Part shown: positions 1 to 45,226 of the stretch, one piece after another
Layout of the letters: every line of letters starts with the position of its first letter
How positions within the stretch are numbered: the stretch's first letter is position 1
Sequence record: SRR20825006_727
Strand: one strand, 5' to 3'
Length of the DNA stretch: 45,226 nucleotides
The notes under the pieces: generated by a model
The model's input: the letters and a program-made list of their open reading frames with translations, nothing else
Told to the model about the DNA's origin: nothing
Databases searched by the model: none
Position numbers and translations under genes: made by a program

Positions 1-1
1 A

Positions 2-400
2 GCGGTGGATCTCACAAACATGCCAATGAATGACTTCGATTTGGACGATTTCAAAATGGCTTGGCGAAGATATGCGCATATTTTAAAGGATAGAGGTGAA
101 AAAACCTTTTACAACGCATTGATCAAACGCGATCCAATTCCGCAACCGAATCATCAGTTTATTTTGGAAGTGGACAATGAGGTTCAGGTAGATACGATCC
201 GTTTGAAAATCTCTGAACTTCTCGGATATTTACGTGGTGAGTTAAAGAATCACGGAATTGATATCGAGCTGAAAATCACTACAAATCAGGAAAGTGAAAT
301 AAAATTCCAAACTGGAAAGGACCGATTTGCTGCGCTTGCTAGAAAGAATCCAAATCTTCACGCGTTGAAGAAGATGTTTAATCTGGATATTGAGTTTTGA
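2..400 (+). CDS. dnaX: C-terminal part of DNA polymerase III subunit gamma/tau-like protein (5'-truncated by window edge)
   Basis: Frame is open to the window edge. Ends ...LARKNPNLHALKKMFNLDIEF, resembling the Bacteroidota tau C-terminal motif (KNPxLxxLxxxFxL). The AAA+ core is not visible. Confidence 0.6.
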   Translation, partial: AVDLTNMPMNDFDLDDFKMAWRRYAHILKDRGEKTFYNALIKRDPIPQPNHQFILEVDNEVQVDTIRLKISELLGYLRGELKNHGIDIELKITTNQESEIKFQTGKDRFAALARKNPNLHALKKMFNLDIEF

Positions 401-2790
401 AAGCCGCGTACTTTTCAATCTTCGCCGTTACTTTGAGAAAATTCATTTTAATTCGACCATACTTACTTGCCTTCATAGGATTCATAGGCATAATGTGTCA
501 TTCTTTTGGTCAAACTGATCTTGGACCAACCTCAACTATTGATCAGGAATTACTTAATCATTTCATTCTTCAAGAAGTAAACAAATACAGAAAAGCCGTT
601 AAAGCAGAACCGCTTGTAAATGAATCGCTTTTGTTTTTAGCAGCGAATGATCATTCTAACTATATGTTGGAGAAGAAAAAGGTAACGCATTATCAACGAA
701 ATAAAATAAAGAAAACGCCCAAAAACCGCGTCGATTTTTACGGTGAACAGTTCGCCACTGTTGGAGAAAATGTTCAACAAAACAGTCTAAATTTGGGTTC
801 AACCGCAAACGATAAAACACATCCTCTTGTTCACACGTACGAGCAATTGGCAGAAAAACTCGTTCTTGCTTGGCGAAATTCTCCTCCGCATTACGCCAAT
901 ATGATCAGTGATAACTACTTGAACACTTACACTTCGATTTCAGTTTCAGAAAATGGTGAAGTCTACGCCTGTCAACTTTTTGGTGGTTCCGTATATCACG
1001 ATAAATACAAGGAATTTAATGACACTGTTCACTATAAACCAGATAATCCGCGTAAATGTCGGAGTTGTCGCTCACGTCCTCCAGTTGGATATGTAACTGT
1101 TCTCGCTGACAGCACCATCCTTTTCCAATATTCTATCCCAAAAATCAAGCTGCATTTCTCAAAATCCCGAATGCGTTTTTACAATCCTTGGAGAGATGGA
1201 CTCGCGGCTGACATTGTTGTGAAATCTCAATATTCATGCGACAGTAGCTCATATTCTAACGGTAAAACTGGAGTTTCAGGAATTCCACTAAAACCAGTTT
1301 ATAAAAAAGACTTTGGGTTTATTGGACTGAAAAGGACCTCTATTGTTTTGGGGAAAGTACCGGATTACATCGATGAAGAATTTGAAGTAAACTTGACTGT
1401 GATTCAGAATAAAAGAACCTGTGTTAATGTTGTTTATTACACTCAACCAGCACGTTTTAACGTTGAAATCCCTTTGGATTTAGGTCTGAATCAAGCAGAT
1501 ATTCTCCAAACCGAATTTATCTATGATACAATGTCTATCAAATTGTTTTTTGATAAGTCGATCACCACTTTAAGCGATAGTTCCTTAGTCCAGGTGACGG
1601 AATTGATTCACAAAAATGCTCCGATTGCCACTAAAATAGAACTTGCAGGTTTTGCGAGCATCGAAGGAAGCACTGAAAACAATATTGAGTTGTTTAAACG
1701 GAGAACGGAGTTACTTTTCGACCATCTGATTTCATTAGGCATCGACTCGAACAAGATTACGGCTAAATCCGAAGAGAACTTTACAGACTTTCGACAAGAC
1801 ATCAATGAAACGGAATTGGAGGATTGGAATCAACTTTCGGATTCCGAGTTAAAAAGTCGATTGCAAGACAAAAAACTCAGTGATTCACTTGAATTTCTGC
1901 TTAAAAATCATCGTTTTGTCGAATTGAGAATTGAAACAAAAAAGGAAGTCAGTCGAAAGTTTACAGGCAAAGAAATTCTTGCCCAGCTCCAGAAGAACAT
2001 CGATAATGAAAACATTCTGAAAAGTACAGAATTGCAAAAAGTCGCTTTCTCTCTGGCTCTGTCCGATGAAATTTCAAATCAAGAAATCGCGAACATTTCA
2101 ATTCCTAATGAATCAAAATACACCCAACTCCTTCATAACCATGCAGTGATTAAATTCTACTTGGATTCATTAAACCCAAGTGCTTTGGACAATTTTGAAC
2201 AGGAGTTAAAAGCCATTCTTCCGCTTAATGTGCGAGATAAACGAATAAACACATCACTTGCCATCATTGAATATCTAAAGGGAAACTGGCCAACAGTGAG
2301 AGCAAAAAAGGATTATTTCAAAGATTTAAAAAAGCGTAAATACATCGACCCAGTCATAAAAGCACGAATCCTTCTGAGTTTTTCTACCCAAGTTGACTGG
2401 AGAACTTATCGCAAAACTGGCTCAATGCAGCAAAGAAAATATTTCTATAATAAGGTAAAGAAGTACATTAAGCCTGCAAAACTAGATGTGGACAAAACCT
2501 TTGATATTGCTTCCTATTATTCTTTCTTTCAGCAGAATAAATATGCTTTTGATTTGACAAAAAGTAAAATTGATGAAACCGAAAATCCTGACAATCTGAT
2601 TTATTTCCTCAAGCTTATTCACCTCACTGATGTAAAAATCCCGCGTAAAACATACCTCAGATACTTTGAGAAAATCAGAAAGTATTCAGGTGCTCAATTC
2701 TGTAGCTATTTTAATAGTCCAGGCTTAAATTTTCAAATTCTCGATGATGAGGAAATCAAAGAAATCTATTGTAGGGAATGTGGGAAGTAA
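397..2790 (+). CDS. Secreted CAP (SCP/PR-1) domain protein with central OmpA-C-like domain; true start may be TTG 433
   Basis: CAP motifs EVNKYR, AANDHSNYM, GENV and WRNSPPHYANM. OmpA-like segment LFFDKS...IELAGFASIEGSTENNIELFKRR...RFVEL. Signal-like N-terminus from 433. Confidence 0.75.
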   Translation: MKAAYFSIFAVTLRKFILIRPYLLAFIGFIGIMCHSFGQTDLGPTSTIDQELLNHFILQEVNKYRKAVKAEPLVNESLLFLAANDHSNYMLEKKKVTHYQRNKIKKTPKNRVDFYGEQFATVGENVQQNSLNLGSTANDKTHPLVHTYEQLAEKLVLAWRNSPPHYANMISDNYLNTYTSISVSENGEVYACQLFGGSVYHDKYKEFNDTVHYKPDNPRKCRSCRSRPPVGYVTVLADSTILFQYSIPKIKLHFSKSRMRFYNPWRDGLAADIVVKSQYSCDSSSYSNGKTGVSGIPLKPVYKKDFGFIGLKRTSIVLGKVPDYIDEEFEVNLTVIQNKRTCVNVVYYTQPARFNVEIPLDLGLNQADILQTEFIYDTMSIKLFFDKSITTLSDSSLVQVTELIHKNAPIATKIELAGFASIEGSTENNIELFKRRTELLFDHLISLGIDSNKITAKSEENFTDFRQDINETELEDWNQLSDSELKSRLQDKKLSDSLEFLLKNHRFVELRIETKKEVSRKFTGKEILAQLQKNIDNENILKSTELQKVAFSLALSDEISNQEIANISIPNESKYTQLLHNHAVIKFYLDSLNPSALDNFEQELKAILPLNVRDKRINTSLAIIEYLKGNWPTVRAKKDYFKDLKKRKYIDPVIKARILLSFSTQVDWRTYRKTGSMQQRKYFYNKVKKYIKPAKLDVDKTFDIASYYSFFQQNKYAFDLTKSKIDETENPDNLIYFLKLIHLTDVKIPRKTYLRYFEKIRKYSGAQFCSYFNSPGLNFQILDDEEIKEIYCRECGK

Positions 2791-2886
2791 CGAAACTTAA
2801 TTGCCTACCATACTGATAATCTAACTCGATTATAAAGTTGTTTTTTTGGATCAATTTTTGTTTGTAATTCTCAACTTTTGATCCCT

Positions 2887-3756
2887 ATGTCACGAACACT
2901 TCTCCTTCTTTCATTTTTTATTCTTTCGTTGATTTCGTGCACTTCCAAAAACGGTGAAGACTGCACGAACCAAGGACAATTCAGCGAAGTCGACAGCCTA
3001 GAAATTCTTCCCTCCATCCTCGCAGATATGAAGGAAGAAATGTACGCAACGGAGCATTTGAATACAAATTCGGATACAACAAAACTAATGATCTCATGCT
3101 GCGATTGCCCCTCAAAGCTCGACATTCGAATAGATAGCCTCGATGAGATCAGTATTAATAATGGTCCAGTAAAAACTCAAAATGCCATTATTGATTCTCT
3201 AAATGAATATTTTAGGCGAAGTGAAAATCAGAATCAATATGGGTATGCACATTTCGAACGTCTATCCATAACGGAAATAAAAGAGAATGTTTATCGCTAC
3301 CAAGGATACTTACACGAATCAAAAAAACTAAATGCTATTGAGCCTATCATTGCTTATAGACAACTAGCACTCTCTGAATGGAAAAAACGATTAGAAATTT
3401 GTACCATTCTTCATGTCGATTCAATCATTTTTTTAAGCAACTACTCAGGAGTTTACTTAAAGTATTACTCTCACAACTTACCATTGAATGTTTTAGAAAC
3501 GATTCTTCGTGGCTTTTATGAAATCAGAGAATCTGCCACCCAGCGCTATTTTGGAGAATCGTACCTTCGCCTTTTTTCACGAGCCAAAACCCAACACAAA
3601 AAAAATGATCTAGATAAACTTCGCGCTATTAATTATCTCATTCCAATTAGAATCGTCGATCAACCAAATTTAAAACGTTACAAAAATTTAACTCACTATG
3701 ACTACACCTATTCTTATGAAGGATCGCTAGTCCCACCTGTATTGGTCAAGCAATGA
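2887..3756 (+). CDS. Lipoprotein, paralog of 3753-4640, with a possible ExbD-like periplasmic fold
   Basis: Lipobox LISC after a hydrophobic stretch (start at ATG 2887). Shares DSLEILxSILxDMKEExY and GxYxxRExxxQxYFxESY with the next gene. Confidence 0.7.
   Translation: MSRTLLLLSFFILSLISCTSKNGEDCTNQGQFSEVDSLEILPSILADMKEEMYATEHLNTNSDTTKLMISCCDCPSKLDIRIDSLDEISINNGPVKTQNAIIDSLNEYFRRSENQNQYGYAHFERLSITEIKENVYRYQGYLHESKKLNAIEPIIAYRQLALSEWKKRLEICTILHVDSIIFLSNYSGVYLKYYSHNLPLNVLETILRGFYEIRESATQRYFGESYLRLFSRAKTQHKKNDLDKLRAINYLIPIRIVDQPNLKRYKNLTHYDYTYSYEGSLVPPVLVKQ
2992..3046 (+). repeat. 55-nt direct repeat, copy 1 (copy 2 at 3861-3915)
   Basis: gacagcctagaaattcttccctccatcctcgcagatatgaaggaagaaatgtacg; 4 mismatches versus copy 2. 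Confidence 0.9.
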
Positions 3757-4640
3757 AGAAACTCTCTTTCCTCCTAGTCTCAATTATATCCGTTGTTCTC
3801 GCACTTGGTTGTGAAAGCGGAACTAAATCTGAAAATGATTCTTCTGAATTCACTTCAAACGACAGCTTAGAAATTCTTTCCTCCATCCTCACAGATATGA
3901 AGGAAGAAATATACGAGTACAATACCATCATGACGAATTTGGATGCTGCGTTTATTAATGATAATCCAAAGTATGTAATTCCATACTGTGGATTGAATTA
4001 CACTTTGACCATCCGAATTAACAGTCAACATAAATTAATGATTGGAGATGAATTGATTTCGGACTTTTCTCAAGTTACTCCTCGAGTAGTTGAATATTTT
4101 TCGGCCAATGAAGAAAGCAACGACTTAAACTCTCCCTTCCCTCTTTTCTCTAGAGCTACCAAGCAGGATATTACCGACAATCTGAATCGTGTCAAGGAAG
4201 AGCTTTCGGGAATTGAAAAAGATAAAGAAGCTGCAAAAGGTATGATCGAGTTCAAAAAGAAACAGTTGGAAGAATGGGAAACGAAGCTAAGAGTGATCAA
4301 AACGCTTGGAATCGAAGAACTACCCGAAGTTCATAGTAAAGCAAAAGTGATCATTGAAAGTCATCCGAAGACAGCAAAAGCACGCCATGATCAAATTCTA
4401 GACAGTGTGATCATTGGATACTACCTTCTCCGAGAACGACATACACAGAAATACTTTCAGGAATCGTACGTCCGCATTTTTAATCGCCAGATGAGGCACC
4501 CTAATTCTGCTGATAAAGATAAACTTGAAGTGATAACCTGTCTGAATCAATTGAAAGTTATTGACCATGCGACACTTAAAAAGTCTGTCCATATTCTTCC
4601 CATACCATACGAACCTACTCCACCACCAAGAATGGAATAA
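3753..4640 (+). CDS. Lipoprotein, paralog of 2887-3756, with a possible ExbD-like periplasmic fold
   Basis: Lipobox ALGC; ATGA overlap with the upstream paralog; shared motifs as above. Confidence 0.7.
   Translation: MKKLSFLLVSIISVVLALGCESGTKSENDSSEFTSNDSLEILSSILTDMKEEIYEYNTIMTNLDAAFINDNPKYVIPYCGLNYTLTIRINSQHKLMIGDELISDFSQVTPRVVEYFSANEESNDLNSPFPLFSRATKQDITDNLNRVKEELSGIEKDKEAAKGMIEFKKKQLEEWETKLRVIKTLGIEELPEVHSKAKVIIESHPKTAKARHDQILDSVIIGYYLLRERHTQKYFQESYVRIFNRQMRHPNSADKDKLEVITCLNQLKVIDHATLKKSVHILPIPYEPTPPPRME
3861..3915 (+). repeat. 55-nt direct repeat, copy 2
   Basis: gacagcttagaaattctttcctccatcctcacagatatgaaggaagaaatatacg. Confidence 0.9.
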
Positions 4641-4767
4641 ATAAGTTAGAGCGCAGTTGTGTTTCTTTATTTTTACTCGGATTGATTTTTTTATCTCCAA
4701 AGAATAACCTTATTTTTAGTCCAATCATTCAGTCGTGTATTTCGACTTGAAGTAATAATCCACATTC

Positions 4768-6120
4768 ATGAAACATCTATTTTGCACCTTTTTCGCACTT
4801 GCGTTATTTACTTTTTCTTCATTTGGACAAGCGCCTCAAGGAATCAATTATCAAGCGGTTGTTAGGGATGGTGCAAACGCAATTCTGATGAATCAAGCGG
4901 TTGGAATGCGGGTTATTCTTCGTCAGGGATCGGTGAACGGAACTTCCGTTTACACTGAAACATTCACCAGTACAACGAACTCATTTGGACTCGTAAATCT
5001 GATCATAGGAACGGGAAATACTGTGGACAATTTCTCTACTATTGATTGGTCGAATGGTCCATTCTTCGTCGAAATTTCGGTTGACATTGCTGGAGGAACA
5101 AACTATGCAGTTATGGGAACAAGTCAACTGATGAGTGTTCCCTACGCACTTTATGCTGAAAACGCTGGGAGCTCAACTCCTGGTCCGCAAGGTCCACAAG
5201 GAAATACGGGCGCAGTTGGTCCACAAGGTCCGATTGGAAACACAGGTCCTCAAGGGCCACAAGGAAATATAGGTGCAGTTGGACCGCAAGGGCCGATCGG
5301 TAACACGGGTTCACAAGGTCCAGCAGGGAATGGAATTGCAAGTACTATCGACAATGGTAATGGAACACTCACCTATGTATACGATAACGGGAGCACTTTC
5401 ACTACGTCAAATTTACAAGGTCCAATTGGACCACAAGGACCGCAGGGAATCCAAGGATTAGCAGGAAATGGAATTGTAAGTACCATCGACAACGGAAACG
5501 GAACACTCACTTTTCAATTTGACAATGGAAGCTCGTTTACAACTCCAAATTTGCAAGGTCCAACTGGACCAACAGGAAGCCCTGGTTTACAAGGAGAAGC
5601 TGGAACAAGTGTTTGTGAACTAATTAAAACTGGAGACGGACGAATTGTGGTGTATGGCGCGACCACTGCGCGCGGATTTGGGAAAAATTTCACGAGTGGA
5701 AGTAATTGGTATAATGTCAGCATTAACGGATCTATTCTCGGTGCCATTGCTTCGGATACAAACATTGTGATTTACACCGCTACAAATGCCTACGGATTTG
5801 GATTTAATTTCACAAGCGGGAGCAGTTGGTATCCTATTACACTTTCATCGCCCATCGTTGGATTCGAAGTTTGTAGTGGAAGAATTGTTCTCTACAACAA
5901 CACTGAGGCGTATGGTTTTGGATTTAATTTCACAAGTGGAAGCAGCTGGTATACACGTGTTATCTCTGGACCAATTGATTTTTCGGAAGCAGCAGGAAAT
6001 CGAATTGTCATTGGAAACGCATCGGATTCTTACGGATTCGGCTATCAAGGTACAAGTGGGAGTTCTTGGTACAACACGTCATTCGGAGTAACCTCTCCTT
6101 CAACTATTGGAACTGATTGA
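4768..6120 (+). CDS. Collagen-like (Gly-X-Y) surface fibre protein with four C-terminal 40-aa repeats
   Basis: Signal peptide, Bacteroidota [15 protein letters not shown]-domain, GPQGPQ triplets, duplicated [16 protein letters not shown] module, and four GFGxxxTSGSxWY repeats. Confidence 0.85.
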
Positions 6121-6130
6121 TTTCGTGGAA

Positions 6131-6553
6131 TTAAACGTTCGACCTAGTGAATTCATCTGCTTGAGTAACGGACGCTTCGTACAACTCAATGGGTAATCCA
6201 TCTGGATCTGCGAAAAATGTAAATCGCTTGTTTGTGTATTCATCTATTCGGACAACTTCCAATTCTACGCCTTTTTCGTTGAGTTGAGCAATCGAATCAT
6301 CCAAATTTTCTACTTGAAAAGCCAAATGTCGCAATCCTACAGCTTCTGGTCGCGAAGGTCGTTTCGGCGGATCTGGAAATGAAAAAAGTTCAATGATGTA
6401 TTCTCCGTTCAAAGCTAAATCCAATTTATACGATTGTCGTTCTTCACGGTAGACTTCTCGTATTATTTCTAATCCTAGAATTTGAGTATAAAATTGCTTT
6501 GAACGATTGTAATCGGAGCAAATGATTGCGATGTGGTGGATTTTTTTGAGCAC
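6131..6553 (-). CDS. VOC / glyoxalase family protein (YaeR-like)
   Basis: IHHIAIICSDY...GLRHLAFQV...FFADPDGLPIELYE. Confidence 0.9.
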   Translation of the reverse strand: MLKKIHHIAIICSDYNRSKQFYTQILGLEIIREVYREERQSYKLDLALNGEYIIELFSFPDPPKRPSRPEAVGLRHLAFQVENLDDSIAQLNEKGVELEVVRIDEYTNKRFTFFADPDGLPIELYEASVTQADEFTRSNV

Positions 6554-8623
6554 TTAGAATTGAATTCTCAATTGCACTGTTACATCTGAACGTGAAGAAC
6601 CTTGAATTTCTTCCGAACCAGTTCCGATAGATTGACGATTCGAGAAAACGCTCACTCCATAGCGCACCCATAAATCACATTTGCGAAGGAATGAATAACG
6701 GATCATTGCGTACGCACGACTTCCTTGATAATAGTATGCAGGTGCCGAAAACACGTACAAAGCGTTACTTTCAAACGTGTAAATTCGAGAATCGTAGCTA
6801 TCTGTATCGAACAACGCATAACGAAGCGAGAACTCCAACGGGAACGATTTTGGTTGAAACTGAACATCTTGAATGATCACAAATCCAGCTTCGGGTTCAT
6901 TGCTTTTTCGATTAATTGTAACGTACTCCAAGCGACTTTTTAATCGGAAACTCTCGGATACTTTATAGTTGAAATTAATTCTGTAATTCCGCTGGCGTAC
7001 ATCTTCCAATTCTGTGATTGTCCCATCCGAATCACGACTGTTCTTCTGGCGAACTTGCTCTCGAAAACGTCCATAAATTTCCAATTCTCGGTTCGGCTTG
7101 AACGAAGGTTGAATCATAAATTCATGTCCCACCGACGGAGCATCCACCTGGTATCTCAGCCACGGAAACTTAAACACGTCCGCATAAGCGTTCACACTCC
7201 AAGCGCGAGAAAGTGCGACTTTAATTCCAGTGTAAATTCCTTTTTCATTCTGCGTACTGCTGCTCTCTGCAAATCCCGTATTGTAAAACGTTTGGTACGC
7301 GCGGCTATAATTTCGATAAGCGACGCTCATGGAAGCTCTACTATCTATTGAAAAAAGCGCTCCATACAACTGAGCAAAGCTTGACGAATGTGTTGCATAG
7401 GAAACCTCCCCGAAGAAATTAAAGTTTTTTACCACCCAACTGTAGTCTGCGCTCAGAGCGGTTGTTCCTTTTCCTCTGAAATCGAATGCGTTGTATGGAA
7501 ACGTATCCTTAATAAATGGCTTGTCAAAGCCTTGATATACTCCCGCGAGCCCAGCTTGGAAATTTTGTTTTGCATATTTCAAGTTGGCTCCCGTAATAAT
7601 TTCGGTAAGACCGTCTTTTCGCTCTACTTCACGATTTGTTCGATGTAATCCTCTCTGATCGAGCGATGACACAAAAATTTCATTACTGGCAATCGTATCA
7701 GTCACAAACGCCCCGTCAATTTTTTTATAGGATCCAAATGTCAGCAAAGAGAAGTTGCCATATCCAACTTCAACCGCGGCTCCACGAAGAAATCGGGTTT
7801 CGTCTACTGATGTGTATGGACGAAGTGAATTTGCCGTTTTTTTTATGTTTGTCGCATCTGCTGTTTTTCCAAACGCGTAGCCCGACCAAAGATTTAATCC
7901 TTGTCCTATTTGAATTTGATAATCGCCAAGCGCTACAGATCTCAGATATTTTCCACCCTTGAAAAAAGCATGTGCGGAATAAAAATCAAATCCTTGACGT
8001 TGACTTCCCTTGAAAAACTCTTCTCCTGGATCTTTTTCAGCTGTAATTCCAGCACTCAAGTTTGTTCGATAACTGTATCTGAGACGCGTGTAGTATCTGT
8101 CTGAATTTCCTAAATAATAGCTATTGCTGTTTTGTTGTACAGAATCCGAAACGTCATCGTAGCCCGATTTTCGCTCCGGAGTTCCTTGATATCGCACAAA
8201 CATTTCGAATTTCCCTTGTTGAATTGCTTCCTTAAAATTTACGTGTAACTGATCGAGTTTATCATCAACGTTTACAAACGGAAGTACAAATTGAATAGTG
8301 CTTAAATCCCAAAAAGGTAAACTCTGAAGTTCATAAATCGAAATAAACTTGCCGAATGCTTGTCTATGAAGTAATAAATCATTGATTTGCACATCCGATA
8401 AAAGCGTCAATTCTTCCAATTGTTCGCGGGTTGCGCTATTCAAATTAAGTGGTCGATCGAAGTAATAATTTAGAATTTCAACCAAGTTGGTTAAATCAAT
8501 TTCCTCAGATTCCAACTGTTCCGAAATAAACTCGATTCGTTGCTGAATAAGCTCATTTTTTTCCTGTGCCACACAATTCCATGCAGCAAAAAGAACGAAA
8601 AAAATGAGTGTTTTTCTAAACAT
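6554..8623 (-). CDS. Helix-hairpin-helix (ComEA-like) domain protein fused to a predicted outer-membrane beta-barrel
   Basis: PLNLNSATREQLEELTLLS...HRQAFGKFISIYEL is a ComEA-type HhH region. Long amphipathic beta-strand region ending in the beta-signal VQLRIQF; signal peptide. Confidence 0.75.
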   Translation of the reverse strand: MFRKTLIFFVLFAAWNCVAQEKNELIQQRIEFISEQLESEEIDLTNLVEILNYYFDRPLNLNSATREQLEELTLLSDVQINDLLLHRQAFGKFISIYELQSLPFWDLSTIQFVLPFVNVDDKLDQLHVNFKEAIQQGKFEMFVRYQGTPERKSGYDDVSDSVQQNSNSYYLGNSDRYYTRLRYSYRTNLSAGITAEKDPGEEFFKGSQRQGFDFYSAHAFFKGGKYLRSVALGDYQIQIGQGLNLWSGYAFGKTADATNIKKTANSLRPYTSVDETRFLRGAAVEVGYGNFSLLTFGSYKKIDGAFVTDTIASNEIFVSSLDQRGLHRTNREVERKDGLTEIITGANLKYAKQNFQAGLAGVYQGFDKPFIKDTFPYNAFDFRGKGTTALSADYSWVVKNFNFFGEVSYATHSSSFAQLYGALFSIDSRASMSVAYRNYSRAYQTFYNTGFAESSSTQNEKGIYTGIKVALSRAWSVNAYADVFKFPWLRYQVDAPSVGHEFMIQPSFKPNRELEIYGRFREQVRQKNSRDSDGTITELEDVRQRNYRINFNYKVSESFRLKSRLEYVTINRKSNEPEAGFVIIQDVQFQPKSFPLEFSLRYALFDTDSYDSRIYTFESNALYVFSAPAYYYQGSRAYAMIRYSFLRKCDLWVRYGVSVFSNRQSIGTGSEEIQGSSRSDVTVQLRIQF

Positions 8624-8625
8624 TC

Positions 8626-9441
8626 TTAGTTTTTATCCTGTTGGAAAATAAGCGAAAAATGCGGCGACCAGCCTAATGTTTGATGATACGCCGATCCAAG
8701 ACCAATTTCAAATTGCTTAAAGTGATAGCCCATACCAAAAGTCAATTCCGTTGGTCCAGTTGCAACGCCTCCTCTAAATTTGAGTTCTTTCACCAATTCA
8801 TATTCAATCCCAGCTTTTAGTCGCGGAACATATTCCAAGTCCTTTTCTAATTCCAAGGCAATCAACACGCGCTTCGAAAAATTGTAAGATGTTCCCAGTC
8901 TCATTACCGTTGAAAAACGATCATCTTGAAAATCGGACAATTTTGCTCGTCCAATATTATTTACGCTCGCCCCTATTCTCAATTGATCTGTCACTTTTGC
9001 ATATACTCCTGCTTCTCCACTTAACGCACTCGCCGTACCATAAGCTTCCGCAAGTCTCAGCCCTTGATAATTCATTTGAACTCCTGCGAAAAAGCGTTCA
9101 GAGAGTTGCATGCTATATCCCATTCCCATTCGATAGGTTCTAAAATCAGTATATCCATACGTTTGTCCTCCAAAAGACAAAACTCCTTTTTTGATTGGAA
9201 CCACAGCTGCAAAACCTTGACTTTGAAGTTCTTTAAGAAGAAATCGATTCTCGTAGGAGATTCCAACAGAAAATTCATCAACGTCTCCTAGTGCTCCTGG
9301 ATTATTCTGATAGGCCCAAACATCATTCAGTGTAACCGAAGCATTTGCCATAGACATGGATCTTGCTCCCATGGGAACCCATCCTTGAGCCAAGGTTAAA
9401 AATGAAATACCTGAACAGGCTAAAACAAGTAATAGTTTCAT
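8626..9441 (-). CDS. PorV/PorQ-like (FadL-superfamily) outer-membrane barrel protein
   Basis: Signal peptide, then the GARSMSMANA...NNPGAL N-terminal plug motif and amphipathic strands. Confidence 0.65.
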   Translation of the reverse strand: MKLLLVLACSGISFLTLAQGWVPMGARSMSMANASVTLNDVWAYQNNPGALGDVDEFSVGISYENRFLLKELQSQGFAAVVPIKKGVLSFGGQTYGYTDFRTYRMGMGYSMQLSERFFAGVQMNYQGLRLAEAYGTASALSGEAGVYAKVTDQLRIGASVNNIGRAKLSDFQDDRFSTVMRLGTSYNFSKRVLIALELEKDLEYVPRLKAGIEYELVKELKFRGGVATGPTELTFGMGYHFKQFEIGLGSAYHQTLGWSPHFSLIFQQDKN

Positions 9442-9899
9442 TTAGTATCGATTAGTCGATTTTTCTTGTCGAAAATTGCATCATTTTTATAGTCTTCCAT
9501 TTCTATAAAAAACCATTTTTTACCGTCATCTTCGGAGAGCGCAATAATCTCACAATCTTCCGCTATGGGGGTCACATAATCTTGATCTACTTTTAAAAAG
9601 CGATAGAGCACTTGAACCTTTCCCTTACTTTTCTTGATTGATCTTACGGTAGCATCCTGTAAAAAATAACCGTCAGAATCCTCCGAAGCGAGTTCGAATT
9701 TCGCTTGAAAAGTACTATCTCCAAGATCCTTGTAGTAGACTACAACACTCGGGTGCGTTAGCGACACATAGGACATAACAGCTCCCGTATTGTAAGACGC
9801 GACATATTCCGTTACCGCTTTATGCAACGAACTTTCCTGTTCGGCATTTAGCGAACAACCCACAAGAAAAAATAGAAAGATCCAGTAGTATGTTTTCAC
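9438..9899 (-). CDS. Hypothetical lipoprotein (possibly NTF2-like fold)
   Basis: GTG start, lipobox LVGC; 4-nt overlap with the downstream gene. Confidence 0.7.
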   Translation of the reverse strand: MKTYYWIFLFFLVGCSLNAEQESSLHKAVTEYVASYNTGAVMSYVSLTHPSVVVYYKDLGDSTFQAKFELASEDSDGYFLQDATVRSIKKSKGKVQVLYRFLKVDQDYVTPIAEDCEIIALSEDDGKKWFFIEMEDYKNDAIFDKKNRLIDTK

Positions 9900-9974
9900 A
9901 CGCTGAAAATAACTAAATTCATGGAGAATTTTAAGTTGAATCTGATCAAAAACAGGATTAAATTAGAAATCAAC

Positions 9975-9982
9975 TACTTTTG
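9975..9982 (+). promoter_or_regulatory. Bacteroidota -7 promoter element for the esterase gene
   Basis: TACTTTTG matches TAnnTTTG, 17 nt before ATG 10000. Confidence 0.55.
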
Positions 9983-9999
9983 TTTAAAACAATGCAACT

Positions 10000-11109
10000 A
10001 TGAAACGAATACTACTTACATGTACAGCGGCTTTGTTGGGCGCTGTTTCTTTCTCTCAACAAACCAACCAAACAATTAACATACAAGGTGTTACGCGTAA
10101 CTTCATTCAATACCTTCCAACAAATTTCAATCAAGCTACGGAATCTCTTCCAGTTGTTTTTGTACTTCATGGAATTGGAGGTACTGCTAGTGGAATGACT
10201 GCTGCGGGGACGAACTCAATTGCCGATACAGCTCGCTTTATTTGTGTTTATCCGCAGGGAGTTAACAATTTTCAAGGACAGGCTTCATGGGCAAATGGAA
10301 CGGGACTTGCTTCATCTGCGAACGATTTAGGTCTGTTTAATCAATTAATTGATAAGTATATTGTAGATTTTAATGCTGATCCAACGAAAATCTATGTCAC
10401 TGGACTTTCCATGGGTTCAATCATGAGTTATACACTTGCTTGTCAAATGAATGACCGAATTGCAGCTATCGGCGCTATGTCTGGTCCGATGTCCACAAAT
10501 GACCTAAATACTTGCGTTCCTACGTATGTTACTCCAGTGATGCACGTTCACGGAACGGCAGATGATGTTGTGCCTTACGATGCGAATCCACTTCCAACGC
10601 TCACATTGGTTCCTGAAACAATCAACTTTTGGAAAAATGCGCATAACTGTGCTTCCGCTGATTCAACTCAATTGCCAAACATTGCCAATGACGGATACAC
10701 CGTAGATCGATTTGTTTATGCAGGTTGTACAACTGATAAAGCATTGGAGTTATGGAGAGTAAACGGTGGAGGTCACACGTACTTTTTCCAGCCTTTGAAT
10801 GACTTTACTGAAGCGAACGATATTTGGTTATTTTTGAGAAGATGGTCACATCCTAATCCAGCTTCTGTTGGTCTTGAATCGCACAGCTTAGCTCAAGCGG
10901 CATCGGTTGCTCCGAATCCATCTAACGGAAACTTCAAATTGACTTCTGTAAAACAAAGCACTGTTTCTGTTCAAACGATTGCCGGAAAAACGGTTCAAAC
11001 AATTGCCATTGAAGCAGGCGTGAATGAGTTAAACCTTAAGGGATTATCAAGCGGAATTTACATCTTAGAATTTTCGGACGGTTCAACGAAGAGAATATCG
11101 ATTCAATAG
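10000..11109 (+). CDS. PHB-depolymerase/LpqC-like alpha/beta-hydrolase esterase with T9SS type A sorting domain
   Basis: VLHGIGG oxyanion region, GLSMG nucleophile elbow, HGTADDVVP and GGGHT catalytic Asp/His. C-terminal APNPS...LSSGIYIL CTD. Confidence 0.85.
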   Translation: MKRILLTCTAALLGAVSFSQQTNQTINIQGVTRNFIQYLPTNFNQATESLPVVFVLHGIGGTASGMTAAGTNSIADTARFICVYPQGVNNFQGQASWANGTGLASSANDLGLFNQLIDKYIVDFNADPTKIYVTGLSMGSIMSYTLACQMNDRIAAIGAMSGPMSTNDLNTCVPTYVTPVMHVHGTADDVVPYDANPLPTLTLVPETINFWKNAHNCASADSTQLPNIANDGYTVDRFVYAGCTTDKALELWRVNGGGHTYFFQPLNDFTEANDIWLFLRRWSHPNPASVGLESHSLAQAASVAPNPSNGNFKLTSVKQSTVSVQTIAGKTVQTIAIEAGVNELNLKGLSSGIYILEFSDGSTKRISIQ

Positions 11110-11334
11110 TGTTTCGAATTCTTCTTGTGTTGCCTCTGTGAAATAAGGTGATTCGTTAAGCATGTCTTGAATTCTCAAGATTTCAGGATATTGTTCGGCT
11201 GTATGTTGGAAAAAATTCGCTTTTGTTCCAACAAGTTGAATTTCGTCGAAGTGACGATTATCTACGATGCGATAAAAAACCTTTTCATTGCGGAGTTTCC
11301 TGTATTGTGGAAAGTCCATATCTTTACTACTCAT
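11083..11334 (-). CDS. Small hypothetical protein
   Basis: 83-aa ORF with protein-like composition filling the gap between genes. TAATTTCG -7-like element 4 nt before the ATG. Confidence 0.65.
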   Translation of the reverse strand: MSSKDMDFPQYRKLRNEKVFYRIVDNRHFDEIQLVGTKANFFQHTAEQYPEILRIQDMLNESPYFTEATQEEFETLLNRYSLR

Positions 11335-11350
11335 AATACGAAATTAGCGA

Positions 11351-11989
11351 ATGTTTAGCAACGAAACCCATCAACGTGCATACGAAGCCATGAAAGCAGA
11401 ACGGTTAGACGAAGCTGTTTCGCTTTTCACACAGGCATTGGCCGAAAATCCGAATGACCCAGATATTTTAGCCGACAGAGGTGTTACTTATCTTCATTTG
11501 AACAATCGAGAAGCGAGCTATGCAGATTTTAACTTAGCACTTCAAATTCAACCCGATTATTCCTTTCGATATGCTTCTCTTGGCTATGCGAAGAACTTTT
11601 TTGGGGATATTGATGGAGCCATAGAAGATTACGAAAAAGCGGTTGAATTAGACCCCGAAGATGCTGTTGCTCACAATAACTTGGGGCTTCTACTGGAACA
11701 AAAAGGATATAAAAACAAAGCAGAAAAACGCTTTGAACAGGCCGATAAGCTTTCCAAAATGGAAAATGAGCTTTATTCCGTGATGGACGAAATAGAAAAA
11801 GGTTCTGAAAATACGGTAGAGAGCACTGTCAATGAGCAGTTACCTGAAAATCAACCAAAAATTGAACTAATCGACCCAACTGAAGAGCGGCGTAATTCGA
11901 TGGGACAAGAACTCGGAAAAGTCTTCACCAATAAGAATCAATTCAAAGAGTTTCTTCGTTTCATAAAAAATGGATTCAAACTAAAATGA
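11351..11989 (+). CDS. Tetratricopeptide repeat protein
   Basis: Several TPR motifs, e.g. AIEDYEKAVELDPEDAVAHNNLG. Confidence 0.85.
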   Translation: MFSNETHQRAYEAMKAERLDEAVSLFTQALAENPNDPDILADRGVTYLHLNNREASYADFNLALQIQPDYSFRYASLGYAKNFFGDIDGAIEDYEKAVELDPEDAVAHNNLGLLLEQKGYKNKAEKRFEQADKLSKMENELYSVMDEIEKGSENTVESTVNEQLPENQPKIELIDPTEERRNSMGQELGKVFTNKNQFKEFLRFIKNGFKLK

Positions 11990-12630
11990 CAAAAAAAGAA
12001 AAAGGAGAATTTATCGTTCAGGAATTAGAAAAACTCTATCCAGAGACTCCAATTCCACTTGACCATACAGATTCTTACACTTTGCTGGTTTCCGTTTTGC
12101 TTTCTGCTCAATGCACGGATAAGCGGGTGAATCAAATCACACCTTCTCTTTTTTCACGAGCGAATAACCCGTTCGATATGATCAAATTAAGCGTGGAAGA
12201 GATTAGAGAAATTATTCGACCATGTGGACTTTCGCCGAGAAAATCCCAAGCTATTTTCACTCTTTCCGAAATGCTCATTGCGAAATACAACGGCGAAGTT
12301 CCTGCGTCTTTTGAGGCGTTAGAAGAATTACCTGGAGTTGGACACAAAACGGCATCCGTGGTTATGGCACAAGCTTTTGGTGTTCCTGCATTCCCTGTGG
12401 ATACGCACATTCATCGATTACTCGTTCGCTGGGGCATTACGAATGGTAAAAATGTCGAGCAAACCGAAAAGGATGCAAAACGCCTTTTCCCGAAAGAGCT
12501 TTGGAATAAACTTCATCTCCAGATCATTTTTTACGGCAGAGAGTACTCTCCAGCTCGCTCACCAAAGCTAGAAACAGATTTTATCACTGCGAAAATCGGC
12601 ACGAAGAAGGCAATCGCGGAATTAAAATAA
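11986..12630 (+). CDS. nth: Endonuclease III (HhH-GPD glycosylase/lyase) lacking the C-terminal 4Fe-4S cysteines
   Basis: LLSAQCTDKRVN, HhH LPGVGHKTA (catalytic Lys), FPVDTH (catalytic Asp). Confidence 0.92.
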   Translation: MTKKEKGEFIVQELEKLYPETPIPLDHTDSYTLLVSVLLSAQCTDKRVNQITPSLFSRANNPFDMIKLSVEEIREIIRPCGLSPRKSQAIFTLSEMLIAKYNGEVPASFEALEELPGVGHKTASVVMAQAFGVPAFPVDTHIHRLLVRWGITNGKNVEQTEKDAKRLFPKELWNKLHLQIIFYGREYSPARSPKLETDFITAKIGTKKAIAELK

Positions 12631-12756
12631 TTGTCTCTTTCAAGGCAAAAAAACTTGTTTATTCTTTTCTACTCAGATTAACCGTGTAAGGATTTCTCTA
12701 GAATTACTTCTAAGAAGAGGAAGGTTATTCTTCCATAACTTTCTCAAAAATTGAAC

Positions 12757-13677
12757 ATGAAATTCAATCTCCTTCTACCTGTTATTTCGCTTACACTTTT
12801 TTCTTGCTCGGAATCAAAAAATCCTAGTCTTCAAATCCGCAATGAAAACACAATAAAGACGCACGCTATTTCTTCAACAAAGGAAGACGCTAAATACTGG
12901 TTTAGTGGTCAAGCTGAAATCACTAGTTATTCACTTAAACAAGCGCGATATGGTGAAATTCATGAAGGAACTGCAGTTTTCGTTTTCGTCACGGAACCAT
13001 TTTCTCCCAGCTTAGGAACGAAAGCAGATACTCCCAAAGAAGACAATTTGCAGGTTTTAAAACTAAATCATACTCGGAAATTTAACACTGGAATTTATCC
13101 TTATTCCATGATGACAAGTACTTTTTTTCCGTTTAACAACGGAAGTGAATCGGTAAAAATATCTTCTACAAGTCAAGAATGGTGCGGACATACTTACATG
13201 GAGTTAATGTTGAAAAAGGGGAAATTTGAAATCGATGTTGATTCCTACTTCGAAGGGGAATCCTTTGAAAATCAGCAAAGAGTAAAGGCGCTCACAGAAG
13301 ATGATATTTGGACAATGATTCGGATCAGAAATAAAGATTTACCGATTGGAAAACAGGAAATGTATCCAACTATGATGTACACGCGCTTAATGCATATTCC
13401 TTATCGTCCTTACGATTGTGAAATGTCCATTTCAAAAGGCGAAAAAGTCAACACTTACACGATTACCTTCCCAGAATTGGACAGAACTGTGAAAATCACT
13501 TTTGAAACGGCACATCCTCATGCGATTCTTAATTGGTCGGAGACGTATTATGATGGTTTCGGTACAGATCGCAAAAAACTAACCACTACTGCAACACGAA
13601 TGAAAACCATTTCTTCCGATTATTGGAACAAACATTCATTGAGCGATGCAATTTATCGAGATTCGCTTAATTTGTAA
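12757..13677 (+). CDS. Conserved Bacteroidota hypothetical lipoprotein
   Basis: Lipobox LFSC; motifs YWFSGQAEITSY, QARYGE, FNTGIYPYS and SQEWCGH. No Maf motifs are visible. Confidence 0.7.
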   Translation: MKFNLLLPVISLTLFSCSESKNPSLQIRNENTIKTHAISSTKEDAKYWFSGQAEITSYSLKQARYGEIHEGTAVFVFVTEPFSPSLGTKADTPKEDNLQVLKLNHTRKFNTGIYPYSMMTSTFFPFNNGSESVKISSTSQEWCGHTYMELMLKKGKFEIDVDSYFEGESFENQQRVKALTEDDIWTMIRIRNKDLPIGKQEMYPTMMYTRLMHIPYRPYDCEMSISKGEKVNTYTITFPELDRTVKITFETAHPHAILNWSETYYDGFGTDRKKLTTTATRMKTISSDYWNKHSLSDAIYRDSLNL

Positions 13678-13736
13678 TCTAGATGTTCTATCAGCCAAGT
13701 TTAGCGTTAGAATTTTAAAAAAATAGTGCTCTATTT

Positions 13737-13744
13737 TAATTTTG
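13737..13744 (+). promoter_or_regulatory. -7 promoter element for the two-component operon
   Basis: TAATTTTG matches TAnnTTTG upstream of ATG 13791. Confidence 0.5.
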
Positions 13745-13790
13745 CTTGTGCAGCAACCCAAACTTTGAAAAATTGTTTGTACTCTCGTGA

Positions 13791-16643
13791 ATGAGATTCA
13801 TTTTGCTCACACTTCTTCTTGTGACTTTCCTTTTAGCGAGAGGTCTTCGCGCGCAAGAATTAACCCCTGTTTTTGAGAATATTACCGAGGGCTTGCCAAG
13901 TACGGAGGTTCATGATATTTTTCAGGATTCCATCGGGTATATTTGGTTTGCTACCGACCGAGGAATCTGCAGATACGATGGAGACAAAATGAAAATCATT
14001 GAAACCGAAAAGTACTTCAAAACAAACGTTTTCTTCAAGTTTTTCAAGCAAACTGAGACTAAAGTATGGTTGTTAACAGACAAAAGCAGTTTGTATTGGT
14101 TTAATCCAGCAGAAGCCAAGCCCCAGTTTCATCCACATCCAAAAAATGCGGAGATCGAATCGGCCATGTTATCGTCCAATTTTCTAACCCAGATTAGTAA
14201 TGCAAAGTTTTTCGGAGATGATATTGCTTTGTTATTTCGACGAGCTCCAGGATATTATTACATCCCAAAAAAGGGGAATTGTAAGTGGTTTTATAATCAA
14301 GAACACAAATACTATTCGCTGTCATTAAACCGTCAGTTGGAAATTAAAAAATCGGGACAAATCTATTATACTCAATTTAATGAAAACTCAACGCCCAATC
14401 CTCCAATATCTATCCGAGTTGGCTCTGAAGTGGTAGAAAACAATGATTTTCTTAAATTATTCAAGGCGTGTGACTATGGAATTTCAGCAGAATTAGAGAC
14501 TAAACATGGAACTTATCTCTCCATCTCAGAACGACTCATTCGAGTTCAGAACAAAAAGGTAACTATAGTTGAGATTCCGAGTAAAATATTGTGCATTCTT
14601 GAATCAAATGAGAAACTTTACATTGGAACTTATGGCGGTATTATCGTTTGTGATTACGACCTCAACGTAAAAGCTCATTTATTAAAACAAAAGACCGTCA
14701 CGAAGATGTTTCTGGACAAGAATAAAAATTTCTGGGTCTCAACTCTTCAAAGTGGCCTCTATATGGCTGACAATTTGAAGATAAATGAACTGAAATTCGA
14801 TTTTGACTTTAACAACTCTAGCTTTCTGAACACAGGGAAATTTCTCGTTCTCCATGATAAAAATAAGCTCCAAGGTTTAATAATAGACAAAGACTTTAGA
14901 TTATTAAAAAGAGCTGAAGATGTTGTTATTCTTGACGACAGAATAATGTTCGACAATCCTGAAATCGTCCCATTTTTAGATCGTGTAACTCCTTTCGAAT
15001 GGCATCCTTTTCCAAACAAAGTTATGGAATGGAAGTATGGATTTATCAGTTCAAACATTGATTACTCCTTTTTACTAGTTAAGGGAGCAATCAGTAAAAT
15101 CGAAGATGGTAAGCTCTCCATTTTTTATAGACTTAACGGAAACATCCGCGCGACTTTCTGCATCGAATTGAATGATTCGAGTCTATTGATTGGATCAGAA
15201 AAAGGACTTTACAAACTGAACACAAAAACAAACGTATGTTCCAAACACCCTCTCAAAGGCACAGAAAACGTTCATTTTTACTCCGCGATAAACTTATCGG
15301 GGAAAATCATAATAACATCAGACAATGGTATTTACGACTATAACGAAGGCAAACTGTACCTCATCCCTGAAAGCAGAAAAAATAAAATTACCCTTCTTCA
15401 TAAACGAAATAATACTAGTGCGTGGGCGTGGAATGATCATTCAATCTATCAATTGAGTTTGGTAGGTGAAAAAACCTTGATTTCGAGAAAAAAATACTAT
15501 TCTACAACACCTGACGCTCTGATTAACGCATTAACGGAGTTCAATAATAATTTATGGGTTTCCACGAAGAAAGGAATTCAACTAATTGACCTCGACAGTT
15601 ACGAACAAAAGAATCGGAAAGCGAACTATACTTTTATCACCGATTCAGTGCTGATTGATTCTAAAAAATGGAGTGATCTTTCAACGATTTCTCTTTGCGA
15701 AGGAAACACAATGAGCTTGTTCTTTAGTTCCATTTGTTTTGATCGAAGTGTAAACAGGGAGTTAGAATACTCTATTGATGGTAAAACTTGGTTTGAAACG
15801 AATAAAAATACCATTGTCCTGTCTGCCTTGCACTCCGGAGAATACGTTTTAAGCATTCGAAGAATAGACGAACCTTCCAAATTACTCTTCTCCTTTCCTA
15901 TTCATGTTTCAAAGATCTGGTATCAGTCTTACTGGTTTATTACACTGTGCTCGCTAATAACGTTGAGCTTTGTTGCGTTCCTTATTTTTAGAATATTCAA
16001 ATCTAGAGACAAAAAACGGTCCTCGGAACTTGAAAAACTGAACCTTGAACTAAAGTTACTTACTTCTAAGATGAATCCACATTTTACGTTTAACACTATT
16101 AATTCGATCCAGTATTACATTCTCAAAAGTGATAAAAAAGAGGCAATTCAGTATTTATCCGACTTTGCGCTTTTAATTCGGAAAAGTCTAGAGTTTTCAA
16201 TGACAGAGCAGATCACTATTCAGGAAGAAGTAGATTTCCTGTCACTATATGTAAAATTGGAAAACAAAAGATTCGATTCAAATTTCCACTTACAATTTGA
16301 CTATCAACCGAATAATATTCAGCATAAAAAAATTCCTTCCATGCTCATTCAACCGTTGGTAGAAAATATTATTCTACATGCTGGTTACTCGGAGGAAGAC
16401 GATAAAATCATTCAAGTAAAAATAATCTATGAAAATGGCTATTTCTTTGTTCACGTCATTGATTTCGGAGCGGGAATAACTCTCAAAAAAGAACTAGGTA
16501 AACATAAGTCCTACGGCATTGACATCTTGAAATCTCGCGTGAAAATATACAATGGTTATCAATACACGGAAAGTGATGTGAGCGTTAGTTCGACTTCCCA
16601 TGGAACAACGGTAAAAATAAAATTAAAAGAATGGATACAATAA
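13791..16643 (+). CDS. LytS-family sensor histidine kinase with periplasmic beta-propeller / Y_Y_Y region
   Basis: GLPSTEVHDIFQDSIGYIWFAT propeller repeat, a TM helix, MNPHFTFNTINSIQ H-box, LIQPLVEN N-box and DFGAG G-box. Confidence 0.9.
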   Translation: MRFILLTLLLVTFLLARGLRAQELTPVFENITEGLPSTEVHDIFQDSIGYIWFATDRGICRYDGDKMKIIETEKYFKTNVFFKFFKQTETKVWLLTDKSSLYWFNPAEAKPQFHPHPKNAEIESAMLSSNFLTQISNAKFFGDDIALLFRRAPGYYYIPKKGNCKWFYNQEHKYYSLSLNRQLEIKKSGQIYYTQFNENSTPNPPISIRVGSEVVENNDFLKLFKACDYGISAELETKHGTYLSISERLIRVQNKKVTIVEIPSKILCILESNEKLYIGTYGGIIVCDYDLNVKAHLLKQKTVTKMFLDKNKNFWVSTLQSGLYMADNLKINELKFDFDFNNSSFLNTGKFLVLHDKNKLQGLIIDKDFRLLKRAEDVVILDDRIMFDNPEIVPFLDRVTPFEWHPFPNKVMEWKYGFISSNIDYSFLLVKGAISKIEDGKLSIFYRLNGNIRATFCIELNDSSLLIGSEKGLYKLNTKTNVCSKHPLKGTENVHFYSAINLSGKIIITSDNGIYDYNEGKLYLIPESRKNKITLLHKRNNTSAWAWNDHSIYQLSLVGEKTLISRKKYYSTTPDALINALTEFNNNLWVSTKKGIQLIDLDSYEQKNRKANYTFITDSVLIDSKKWSDLSTISLCEGNTMSLFFSSICFDRSVNRELEYSIDGKTWFETNKNTIVLSALHSGEYVLSIRRIDEPSKLLFSFPIHVSKIWYQSYWFITLCSLITLSFVAFLIFRIFKSRDKKRSSELEKLNLELKLLTSKMNPHFTFNTINSIQYYILKSDKKEAIQYLSDFALLIRKSLEFSMTEQITIQEEVDFLSLYVKLENKRFDSNFHLQFDYQPNNIQHKKIPSMLIQPLVENIILHAGYSEEDDKIIQVKIIYENGYFFVHVIDFGAGITLKKELGKHKSYGIDILKSRVKIYNGYQYTESDVSVSSTSHGTTVKIKLKEWIQ

Positions 16644-17320
16644 TTGTTGACGATGAGCCAAAAGCGTTAGAAATACTTGAATTCTATTTAAACGAGTACT
16701 TTCCTCAATATAATGTTGTGAATCGATACACAGATGCAAACAGCGCTTTAGAAGGAATCCTTAAAACCAAACCACAGGTTCTATTTTTGGATATCAACAT
16801 GCCGAGTGGAACTGGAATTGACTTATTGACAAAAATTCAGCACCTCGATATTCTCACCATATTTCTTACCGCTCACGCTGAATATGCCATTGAAGCCATC
16901 AAACAAAGTGCTTTCGATTATTTGCTAAAGCCGTTAAATCTCGAAGAACTCAATCGCGTAACCCTTAAAATTCAAGAGCATCAAAATCGAAACAAAGAGA
17001 TTCAAAAGAAAAAAATCAAAATTCAAATCTCAAACAGTGTCTTTCTATTTGAACAAGATGAAATAATCTTTGCCAGCTCAGAAGGAAATTATACAACCAT
17101 CTACTCCACCAGTCAAAAACCTTTAGTGCTCACAAAAAACATGAAGAAAATTGAAGATGAGTACTTATCCAGTCTCCCTTTCTTCCGATCGCATCAGTCA
17201 TTTATCGTGAACGTAAATCACATCTCTAATTATTCCACTTCCGAAATCTCACTGGGTGATGCTTTTAAAGCAGGCTTATCTGGTAAAAAATATGATGAAC
17301 TCTCGAAATTGATCTCCTAG
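16631..17320 (+). CDS. LytTR-family response regulator
   Basis: IIVDDE, FLDINMP and YLLKP receiver motifs; FFRSHQSFIVN LytTR motif; overlaps the kinase by 13 nt. Confidence 0.93.
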   Translation: MDTIIVDDEPKALEILEFYLNEYFPQYNVVNRYTDANSALEGILKTKPQVLFLDINMPSGTGIDLLTKIQHLDILTIFLTAHAEYAIEAIKQSAFDYLLKPLNLEELNRVTLKIQEHQNRNKEIQKKKIKIQISNSVFLFEQDEIIFASSEGNYTTIYSTSQKPLVLTKNMKKIEDEYLSSLPFFRSHQSFIVNVNHISNYSTSEISLGDAFKAGLSGKKYDELSKLIS

Positions 17321-17483
17321 CAGAAATCAAAAAAGAAGTAATCTGTTATCGATTTTAAGTTTTACCCTTCAAATTTTAAAAGAGTTAGTTTTTCCCTCTA
17401 AAAGTTACTTCCTTGAATAATGAAAATCTCATTTACATGTGATTGAATGAGACCAAAATTAATTTAACCAAAATTAAATCATT

Positions 17484-20400
17484 ATGAAGAAAATTCTAAG
17501 TGCAGTAACAATCATGTTATTGGCTTTAACCTTCCACAGCCATTCTCAGCAAGGGGATGTATGGACTTTTGGAAGCGGAGCCTTAATTGATTTTAACGGA
17601 GGAGGTACCATTTTAACAGGTACATCTTCCATAAGCTCATACGAAGGGTGCGCTAGTATTTCCGACAACTCAGGAAACTTATTGTTCTATACCGATGGAA
17701 TCACTATCTGGGATCAGACTCATGCTGTTATGGCAACTGGTCTTCTCGGACATTGGTCGGCAGCTCAATGCGGGATTATTGTTCCTGAACCAGGAGTCGT
17801 TCCAGGAACTTACACCAGCAGATACTATGTTTTTTCTGTTCCACAATTTGGGTCAGCTCAAGCGCGATACACACTTGTTGATATGACGCTAAATGGTGGC
17901 TTGGGTGGTGTTTCTGGGGTAATTAATAATTTAATGCCTGATAACCTAACGGCCAACAATACAACAGAAGGAATTACAGTGGCTCGCGACTGTGAAGGTG
18001 GTTTTTGGGTTGTTACACACGAAACAAACAATAACAGATTTAAGTCCTACCAAATTGCAAATTCAGGTATTTCGATGCCTGTAATTTCTAATGTAGGCCC
18101 TGTAGTGCCAATCACTGGAGGAAACGTTAACAGTGCTTCGTGCATGAAAATGTCTCCTTTAAACAATCGATTAGCATTTATTGTTAGACAAACAAGTGTT
18201 AATCTACTGGATTTTAATCCGTTAAATGGCGTTATATCTAATAACACAAGTGTTATAGCTAGTGCTGGAAGAGCGTATTACGGAGTTGAATTCTCTCCAG
18301 ACGGGAATATTCTTTATTACACAGATATTCTGACAGGTCTTTATGCCTACAACATTTCTACATTAGGGACTTCAGGAAATTTAGCAGGTTTTGTACCGAG
18401 CGCGACTGATCTTCTTGGAGCACTTCAACTTGGACCAGATGGAAGAATTTATGTCGGGCGAGATGGCGACTCAAACATGGGAAATCTCAATCAAACATCA
18501 CTTGGAGTGATTTCAAATCCCAACAGTTTCCCTGGAGCTACATTTAACCCGAGCGGTCTTACTTTAGCAGCAACAACTGGATCAAAAGTTGGATTGCCGA
18601 ACATTATCCCTTCATTCATCACCCCTCAACCGAATATTGTTGGTGACAATTTAATTTGCCTCGGTGATAGTACAACACTCACGGCTTCTGGAGGATCCAT
18701 TTATACATGGTCACCACCAACTGGATTAAACACTACTACAGGAGCTACAGTAATAGCATCTCCTACTTCAACACAAACGTACACGGTTGAATCATCATTA
18801 AATGGATGTGAGTTTAGTTCACAATTTACGGTAACCGTGGAAAACTGTTGTACCGCAGCAAATGATCCGTCATTTCAAACCGCTCCGACTTTCATCAACG
18901 CAGATACTTACTGGACTGAAAAAATGTATATTCCAGATGGCGTAATTGTAACTGTCGACAATGCTATTCTAGACCTCACAAATGTCGATCTTGTATTTGG
19001 CGAATGTGCAGGAATCGACTTCGTTAATGGTTCGATATTGCGTGCGAACAATTCAGTATTCAGACCGTGTAATATGGACGAAACATGGAGAGGACTGCGA
19101 TTCGATGGTTTCAATGATATCTCACACCAAATCAATGAGTCTACATTCAAAAATGCTGAAATTGCGCTATTGTTTATTAAAAATGCTCAAGCAGAGATCA
19201 ATTCAAACACTTTCTCAAACTGTAACGAAGGCATCACTTTGAACAATTCAAGATTCTCTGAATCCATTTTTGGAAACAACTTTGTGAGCAACAATGCTTA
19301 TCCTCAGTTTACTAACTGTTATCAAACGACATCGCCAAATGACGTAATCCATATTCATGGAGTTGGTTCTCCCGATGACGCAGGACAAGCCATGGCGATA
19401 GTTCAAAACAACTTTACCATGTCGAATAACTTTGGATTTCTCCAAGCAACAGGAATTGATTTGTTGAACTCAAGTGCTTCGATCACTGAAAACACGATGA
19501 CGAATATGGAATTTGGTATTGTTATCACAGACCCTCGATCTTCTATGACTATTGAAGGAAATGAAATCGAAAACAACCATAATTTCAATGCATTAAATGC
19601 CTCAATAGCTCAGATTTCATTGTTTGGTTCCAAAGGTGTTTTTGTATCTATCAACAACAATGAATTGAGAAATAGTATAAACAATTCTTATACTTCTTCA
19701 GCGATATACACGGAAGGTTCAAGCAATACACATATTCAGAACAATGAAATTCAAGGTTTTAACTTTGGTATAAACATGAATCAGTCTACGCGTGCAAATG
19801 TTTCCGAGAACATCATCTCAAGCATTGGAACGATCGGAATCTACCTGAATGAAGCATCAAATGATATTAATTTTATCACATGTAACGATATCACGATGAT
19901 TGCTGGTAAAGGAATAGGAATTTCTACTTTGCAAACTTCACGACTTACACAAATTACATCTAACTGTGTAAAAGATGGTCGAGAAGGAATTCGTGTAAAC
20001 GGAGTTAATCCAATCCCTTTGATTAGAAATAACTACTTGTACAACTACACAACGGGGATTAACAATATTGGACATACAGGAAGCATCGGTACATCTGTCG
20101 ATCCTGGAATGAACACGCTTTGGAGTAACAATAACGGTGCACTTGATGTAGCTAGTTCTGGAGCGAGCATTACGATCGCAAATAACTTCGGCATGTTTAA
20201 TTGTACTTGGGGAACTGTTTCAATTACAGCAAACAACCCTATTCATTCAACAGCTTCTTGCGGTCATCAAATATTCAATATGCCGTCACAAGGTAGTTTG
20301 AACAATAGTTATACTTGCGATAACATGGATCTTTTCATGCAACCTGGCATCAAGATGAATGCGAATGTTGAACTTCCTGAGGCTAACTATGCTATTGAAT

Positions 20401-21092
20401 ATCTTCAAGCATCTGAGAGTATAGTAAGCACCATTTCCAAGTTAATCCATCTTGACAATTGCACTGAATCTTACCTTGAGGAAATTATGAATCAAGTATC
20501 CTTGACAACTGAGGAGAAATCATACATCTGGTACACTTATTTCAAAAAGCAACACAATTTTGCGAGTGCGCAATCGTCGCTTTCTGAGTTAACGAGTCCA
20601 CAATACTTGGACCTTGTTACAATCGAAAATTTCTTACTTAAGAAATTGAGCGGAAATGCACTGAGCGCTGCGGATTTTGCTGTACTTGAAAACATGATCA
20701 ATAACGAAATGACAGCTGATGCTATCCGAAATGAAGCTGTTGGATTGTCTAAGACTGGAAGTACACATGATTACTACAGAATTAGTACACCAGCTATCAC
20801 GTATTCAGAGCAAGATCAAACAGCAAGAATTGACGAAGAAAGAACGATTCTAAAAATTTACCCAAATCCAGCATCCGATAATATTTCGGTTCAAATTCTG
20901 GAAGGGAAATTTGTTGAAAGTCAAGATTTAAAAATCTTCGACATGCGCGGAAATATCGTTCATGAATCACCATTAAACTTTGTTTCTGGAAGAACAGTGA
21001 TCAATGTTTCAAGCTTAGAGAGCGGGACATATTTCATCATGCTTCAAACGGATGGAAACTATTCAGAAAGAACACGATTTACTAAACTTTAA
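17484..21092 (+). CDS. Large T9SS-secreted protein: beta-propeller, Ig/PKD-like linker, right-handed parallel beta-helix, helical region, type A CTD
   Basis: Signal peptide; EGCASISDNSGNLLFYTDG and GALQLGPDGRIY propeller motifs; repeated IxxNxI beta-helix pattern; IYPNPA...LESGTYFI CTD. Confidence 0.85.
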   Translation: MKKILSAVTIMLLALTFHSHSQQGDVWTFGSGALIDFNGGGTILTGTSSISSYEGCASISDNSGNLLFYTDGITIWDQTHAVMATGLLGHWSAAQCGIIVPEPGVVPGTYTSRYYVFSVPQFGSAQARYTLVDMTLNGGLGGVSGVINNLMPDNLTANNTTEGITVARDCEGGFWVVTHETNNNRFKSYQIANSGISMPVISNVGPVVPITGGNVNSASCMKMSPLNNRLAFIVRQTSVNLLDFNPLNGVISNNTSVIASAGRAYYGVEFSPDGNILYYTDILTGLYAYNISTLGTSGNLAGFVPSATDLLGALQLGPDGRIYVGRDGDSNMGNLNQTSLGVISNPNSFPGATFNPSGLTLAATTGSKVGLPNIIPSFITPQPNIVGDNLICLGDSTTLTASGGSIYTWSPPTGLNTTTGATVIASPTSTQTYTVESSLNGCEFSSQFTVTVENCCTAANDPSFQTAPTFINADTYWTEKMYIPDGVIVTVDNAILDLTNVDLVFGECAGIDFVNGSILRANNSVFRPCNMDETWRGLRFDGFNDISHQINESTFKNAEIALLFIKNAQAEINSNTFSNCNEGITLNNSRFSESIFGNNFVSNNAYPQFTNCYQTTSPNDVIHIHGVGSPDDAGQAMAIVQNNFTMSNNFGFLQATGIDLLNSSASITENTMTNMEFGIVITDPRSSMTIEGNEIENNHNFNALNASIAQISLFGSKGVFVSINNNELRNSINNSYTSSAIYTEGSSNTHIQNNEIQGFNFGINMNQSTRANVSENIISSIGTIGIYLNEASNDINFITCNDITMIAGKGIGISTLQTSRLTQITSNCVKDGREGIRVNGVNPIPLIRNNYLYNYTTGINNIGHTGSIGTSVDPGMNTLWSNNNGALDVASSGASITIANNFGMFNCTWGTVSITANNPIHSTASCGHQIFNMPSQGSLNNSYTCDNMDLFMQPGIKMNANVELPEANYAIEYLQASESIVSTISKLIHLDNCTESYLEEIMNQVSLTTEEKSYIWYTYFKKQHNFASAQSSLSELTSPQYLDLVTIENFLLKKLSGNALSAADFAVLENMINNEMTADAIRNEAVGLSKTGSTHDYYRISTPAITYSEQDQTARIDEERTILKIYPNPASDNISVQILEGKFVESQDLKIFDMRGNIVHESPLNFVSGRTVINVSSLESGTYFIMLQTDGNYSERTRFTKL

Positions 21093-21108
21093 TCACTATT
21101 TAACCTCT

Positions 21109-21150
21109 AAAAATGAGGGATGCGATCAATTTCGCATTCCTCATTTTTTT
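21109..21150. terminator. Bidirectional intrinsic terminator between convergent genes
   Basis: aaaaatgagggatgcga-tcaatt-tcgcattcctcattttttt, a long stem flanked by A and T tracts. Confidence 0.85.
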
Positions 21151-21185
21151 GTTCCCATAATGAGTTTCTTGTATAACTACTTGCT

Positions 21186-21533
21186 TCAAGTAATTGACAT
21201 GTACGTTACCAAAGCAATGATTTCAAGAATAAAAAGAGCGAGACCGATATACGCGAATGTTCTGCCCTGTTTTATCATTTTTATAGAGCTGATTCTGTAA
21301 ATACTTTGATCTTCATTGTACTCCTTGATTGCAACTTTCGCCTGTTCAAGACTCATTTTGATCAGCACAAGCCCAATAATTGCGGCTGGTACAATACATA
21401 AGATCATTCCAAATAATCCTTTAAAAAAAATACTCGAATCATTCAAAATTCGATTTTTACCATTTACTGGAACAGTTATTTTTTCGTGCGATTCGTTAAA
21501 ATCGTTGTCAATTACCTCAATTCTATGTGACAT
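21186..21533 (-). CDS. Small two-TM membrane protein (DUF4190 / 'CCC motif'-like)
   Basis: Likely start ATG 21533 (MSHRIE), after the upstream stop. Two hydrophobic helices with a Y...Y...GRTFAYIGL pattern. Confidence 0.6.
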   Translation of the reverse strand: MSHRIEVIDNDFNESHEKITVPVNGKNRILNDSSIFFKGLFGMILCIVPAAIIGLVLIKMSLEQAKVAIKEYNEDQSIYRISSIKMIKQGRTFAYIGLALFILEIIALVTYMSIT

Positions 21534-21546
21534 ATTCTGAATGTTT

Positions 21547-23631
21547 CTATTGTTGCCCCCACTCTTTCCCTGTAATCGCTCTGTAACCTGCACGGCAATT
21601 CGCTTTATTTGGATCAATCGAAAGTGCTCTCGACCAAATTTCTAGTGCCGTTTGTTTATCTCCGAGCGTAAAACAAGCTCCTCCAAAATCTTCCAAATAC
21701 TGTACATTTCTCGGAGCGTACTGTACCGCTTTTTCCATGTTTTTACGTGATTCTTCGATCTCATTTTTCTGCGCGGCAACCAAACCTCTGTCGTAATACG
21801 CAAATGCCAATGTTTCATCGTATTTTTTCCAAAAACCTGGGTGATTTGCTCTACTGAAGATCGTTTCCGCAGTGTTCCATTCGGACTCGGCTTTCTCCAG
21901 ATCACCCCGCAGATACCACATATAGCCAAGATTCAAATGCGCACTATAAAACTTTGGATTCAATCTTAATGCGCGATTCAAATGTAACTCGGCCTTTTTT
22001 AAAAGTTCTTTTTGCGCGTTTCCTTGTGACTTTTCTTTCTCAGCCATTTCTAAATACGCTTTTCCAGCATTTCCATTCGCTAAAACACTTCTCGGCACTA
22101 CCTGAACATCCTGAATGAAAAGCGTTGCGTTGTTTTTCCAGTCAGCATTGCGGTCAATTGTTTTGAAGGAAGCCAAACCGACAAGAATGAGAAGTAAGGG
22201 CAAAAAGACCCGTTTCTGTTGACTCAAACTTCCTCGTTTTTTAAGAAATTTGATCAGTAAATAGGCCAACAGAATACAAAAACCGAAGGAAGAATGAAAC
22301 ACAAGACGTTCTCCCATTGTGGCGCCAATATCAAATACAAAGTTCGACACTAAAAACAAAGGTCCGAGATAAAATGCCAGCGCAAAAGCGAGGACATGTT
22401 TTTGGATGAATAATTTGATCATCAAAGCGATTAATCCCAAATGGAACACGAGTGAAGCCCAAAAATCCCACGAACCCAAATTGCGATATTCAATTGTTTT
22501 GAAGGAATAATCCGACGAAAGTGGGTGCGGAAAAAGGTTTAGTACGAAGTATTTCAGAAGAATGGCGGTCTGAGTTGTGAATTTCTCGATTCCAGTAGCA
22601 TACAAATACGGATCGTTCAGCACGTCGACTTGATTTTCTGCACCTCCAAAACCAACGCTATTTACACGAATCAACAGGTAAAGTGCAGCCACAGAAAAGA
22701 GTGGAATACTTGCTTTCAGCGCAAAGGAAATTTTTTCTTTCTTGAAAACCACAAACGCAATGGGTAAGAGTGCCAATAACACAATTCCCCATTCTTTACT
22801 TAACAATGCAAGGAAATAGAATGTACACATAGCAAACAGCGTTTTTGTTTTCTTGTTGTCGCGCCATTTGAACGCATACACAAACGTGAGACCTATGAAC
22901 AAGAGGGACAAAATTTCGTCACGGCTTTTTACGTTTGCCACGACTTCAGTATGGATGGGATGAATCGCAAAAATCAACAAGGTAAGAAATGCTACGTCTT
23001 TGAATTGAGGAAGCATGACAAAATGCAGCAAATAGAACAAAATGCCAATCGTGAACAGATACAGGAGCATATTTACGAAATGGCGTCCGTGATATACTGC
23101 TGCATATCCATCTAATTGACTCACGTTGATCCGTTTCAAGGTTTTTACACCACCGCTTTGGCTCACTAAAATTTCCTTTTCATCAAAAATACTGCGCTCA
23201 ATGGTTCCCGAATAATCAATCCCATTTTCAGAAAAGGTGACTTCTGAACCTTCTCTAAAACCAAAAAGCGACTCTTCAATCGCAAAAGTGACAATAGAAA
23301 GAGGTCGATAACGTCCGCCTGACAGCTGATCCTCTGCCTGCATGGACTCATAATAACTGCTATATGCGTCATTGGAAAGAATGTCTCCAATTCCCTTAGT
23401 TCCATTTTGGACGTATTGATTTTTATTCAACACAATTTCATCATCCAACGCACTTTCATTCATAATTGTGTTGGCGAAAAGAATAAAAGTGAATGCCAAT
23501 AGTGTAATCAAGCGTTGACGAAATGTTGGCAGGAAATCAAAAATTCCGGTCTCCCGAAGCAATTCAGGAGTAGTTCCTGATTTAGTTACCTTTTTTACTT
23601 TTTGATTTGTTTTTTCTTTCAGCTTTGACAT
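21547..23631 (-). CDS. TMTC-like GT-C glycosyltransferase (DUF1736-type) with C-terminal TPRs
   Basis: ALDD acidic loop, YRPLS, HPIHTEVVANV, LALLSKE, PHPLSSDYS and GERL motifs; multiple TM helices; TPRs. Start 23631 is preferred because the promoter element lies at 23667-23674. Confidence 0.8.
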   Translation of the reverse strand: MSKLKEKTNQKVKKVTKSGTTPELLRETGIFDFLPTFRQRLITLLAFTFILFANTIMNESALDDEIVLNKNQYVQNGTKGIGDILSNDAYSSYYESMQAEDQLSGGRYRPLSIVTFAIEESLFGFREGSEVTFSENGIDYSGTIERSIFDEKEILVSQSGGVKTLKRINVSQLDGYAAVYHGRHFVNMLLYLFTIGILFYLLHFVMLPQFKDVAFLTLLIFAIHPIHTEVVANVKSRDEILSLLFIGLTFVYAFKWRDNKKTKTLFAMCTFYFLALLSKEWGIVLLALLPIAFVVFKKEKISFALKASIPLFSVAALYLLIRVNSVGFGGAENQVDVLNDPYLYATGIEKFTTQTAILLKYFVLNLFPHPLSSDYSFKTIEYRNLGSWDFWASLVFHLGLIALMIKLFIQKHVLAFALAFYLGPLFLVSNFVFDIGATMGERLVFHSSFGFCILLAYLLIKFLKKRGSLSQQKRVFLPLLLILVGLASFKTIDRNADWKNNATLFIQDVQVVPRSVLANGNAGKAYLEMAEKEKSQGNAQKELLKKAELHLNRALRLNPKFYSAHLNLGYMWYLRGDLEKAESEWNTAETIFSRANHPGFWKKYDETLAFAYYDRGLVAAQKNEIEESRKNMEKAVQYAPRNVQYLEDFGGACFTLGDKQTALEIWSRALSIDPNKANCRAGYRAITGKEWGQQ

Positions 23632-23666
23632 ACAAATGGTTTCAAGGATCCCAAAATGGAACAGAA

Positions 23667-23674
23667 CAAATATA
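23667..23674 (-). promoter_or_regulatory. -7 promoter element for the TMTC-like gene
   Basis: TATATTTG on the minus strand. Confidence 0.5.
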
Positions 23675-23863
23675 TACATTCCATCAAATGACTTTTGCTA
23701 AATGAGCGTAAATTCTGGGTTTCCATTTCTCTAGGTAGAAGAACCCATTTTCTCAAGTTCAATTCTTCTCATTCCGAATCCACCGTCCTTTTACCATCCA
23801 ACACAATTCACTTGAAAAGCCGTCCTAAAATCCTTATCTTAGGCTTTCTAAAAATAAGATTCT

Positions 23864-25894
23864 ATGAAATTTAAATACCTCATTCCATCACTGCTCATCG
23901 CTGGACTTGTAGTTAGTTGTGGTTCTGAAAATAAAGGAGAAGAAGAAACTGAAGTTGTAAGTTCAAATGAATTAGTGGGTGGTGAAGAAGTTGATCGTTT
24001 TGCTGACGTTCAAGTTATTCGCTACGACATTGTAGATTTTGATAAATTGAGCCTCGATCAGAAAAAACTGGTTTACTACATGGCTCAGGCTGGACTTGAA
24101 GGACGAGACATCATCTACGATCAAAATAATCCGTTCAATCTAGAAATTAGAAAAGGAATTGAGACGATTATAGAAAAGTACAAAGGAAAAACGGATACTG
24201 AAGATTGGAAAAAATTCATGACCTACGCGAAGCAAATGTGGTTCGCGAATGGGATTCATCATCATTACGGAATGGACAAATTCACTCCAAAATTTTCAAA
24301 GGAAACATTGAAGAAGTATGCATCTGAAAGTGGCGCGAAGTTTTCTCCTGAAGCATTGGAAGTAATTTTCAATCCAGAAGTAGCTAAAAAACGCAAGGTG
24401 AAAAACCCAGATGTTGACATGATTGTTGCTTCCGCAAATGGATTTTATGGAGAAGGAGTTACACTGAAAGCAGTCGACGATTTCTATACTAATATGATTG
24501 ACACCACGGACGAACATCCTATTGAATATGGTTTGAACTCCACAATGATTCTGAAAAACGGAAATCTCTACGAAGACGTTTGGAAAATTGACGGGAAATA
24601 CGGAAAAGCGATTAAACGCATTGTTTTTTGGCTAGAAAAAGCCGTTGGTGTTGCAGAAAACGCTGACCAAAAAGCAGCTTTGAAAAAATTGATCGAGTAT
24701 TACAAAACAGGAGATTTAAGAGTTTGGGATGAATACAACATTCTTTGGGCGAAATCTACAAAAGGTGACATCGATTGGATCAATGGATTTATTGAAACGT
24801 ATGGTGATGCAATCGGAAAACGCGCGTCGTTCGAAAGCATTGTTCAAATTACCGACTTCGAAGCATCGAAGCAAATGAGTACTGTTGCAACAAACGCGCA
24901 ATGGTTTGAAGATAATTCACCGCTTTTACCTGAGCACAAAAAGAAATCAGTTAAAGGTGTAAGCTATAAAGTGGTACAAGTAGCAAGTGAATCAGGGGAT
25001 GCTTCTCCATCGACTCCGATTGGTGTTAACTTGCCGAACAACAACTGGATTCGACAAGAACACGGTTCAAAATCTGTAAGTCTTGGAAATATTATTTCAG
25101 CATACGACAAGGCAGGCGGACCAGGAATCACTTCTGAATTCGCTCACGATAAAGAAGAAATCGAATTGGCAGAAAAGCACGCTTATCTTGCTGGAAAACT
25201 GCATACAGCGCTGCATGAAGTAGTTGGACATGCTTCTGGTCAGATTAACAAAGGAATTGGTCAACCATCAGAAACGTTGAAAAACTATGCGAGCACGTTG
25301 GAAGAAGCTAGAGCCGATTTGGTCGGATTGTACTACATTATGGATCCAAAAATGATCGAATTGGGCTTGATTGAAACGTTGGACGTTGGAAAGGCAGAAT
25401 ATGATGGCTACATCCGAAATGGAATGTTGACGCAACTTCAACGTTTAGAATTAGGAAAAGACGTAGAAGAAGAGCACATGCAAAACCGTCAATTGGTTGC
25501 TGCTTGGGTAATTGAAAAAGGCGCAAAAGACAACGTCATAGAGCGCGTAAAAAGAGACGGAAAAACATATTTCAACATCAATGATTATGCGAAGTTGAGA
25601 GTTCTTTTTGGTGATTTATTGAGAGAAATTCAACGCATTAAATCTGAAGGCGACTATAAAGCAGGAAAAGCACTTGTAGAGACCTACGGAGTTAAGGTTG
25701 ATCAAGCGTTGCACAAAGAAGTGTTGGAGCGCGTAAAACCTTTGAATTTGGCGCCATATCGTGGTTTCGTGAATCCAGTATTGGTTCCTGTAACTGACAA
25801 GAACGGAGAAATCATCGATATCAAAATTGAGAACACACAAACATTCGTAGAGCAAATGCTGTACTACGGAAAAACGTATGGAAATTTAGATTAA
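23864..25894 (+). CDS. Dipeptidyl-peptidase III (peptidase M49), lipoprotein
   Basis: HEVVGH hexapeptide zinc motif, EEARAD second motif, IGVNLPN; lipobox VVSC. Confidence 0.92.
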   Translation: MKFKYLIPSLLIAGLVVSCGSENKGEEETEVVSSNELVGGEEVDRFADVQVIRYDIVDFDKLSLDQKKLVYYMAQAGLEGRDIIYDQNNPFNLEIRKGIETIIEKYKGKTDTEDWKKFMTYAKQMWFANGIHHHYGMDKFTPKFSKETLKKYASESGAKFSPEALEVIFNPEVAKKRKVKNPDVDMIVASANGFYGEGVTLKAVDDFYTNMIDTTDEHPIEYGLNSTMILKNGNLYEDVWKIDGKYGKAIKRIVFWLEKAVGVAENADQKAALKKLIEYYKTGDLRVWDEYNILWAKSTKGDIDWINGFIETYGDAIGKRASFESIVQITDFEASKQMSTVATNAQWFEDNSPLLPEHKKKSVKGVSYKVVQVASESGDASPSTPIGVNLPNNNWIRQEHGSKSVSLGNIISAYDKAGGPGITSEFAHDKEEIELAEKHAYLAGKLHTALHEVVGHASGQINKGIGQPSETLKNYASTLEEARADLVGLYYIMDPKMIELGLIETLDVGKAEYDGYIRNGMLTQLQRLELGKDVEEEHMQNRQLVAAWVIEKGAKDNVIERVKRDGKTYFNINDYAKLRVLFGDLLREIQRIKSEGDYKAGKALVETYGVKVDQALHKEVLERVKPLNLAPYRGFVNPVLVPVTDKNGEIIDIKIENTQTFVEQMLYYGKTYGNLD

Positions 25895-25916
25895 TCAATT
25901 TCCGCATAAGAATTGT

Positions 25917-25945
25917 AGGGGATTTGTTCGCAAGTCCCCTTTGTT
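25917..25945 (+). terminator. Probable intrinsic terminator after the M49 peptidase
   Basis: aggggatttg-ttcg-caagtcccct followed by ttgtt. Confidence 0.65.
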
Positions 25946-25972
25946 ATACATATAAATACACAATCAACTTAG

Positions 25973-26746
25973 ATGAAAACAAAAAAAGAAATTGTAGAGA
26001 ACTGGCTCCCACGCTACACGGGAGAAAAATTAGAGAATTTTGGGCAGTACATTTTACTGTGCAACTTTCACAATTACGTGGATAAATTTGCAGAAATGCA
26101 TGGCGTAGAAGTTATTGGAAAAGACAAGCCGATGCAATGTGCAACTTCCGAAGGAATTACAATTATCAACTTTGGAATGGGAAGTGCTTCGGCAGCAACG
26201 TGCATGGATTTACTCTCCTCTATTCAACCGAAGGCGGCTCTCTTTTTAGGGAAATGTGGTGGTTTGAAACGAAAAAACGAAGTCGGTGATTTAATTCTTC
26301 CTATCGCGGCAATTCGCGGAGAAGGAACAAGTAATGATTACTTCCCACCTGAGGTTCCTGCGCTCCCGTCTTTTGCATTGCAGAAAGCGATTTCGACGAC
26401 CATTCGCGATTTCGAAAAGGATTATTGGACGGGGACGTGTTATACGACAAACCGCCGAGTTTGGGAACATGATGAAGAATTTAAACTTTATTTAGGTAAA
26501 ATTAGAGCAATGGCGATCGATATGGAAACTGCGACTATTTTCTCCGTTGGATTTGCTAATAAAATTCCAACCGGAGCTTTGTTGCTCGTTTCGGATCAGC
26601 CAATGGTTGCCGAAGGAGTGAAAACAAGCGCGAGTGATTCAAAAGTGACCGCGAATTATGTGGACGACCATTTATCCATAGGAATTAATTCCCTTAAACA
26701 ATTGATCAACAACGGACACACCGTGAAGCATTTGAGATTTGGATAA
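25973..26746 (+). CDS. amn: AMP nucleosidase (short Bacteroidota type)
   Basis: NWLPRYTG, NFGMGS, FLGKCGGL, AIRGEGTS and AIDMETAT (PNP/UDP phosphorylase fold). Confidence 0.9.
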   Translation: MKTKKEIVENWLPRYTGEKLENFGQYILLCNFHNYVDKFAEMHGVEVIGKDKPMQCATSEGITIINFGMGSASAATCMDLLSSIQPKAALFLGKCGGLKRKNEVGDLILPIAAIRGEGTSNDYFPPEVPALPSFALQKAISTTIRDFEKDYWTGTCYTTNRRVWEHDEEFKLYLGKIRAMAIDMETATIFSVGFANKIPTGALLLVSDQPMVAEGVKTSASDSKVTANYVDDHLSIGINSLKQLINNGHTVKHLRFG

Positions 26747-26748
26747 TC

Positions 26749-27153
26749 TTATTCAACTCGGTAGGTGATCTCAACAGCATCATTAAGCGTTGCTGAAACA
26801 GAACAGTATTTTTCGAGAACCAATTCAATGATTCCGCTTACTTGGCTGCGATCAATCTCTGGAGGCAGATCAAATACGAGACAAATTGACTGAAATGGAG
26901 AGGGCGTGGAAGCCACTCTCTCCGCTTCGATCAGAATCGATATATTCTCAACGTGAATTCGTTTTTTACTTAGAATATTGATCACATCGATTGCGGCGCA
27001 TCCTGCCAAAGATCCTGCGAGCAATTCCATTGGACGAAATCCTTTGTTCTTACCACCAATTGTCTCACTTGCGTCGATGAAGCAACGAGAACCACCTTCA
27101 TTAGTGAGTTCAAAAACAAATGGTGTTTCAATTCGATCTAGTTTCAACTTCAT
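26749..27153 (-). CDS. OsmC/YhfA-family protein
   Basis: GFRPMELLAGSLAGCAAIDV and EKYCSVS two-Cys motifs. Start ATG 27153 overlaps the upstream stop (ATGA). Confidence 0.85.
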   Translation of the reverse strand: MKLKLDRIETPFVFELTNEGGSRCFIDASETIGGKNKGFRPMELLAGSLAGCAAIDVINILSKKRIHVENISILIEAERVASTPSPFQSICLVFDLPPEIDRSQVSGIIELVLEKYCSVSATLNDAVEITYRVE

Positions 27154-27566
27154 CTTGTTATTTTTTGTGATGCAATTCCAAAAAGTAATGCTCCAGAAAG
27201 AGCTCCAAACAGTCCAAATAATCCAATTTCCCATTCAAGACCAACCAAAACAAACAGCGGTCCACTGCATGCTCCAGAAATCGCCCATCCAACCCCGAAG
27301 ATGATTCCGCCTAATACATTTGACGTCCAATTTAGTTGTTTTCTCTCCGTTTTGATCTCCTTTCCGAAAACTGATTTCATCTTTCCCTTTTTTAACAGCC
27401 AAATGCTCACCATTGCCGTAAAAATGGCGGAAAACAACAATCCAAACATGTGAAAGGACTCAAAATGAAACATTTCTTGAATTCTAAACCAAGAAAATGC
27501 TTCACTTAAGATCAGAATCAATCCAAAATAGATTCCCAATAGCAAGCTAATAATAAATCGCAGCAT
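27150..27566 (-). CDS. YeeE/YedE-family sulfur-compound transporter half (DUF6691-like)
   Basis: WFRIQEMFHFESFHMFG and GGIIFGVGWAISGACSGP. Confidence 0.85.
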   Translation of the reverse strand: MLRFIISLLLGIYFGLILILSEAFSWFRIQEMFHFESFHMFGLLFSAIFTAMVSIWLLKKGKMKSVFGKEIKTERKQLNWTSNVLGGIIFGVGWAISGACSGPLFVLVGLEWEIGLFGLFGALSGALLFGIASQKITR

Positions 27567-27569
27567 TCT

Positions 27570-28067
27570 TTAAAAAATTAATGTGATGAGAAAATTTGAC
27601 GTAATCCATCCTCCGACAAAGAATGAAACTGTAGCTACAATTGAGCTTATAGCGAATTGAGAAACACCCATTATGCAATGTCCCGCTGTACATCCATTTG
27701 CATAGCGCGCACCGAATCCAACTAAAACGCCACCCAAGAAAAACTGTCCAGCGTTCTTAAATTCATATACGGTTGTTGAAATAAACTTCCATCCTTCGCT
27801 ACTCTCAGGACTAACAACTGCGGGTTTCCAAAAAGGAAAAAACCAAGAGACGAGGAAACCTGCTGCGATCAACCCAATACAAAAATGAAGCTGCCAACTG
27901 TCTTTAACGCGGTCATAGTTGAAATAAGGAACTTTTTTGAATGGTCCACTCAATAAGTAGCGATAAGAAGAGGAGATTCCAAACTGTTTTTCTCTCAAAA
28001 TCAATAAAAGCGGGACGATCAAACCGATAAGTGGCCCAGCAAAATACCAAGGAATTATAGGGTTCAT
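27570..28067 (-). CDS. YeeE/YedE-family sulfur-compound transporter half
   Basis: PWYFAGPLIG, FGISSS and GGVLVGFGARYANGCTAGHCIMG. Confidence 0.88.
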   Translation of the reverse strand: MNPIIPWYFAGPLIGLIVPLLLILREKQFGISSSYRYLLSGPFKKVPYFNYDRVKDSWQLHFCIGLIAAGFLVSWFFPFWKPAVVSPESSEGWKFISTTVYEFKNAGQFFLGGVLVGFGARYANGCTAGHCIMGVSQFAISSIVATVSFFVGGWITSNFLITLIF

Positions 28068-29314
28068 GACACACTTGTTTGAAGAAATGAGTAATCGCTT
28101 TCAACCAACGCGTTTGATGGGTCAACTCGGATAAAATCATCTGGTAAAAGTACAATTGACACTTCTGGACGATCATTGAAATCGATTTGCTTCAATTCAT
28201 TAAATCTCACCCAACCCGTGCGATAACTGTATGACTCACTGATAAATGTTCCATCCACTTTCTGGAAATCAAGAATCGATAAATTATCCAACTCTGGAGA
28301 ACCCAAATAAATACGCACAAGGACATCGTCAGTTAAAGTCAATTCCTGGTCTCCATCCGACTTTTTATACTCATACAAATAATCAAATTTTAGCGCCGAA
28401 ATATCCGATAAAACGGCACTCGCGGTTGGATAACTTCCAGCTCCTTTACCTAAAAACAGTTGCTTGTCGGCAAACAATCCTTCTATAATCACCGCGTTGA
28501 ATTCATTGTTCACATCAAACGCAAAATGTGTGGACTCCACAAAAAATGGAGCTACGAACGCCACCACTTTATCATCCAGTTTTACAGCCTTCGCGAGTAA
28601 CTTTATTCGATATCCTTTTTCCTGTGCAAAATCAATGGCATTTTGAGAAATCGTTCGTATTCCGCAATTAAAAATGGCATCAGGCTCCACTGCCAAGCCA
28701 AACGCATGCTTGAGTAAAATCGTTAACTTGAATTTTGCATCGAATCCGTCCACATCTAAGGTTGGATCTAATTCCGCAAACCCGAGTTCCTGAGCTTTTT
28801 GGAGTGCTTCATCGTAACTCACACCAAAATTGGACTGCGTGAGAATGTAATTGGTAGTTCCGTTTACAATTCCTTCTACAGACGTGAGTGAATCGTTGTT
28901 GTAATATTCCTCCAGATTTCTCAAAATTGGTATTGCTCCAGCAACTGCACCTTCGTACAACAATGAAGCTCCCGTTTTCTGAGCCACCTCAAGAAGTTCG
29001 GGTAAACGCTCTGCGATCAGTTTTTTGTTCGCCGAAACGACATCTTTCCCAAGTTCAAGCGCTCGTTTTACAATCGCAAAGGCTTCATTTGAATCATTGA
29101 TTAATTCAACAACCACGTTTATTTCCTCGTCATTCAAAATCTCATTTACATCAAAGGAAAAATGATCCAATGAAAGCGAGCGTTTTTTATTTTGATCCTT
29201 CACTACAATTCTTTTTATCGTAGCGTCGATTAATTTTGACTGATGCAATACTTCATAAAGTCCAGACCCTACGCAGCCAAATCCAATCAATCCTATTTTT
29301 AATTTTCTGTTCAT
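28064..29314 (-). CDS. hom: Homoserine dehydrogenase
   Basis: GLIGFGCVGSG Rossmann motif, VVSANK, GIVNGTTNYIL, AELDPTLDVDGFD and GKGAGSYPTASAV. Confidence 0.93.
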   Translation of the reverse strand: MNRKLKIGLIGFGCVGSGLYEVLHQSKLIDATIKRIVVKDQNKKRSLSLDHFSFDVNEILNDEEINVVVELINDSNEAFAIVKRALELGKDVVSANKKLIAERLPELLEVAQKTGASLLYEGAVAGAIPILRNLEEYYNNDSLTSVEGIVNGTTNYILTQSNFGVSYDEALQKAQELGFAELDPTLDVDGFDAKFKLTILLKHAFGLAVEPDAIFNCGIRTISQNAIDFAQEKGYRIKLLAKAVKLDDKVVAFVAPFFVESTHFAFDVNNEFNAVIIEGLFADKQLFLGKGAGSYPTASAVLSDISALKFDYLYEYKKSDGDQELTLTDDVLVRIYLGSPELDNLSILDFQKVDGTFISESYSYRTGWVRFNELKQIDFNDRPEVSIVLLPDDFIRVDPSNALVESDYSFLQTSVS

Positions 29315-29326
29315 CTTTTTAATTTA

Positions 29327-30382
29327 TTAAGCCACAGCCACTTTTTTGAACTGTGTTAATTTGTATCGTTCTACTTTTTCTGTCAGAAACTCGTCCAAAA
29401 TCATCTCCAGTTGGGCTGTTTCGATTAAGAATCCATCGTGTCCAAAATCCGACGTTATTTGAGCAAACCCAGCATCTGGAATCCATTCCGACAAGAATAT
29501 TTGTTCGTTCGGAGGGAAGAGTTGGTCAGAATCTATTGCGACAACAAGCGTGCGAGCCTCTACCAATCCAAGTGCTTCTTCCAACGACTTTCGATTCCGT
29601 CCTGCATGATGCGCATCCATTGCATTCAACAGTGTTACGTAAGAGTAAGCGTTAAATCGATTCGCTAATTTTTGCCCTTGGTATTTCTGATAACCGCTGG
29701 CGCTAAAATTGATCGTTTTTTCCTCACTTTGATCCGTTTGCGTCGCAACATAACCAGCATAAGAACGATAACTCAACATTGCCAGACTTCTCGCAGCTAC
29801 TAATCCTGCTTTTCCGCCATTAATGACATCATTTCCAAAAGTCACATCCGCCGCAATTGCCAGTCGTTGGCTCTCATTGAATGCAATTCCGTAGGCCGAA
29901 TGACGTGCGTTCGTTGCAATTAAGCACAGCTGATCTATTACTTTTGGTTGAGAAATAGCCCATTCCAATGCTTGTTGTCCACCCAATGATGCGCCAATCA
30001 GTAAAGAAATTCGGTCGATTCTGAGTCGTTTCCGAACCTCATCAAAAAGTTGCGCTTGATCTCGTGTGGTAACTAACGGGAATTTATCCAGCAAAGGACG
30101 TTTATTTTCCTCTGGACTCGTCGGTCCCGTTGTCCCATAGCACGATCCTAAGGCATTCACACAGATAATGAAATACTCGTTTGGATCAAACAATTTCGCG
30201 ACTCCAAATAATCCATTCCACCAGTCAAAAACATCGCTGTTTGCCGTGAGCGCATGACACACCCAAATCACGTTTGATTTTAGAGCATTTAATGTTCCAT
30301 AGGAAGAGAATGTTGCTTCAACGTTCGGGAGAATTTCTCCAGATTCCAACTCAAAGGATCCTATTTTCAAGGTATTTTTCAT
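29327..30382 (-). CDS. metX: Homoserine O-acetyltransferase
   Basis: CHALTAN, GSCYGTTGP, GASLGG nucleophile, DQLFP and GHDGFL triad. Confidence 0.92.
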   Translation of the reverse strand: MKNTLKIGSFELESGEILPNVEATFSSYGTLNALKSNVIWVCHALTANSDVFDWWNGLFGVAKLFDPNEYFIICVNALGSCYGTTGPTSPEENKRPLLDKFPLVTTRDQAQLFDEVRKRLRIDRISLLIGASLGGQQALEWAISQPKVIDQLCLIATNARHSAYGIAFNESQRLAIAADVTFGNDVINGGKAGLVAARSLAMLSYRSYAGYVATQTDQSEEKTINFSASGYQKYQGQKLANRFNAYSYVTLLNAMDAHHAGRNRKSLEEALGLVEARTLVVAIDSDQLFPPNEQIFLSEWIPDAGFAQITSDFGHDGFLIETAQLEMILDEFLTEKVERYKLTQFKKVAVA

Positions 30383-30396
30383 TGTTCTGAATTTTT

Positions 30397-31731
<1,335 letters not shown>

Positions 31732-31752
31732 TTAAATTGAAAAATAAAGGAG

Positions 31753-31796
31753 GAATACGCCAAAAGGCATCGGGCCCTGATGTCCGAGGCATATTC
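31753..31796 (-). terminator. Putative attenuator (3:4) hairpin between the leader ORF and metY
   Basis: Transcript reads GAAUAUGCC-UC-GGACAUC-AGGGCCC-GAUGCC-UUUU-GGCGUAUUC then CUCCUUUAUUUUU. The U-tract is offset by 4 nt, so an intrinsic terminator is uncertain. Confidence 0.55.
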
Positions 31797-31819
31797 AAGA
31801 ATACTGACTAATCAGAAAA

Positions 31820-31939
31820 TTAGCAGCACATACAGCAACAGCACATGGCTACTGTGTAGGAAGTAAAATAAGGGATACCAAAATTGTTCTGATTAAAATC
31901 AGAAACGTGTTGTGTGTAAGATGTTTTGTTTGCGTTCAT
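31820..31939 (-). CDS. Met/Cys-rich leader peptide, 39 aa: MNANKTSYTQHVSDFNQNNFGIPYFTSYTVAMCCCCMCC
   Basis: Read directly from the minus strand; ends ATG TGC TGT TGC TGT ATG TGC TGC TAA. Lies between the SAM riboswitch and metY and is below the ORF-track size cutoff. Confidence 0.8.
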   Translation of the reverse strand: MNANKTSYTQHVSDFNQNNFGIPYFTSYTVAMCCCCMCC

Positions 31940-31947
31940 CACAATTC

Positions 31948-32074
31948 ATTTATATTCTCCCACCATTGGGATCAGGAATTGGCACCGGTTTTCCAATACT
32001 AACGTGTTTCGTTAGCACTTAAAGTTGGTTGCCAGAGGGTCTCAGAGCCTGTCTCTAACCTCTTCTGTATAAAT
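31948..32074 (-). ncRNA. SAM-I (S-box) riboswitch aptamer
   Basis: P1 AUUUAUA/UAUAAAU; P2 GAGG..AGAG-ACAGG-CUCU..CCUC; conserved GGCAACC...GGUGCCAAUUCC; P3 extension AGUGCUAACG/CGUUAGUAUU; P4 UCCCA/UGGGA; pseudoknot CAGG/CCUG. Located upstream of the met operon. Confidence 0.9.
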
Positions 32075-32107
32075 CACAACACTGCTCGATTGCAGCTAAT
32101 GATGCCA

Positions 32108-32115
32108 CAAATATC
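32108..32115 (-). promoter_or_regulatory. Putative -7 promoter element of the met operon
   Basis: GATATTTG (one mismatch to TAnnTTTG) with TTG 21 nt upstream, about 33 nt before P1. Confidence 0.4.
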
Positions 32116-32170
32116 TTAAATTTGTTTTCAAGTACACAAGTATTTTTCATAAAAAAATTAAACTCAGCAA

Positions 32171-32575
32171 ATGAAAAAACGTCTTACGCCAATGGTACTG
32201 GCGATCACAGCGATTTTTATTTTTTTAGGTGTTTTCGTTTATCAACGTTATTTAGCTCCGATGATTGACAATAATCTGTCTACGGAATTGTCAATCGACT
32301 TAAATGCTCGAAAAAAAATCATGCTCAGCAAGGATGCAAACCGAGGAAAAGTGTACAGCATTGAATTAGAATTTTCAGGAAAAAGTGCGTCGAACTTGCA
32401 GCTAATTATTGGCGAATCGGAACACAAATTTAGTCAGGTAATCCAACTTAAAAAGGGAGAGATTGATTTCGATTATGTGAATGATTGGTATTCTGACAGT
32501 TGCTACATTGAAGTTACCTCCGATTCTCCATCTTCGGGTAAACTTGATATTTCCTATCGTTTTCTAACACTCTGA
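32171..32575 (+). CDS. Hypothetical protein with N-terminal membrane anchor
   Basis: 134-aa ORF, hydrophobic N-terminus and beta-rich domain (YVNDWYSDSC). Confidence 0.65.
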   Translation: MKKRLTPMVLAITAIFIFLGVFVYQRYLAPMIDNNLSTELSIDLNARKKIMLSKDANRGKVYSIELEFSGKSASNLQLIIGESEHKFSQVIQLKKGEIDFDYVNDWYSDSCYIEVTSDSPSSGKLDISYRFLTL

Positions 32576-32639
32576 TTAAAAAGCGAATATTGTTCAGTCG
32601 AATCCAAGTATGCTCGCCAACTATTCCTATTTTTAAATC

Positions 32640-33668
32640 ATGAAAATTAACAAAGCTGCTTCTTGGATGGTGATTATCACCATTATTCTTCTCGCTTTAA
32701 CCTATGGAAAGTCAATCATTCTTCCATTTATTATTGCGGCTTTAATTTGGTTTGTTGTAAAAAAAATGCGCAACATGCTCGATAAAATTGGCTTTGTAAA
32801 CCGTTACATTCCCAAGTGGATTAAGACCATTTTTGCGACCTTTTTTATTTTTGGTCTATTGATTATCACCGCACACATGTTGACCGTGAACATTGAGCAA
32901 ATTGTTGCGTCTTACGAGAGCTACTCGCCTAATGTCGAGGTGATTTCTAAAGAAATAAGCGATCTATTGAATATTAATCTTGACGAACAAATTAGCAATT
33001 TCTTTAAGTGGGAAAACATCAGTCCACATTTTGAATCGGTTTTTAGCTCACTTTCGGAGTTGCTTGGAAATATGATTCTCGTATTATTCTATGTGCTGTT
33101 TCTGTTCCTTGAAGAAAATTTGTTTCAACAGAAAGTACTTTTGCTTTTTCAAAGTCAAGAACAACAACTTAAGTTTAGCGGAGCAATGTTGAAAATTGAT
33201 AAAATGTTGGGGAGTTATATTAGTTTGAAATCGCTTGTGAGTTTTACAACTGCTTTTTTGAGCTTCATAATTTTTCTTTGCATAGGCATTGATAGTCCAT
33301 TTTTCTGGGCAGCATTGATTTTCTTATTCAATTTCATTCCTTCGATTGGTTCCATTTTGGCTACAATGCTTCCTGCACTCTTCTCATTAATTCAATTTGG
33401 AGAATTCTTACCGTTTGCTATTATCGTATTTGTTGTTGGAGGAGTTCAAGTCCTTGTGGGGAACTATTTGGAACCCAAACTCATGGGAAATACGTTAAAT
33501 ATCAGCCCGCTAGTTACAATATTTTCCCTTGCACTTTGGGGAAGCATTTGGGGAATTACGGGAATGTTGTTGAGCGTTCCAATTACTGTAGCGTTGATTA
33601 TTATTCTCTCCCAATTTCAGTCTACGCGACCAATTGCGATTATGCTTTCGGAGAAGGGAAGGTTGTAG
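32640..33668 (+). CDS. AI-2E family transporter
   Basis: Multi-TM protein; FNFIPSIGS, GNYLEPKLMGNTLNISPL and WGITGMLLSVP. Confidence 0.9.
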   Translation: MKINKAASWMVIITIILLALTYGKSIILPFIIAALIWFVVKKMRNMLDKIGFVNRYIPKWIKTIFATFFIFGLLIITAHMLTVNIEQIVASYESYSPNVEVISKEISDLLNINLDEQISNFFKWENISPHFESVFSSLSELLGNMILVLFYVLFLFLEENLFQQKVLLLFQSQEQQLKFSGAMLKIDKMLGSYISLKSLVSFTTAFLSFIIFLCIGIDSPFFWAALIFLFNFIPSIGSILATMLPALFSLIQFGEFLPFAIIVFVVGGVQVLVGNYLEPKLMGNTLNISPLVTIFSLALWGSIWGITGMLLSVPITVALIIILSQFQSTRPIAIMLSEKGRL

Positions 33669-33671
33669 AAT

Positions 33672-33697
33672 GTGGGCTTCGACTCCGCTCAGCCCAC
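33672..33697 (-). repeat. REP-like hairpin, GAG...TCGA type
   Basis: Minus strand gtgggct-gagcggagtcga-agcccac; a partial duplicate cgttcagcccacgataaa lies at 33709-33726. Confidence 0.6.
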
Positions 33698-33804
33698 GAT
33701 AAAACTTTCGTTCAGCCCACGATAAATTTCGCTCCGATAATAGTTACTTTCACTAAATCCACTTCATATTTCTCTTTGAAGAATAATGTGTTTTAGTCAC
33801 CTCC

Positions 33805-33826
33805 CTAACCCTCCTCGAGGAGGGAA
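33805..33826 (+). repeat. REP-like palindrome, CCCTAR-CCC..TCGA..GGG-AA type
   Basis: Perfect 16-bp palindrome ccctcctcgaggaggg at 33809-33824. Confidence 0.6.
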
Positions 33827-33867
33827 ATAAATTGTGTTTTGAGTCAAACATGAAGCAAGAATACAGA

Positions 33868-33888
33868 GGGTTGAGGCTCTCGAAACCC
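33868..33888 (+). repeat. REP-like hairpin, GAG...TCGA type (inverted relative to 33672)
   Basis: gggtt-gaggctctcga-aaccc followed by repeated cgaaacc. Confidence 0.5.
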
Positions 33889-33920
33889 GAAACCCGAAAT
33901 TCTTACTAAAAATGATTTTT

Positions 33921-35132
33921 TTACTTCAAATTAAACTGTTGTTCCGCTAAATCTGCGACGTATCCACCAATAGCCAACGAAGCCGTAGCCGCTGGTGAAG
34001 GTGCATTCAACACGTGAATTGCATTTTCATGGTATTCGATACGGAAATCATCACGCGTATCACCATCTTGGCGAAGCAACAATGCACGTACTCCCGAACG
34101 CCCAGGTTTGATATCATCCATTGTTAAATCTGGAACCATTCGTTGAAGCGTTTTTAAGAAAAGTTTCTTCGAAAATGCTCTTCGGTATTCGTTGATTCCA
34201 AAGCTCATATTATTGAAGAATAGTTTCCACGTTCCGCCATAAGTTAATGCGTCCCACGTATCTCTCATTGAGAAATCCGTTTTTCCGTATCCTTCTCTTT
34301 TAAAGGTGAATACAGCATTCGGCCCGCATTCGATTTCTCCATCCGTCATTCGCGTAAAGTGAACTCCTAAGAATGGAAAATCTGGATTTGGAACTGGGTA
34401 AATGAGGTTCTTGATCTTGTGTTTTGCTTGATCCGTTAATTCGTAGTAATCTCCACGGAAACCAACGACTTTTTCCTTCAGGTTCACACCGTCCTTTTTA
34501 GCCATTCGATCCGCTTGTAAACCAGCACAAAAAACAAGATTTTTCGCTGAAATTTTTCCTTTGTTGGTGATCAATGTAGAAATACTATCTCCTTTTTCAA
34601 TGTCCGTTACTTCGTGACCTAAGAACGTTTTGCTTTCGGGTTGCATTGCCAGAGCTAAATCAACCATTTTTGCAGTTGCTCCTCGGAAATCGATAATTCC
34701 AGTGCATGGAACCCAAATTCCACCTATACTTTCGCAATATGGCTCAATTTCTTTAACTTGTTCAGCAGTAATTTTTTCAATTCCTTCAATCTTGTTTTCT
34801 AATCCGATTTGAAAGATTTTGTCCATGTTCGCCAATTCCTTCTCCTCAGTTGCCACGACAACTTTTCCGCAAATATCGTGGTCAATTTTATGTTCTTTGG
34901 CAAAAGCAACCAATTCATGTCGACCTTGAATACAATTTTTCGCTTTCAACGACCCTGGTTTATAGTATAATCCTGAGTGAATAACCCCTGAATTGTGTCC
35001 AGTTTGATGATCCGCCACAATATCTTCCTTTTCAACCAAAGCTATTTTCAAATTCGGATTCCGCTGTTGAAGCTTGTAAAACGTTGCTGCTCCTACTATT
35101 CCACCGCCGATGATTGCAATATCGTATGTCAT
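33921..35132 (-). CDS. lhgO: L-2-hydroxyglutarate oxidase (FAD-dependent)
   Basis: IIGGGIVG, HQTGHNSGVIHSGLYYKPGSLKA, FPFLGVHFT and NAPSPAATASL. Confidence 0.92.
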   Translation of the reverse strand: MTYDIAIIGGGIVGAATFYKLQQRNPNLKIALVEKEDIVADHQTGHNSGVIHSGLYYKPGSLKAKNCIQGRHELVAFAKEHKIDHDICGKVVVATEEKELANMDKIFQIGLENKIEGIEKITAEQVKEIEPYCESIGGIWVPCTGIIDFRGATAKMVDLALAMQPESKTFLGHEVTDIEKGDSISTLITNKGKISAKNLVFCAGLQADRMAKKDGVNLKEKVVGFRGDYYELTDQAKHKIKNLIYPVPNPDFPFLGVHFTRMTDGEIECGPNAVFTFKREGYGKTDFSMRDTWDALTYGGTWKLFFNNMSFGINEYRRAFSKKLFLKTLQRMVPDLTMDDIKPGRSGVRALLLRQDGDTRDDFRIEYHENAIHVLNAPSPAATASLAIGGYVADLAEQQFNLK

Positions 35133-35158
35133 TTTTTGATCGTTATGATTTTAAGGTG

Positions 35159-35166
35159 CAAAGTTA
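35159..35166 (-). promoter_or_regulatory. -7 promoter element for lhgO
   Basis: TAACTTTG on the minus strand, 26 nt before ATG 35132. Confidence 0.6.
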
Positions 35167-35186
35167 ATGAAAGATGCTAAATTTTG

Positions 35187-35376
35187 GACGTAAGACTGGA
35201 AGACAGAAGACGTAAGACTAAAAGATTAAAGACTACAAGACTGGAAGACGTTAGGATAGGAAGACTGGAAGGCGTAAGACGTAAGATTAAAAGATGAAAG
35301 ACATAAGACTGGAAGACTGGAAGACTGGAAGACGTTAGGATAGAAAGACTATAAGACAAAAGACGTAAGACTAAAA
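35187..35376. repeat. Degenerate tandem array of 25 units of 7-8 nt (mostly GAY-N2-3-AA)
   Basis: gacgtaa gactggaa gacagaa gacgtaa gactaaaa gattaaa ... gactggaa x3 ... gacgtaa gactaaaa. Confidence 0.9.
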
Positions 35377-35385
35377 CCAGATTTA

Positions 35386-37086
35386 TCAGTTCATTTTGTA
35401 GATGGGCAGAATGTTGTGTGAAGGCTCGTAGAACTTACTTCGTTGGTAGAGATAATACAATTGTGCCCAAGTGCTTTTTGCGAAGTCGGGATCGTTTTTC
35501 TTTTTTTGATCAAAATCGAATTGGATGGAAATATCACTTTTAAGCATTTGGCTTGCGTAGTCTTCAAAAACGTAGGGCGAGAAATATTCCTTTTGTTGGA
35601 GATAGCTATCGAAAAAATTCCAGTTGAAATAACTGTCCTCCATTTCTGGTTCGAGAACGGAAAGTATAAATCTACGATTAGGCTGATTGGTAGGAATAAA
35701 GACAAATCGCCCAATGAGGTTTTTAGCGTCCTTGGAGCTAGTTTCTATGATTGTTTTACTGTGCACGAAGTGTCCTTCATACGGCGTTTTTGGCGAGTCA
35801 AAACTAACTACTTTCAATTGTGTTAATCGATCAGTAAGCACGTTCTCGCTGAACTTTACATTGTTGGCTTTGAGCCTTTCCAACACTTCTTTATTCTGAA
35901 CTCCTACAACATAATACGCTGGAATCGAAACCGAATCTGTCGCGCGATAGTGATTGTAGAATGGAATGTATTTCTCAAAAGGCTTGTCCTCATGATATTT
36001 CAAACGTTTCAATCCAGTTACCTCACTCATTGGATAAGAATGCTCAAATCCACGAAATAGAATAGAATCCTTAATATCTGTGAGTTCATAATTGTAGTTA
36101 AACCAACTCAGTTTCTGATCATATTCAAATGCGCTTTTTCTAGCATTCTCGATTGATTCTTTGTGAGTCCCAGACCAATTGATTGTTTCTTCCAAGAATT
36201 TAAGAGTGGCTTGCGTTCGCGCTGGAAACGGTTTCAACATGTGGGTTTCAACGGTAAAACTAATCGTGTGAAAAAGCGAAGCATATCCCATCGAATACCT
36301 TGGAAGATCGTTAAATACTACCATTCCTTTTTCTGGAACGTCCTCTTTCAAATCCACATAAGGAATTAGCGGGAAGTTTAATTTCTCCAACTCTGTGCTC
36401 AAAGCTGGAATCATTTCTTCGTGAACAATTTTTGCCATGGAAGGTGCCATTCGTTCTTTCATCGAGGCGATATACGTGAGCGTGTATTGATAATCCGCTC
36501 CGTTCGAAACGTGGGTATCAATAAAGATATCTGGATTCAACCCATGAAAAATACGCACAAACGTAAACGCGTTTTCTGAGTCCATTTTGATGAAATCTCT
36601 ATTTAAGTCTAGGTTTTTCGCATTGCCTCGAAAACCGTATTCTTCTGGTCCATCTTGGTTCGCTCTACTTGAAGAAGAACGGTTCATTGCTCCACCAACA
36701 TTATACGTTGGAATTATTGCAATGACAGGAAGATTGTTGGTTTTCTTTCCTTGCTTAATCCAGTTTTCAATCCAAAGAAGACATGCATTAATTCCATCTG
36801 GCTCTCCAGGGTGGATTCCGTTGTTCACCAAGATTGTTGTTTCTTTCCTCGCTTTCTCAAAGGTAGACAATGAATCTTTTCCTCCGTTTACAACACAGAG
36901 ATAAATCGGTAGTCCGTAATCCGATTGTCCCATATTGAACAACTGAATTTCGGAATGCTCGCTCGCTAGCTTTTTATACATCTGCACGAGTTCTGAGTAG
37001 GTTGGCGTTGTGTTTCCGTCTAGTTGGGCGTTTGCTGATAATACGGATAAGATAAGCAAGACAGATATGAACAGAAATTTAGTCAT
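35386..37086 (-). CDS. M14-family zinc carboxypeptidase-like protein
   Basis: Signal peptide; GIHPGEPDG (HxxE), NLDLNRDF and DTHVSNG. Confidence 0.85.
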   Translation of the reverse strand: MTKFLFISVLLILSVLSANAQLDGNTTPTYSELVQMYKKLASEHSEIQLFNMGQSDYGLPIYLCVVNGGKDSLSTFEKARKETTILVNNGIHPGEPDGINACLLWIENWIKQGKKTNNLPVIAIIPTYNVGGAMNRSSSSRANQDGPEEYGFRGNAKNLDLNRDFIKMDSENAFTFVRIFHGLNPDIFIDTHVSNGADYQYTLTYIASMKERMAPSMAKIVHEEMIPALSTELEKLNFPLIPYVDLKEDVPEKGMVVFNDLPRYSMGYASLFHTISFTVETHMLKPFPARTQATLKFLEETINWSGTHKESIENARKSAFEYDQKLSWFNYNYELTDIKDSILFRGFEHSYPMSEVTGLKRLKYHEDKPFEKYIPFYNHYRATDSVSIPAYYVVGVQNKEVLERLKANNVKFSENVLTDRLTQLKVVSFDSPKTPYEGHFVHSKTIIETSSKDAKNLIGRFVFIPTNQPNRRFILSVLEPEMEDSYFNWNFFDSYLQQKEYFSPYVFEDYASQMLKSDISIQFDFDQKKKNDPDFAKSTWAQLYYLYQRSKFYEPSHNILPIYKMN

Positions 37087-37124
37087 TATTGTTTTTTTCG
37101 GTTGAGACGAATTTAGGGAAAATA

Positions 37125-37287
37125 GATTTGAGGATGGTTAGACAGTGAGACAAAGGATGAAAGATCAAAGATGAAGGATTAAAGACAACAAGATGTTAAG
37201 ACTGTAAGATGACAGACAAGGAGATATTAAGATCGTAAGACAGTGAGACAAAGGAAGAAAGATGGAGGACGAAGGATCATGGATTAA
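37125..37287. repeat. Degenerate tandem array of about 22 units of 7-8 nt beginning GAY
   Basis: gatttgag gatggtta gacagtga gacaaag gatgaaa gatcaaa ... gacagtga gacaaag ... gatcatg gattaa. Confidence 0.85.
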
Positions 37288-37306
37288 GAGAATTCTATAA
37301 TGGTTT

Positions 37307-37546
37307 TTATTTTTCGAAGCTGTCTAATAATTCATCATTTCCTTTTTTCTTCAATTCTCCGTCCACCTTCCGCTGAAGTGAGTAAATGTTTTGAAAATAA
37401 ACTGTTGCAGACAATACTATATATGAGAATATGGCTCCTATAAATAGAAAAACTGAGCTATCTCTTCCTGTTTTAATTGTGATAGCTTCATTCAGCATTC
37501 CACCGACTAAAAGTGAAATAAGAATCCGCACCCATCGCTTTTTCAT
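37307..37546 (-). CDS. Small two-TM hypothetical membrane protein
   Basis: 79-aa ORF with two hydrophobic segments and an acidic ELLD tail. Confidence 0.6.
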   Translation of the reverse strand: MKKRWVRILISLLVGGMLNEAITIKTGRDSSVFLFIGAIFSYIVLSATVYFQNIYSLQRKVDGELKKKGNDELLDSFEK

Positions 37547-37583
37547 TTGAATAATTTTAGTCCATAAACATAAGGATTTTCCC

Positions 37584-37591
37584 TAACTTTG
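37584..37591 (+). promoter_or_regulatory. -7 promoter element 4 nt before the trmD start
   Basis: TAACTTTG-ccct-ATG. Confidence 0.6.
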
Positions 37592-37595
37592 CCCT

Positions 37596-38273
37596 ATGCG
37601 TATAGACATTCTTACCATTCTCCCCGATTTGCTTAACGGTCCGTTTTCGGATTCGATTATGAAGCGCGCGCAGGAAAAAGGTCACTTGGAAATTCACCTC
37701 CACAATATCCGTGATTATTCGACGGATAAACACAAAAATGTGGATGATTATCAATACGGTGGTGGCGCTGGAATGGTGATGTCTATTGAACCAATCGCTG
37801 CAGTGATAGAAAAATTGAAAGCCGAAAGAACGTACGATGAAATCATCTATATGACGCCTGATGGAGAATTGTTGGAGCAGCATATTTGCAACGATTTGAG
37901 CTTGAAAGGAAATCTGATGATCCTATGCGGACATTACAAAGGCGTGGATGATCGCGTGAGAGAACATTACATTACCCGTGAAATTTCAATTGGTTCATAC
38001 GTACTTTCTGGTGGTGAACTTGGTGCTGCCGTGCTTGTAGATAGCGTTGTTCGTTTGATTCCTGGCGTATTGAACGACGAAACTTCTGCTCTTACGGATA
38101 GTTTTCAAGACAATTTGCTTTCACCTCCTGTTTATACGCGACCACCAGAATTTAACGGTTGGAAAGTTCCTGAGGTGTTGATTTCTGGGAATTTCGCGAA
38201 GATTGAAGCTTGGAGAGAAGAAAAAGCGATGGAAAGAACGATTGCACGCAGACCCGATATTTTAGAAAAATGA
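37596..38273 (+). CDS. trmD: tRNA (guanine37-N1)-methyltransferase
   Basis: [37 protein letters not shown] and YTRPPEF. Confidence 0.96.
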
Positions 38274-38827
38274 GTTCAGTTTATACGGCAATAGAAGCTT
38301 TAAAAGAAGGAAAAACAATTCTTTATCCTACAGATACCATCTGGGGATTGGGCTGTGATGCAACAAACGAAGATGCTTGTCAACGAATTAATGAAATCAA
38401 GCATCGACCAGAAAACAAGAGTTTTATCGTTCTCGTGGATAGTTTTCGGATGTTGGAACGATACATTCCTGATTTTCATGAAATCTGCTACGATTTGGTG
38501 GATTTAGCTACGCGACCGCTAACCATTATTTATCCTACTGCTAAAGGTTTGGCTCCATCTGTTTTGGCTGAAGATGGTTCTGTTGGAATTCGATTAACGA
38601 CTGATCCGATCTGTGTAAAACTCATTCAACACTTGAAAAAGCCAATTGTAAGTACTTCGGCAAATCTTTCTGGTGATTCAATTGCTCGCGCATTTTCAGA
38701 AATTCATCAAGAAATAAAGCAGAATGTCGACGCCATTGTAGAGGAGCGACTGACAGAAGTTTGCTCTACGCCTTCTCAGATTATTAAAATCGGATTGAAC
38801 GGAAGTGTGGTTGTGATTCGGAAGTAG
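38270..38827 (+). CDS. tsaC: L-threonylcarbamoyladenylate synthase (TsaC/YrdC/Sua5 domain)
   Basis: [20 protein letters not shown] (KxR) and STSANLSG. Start ATG 38270 overlaps the trmD stop. Confidence 0.88.
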
Positions 38828-38895
38828 TTAGTTGTTGTTTCTTATTGACGTTTTATTCTTTGTACGCTGCCGCGCAGCAAAAACGTTGGTCATCC

Positions 38896-38919
38896 CCCTA
38901 GCCCCCTTCGAAGGGGGAA
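38896..38919 (+). repeat. REP-like palindrome, same family as 33805-33826
   Basis: ccctag-cccccttcgaaggggg-aa; perfect 16-bp palindrome at 38902-38917. Confidence 0.6.
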
Positions 38920-38953
38920 CAAGTTACCGTTACAAAAAAAGTGTGTCTAAAAT

Positions 38954-38986
38954 AAAAAAACCGAACACGTTTCCATGCTCGGCTAT
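38954..38986 (-). terminator. Intrinsic terminator of rocD
   Basis: Minus strand AGCCGAGCAUG-GAAA-CGUGUUCGGUU followed by a U-run. Confidence 0.8.
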
Positions 38987-39011
38987 TTTAAGTTCTCTTA
39001 ATGAGAATTCT

Positions 39012-40268
39012 TTATCTCTTGAAATCCATGATGGTTCTTTCGATAATTGCTACGCACTCCATGAGTTGTGCTTCTGTCATTACCAATGGTGGTGCAAATC
39101 GAATAATATTCCCATGAGTTGGTTTCGCTAAAAGTCCATTTTCTTTTAATGCAACGCACAAGTTCCAAGCTGTTTGACTCTCCTCTGTATCGTTGACGAT
39201 GATTGCGTTTAACAAACCGCGTCCTCTCACTTTTAATACTAAATCCGTATTTCCTATGATGCGATTCATTTCACTTCTGAAAATGTTTCCAAGGCGATCA
39301 GCGTTCTTTGCCAATTCTTCATCTTTCACGACTTCCAATGCTGCAATCGCGACCTTTGAAGCTACAGGATTTCCTCCAAATGTAGAGCCATGTTGACCTG
39401 GTTTGATCACCATCATAATCTCATCATCAGCTAAAACTGCTGAAACAGGATATGCTCCTCCAGAAAGTGCTTTTCCAAGGATTAAAATATCTGGATGAAC
39501 TTCTTCATGATCTACTGCAAGAATTCGCCCTGTTCGCGCTACTCCTGTTTGAACTTCGTCTGCAATGAAAAGTGCATTATTTGCTTTACACAATTCTGAT
39601 GCTTTTTTAAGATATCCATCGCTAGGAACGTAAACTCCTGCTTCACCTTGAATTGGCTCTACAAGGAATCCAGCAACATTCTCTTGTTTTAATGCTGCTT
39701 CCAAAGCATCCAAATCATCGTAAGGAATTTGTATGAATCCTGGTGTGTATGGTCCGAAGTTTTTATTCGCTACCGGATCGTTTGAAAAAGAAATGATCGT
39801 AGTCGTTCTTCCGTGGAAGTTTCCTTCACACACTATAATTTTTGCTTGATTCTCCGCAATTCCTCTTTTCTCGTATGCCCATTTTCTGCACAACTTGATT
39901 GCAGTTTCAACCGCTTCAGCTCCAGTATTCATTGGAAGTACTTTGTCGAAACCAAAGAAATCGGTTACATATTTTTCGTAAGGTCCAAGAGCATCATTGT
40001 AAAATGCGCGTGATGTCAACGTTAGTGTTTGTGCTTGTTCCATCATTGCACCAACAATTTTCGGGTGACAATGTCCTTGATTCACTGCTGAATATGCCGA
40101 TAAAAAATCGTAATATTTTCTTCCTTCTACGTCCCAAACATGTACTCCTTCTCCACGAGCGAGCACCACCTCAAGCGGGTGATAGTTATGGGCTCCGTGC
40201 TTATCTTCGAGAGCAATTAATTCTTTCGACGTCATTTTTTCTTCCGTGATCGTACTCATACGTTCCAT
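39012..40268 (-). CDS. rocD: Ornithine--oxo-acid aminotransferase
   Basis: [49 protein letters not shown] (PLP Lys) and HGSTFGGNP. Confidence 0.95.
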
Positions 40269-40286
40269 TTATTTAAAGTGACTCGT

Positions 40287-40334
40287 TCATCTCGGAGAAC
40301 GAATATCCTTTCCTCGTTTAGGGAGAGAAATCAT
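40287..40334 (-). CDS. Candidate leader peptide (uORF) of rocD, 15 aa: MISLPKRGKDIRSPR
   Basis: ATG 10 nt after the TATTTTTG promoter element; stop 18 nt before the rocD start; 3 Arg and 2 Pro codons. Confidence 0.4.
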   Translation of the reverse strand: MISLPKRGKDIRSPR

Positions 40335-40344
40335 CCAAGAATTA

Positions 40345-40352
40345 CAAAAATA
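40345..40352 (-). promoter_or_regulatory. -7 promoter element for rocD
   Basis: TATTTTTG on the minus strand. Confidence 0.55.
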
Positions 40353-40407
40353 GGGGTTTGTCCTTAAAATTTCAACTCAAAACCCAGTTATCGTTAGAAA
40401 CCTTTAA

Positions 40408-43086
40408 TTAAAACAACTTCGGCTGATCATCATCGTCTGGATCTGTCATGTCCCATTCTACTGTAGTAGCCGACTCATCGTCATCTCCTTCATCATCACC
40501 ATTGCTTTCTTTTGGTTCTGGTTTCTTAGGTTCTGGCCAAGGTTCTTCACCGTCTATTGGTTCGGTAAGTACAATTTCCTTCACTTTTAACTTCGTTATT
40601 TGGTTTCCTTGCGACTTCATTCCTTTTAAGTCAATGAAATCGGCCATATTAATCTCCGTGTCTGGAAGGTTTTTAGTCGCTTTCAGCAATTTGTTGTAAA
40701 CAACTCTGACTTTCGGTTGATACGCCGTTGATACACAATCCATTACCGCACCTTCCACTTCTCCAATGAACAATACTTTCTTGTCGGAAGTAATCTCGCA
40801 CTGAAAACGTTTACCGTAATGCATATCCTTTTCTGGATCGTAGTACACCGTGGTGATTGCGCGATCTGGATGCCATTTCTCTATGTGAACCAAATCGTCA
40901 TCGAAATGGTTGGCAAGATCAAAGCTCGATAAACGGTAATGTCCCGATTTATATAAGGTCAGAATTTTCTCTTCACCTTTAAATTGACCGAGGAATTTCC
41001 CACGTTGTTCGTCGTTCAATCGACCTACCACTTCATCGTACCAGATTTTTCTAGCGGCAAGCGTTGATCCACCGACCTCTTTCTGAATAATTTTGGAAAC
41101 GATTTCTTTCGTCACACGGTTTCCAGAAGCAGCTCGACCTTTGATTAATAAATCTCCTAAATCGATGTCGAATTTGAGTCGTTTCAGGTGTGGACGTGCT
41201 CGTAAAATGATTGTCACAACTTCTCGTTCTCCATTCGGATGAACATTGAAATAAAGCACTTTTGAACCTTTCGTTCCTTTTGTGAGATCGTATTCCGTGT
41301 CTCTTGTCACCGAATTCACATTGAAACGCTTCATCATTGTTGGACCGCCAGCACCGTCTTGATACATTAAATGGTAAACAGTGCGCTTATCGCCTTTTTT
41401 CCAAACATTTGCATAGATAATTCCCTTGCCGACAAACTTCTTATCTGTCACTTTGGAAACCATAAATTTCCCTGAGGCAAAGAAAACAATGACATCATCA
41501 ATGTCGGAGCAATCCGAAACGTACTCTGCCTTTTTAAGTCCATGACCAACGAATCCTTCTTCGTAATCGACGTATAACTTCTTATTCGCGATAATTACTT
41601 TCGTTGCATTAATCGAATCGAACGCTCGAATTTCCGTCTTGCGGTCTCTTCCTTCTCCAAAACGTTTTTTCAGGTCTTTGAAGTATTCAATAACGTACTC
41701 AATTAAGTTCGCCAAATTATTCTTCACCTCTTCCATTTCCGCCTCAATCTTCGCTATCACGTCGTCTGCTTTGCTCGCATCGAAACGTGTAATTCTGATC
41801 ATCGGAATCTGCGTCAATTTTTGTAAATCTTCGTCTTGAATCTCTCTGATTAATTGCTTTTTGAAAGGCTCAAAAGCTTTGTACATATATACATACAGAC
41901 TTTCTCTATCAGAATATTTCTTAAAGTCGATGTACATTTCTTCGTTGATGAAAATTTTCTCTAACGTAGAAAAATGCCATTGGCGTTGAAGTTCATCCAA
42001 ACGGATTTCCAGCTCCCATTTCAATAATTGAACAGTATTGTCCGTATTGATTCTTAAGATTTCTGTTACACCTAAAAATCGTGGTGTATCTCCATCGATA
42101 ATGGATGAGTTTGGCGAAATTGATACTTCACAATCTGTAAAAGCGTACAATGCATCTAGCGTTTTATCCGGAGAAACTCCAGGCGCTAAATGAATAATTA
42201 CTTCTGCATCTGCGGCAGTATTATCTTCTATTTTCTTGATTTTAATCTTCCCTTTATCGTTCGCTTTCAAAATCGAGTCGATGAGAGAAGTCGTTGTTCC
42301 AATTGGAACTTCGTGGATGACTAAGGTTTTGGAATCTAATTTTTTGATTCTTGCTCTTAATCGAATTTTCCCACCGCGAAGTCCATCGTTGTAATTCGAA
42401 AAGTCGGCCATCCCTCCATTCAAGAAATCTGGTAAAAGCACGACTTTTTTACCTCTCAAATGGTTAATCGACTGTTCAATGAGTTCGTTGAAGTTATGTG
42501 GCATAATTTTACATGCCATTCCAACTGCAATTCCTTCTGCTCCTTGCGCTAATAAAAGCGGGAATTTAACTGGAAGTTGATCCGGTTCTTTGTTTCTCCC
42601 GTCATAACTACTCAGCCATTTCGTTGTTTTTGGATTAAACACAACATGCGAAGCAAACTTCGAGAGTCGCGCCTCAATGTAACGGGCCGCTGCCGCTCCA
42701 TCTCCAGTTAGTGTATTTCCCCAGTTTCCTTGACAATCAATCAACAAGTCCTTTTGTCCTAGTTGGACCAGCGCATCTCCAATGGAAGCGTCCCCGTGCG
42801 GGTGAAACTTCATTGTATTTCCGATGATATTCGCCACTTTATTGTAACGTCCATCGTCCATTTCCTTCATAGAATGGAGAATCCTTCGTTGTACAGGTTT
42901 TAGACCATCAAACAATGAAGGTACCGCACGTTCTAGAATTACATAAGATGCATAGTCGAGAAACCAATTTTGATACAATCCATTAACTGGAATAATCTTA
43001 TCGTCAACCGCTTTGCTTTCGAGACCATCCTCTTGCGGATCTTCATTCATTTCGTTCTCTAATTCCTCGTTTTCGTCTTCAGCCAT
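40408..43086 (-). CDS. parC: DNA topoisomerase IV subunit A (Bacteroidota type)
   Basis: DGLKPVQRRIL, HPHGDAS and AAARYIEARL (catalytic Tyr); no GyrA-box seen; directly downstream of the B subunit. Confidence 0.88.
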   Translation of the reverse strand: MAEDENEELENEMNEDPQEDGLESKAVDDKIIPVNGLYQNWFLDYASYVILERAVPSLFDGLKPVQRRILHSMKEMDDGRYNKVANIIGNTMKFHPHGDASIGDALVQLGQKDLLIDCQGNWGNTLTGDGAAAARYIEARLSKFASHVVFNPKTTKWLSSYDGRNKEPDQLPVKFPLLLAQGAEGIAVGMACKIMPHNFNELIEQSINHLRGKKVVLLPDFLNGGMADFSNYNDGLRGGKIRLRARIKKLDSKTLVIHEVPIGTTTSLIDSILKANDKGKIKIKKIEDNTAADAEVIIHLAPGVSPDKTLDALYAFTDCEVSISPNSSIIDGDTPRFLGVTEILRINTDNTVQLLKWELEIRLDELQRQWHFSTLEKIFINEEMYIDFKKYSDRESLYVYMYKAFEPFKKQLIREIQDEDLQKLTQIPMIRITRFDASKADDVIAKIEAEMEEVKNNLANLIEYVIEYFKDLKKRFGEGRDRKTEIRAFDSINATKVIIANKKLYVDYEEGFVGHGLKKAEYVSDCSDIDDVIVFFASGKFMVSKVTDKKFVGKGIIYANVWKKGDKRTVYHLMYQDGAGGPTMMKRFNVNSVTRDTEYDLTKGTKGSKVLYFNVHPNGEREVVTIILRARPHLKRLKFDIDLGDLLIKGRAASGNRVTKEIVSKIIQKEVGGSTLAARKIWYDEVVGRLNDEQRGKFLGQFKGEEKILTLYKSGHYRLSSFDLANHFDDDLVHIEKWHPDRAITTVYYDPEKDMHYGKRFQCEITSDKKVLFIGEVEGAVMDCVSTAYQPKVRVVYNKLLKATKNLPDTEINMADFIDLKGMKSQGNQITKLKVKEIVLTEPIDGEEPWPEPKKPEPKESNGDDEGDDDESATTVEWDMTDPDDDDQPKLF

Positions 43087-43089
43087 TGA

Positions 43090-44976
43090 TTATGATGCTT
43101 TTTCCAATTCTTCGGATGATTCCGATTCACTTTCTTTTTCTTCGATATCTTCCTCTACACGAAGATTCTCAATAATAAACTCTTGTCGTTCTGGCGTATT
43201 CTTACCCATGTAGTAGGATAAAATCGAATCTATTGATGCTTCTTTTGAGAGAATTACTGGTTCAAGACGAATATCCTCACCAATAAAATATTTAAACTCA
43301 TCTGGCGAGATCTCTCCTAATCCTTTAAATCGCGTGATTTCTGGATTTCTACCTAGTTCAGCGATTGCATTTCTTCGTTCAAGATCTGAATAACAATAGA
43401 TAGTTTTCTTTTTATTTCTTACTCTAAACAGTGGCGTTGAGAGGACATAGACATGATTTCTTTTCACCAAATCGGGGAAGAACTGCAAGAAAAATGTCAA
43501 TAAGAGCATTCGAATGTGCATTCCATCGACATCGGCATCGGTAGCGATTACAATTTTGTTGTAGCGCAAATCGTCCATATCGTCTTCGATATTCAGTGCT
43601 GCTTGAATCAGGTTAAATTCTTCGTTTTCATACACCACTTTCTTCGTCAAACCATAACTGTTGAGCGGCTTTCCTCTCAGTGAGAAGACAGCTTGCGTGT
43701 TCACATCTCGTGATTTTGTAATAGACCCACTCGCCGAATCTCCCTCGGTAATAAACAACGTTGTCGCTTCTCTTCGTTCGTCTTTGGCATCCGTGAGGTG
43801 AACGCGGCAATCTCTCAGTTTCTTATTGTGAAGACTTGACTTTTTAGCGCGATCTCTAGCGATTTTTCTAATTCCCGAAAGCTCTTTACGCTCTTTCTCC
43901 GACTGCTTGATTTTACGCTCTAACGTTTCTGCTACAGCAGGATGACGGTGCAAGAAATTATCTAGCTTTTCCTTCAAAAAGTCGTTTACAAACGCACGCA
44001 TCGATTTTCCATCAGGTTCAATTTCCATAGAACCTAGCTTCGTTTTTGTTTGTGATTCAAAAACAGGCTCTATCACCTTCACAGCAACTGCAGCAACGAT
44101 GGACTGTCGAATATCTGATGCTTCATAGTTTTTCCCGTAAAAATCGCGGATCACCTTTGCAACTGACTCACGAAAAGCACTTTGATGTGTTCCTCCTTGG
44201 GTTGTGTGTTGCCCATTTACGAACGAATAGTAATCTTCTCCGTATGTTTTTCCATGCGTAAGTGCGACTTCAATATCGTCACCTTCGAGGTGGATAATTG
44301 GGTATAATGGATCTCCGTCCATGTTGTTTTCCAACAAGTCTTTCAATCCATTCTTTGAAATAAATTTTTGTCCGTTTAGCGTTATTGTCAACCCACGATT
44401 GAGGTAACAATAATTCCAAATCATTCGCTCCAAATAGGCCGTTTTAAAAGCATACTTTCTGAAGATTTGCTCATCCGCAATGAACTCAACATAAGTTCCA
44501 TCTGGCTCATCCGTTTTCACAATGTCCAGATCTTCTACCAACTCACCACGTTCGAAGCGCGCTTGTTTCTTATCTCCGTTTCTTACAGCGTACACCATAA
44601 AATGGGAGGACAATGCATTGACTGCTTTTGTCCCGACGCCATTTAATCCTACGGATTTCTTAAATGCTTTTGAATCGTACTTTCCACCAGTATTAATCTG
44701 CGACACGCAATCGATCACTTTTCCCAAGGGAATTCCACGACCAAAATCGCGCACTGTGACCATTCCATCTTTCACTTTCACATCCACTCGCTTGCCATTT
44801 CCCATGACGAACTCATCGATGCAATTATCGACAACTTCCTTTGCGAGAATATAGATTCCATCGTCAGCTGAAGCTCCATCTCCTAACTTACCGATGTACA
44901 TCCCTGGTCGAAGCCGAATATGTTCCTTCCAATCGAGGGAGCGAATATTGTCTTCTGTATATTGATTTTCTGCCAT
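43090..44976 (-). CDS. parE: DNA topoisomerase IV subunit B
   Basis: [54 protein letters not shown] and RFKGLGEI. Confidence 0.9.
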
Positions 44977-45226
44977 TTAGCTTGTTTTGTTGGAGTGGTA
45001 TAAATTTAAGTAACGAAAGTCGTTTTAACGGCTATTCTCGGGAGTTTTTATCCACTAAACCCTTGTTAACAACTGTGTTTTGACACTATTATTCACCACT
45101 CCTGTCCGACAAAACTATTTTATGATCTATAATGTTCTCATTGACTAGGAGTTTAATAGCTTCGTGTATAAGCTTGAGTTTTCTTTCCACCTGCATTTGG
45201 AAACTTGAAAATTACGTTTCATTCCA

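Follow-up and report, generated by a model that had tools for sequence, protein, structure and literature searches.

The leader of a putative methionine operon in the window (the whole stretch of 45,226 nucleotides from sequence record SRR20825006_727) was found to join a SAM-I riboswitch aptamer to a short leader ORF which ends in a run of Cys and Met codons, all on the minus strand. It is proposed, with a probability of about 0.5, that this is a composite two-sensor leader in which a SAM-gated leader ORF and its Cys/Met tail control the methionine operon.

The first sensor would be the SAM-I aptamer, the all-A/U 3′ strand of its P1 helix doubling as the A-rich element (-15 to -9) from which the leader ORF is initiated; the second would be the C-terminal Cys/Met codon run of that ORF. 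With SAM bound, P1 would be locked, keeping the ribosome off a start codon which lies 8 nt away and has no Shine-Dalgarno sequence; the leader would stay untranslated and transcription would stop before metY, at a hairpin at 31796-31753 or via Rho. With low SAM, P1 would open and the leader would be translated, and read-through into the operon would occur only if ribosomes lingered on the Cys/Met codons, charged tRNA-Cys or tRNA-Met being scarce. The leader ORF would itself be the expression platform of the aptamer, with the ribosome taking the role of the antiterminator helix in classical S-box leaders. Every step of this working is inferred, including what happens once the leader ORF has been passed and which way the Cys/Met input acts.

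Aptamer, leader ORF and operon

The controlled operon, as delimited from ORFs and Pfam matches, takes in five ORFs on the minus strand (27150..31719). The first, metY (31719-30397), encodes an O-acetylhomoserine sulfhydrylase-like Cys/Met-metabolism PLP enzyme (PF01053, 1.6e-131). It is followed by the gene of an alpha/beta-hydrolase consistent with homoserine O-acetyltransferase (metX; 30382-29327, PF00561), by that of homoserine dehydrogenase (hom; 29314-28064, PF00742 and PF03447) and by two YeeE/YedE-type sulfur-transport pieces (28067-27570 and 27566-27150, PF04143 in both). The predicted gene content fits a methionine pathway with direct sulfhydrylation.

The SAM-I (S-box) aptamer had been recognized from the sequence alone in the initial annotation, and a comparison with Rfam substantiated it. 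The match to RF00162 runs from 32075 to 31947 on the minus strand, spans model positions 1-108 (the whole model, not truncated) and scores 58.7 bits (E 3.5e-11), above the gathering score of 44.4 bits. Helices P1-P4 were assigned, with a 34-nt insertion in P3. The aptamer lies in the 5′ leader of methionine-type genes (a PF01053 enzyme, an alpha/beta hydrolase and homoserine dehydrogenase downstream) and is expected to bind SAM and to be OFF with it. P1 is made of a 5′ strand at 32075-32068 and a 3′ strand at 31954-31947 (UAUAAAUG, from the alignment to the model and the sequence), which takes up -15 to -8 relative to the leader ATG. Seven of the eight P1 pairs are A-U, the exception being the outermost one, G-G. 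A small 5′ hairpin, GCUGCAAUCGAGCAGU, follows the likely transcription start and precedes the aptamer (32096-32081); it looks terminator-like in the consensus scan, but as it is upstream of the aptamer it is not an expression platform.

The leader ORF (31939-31820) has 39 codons and a TAA stop at 31822-31820, with the translation MNANKTSYTQHVSDFNQNNFGIPYFTSYTVAMCCCCMCC, and its ATG at 31939 lies 8 nt past the aptamer end. Its regulatory tail, codons 32-39 (31846-31823), reads AUG UGC UGU UGC UGU AUG UGC UGC, giving the peptide MCCCCMCC, and adjoins the stop codon.

The initial annotation had also held that the aptamer has no terminator of its own. This stands for the most part: the consensus scan detected no terminator-like site on the minus strand from the aptamer to metY, and the 150 nt which follow the P1 3′ strand in the window offer it no better complement than expected by chance (z +0.15). 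A weak hairpin, H1 (31906-31886, -5.8 kcal/mol), is nevertheless predicted inside the leader ORF and is followed by CAAUUUUGG; it could serve for pausing or as a feeble terminator. A long-range helix in the window fold, between the aptamer 5′ flank (32082-32075) and leader codons (31914-31907), was rejected as not conserved and probably due to chance, with a mean z of 0.09 across loci and values below -2 in 2/66.

Conservation and distribution of the composite

The comparison drew on 80 public loci, selected as those of the nearest MetY relatives (71-80% identity), all of which are labelled Bacteroidota or Bacteroidota-lineage. A SAM-I aptamer was identified with Rfam upstream of metY in 74 of them and was absent there in L011, L022, L028 and L032; in L057 and L068 the available DNA reaches too little upstream for judgement. 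With the window included, a Cys-tailed ORF adjoins the aptamer in 66 of 75 aptamer-bearing loci; the term here means an ORF of 25-60 codons which begins with an ATG next to the aptamer and whose last 14 codons include three or more for Cys.

A survey of the distance from SAM-I aptamers to Met/Cys-rich small ORFs, as suggested in the initial annotation, gave a narrow distribution in the MetY loci. The first ATG is found 7-11 nt past the aptamer/P1 end in 57/66 loci (8 nt in 31 loci, 10 in 11, 9 in 8, 11 in 4 and 7 in 3), and in five of the nine remaining loci a further ATG in the same frame lies at 8-11 nt. This spacing spans records labelled Flavobacteriales, Cytophagales, Sphingobacteriales, Chitinophagales and Saprospiraceae. 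An ATG-initiated ORF of 10-90 codons at the same spacing was found in just two of 48 non-composite SAM-I loci. The view that both sensors are real and physically fused is borne out by the recurrence of the spacing and the in-frame Cys/Met tail in 66/75 loci, and on sequence comparison the pairing is confirmed as beyond chance and strongly conserved.

The tail is sharply set off from the rest of the ORF, with 46% Cys and 11% Met in the last 12 codons compared with 1.7% Cys and 1.6% Met in the ORF body (66 loci). Both Cys codons are used in the tails (TGT 231, TGC 168). The possibility that the TGY run is a mere RNA motif, rather than codons, was ruled out by its frame: among the 58 loci with at least three TGY triplets in a row, the run shares its frame with an ATG located at +5 to +14, without an intervening stop, in 56, and it is out of frame in none. 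The stop codon follows 0-6 codons past the run.

The peptide body is not conserved between families and ranges in length from 25 to 60 aa, the Cys/Met tail alone being kept, as would be expected of a sensory leader rather than of a functional protein. This bears on the alternative that the sign of the Cys/Met input is reversed, with the tail acting as a slow patch or a sufficiency signal, or that the Cys-rich peptide is itself functional (in metal or redox chemistry) and merely SAM-regulated. Metal binding is possible for Cys-rich peptides in general, and in the predicted folds of L003, L006 and L064 the terminator-like hairpin past the leader (T2, described below) forms only with a ribosome at the last Cys codon or the stop and not in the naked RNA. 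This alternative is nonetheless regarded as very unlikely, given that an unconserved body with a kept tail is typical of sensory leaders, that Met codons, cognate to the operon product, are enriched and that versions without an aptamer show textbook attenuator anatomy.

Such versions were found in three of the loci. L011 and L022 have two tandem Met/Cys leader ORFs before metY, e.g., MNHSTKNMCCMCCMKPRTPEVICCGMF, each of which is followed by a GC-rich stem and a U run, with the 5′ arm 23-29 nt past the stop. L028 likewise has two Met/Cys leader ORFs, each with a hairpin and U-run discernible by eye, of which the terminator finder calls none. Judged from these sequences, Met/Cys leader attenuation in Bacteroidota looks real. 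The reverse case, an aptamer with an ORF at +10 that has no poly-Cys, occurs in six Algoriphagus loci; the aptamer and the Met/Cys leader are thus modules which also occur singly. An alignment of the six closest leaders reached 59% mean column identity and is too poor for covariation analysis, because only P1, the Cys codons and GGGCCC can be aligned.

The composite is not confined to metY. Across five whole genomes behind the metY loci, a Cys-tailed ORF follows 12 of 17 SAM-I hits, with an ATG start in nine cases and a GTG start at +10 in three; three hits have no Cys-tailed ORF and two were counted neither way. Some composites precede genes for a TonB-dependent receptor, an M14 peptidase, RimK-like ATP-grasp proteins, an amino acid permease or another PF01053 enzyme. 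In an even sample of 61 genomes at the level of the phylum, which takes in high-GC lineages, some with Shine-Dalgarno-like sequences, the composite was present in none of 29 best hits and in 2/39 further hits (one doubtful), and in an even sample of 61 genomes at the level of the class it was present in 7/55 SAM-I hits. These counts rule out the composite as a general SAM-I platform of Bacteroidota; it is a minority form of SAM-I.

The P1 strand and initiation of the leader ORF

The initial annotation placed UAUAAAU of the P1 3′ strand (31954-31948) at -15 to -9 of the leader ATG (31939), which proved exact, and suggested that P1 thereby covers the A-rich upstream sequence on which initiation in Bacteroidota depends. 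The window strand provides A at -14, -12, -11 and -10 of the ATG. Among 57 loci, A was observed at -3 in 35, at -6 in 45, at -11 in 40, at -12 in 45 and at -14 in 46; the upstream adenines are those of the P1 3′ strand, and A-rich codons are also found from +4 to +8. The accessible part of a study on Flavobacterium johnsoniae describes A-3, A-6, A-12 and A-13 as promoting initiation, a fall in reporter expression of 60-90% when -14 to -11 was replaced, and a region from -20 to +20 which tends to be unpaired (PMC6847099). The P1 3′ strand coincides with the -11 to -14 determinants as given in that part of the study, in agreement with the suggested overlap. The initiation region of the leader ORF overlaps or abuts the helix that ligand is predicted to stabilise, as the position of the P1 3′ strand (-15 to -8) shows.

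G-C pairs are missing altogether from P1 in 50/57 composites, and the Rfam consensus P1 has c-g pairs; a helix without G-C pairs is one that would stay shut with ligand only. The claim that the aptamer has no classical alternative-pairing platform was upheld by a partner test based on mononucleotide shuffles, the sensitivity of which is modest, with 13/48 ordinary SAM-I elements of the class-level sample flagged (mean duplex -9.5 kcal/mol). Within the next 150 nt no above-chance partner for the P1 3′ strand was found among the composites (mean z +0.35, with z below -2 in 2/66), and of the composites in the class-level sample 0/7 were flagged. The P1 3′ strand of ordinary SAM-I elements contains G in 48/48, typically as AGAUAAGU, and that of the composites is G-free in 5/7. 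A downstream complement to the P1 3′ strand was seen by eye in several ordinary SAM-I elements. An extension of P1 across the leader ATG was absent in 30/57 loci (flank duplex mean z -0.17), which means that a block of initiation must be steric or act via loss of the A-rich element.

We infer, and favour, a gating of leader translation by SAM-closed P1, because the A-rich P1 strand lies at -11 to -14, P1 is A-U and it has no downstream partner. Series wiring is the best-supported reading of the leader start. It is further suggested, tentatively and at somewhat below even odds, that SAM-I elements in a set of Bacteroidia lineages have lost the RNA-only platform and use the ribosome in its place, responding to "low SAM AND uncharged tRNA-Cys/Met" through series wiring into an attenuator.

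The alternative to series wiring is a pair of independent tandem switches, in which the aptamer would terminate transcription via the hairpin and U-run at 31906-31878 or via P1, and the spacing would reflect compaction. Compatible with this are the hairpin with its U-run inside the leader ORF (-5.8 kcal/mol), the occurrence of both modules alone elsewhere and the U-tract found within 20 nt of P1 in 9/48 ordinary SAM-I elements of the class. Several Hymenobacter loci also have a strong hairpin and U-tract inside the ORF at the relative place of H1, with energies of -17 to -24 kcal/mol. Tandem two-input control of methionine genes is known from B. clausii metE, where SAM-I and AdoCbl riboswitches in tandem, each independent and with its own terminator, constitute a NOR gate. 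There, as would be the case in the window, two signals repress one methionine gene via one leader, but the first sensor of the window has no platform of its own that could be found beyond the leader ORF start, and the second would be a ribosome on codons.

Independent switches are nevertheless considered improbable. Compaction alone predicts no particular spacing, yet 7-11 nt recurs across several orders, and the search for an antiterminator partner of P1 gave none. In Hymenobacter the hairpin is predicted to fold with the P1 3′ strand free or not, and is thus not controlled by the aptamer through alternative pairing; on this modelling it could be a ribosome-sensitive pause or terminator, or an aptamer-specific terminator. 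A ribosome on the ATG, moreover, would necessarily unwind P1, so that the sensors could not be independent.

Termination, known systems and implications

Past H1, the predicted hairpin H2 (31855-31832, -7.8 kcal/mol) has Cys codons as its 3′ arm, and the predicted hairpin H3 (31829-31801, -10.2 kcal/mol), which corresponds to the 1:2 helix of the earlier scheme, has the last two Cys codons and the stop as its 5′ arm. These are followed by the terminator-like hairpin T2 (31796-31753, -16.6 kcal/mol) with the apex CAGGGCCCG and the U-rich sequence CUCCUUUAUUUUU at 31752-31740, the whole feature covering 31740..31796. The U-tract begins 4 nt past the stem, and the consensus terminator scan does not call T2. 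A hairpin with a GGGCCC apex is present 35-48 nt past the stop in 6/6 close relatives. The 5′ arm of T2 begins 24 nt past the stop (+19 to +24 in L001, L003 and L004), which is within the 23-29 nt of the canonical Met/Cys attenuators without an aptamer (L011, L022).

Folding of the window RNA free of ribosomes predicts T2 (P 0.95), which fits the notion that no translation means off. The ON state is less readily accommodated. The 1:2 and 3:4 pairings of the earlier scheme imply a 2:3 antiterminator, for which no stability is predicted in the window: GUAUUC-UUG-GAAUAU folds at 0.0 kcal/mol. T2 is predicted at every ribosome position (P 0.95-0.99), which does not account for the ON state. The same mask folding, however, shows no switch in 4/4 canonical attenuators without an aptamer, and since these fail too it says nothing either way. 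Equilibrium folding with ribosome masks gave no consistent switch across the 18 loci which have a post-leader hairpin and U-tract at -10 kcal/mol or stronger, the classical pattern appearing in L003, L006 and L064 alone. The series two-input model of the initial annotation keeps both sensors, their fused geometry, the lack of a P1-based platform and the overlap of P1 with the A-rich element, but no stable antiterminator is predicted for it.

The TGTTGTTG Cys codons mimic U-tracts and confound a simple terminator scan, and a stricter finder was used. It returned a post-leader terminator candidate in 40/65 loci, of which those at -10 kcal/mol or stronger account for 18/65, the hairpin of the window itself having been set by hand in this count. 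With a post-leader hairpin and U-tract of that strength in 18/65 loci, intrinsic termination may not be the general output.

A model in which SAM-closed P1 gates leader translation and the output is Rho-dependent termination instead of a hairpin attenuator must accordingly be taken as a serious rival, although it is considered rather unlikely. Untranslated, C-rich and G-poor RNA would load Rho, and ribosomes at the terminal Cys/Met run would shield it, as in tnaC. Convincing intrinsic terminators past the leader are restricted to the 18/65 loci, the Cys run adjoins the stop codon, and C exceeds G in the leader body of 63/64 loci, with a median C/G of 1.75 compared with 1.05 in metY (the leader body of the window has 21% C and 9% G). 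Rho has also been proposed for the terminator-less Cys leaders of actinobacteria, according to the available part of that report (PMC1262725). The window and its five closest relatives keep, on the other hand, a hairpin and U-rich tract at canonical attenuator spacing. The C/G skew is not specific to Rho either, because G-poor, A/C-rich sequence is equally needed by the unstructured initiation region of Bacteroidota.

The composite leader can be compared with several known arrangements. With the classical S-box (RF00162) the window shares an aptamer above the cut-off, a position upstream of methionine genes and the expectation of OFF with SAM. The classical S-box has a terminator/antiterminator on the P1 3′ strand, whereas the window has none, its P1 is almost purely A-U and an ATG follows 8 nt on. 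The trp, his, leu and thr attenuators have in common with it a short ORF with a run of cognate codons and, between this ORF and the first gene, a hairpin with a U-rich tract. It differs from them in that the Cys/Met codons are at the very end of the ORF, the start lies under a riboswitch helix and no stable antiterminator is predicted.

Integration of a metabolite and an amino acid in one leader is known from Salmonella mgtA, where a Mg2+ riboswitch is combined with the proline-sensing mgtL. The B12 riboswitches of M. tuberculosis are described, in the part of the report available, as interacting with uORF translation at metE/ppe2 (PMC11260477). As far as these accounts extend, such leaders share with the window a ligand-sensing RNA and a translated uORF in one 5′ leader, the downstream gene being modulated by translation of the uORF as is proposed for the window, while the window differs in ligand, phylum and geometry, its P1 strand is apparently the initiation element of a start without Shine-Dalgarno pairing, and its uORF carries a codon run which would sense starvation in the same pathway.

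Cys codons near the stop of a short ORF before sulfur genes are also found in mycobacteria. An accessible section of one report describes leaderless polycysteine sORFs at which ribosome stalling unmasks a downstream ribosome-binding site (bioRxiv 10.1101/834739); such sORFs had been predicted earlier, with a suggestion of Rho (PMC1262725). Dependence of the output on ribosome stalling would be common to both systems. As portrayed there the mycobacterial sORFs are leaderless and have no riboswitch, whereas the window has an aptamer in a leader of ~160 nt, and its predicted fold leaves the start region of metY unpaired. Initiation control in the Sinorhizobium meliloti metA leader, with a terminator between two AUGs, is presented in the available portion of its description as a SAM-II system (PMC9373788). 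That portion indicates Shine-Dalgarno sequestration, no sensory codon run and an unused AUG1, in contrast to the SAM-I aptamer of the window.

In the literature covered by full-text searching, no description was found of a Cys/Met leader ORF combined with a SAM-I aptamer, nor of Met/Cys leader attenuation in Bacteroidota. The impression given in the initial annotation that the architecture had not been described before is in line with this, the close precedents being riboswitch-controlled uORFs and poly-Cys leader ORFs. A transcriptome study of F. psychrophilum mentions, in its accessible text, "strong clues" of leader-peptide attenuation upstream of amino acid operons (PMC9723704).

Riboswitch control is poorly understood in Bacteroidota because Shine-Dalgarno pairing is not used there. 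The conserved P1-to-start-codon design would, if true, be a concrete and testable expression platform, and the leader would be a natural case of a metabolite sensor and a tRNA-charging sensor placed in series. The finding points to Met/Cys leader-peptide attenuation in Bacteroidota. The composite also marks a set of co-regulated genes for the acquisition of sulfur amino acids and, if the proposal is true, the sulfur amino acid regulon would consist of metY operons, TonB-dependent receptors, peptidases and permeases.

Composite leaders and related forms at other loci

The combination of a SAM-I aptamer and a Cys-tailed ORF was found upstream of genes other than metY at seven of the public loci compared with the window (L083, L084, L086, L091, L092, L093, and L097). 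The genes behind it, typed with Pfam at all of these loci but L083, encode an M14 peptidase, a TonB-dependent receptor, RimK-like ATP-grasp proteins, an amino acid permease and a PF01053 enzyme. In L086 a second Cys-tailed ORF lies 194 nt past the aptamer.

All six Algoriphagus-labelled loci (L025, L051, L052, L053, L069, and L071) have an ORF starting at +10 from the aptamer, and in none of the six does this ORF carry a poly-Cys tail (e.g., MHSGFKPLFHSRFYKPDYKLSAIFMC). These loci represent an aptamer-plus-ORF form which lacks the Cys sensor.

No SAM aptamer was detected at the Rfam cut-off in metY loci L011, L022, and L028, each of which has two tandem Met/Cys-rich leader ORFs (L011:2580-3000, L022:460-877, and L028:2580-3000). 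In L011 and L022 a GC-rich stem and then a long U run come after each of the two ORFs, which is the textbook anatomy of an attenuator, twice over. Hairpins and U-runs at the leader ORFs of L028 were identified by eye only.

Among ordinary SAM-I elements of the class-level sample, a downstream complement to the 3' strand of P1 is frequent (L169, L171, L172, L188, L189, L209, and others). A U-tract begins within 20 nt of P1 in 9 of 48 such elements, as though the P1 helix were doing duty as a terminator stem.

Flanks of the window composite and end of its operon

The 5' flank of the window aptamer (32082-32075) has 8 bp of complementarity with leader codons 9–11 (31914-31907), and this pairing is present in the minimum-energy fold. 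Relatives do not conserve it (mean z 0.09), and chance probably accounts for it. Approximately 33 nt upstream of the aptamer is GATATTTG (32108-32115, minus strand), which resembles the Bacteroidota -7 promoter element, TAnnTTTG. A sigma-70 scan gave no match in this region.

The last two ORFs of the operon lie next to each other (165 and 138 amino acids; 27150-28067, minus strand), and each matches part of the YeeE/YedE sulfur-transport family; the pair is either one gene that has been split or a transporter made of two pieces.

Hairpins within and behind the leader ORF

The apex of the post-leader hairpin is a GGGCCC palindrome (window 31770-31780), found in all six close relatives (the window and L001-L005, where it lies 35–48 nt past the leader stop) and kept despite their AT-rich genomes. 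Some Pedobacter loci have GGAAGGCCC-like motifs at a similar position.

Seven Hymenobacter loci (L027, L035, L041, L044, L048, L060, and L062) possess a strong hairpin with a U-tract inside the leader ORF itself (-17 to -24 kcal/mol, +39 to +87 past the aptamer), in a stretch which also codes for a conserved peptide piece, ..PMGFRV... In several GC-rich loci, strong hairpins were also observed immediately 5' of the UGUUGUUGC Cys run. Such hairpins may be ribosome-sensitive pauses or terminators.

Follow-up and report, generated by a model that had tools for sequence, protein, structure and literature searches.

Why does an unannotated open reading frame (ORF) end in eight consecutive Met and Cys codons just ahead of an operon for homocysteine/methionine synthesis and sulfur transport? 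The question is raised by a stretch of 45,226 nucleotides from sequence record SRR20825006_727 (hereafter the window), for which an earlier note, made from the sequence alone, had proposed a leader peptide through which the ribosome senses both sulfur amino acids. Contigs of four sequencing runs match this stretch identically, with zero variants, and the sole RNA run among the 21 listed runs contains 0.03 of its words.

Organization of the leader and the operon

The elements of the locus, from the 5' end of the leader to the last gene of the operon, are as follows.

31947..32075, minus strand: SAM-I riboswitch aptamer (RF00162), 129 nt (cmscan, 58.7 bits)
31820..31939, minus strand: small leader ORF, 39 codons plus TAA, ending MCCCCMCC (translation)
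31823..31846, minus strand: Met/Cys codon run, codons 32–39 of the small ORF, adjoining its stop (sequence and translation)
30397..31719, minus strand: metY-like O-acetylhomoserine sulfhydrylase, first gene of the operon (Pfam Cys_Met_Meta_PP, 1.6e-131)
30382..29327, minus strand: alpha/beta hydrolase, operon gene, named metX-like here on fold and context rather than on a specific model (Pfam Abhydrolase_1)
29314..28064, minus strand: homoserine dehydrogenase, operon gene (Pfam Homoserine_dh and NAD_binding_3)
28067..27570, minus strand: Sulf_transp protein, operon gene (Pfam Sulf_transp)

The small ORF runs from its ATG (31939..31937) to its TAA (31822..31820) and is translated as MNANKTSYTQHVSDFNQNNFGIPYFTSYTVAMCCCCMCC. 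Codons 32–39 (31846..31823) read ATG TGC TGT TGC TGT ATG TGC TGC, and codons 2–31 contain neither Met nor Cys. The codons of the run are cognate to the operon that follows, as they are in attenuation. The spacer between the stop of the small ORF and the metY ATG at 31719 is exactly 100 nt, and the remainder of the operon after metY spans 27570..30382 on the same strand. Translation and coordinates thus bear out the earlier description of a 39-codon ORF ending MCCCCMCC, 100 nt before metY, with Met and Cys confined to its last eight codons after the start; the strand, which had not been stated, is minus.

What that description had overlooked is the aptamer directly upstream. The match lies above the RF00162 gathering score of 44.4 bits across the full model (1–108; E 3.5e-11, cmscan), which by sequence makes the element a regular member of the family, with SAM binding and switching predicted. 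The aptamer and metY are on one strand, 227 nt apart, which puts the aptamer in leader position, and the order of the leader is SAM-I aptamer, 8 nt, small-ORF ATG, Met/Cys run and stop, 100 nt, metY. The ORF starts only 8 nt past the aptamer and therefore belongs to a riboswitch leader; it is no stand-alone attenuator. The 3' strand of the P1 helix occupies approximately 31955..31947, which corresponds to positions −16 to −8 relative to the small-ORF ATG and brings the start of the ORF within reach of the switching helix.

An in-frame GTG lies at 31942, one codon 5' of the ATG. No word-sharing homologue of the resulting 40-residue form was found, as is expected of a peptide that is conserved only in a low-complexity tail, and an NCBIfam search with four leader peptides gave no match. 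A search for a sigma-70-type promoter site at the leader found none, and no exact TANNTTTG occurs on the minus strand in the interval from the aptamer to the divergent gene. Every predicted fold leaves the 30 nt 5' of the metY ATG unpaired, and this segment is A/U-rich. Two products of the operon are sulfur-poor: the 440 residues of MetY in the window include 0 Cys and 2 Met, and the 416 of the homoserine dehydrogenase 2 Cys and 1 Met. Over 66 metY genes, there is one Cys codon in total.

Conservation of the layout in Bacteroidota

An RF00162 aptamer precedes metY in 74 of 80 related genome loci. The comparison was made on 75 SAM-riboswitch metY leaders of Bacteroidota, the window included, and an ATG ORF with at least three Cys in its final 10 residues was taken as the positional equivalent of the small ORF. 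Scanning metY upstream regions in this phylum had been proposed in the earlier note, and it recovers a Cys-ending short ORF of 25–59 codons in 66 of the 75 leaders, with at least four Cys among the last 10 residues in 61 of the 75; these leaders are phylogenetically related, and such counts are not independent trials. The ATG is found 7–11 nt past the aptamer in 58 of the 66 (at +8 in 32). The last Cys is the final codon in 40 of the 66 and lies no more than two codons from the stop in 61. The same layout is kept across Flavobacteriales, Cytophagales, Sphingobacteriales and Chitinophagales-type genomes; strains of Pedobacter, Mucilaginibacter, Hymenobacter and Pontibacter are among the loci. 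Between genera, the N-terminal parts of the ORFs are unrelated and the run alone is conserved; in an alignment of six sequences of the window's clade, the run and a GGGCCC block are conserved islands downstream of the aptamer. Metagenome loci provided no relatives closer than the genome loci (best identity 79%).

A clear Cys run is missing in nine of the 75 leaders, six of which are from Algoriphagus. Five of these six retain a run-less ORF at +10, and none was found in the sixth (L053). Cys sensing is thus not a prerequisite for the ORF.

Coding, start-site and composition signatures

The Cys-tailed leader ORF is more than a product of chance. Among 1500 mononucleotide shuffles of the 75 homologous leaders, searched for ATG ORFs of at least 20 codons, seven had an ORF with three Cys among its 10 C-terminal residues and none an ORF with four or more. 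When runs of at least three TGY codons were sought without regard to frame, 58 of 58 were in frame with an open ORF from the aptamer-adjacent ATG; across that span, the two remaining frames are free of stops in only 10 and 14 of the 66 leaders. Both TGT and TGC are present in 62 of the 66, which upholds the earlier argument from mixed codon use that selection acts on the amino acid. Met accounts for 10.8% of residues within the run and 2.3% in the ORF body. An AUG next to UGY forms self-complementary RNA, and selection on the Met codons at the RNA level is therefore possible; part of the run's conservation may act at that level.

The start sites have the features expected of initiation in this phylum. 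Adenine is found at −3 in 62% of the ORFs, at −6 in 77%, at −11 and −12 in 70% and 77%, and at −14 in 74%, a pattern resembling that of real metY starts, and the second residue is Lys in 36 of 66 and Glu in 12 of 66. Bacteroidota do not use Shine-Dalgarno sequences, and initiation in Flavobacterium johnsoniae is stimulated by adenines at −3, −6, −12 and −13, according to the portion of PMC6847099 drawn on here. The leaders are also C-rich and G-poor, in the ORF body in 62 of 66 and in the spacer in 65 of 66 (median C/G 1.58 and 1.69 respectively, and 0.97 in metY), a composition compatible with Rho loading sites.

Predicted hairpins downstream of the aptamer

Folding of the window's leader predicts three hairpins downstream of the aptamer.

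31878..31904, minus strand: weak in-ORF hairpin with a 7-bp stem (UUCUGAU/AUCAGAA), then CAAUUUUGG (predicted fold, −6.7 kcal/mol)
31801..31829, minus strand: stop-spanning hairpin, in which the last two Cys codons and the stop pair with a segment 9 nt downstream (MFE fold)
31739..31795, minus strand: two-tier hairpin with a GGGCCC apical loop (predicted folds)

A hairpin and U-rich tract are found at +57 to +66 in all six leaders of the window's clade; the energies range from −2.6 to −10.7 kcal/mol, and three are weaker than −4 kcal/mol. In 12 Hymenobacter leaders, strong in-ORF hairpins with U-runs occur at +72 to +85 (−17 to −25 kcal/mol), and the weak hairpin of the window might be the counterpart of these terminator-like structures. 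RNAalifold on 15 Hymenobacter leaders returned only 13 pairs, from an alignment too divergent for a whole-leader consensus. The stop-spanning hairpin of the window is no better than those of shuffled sequence (z −0.03, p 0.43), and over 71 leaders such pairing is mildly enriched, with 15 at p≤0.05. In some clade members, though not in the window, it overlaps the outer stem of the two-tier hairpin, as judged partly by eye.

The two-tier hairpin consists of an outer stem, AAUAUGCC/GGCGUAUU, and an inner stem, GGaCAUC/GAUGCC, with the invariant GGGCCC of its apical loop at 31777..31772 and a pyrimidine/U-rich tail, CCUCCUUUAUUUUUC, directly 3' of it. In the window's clade, 12 loci have a GGGCCC-loop hairpin 58–79 nt upstream of metY, and compensatory changes are seen at the three inner-stem pairs (in 6, 2 and 3 of 10 sequences). 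In form it is terminator-like, and it may serve as a terminator or an antiterminator; by eye, and without scoring, a canonical U-run is absent from the tail in some clade members. Pairing of the GGGCCC loop with the aptamer or the Cys run was considered and dropped, as inspection by eye gave no convincing complementarity. When a ribosome footprint was masked at the run or the stop of the window's ORF, the two-tier hairpin formed in all states, and the same thermodynamic approach gave no switch in the window's clade; MFE folding is blind to kinetic competition, so these results neither support nor exclude attenuation.

Other SAM riboswitches and riboswitch-less relatives

The specificity of the association was examined on 16 non-metY SAM riboswitches from ten genomes. 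The Cys-run ORF is absent from all eight metH-type SAM riboswitches in these genomes. The aptamers also differ: the P1 end is AGAUAAGYG in the metH type and all A/U (AUAUAAAU) in those followed by the ORF. An aptamer followed by a Cys-run ORF also occurs ahead of the gene for a second PLP sulfur enzyme. One Hymenobacter genome has this combination before the genes for a TonB receptor, an ATP-grasp protein and an amino-acid permease as well. In the sampled genomes, the targets of a regulon of this kind would be metY and the second PLP enzyme and, in that Hymenobacter, the permease, TonB receptor and ATP-grasp genes.

In relatives without the riboswitch (L011, L022, L104, L028, L112 and L150), Met/Cys-run ORFs occur in tandem, and after each comes a strong terminator formed of a GC-rich hairpin and a U-run; L123, in which the riboswitch is absent from the upstream unit only, was grouped with them. 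Inspection, unscored, finds segments after the run that are complementary to the 5' arm of the terminator. These relatives look like classical leader-peptide attenuators in sequence, and in the masking calculation, with the same blindness to kinetics, their terminator persists at MFE in all masked states.

A proposed mechanism and its alternatives

With the anatomy and conservation of the leader established, we suggest that the small ORF is, on balance, probably a translated regulatory leader ORF within the SAM-I expression platform, one that integrates SAM with the supply of Cys- and Met-tRNA and does not encode a stable protein. In the first step, as the geometry suggests, the closed P1 helix of the SAM-bound aptamer would hide the ribosome landing site, and at low SAM the ORF would be translated. 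The A-rich P1 3' strand lies at −8 to −16 of the ATG, and SD-less initiation relies on upstream adenines, so closure of P1 should mask the start. In the second step, by analogy with known attenuators, scarce Cys-tRNA, and perhaps Met-tRNA, would slow the ribosome on the terminal run. We infer that this stall is the ON direction: a ribosome held at the 3' end of the ORF would alter downstream folding or Rho access and let the polymerase read into metY. If the ORF is untranslated, or is translated fast and the ribosome released, transcription would end in the leader by intrinsic or by Rho-dependent termination. Expression of the operon would then peak under the combination of low SAM and a limiting supply of sulfur amino acids. 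Of the earlier idea that the ribosome senses both sulfur amino acids, the Cys part fits the frame of all 58 runs, the conservation of the run alone, the start context and the riboswitch-less attenuators; sensing of Met is less well supported.

A more specific proposal is that the P1 3' strand is itself the adenine-rich landing pad of the poly-Cys/Met sensor ORF. The riboswitch would thereby gate the amino-acid sensor, and the leader would compute "SAM low AND sulfur amino acids scarce", giving a ribosome-run sulfur regulon. We advance this version tentatively, and it may well prove wrong.

The same components could instead be two serial checkpoints, with the riboswitch using a terminator of its own inside the ORF and the Cys/Met ORF forming a separate attenuator that SAM does not gate. 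The strong terminator-like in-ORF hairpins of the 12 Hymenobacter leaders, and the mostly weak hairpins with U-rich tracts in the window's clade, speak for such an arrangement, and the riboswitch-less relatives show that the ORF module can act alone. We nevertheless consider it unlikely: independent modules would need no such tight spacing, yet 58 of 66 leaders keep the ATG 7–11 nt from the aptamer, the P1 3' strand provides the adenines at −11 to −14 of the start site, the all-A/U P1 end is shared by ORF-type aptamers and not by the metH type, and the in-ORF hairpin is weak in the window. Less probable again is that translation of the ORF serves solely to link the riboswitch with transcription, through an anti-Rho or antiterminator effect of the ribosome, with the UGY/AUG run serving as a hairpin or pause element in place of a charged-tRNA sensor. 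Riboswitch-controlled uORFs of Mycobacterium tuberculosis offer precedents, in the parts of the reports used here (PMC11260477, PMC12810186). The C-rich, G-poor leader would suit this idea, as would the self-complementarity of (UGY)n and UGC-AUG, by which the run folds on itself or on nearby ACAGYAGC-like segments. Any codons could form a hairpin, yet the frame reads Cys in 58 of 58 cases and never Leu or Ala, with TGT and TGC mixed in 62 of 66 leaders. The run also goes with sulfur-assimilation and uptake genes and not with metH, the same run heads the riboswitch-less attenuators, and MetY itself is free of Cys.

That the product matters as a cysteine-rich micropeptide, for example metal-binding, persulfide-carrying or lipidated, and co-expressed with the sulfur operon, seems to us very improbable. 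Its poly-Cys C-terminal tail is conserved and its start context is good, but the sequence outside the tail is unconserved and its length varies from 25 to 59 residues, with neither a family match nor a word-sharing homologue. No modification or export genes are among those annotated by Pfam in the window, the ORF keeps a fixed place after the aptamer and ahead of the first biosynthetic gene, and riboswitch-less relatives have tandem copies, each with its terminator. We give least credence to an RNA-only element whose ORF is never translated, the run being a protein- or RNA-binding sequence of the platform: the frame is open from ATG to run in 58 of 58 cases while the alternative frames are rarely so, the stop follows the last Cys within 0–2 codons in 61 of 66, and the start combines a Kozak-like adenine pattern with a Lys or Glu second codon.

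Relation to known systems

Classical attenuators are of the trp/his type, and to our knowledge the textbook set contains no Met or Cys leader peptide. Classical S-box (SAM-I) leaders belong to Firmicutes; the window differs from them in that no terminator/antiterminator pair adjacent to the aptamer is evident. Each half of the arrangement has precedent, in Cys-codon leader ORFs and in riboswitch-plus-uORF leaders. We found no description of a SAM riboswitch joined to a poly-Cys/Met ORF in the literature searched, which mostly left out subscription journals, so that an earlier account is possible.

The comparisons that follow draw on parts of the cited sources. In the "Cys ribulon" of mycobacteria (Canestrari et al., bioRxiv 10.1101/834739), polycysteine leaderless short ORFs lie upstream of sulfur/cysteine operons, as here, and the signal, proposed or demonstrated, is a ribosome pause on the Cys codons; one genome can carry several such loci, as Hymenobacter does in our case. 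The mycobacterial ORFs are leaderless, whereas a 129-nt aptamer precedes the ORF here, and the mycobacterial stall unmasks a Shine-Dalgarno sequence, whereas the present phylum is SD-less and the region before metY is predicted to be unpaired. The leaders described here also mix Met codons into the run and control genes that make homocysteine and methionine. Candidate Cys leader peptides with proposed Rho attenuation have been described in Actinobacteria (Seliverstov et al. 2005, PMC1262725), and the uORFC-8-2 motif of cysS in Rhodobacterales, with two Cys codons only, has a proposed intrinsic terminator (PMC8632094). These share the placement of Cys-codon runs close to the stop of a short leader ORF; they differ in phylum, in their targets (cys operon, cbs, cysS) and, as the portions of the sources drawn on present them, in being without a riboswitch. 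The Flavobacterium psychrophilum transcriptome paper mentions leader-peptide attenuation (PMC9723704).

Ligand-sensing RNA and a short ORF are combined in one leader in the B12 riboswitches with uORFs of M. tuberculosis (PMC11260477), in its Mbox with uORF and Rho (PMC12810186), and in the Salmonella mgtA leader, where the Pro codons of the proline-rich mgtL ORF are a second input (PMC6460261); in these leaders, translation of the ORF decides downstream expression. Here, in contrast, the ligand is SAM, and the sensor codons, Cys and Met, specify products of the same pathway branch. An SD-less start site is seemingly built from the P1 strand, and the arrangement is kept across several orders of one phylum.

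If confirmed, the proposed leader would provide a testable model of riboswitch control in an SD-less phylum and would integrate two signals, a cofactor and charged tRNA, within one RNA leader. Genome annotation across Bacteroidota would also gain a group of small ORFs that now go unannotated. The more specific version, with the P1 strand as landing pad, would if true account for the working of many Bacteroidota riboswitches that have no obvious expression platform.

A poly-Cys/Met ORF within a SAM-I riboswitch leader

The single Rfam match in the whole window is a SAM-I riboswitch aptamer (RF00162), which covers the full model and scores 58.7 bits (gathering score 44.4). Because this aptamer ends 8 nt before the ATG of a small ORF, the ORF sits within a riboswitch leader, in the order aptamer, 8 nt, ORF, 100 nt, metY. 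The earlier note, which proposed a Met/Cys leader peptide acting as a ribosome sensor of both sulfur amino acids, did not include the aptamer in its description of the leader. Its account of the ORF itself is borne out by sequence and translation: there are 39 codons, the final eight are ATG TGC TGT TGC TGT ATG TGC TGC, Met and Cys are absent from codons 2–31, and the spacer to the next minus-strand gene, metY (start 31719), is exactly 100 nt.

Features of the leader and its surroundings
32171..32575, plus strand: divergent ORF of 134 aa, no Pfam match
32075..31947, minus strand: SAM-I riboswitch aptamer
31939..31820, minus strand: small ORF, MNANKTSYTQHVSDFNQNNFGIPYFTSYTVAMCCCCMCC, ATG at 31939 and TAA at 31822..31820, 39 codons by translation
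31904..31878, minus strand: 7-bp hairpin inside the small ORF, then CAAUUUUGG (predicted fold)
31795..31754, minus strand: two-tier hairpin, apical loop containing an invariant GGGCCC, then CCUCCUUUAUUUUUC (predicted fold; 31739..31795 for the element as a whole)
30397..31719, minus strand: MetY-type Cys/Met-metabolism PLP enzyme (Pfam PF01053, 1.6e-131)
after metY, minus strand: alpha/beta hydrolase (Pfam), named metX-like from context
28064..29314, minus strand, after the alpha/beta hydrolase: homoserine dehydrogenase, Hom (Pfam)
after homoserine dehydrogenase, minus strand: Sulf_transp protein (Pfam)

The plus strand carries an exact copy of the Bacteroidota -7 promoter motif (TAAATTTG, 32117..32124) 47 nt before the divergent ORF; the minus strand 5' of the aptamer has no more than a near match (GATATTTG, 32115..32108).

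Conservation across Bacteroidota

We compared the leader (the DNA from aptamer to metY start) among the best 80 metY relatives (71–80% protein identity) on one-genome-per-species contigs. All are Bacteroidota by record title, and include Crocinitomicaceae, other Flavobacteriales, Hymenobacter, Pontibacter, Rufibacter, Algoriphagus, Pedobacter, Mucilaginibacter, Saprospiraceae, Chitinophaga and others. An Rfam scan places SAM-I 5' of metY in 74 of the 80, and did not find it there in the other six (L011, L022, L028, L032, L057 and L068), of which L057 and L068 have almost no DNA upstream of metY.

Together with the window these 74 relatives give 75 leaders, in which we accepted ORF starts from -6 to +17 nt of the aptamer end. 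The Met/Cys-run peptide proposed in the earlier note recurs in 66/75, as an ATG ORF of 25–59 codons (median 42) with at least three Cys among its last 10 residues; at least four are present in 61/75. The ATG lies at +8 in 32 of the 66 and at +7 to +11 in 58, and the last Cys is the final codon in 40/66 and at most two codons from the stop in 61/66. The leaders are related by descent, and such counts overstate their independence. Outside the run the peptides show no relation between genera, and in the window's clade two blocks 3' of the aptamer stand out as visibly conserved islands, one holding the Cys run and the other GGGCCC. A metagenome set of 80 loci gives the same picture, 37 having an ORF with at least four Cys in the last 10 residues, with a short core motif rather than Rfam as proxy for the aptamer and four loci having too little upstream DNA.

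Nine of the 75 leaders have no clear run: L023, L031 and L033, where the ORF ends are more weakly Cys/Met-rich, and six Algoriphagus loci. The latter (L025, L051, L052, L053, L069, L071) retain the riboswitch, and five have an ORF at +10 (MHxGF...KLSAxFM) lacking a Cys run, no leader ORF being found in L053; in four the spacer to metY is short (63–84 nt). Algoriphagus may represent a derived state, with the ORF serving solely to link riboswitch and gene. In L017, the riboswitch and Cys-run ORF lie 1083 nt 5' of metY with ~900 nt of other sequence between, and the operon may begin with an additional gene. L064 carries a second SAM riboswitch (1061-1172), ~1.5 kb 5' of the one associated with metY.

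The run as codons

Runs of at least three TGY (Cys) codons, sought in any frame, occur in 58/75 leaders, and all 58 are in frame with an ORF open back to an ATG at -8 to +20 of the aptamer end. The other two frames stay open across this span in 10/66 and 14/66 leaders, and 1500 leader shuffles gave no ORF with four Cys in its last 10 residues. The mixed TGC/TGT use that the earlier note had read as selection on the amino acid extends to 62 of the 66 runs (TGT 216, TGC 152). Met accounts for 10.8% of the ten final residues versus 2.3% of the ORF body. N-terminal sequences are unrelated and lengths vary, which shows that the frame has been retained through much change even among leaders that share descent.

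The starts point the same way. PMC6847099 describes Bacteroidota as a phylum without Shine-Dalgarno sequences, with initiation in Flavobacterium johnsoniae stimulated by A-3, A-6, A-12 and A-13. At the ORF starts, A occurs at -3 in 62%, at -6 in 77%, at -11/-12 in 70%/77% and at -14 in 74%, a pattern close to that at metY starts in these loci (-3 68%, -6 62%, -12 to -14 68/83/64%). The second residue is Lys in 36/66 and Glu in 12/66.

Structures downstream of the aptamer

All six clade leaders have a hairpin and U-rich tract at +57 to +66 (-2.6 to -10.7 kcal/mol), and 12 Hymenobacter leaders have strong hairpins (-17 to -25 kcal/mol) at +72 to +85. The best terminator-like hairpin averages -7.9 kcal/mol in the ORFs; the corresponding averages for metY windows and for shuffles are -5.2 and -4.6. 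The ORF body in 62/66 leaders and the spacer in 65/66 are C-rich and G-poor, unlike metY, a composition that would suit Rho.

The GGGCCC hairpin lies 58–79 nt before metY in 12 clade loci (the window, L001-L005, L095-L100); its inner stem covaries, and conservation of the loop hints at a protein or RNA partner. A further possible pairing joins the last Cys codons and the stop to a segment 9 nt further on. This pairing reaches p≤0.05 in 15/71 leaders; in the window it does not exceed chance (p 0.43). The pairing segment overlaps the 5' arm of the outer stem in several clade members (partly by eye), an arrangement that would make a switch in those members. The window has 4 nt between this segment and the arm, and masking ribosome footprints in its leader leaves the two-tier hairpin in place.

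Leaders without the aptamer come from L011, L022 and L104 (Flavobacteriales), L028 (titled a Bacteroidales MAG), L123, and the untitled metagenome contigs L112 and L150, whose leader peptides are near-identical. They contain one or two (tandem) short Met/Cys-run ORFs, for example MFKNMCHMMCCM... and ...KNMMCCMCCLPRMPEVVCCGTF, each followed by a strong GC-rich hairpin and 5–9 U, the metY-proximal unit of L123 being the exception. By eye, a segment a few codons past the run (e.g. CCGGAGG, GCGGAAUGG) is complementary both to the terminator 5' arm (CCCUCUGG, CCCUUCCGC) and to the stretch just before it. We read this as a classical 1:2 / 2:3 / 3:4 layout, in which a run-stalled ribosome would favour the antiterminator, and these leaders resemble classical attenuators that respond to sulfur amino acids. 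Minimum free energy folds with masked footprints always keep the terminator here, these terminators being very stable and kinetics lying outside such folds.

Specificity among SAM riboswitches

Ten genomes reached through the loci contain 26 SAM-I riboswitches, 10 of them metY leaders already counted. Among the 16 others, eight (L081, L082, L085, L087, L176, L179, L182, L186) precede a gene with the conserved N-terminus of a homocysteine S-methyltransferase domain (metH-type; Pfam-confirmed in both of the two submitted), and none of these eight carries the small ORF. Their P1 (the closing helix of the aptamer) ends in AGAUAAGYG, followed by a small hairpin and a GAUAAGC repeat, a second kind of expression platform in these genomes. 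In seven, all except L081, a YUUCUNGAUAAGC element that repeats the P1 strand comes after the short hairpin.

A Cys-run ORF (...RICCCCCC) does lie between the aptamer and a second PF01053 enzyme in L092. In one Hymenobacter genome (G003), a GTG-start Cys-run ORF stands at +10 after each of three aptamers (L084, L091, L094), upstream of TonB-receptor-like, ATP-grasp and amino-acid permease genes, which suggests a multi-locus regulon. No Cys-run ORF was found in the remaining four of the 16. As it is restricted among these 16 cases and absent from the metH-type, the ORF is not generic to SAM riboswitches; it goes with sulfur assimilation/uptake genes and an all-A/U P1 end (AUAUAAAU).

Enzymes needed under sulfur-amino-acid scarcity would be expected to avoid Cys and Met. 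MetY of the window has no Cys and two Met in 440 residues, Hom has two Cys and one Met in 416, and 66 related metY genes have one Cys codon in total over their first 430 codons; within Bacteroidota, where this comparison was made, this looks like sulfur economy under sulfur shortage.

Possible mechanism and relation to known leaders

From this conserved anatomy we infer a two-input mechanism. The P1 3' strand (-16 to -8 of the ORF ATG) would be the adenine-rich part of the ORF initiation region, so initiation is expected to be hampered when SAM stabilises P1. At low SAM the ORF would be translated; should Cys-tRNA, perhaps also Met-tRNA, be scarce, the ribosome would dwell on the run beside the stop, blocking a terminating structure or Rho access, and polymerase would reach metY. 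That stalling turns expression on is suggested mainly by the riboswitch-less class.

The main rival explanation makes aptamer and ORF independent checkpoints in series. Other explanations would have the ORF never translated, the run acting as an RNA or pause element only, or the peptide itself functional. The frame, codon and start-site features are those expected of a translated regulatory leader, with selection acting on the terminal codons alone.

Cys-codon leader ORFs are known in mycobacteria (10.1101/834739). Leaderless mRNA and Shine-Dalgarno unmasking define that class, and the window's ORF and leader lack both. Other precedents are Cys leader ORFs predicted elsewhere in Actinobacteria (PMC1262725), a predicted Cys-codon uORF upstream of cysS in Rhodobacterales (PMC8632094), riboswitch-plus-uORF leaders in M. 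tuberculosis (PMC11260477, PMC12810186) and the mgtA leader with mgtL in Salmonella (PMC6460261). We found no description of a SAM-I riboswitch combined with a poly-Cys/Met ORF in the main texts searched, which lay mostly outside subscription journals. The leader is probably best filed as a SAM-I riboswitch with a poly-Cys/Met sensor ORF as its platform, in a phylum without Shine-Dalgarno sequences.
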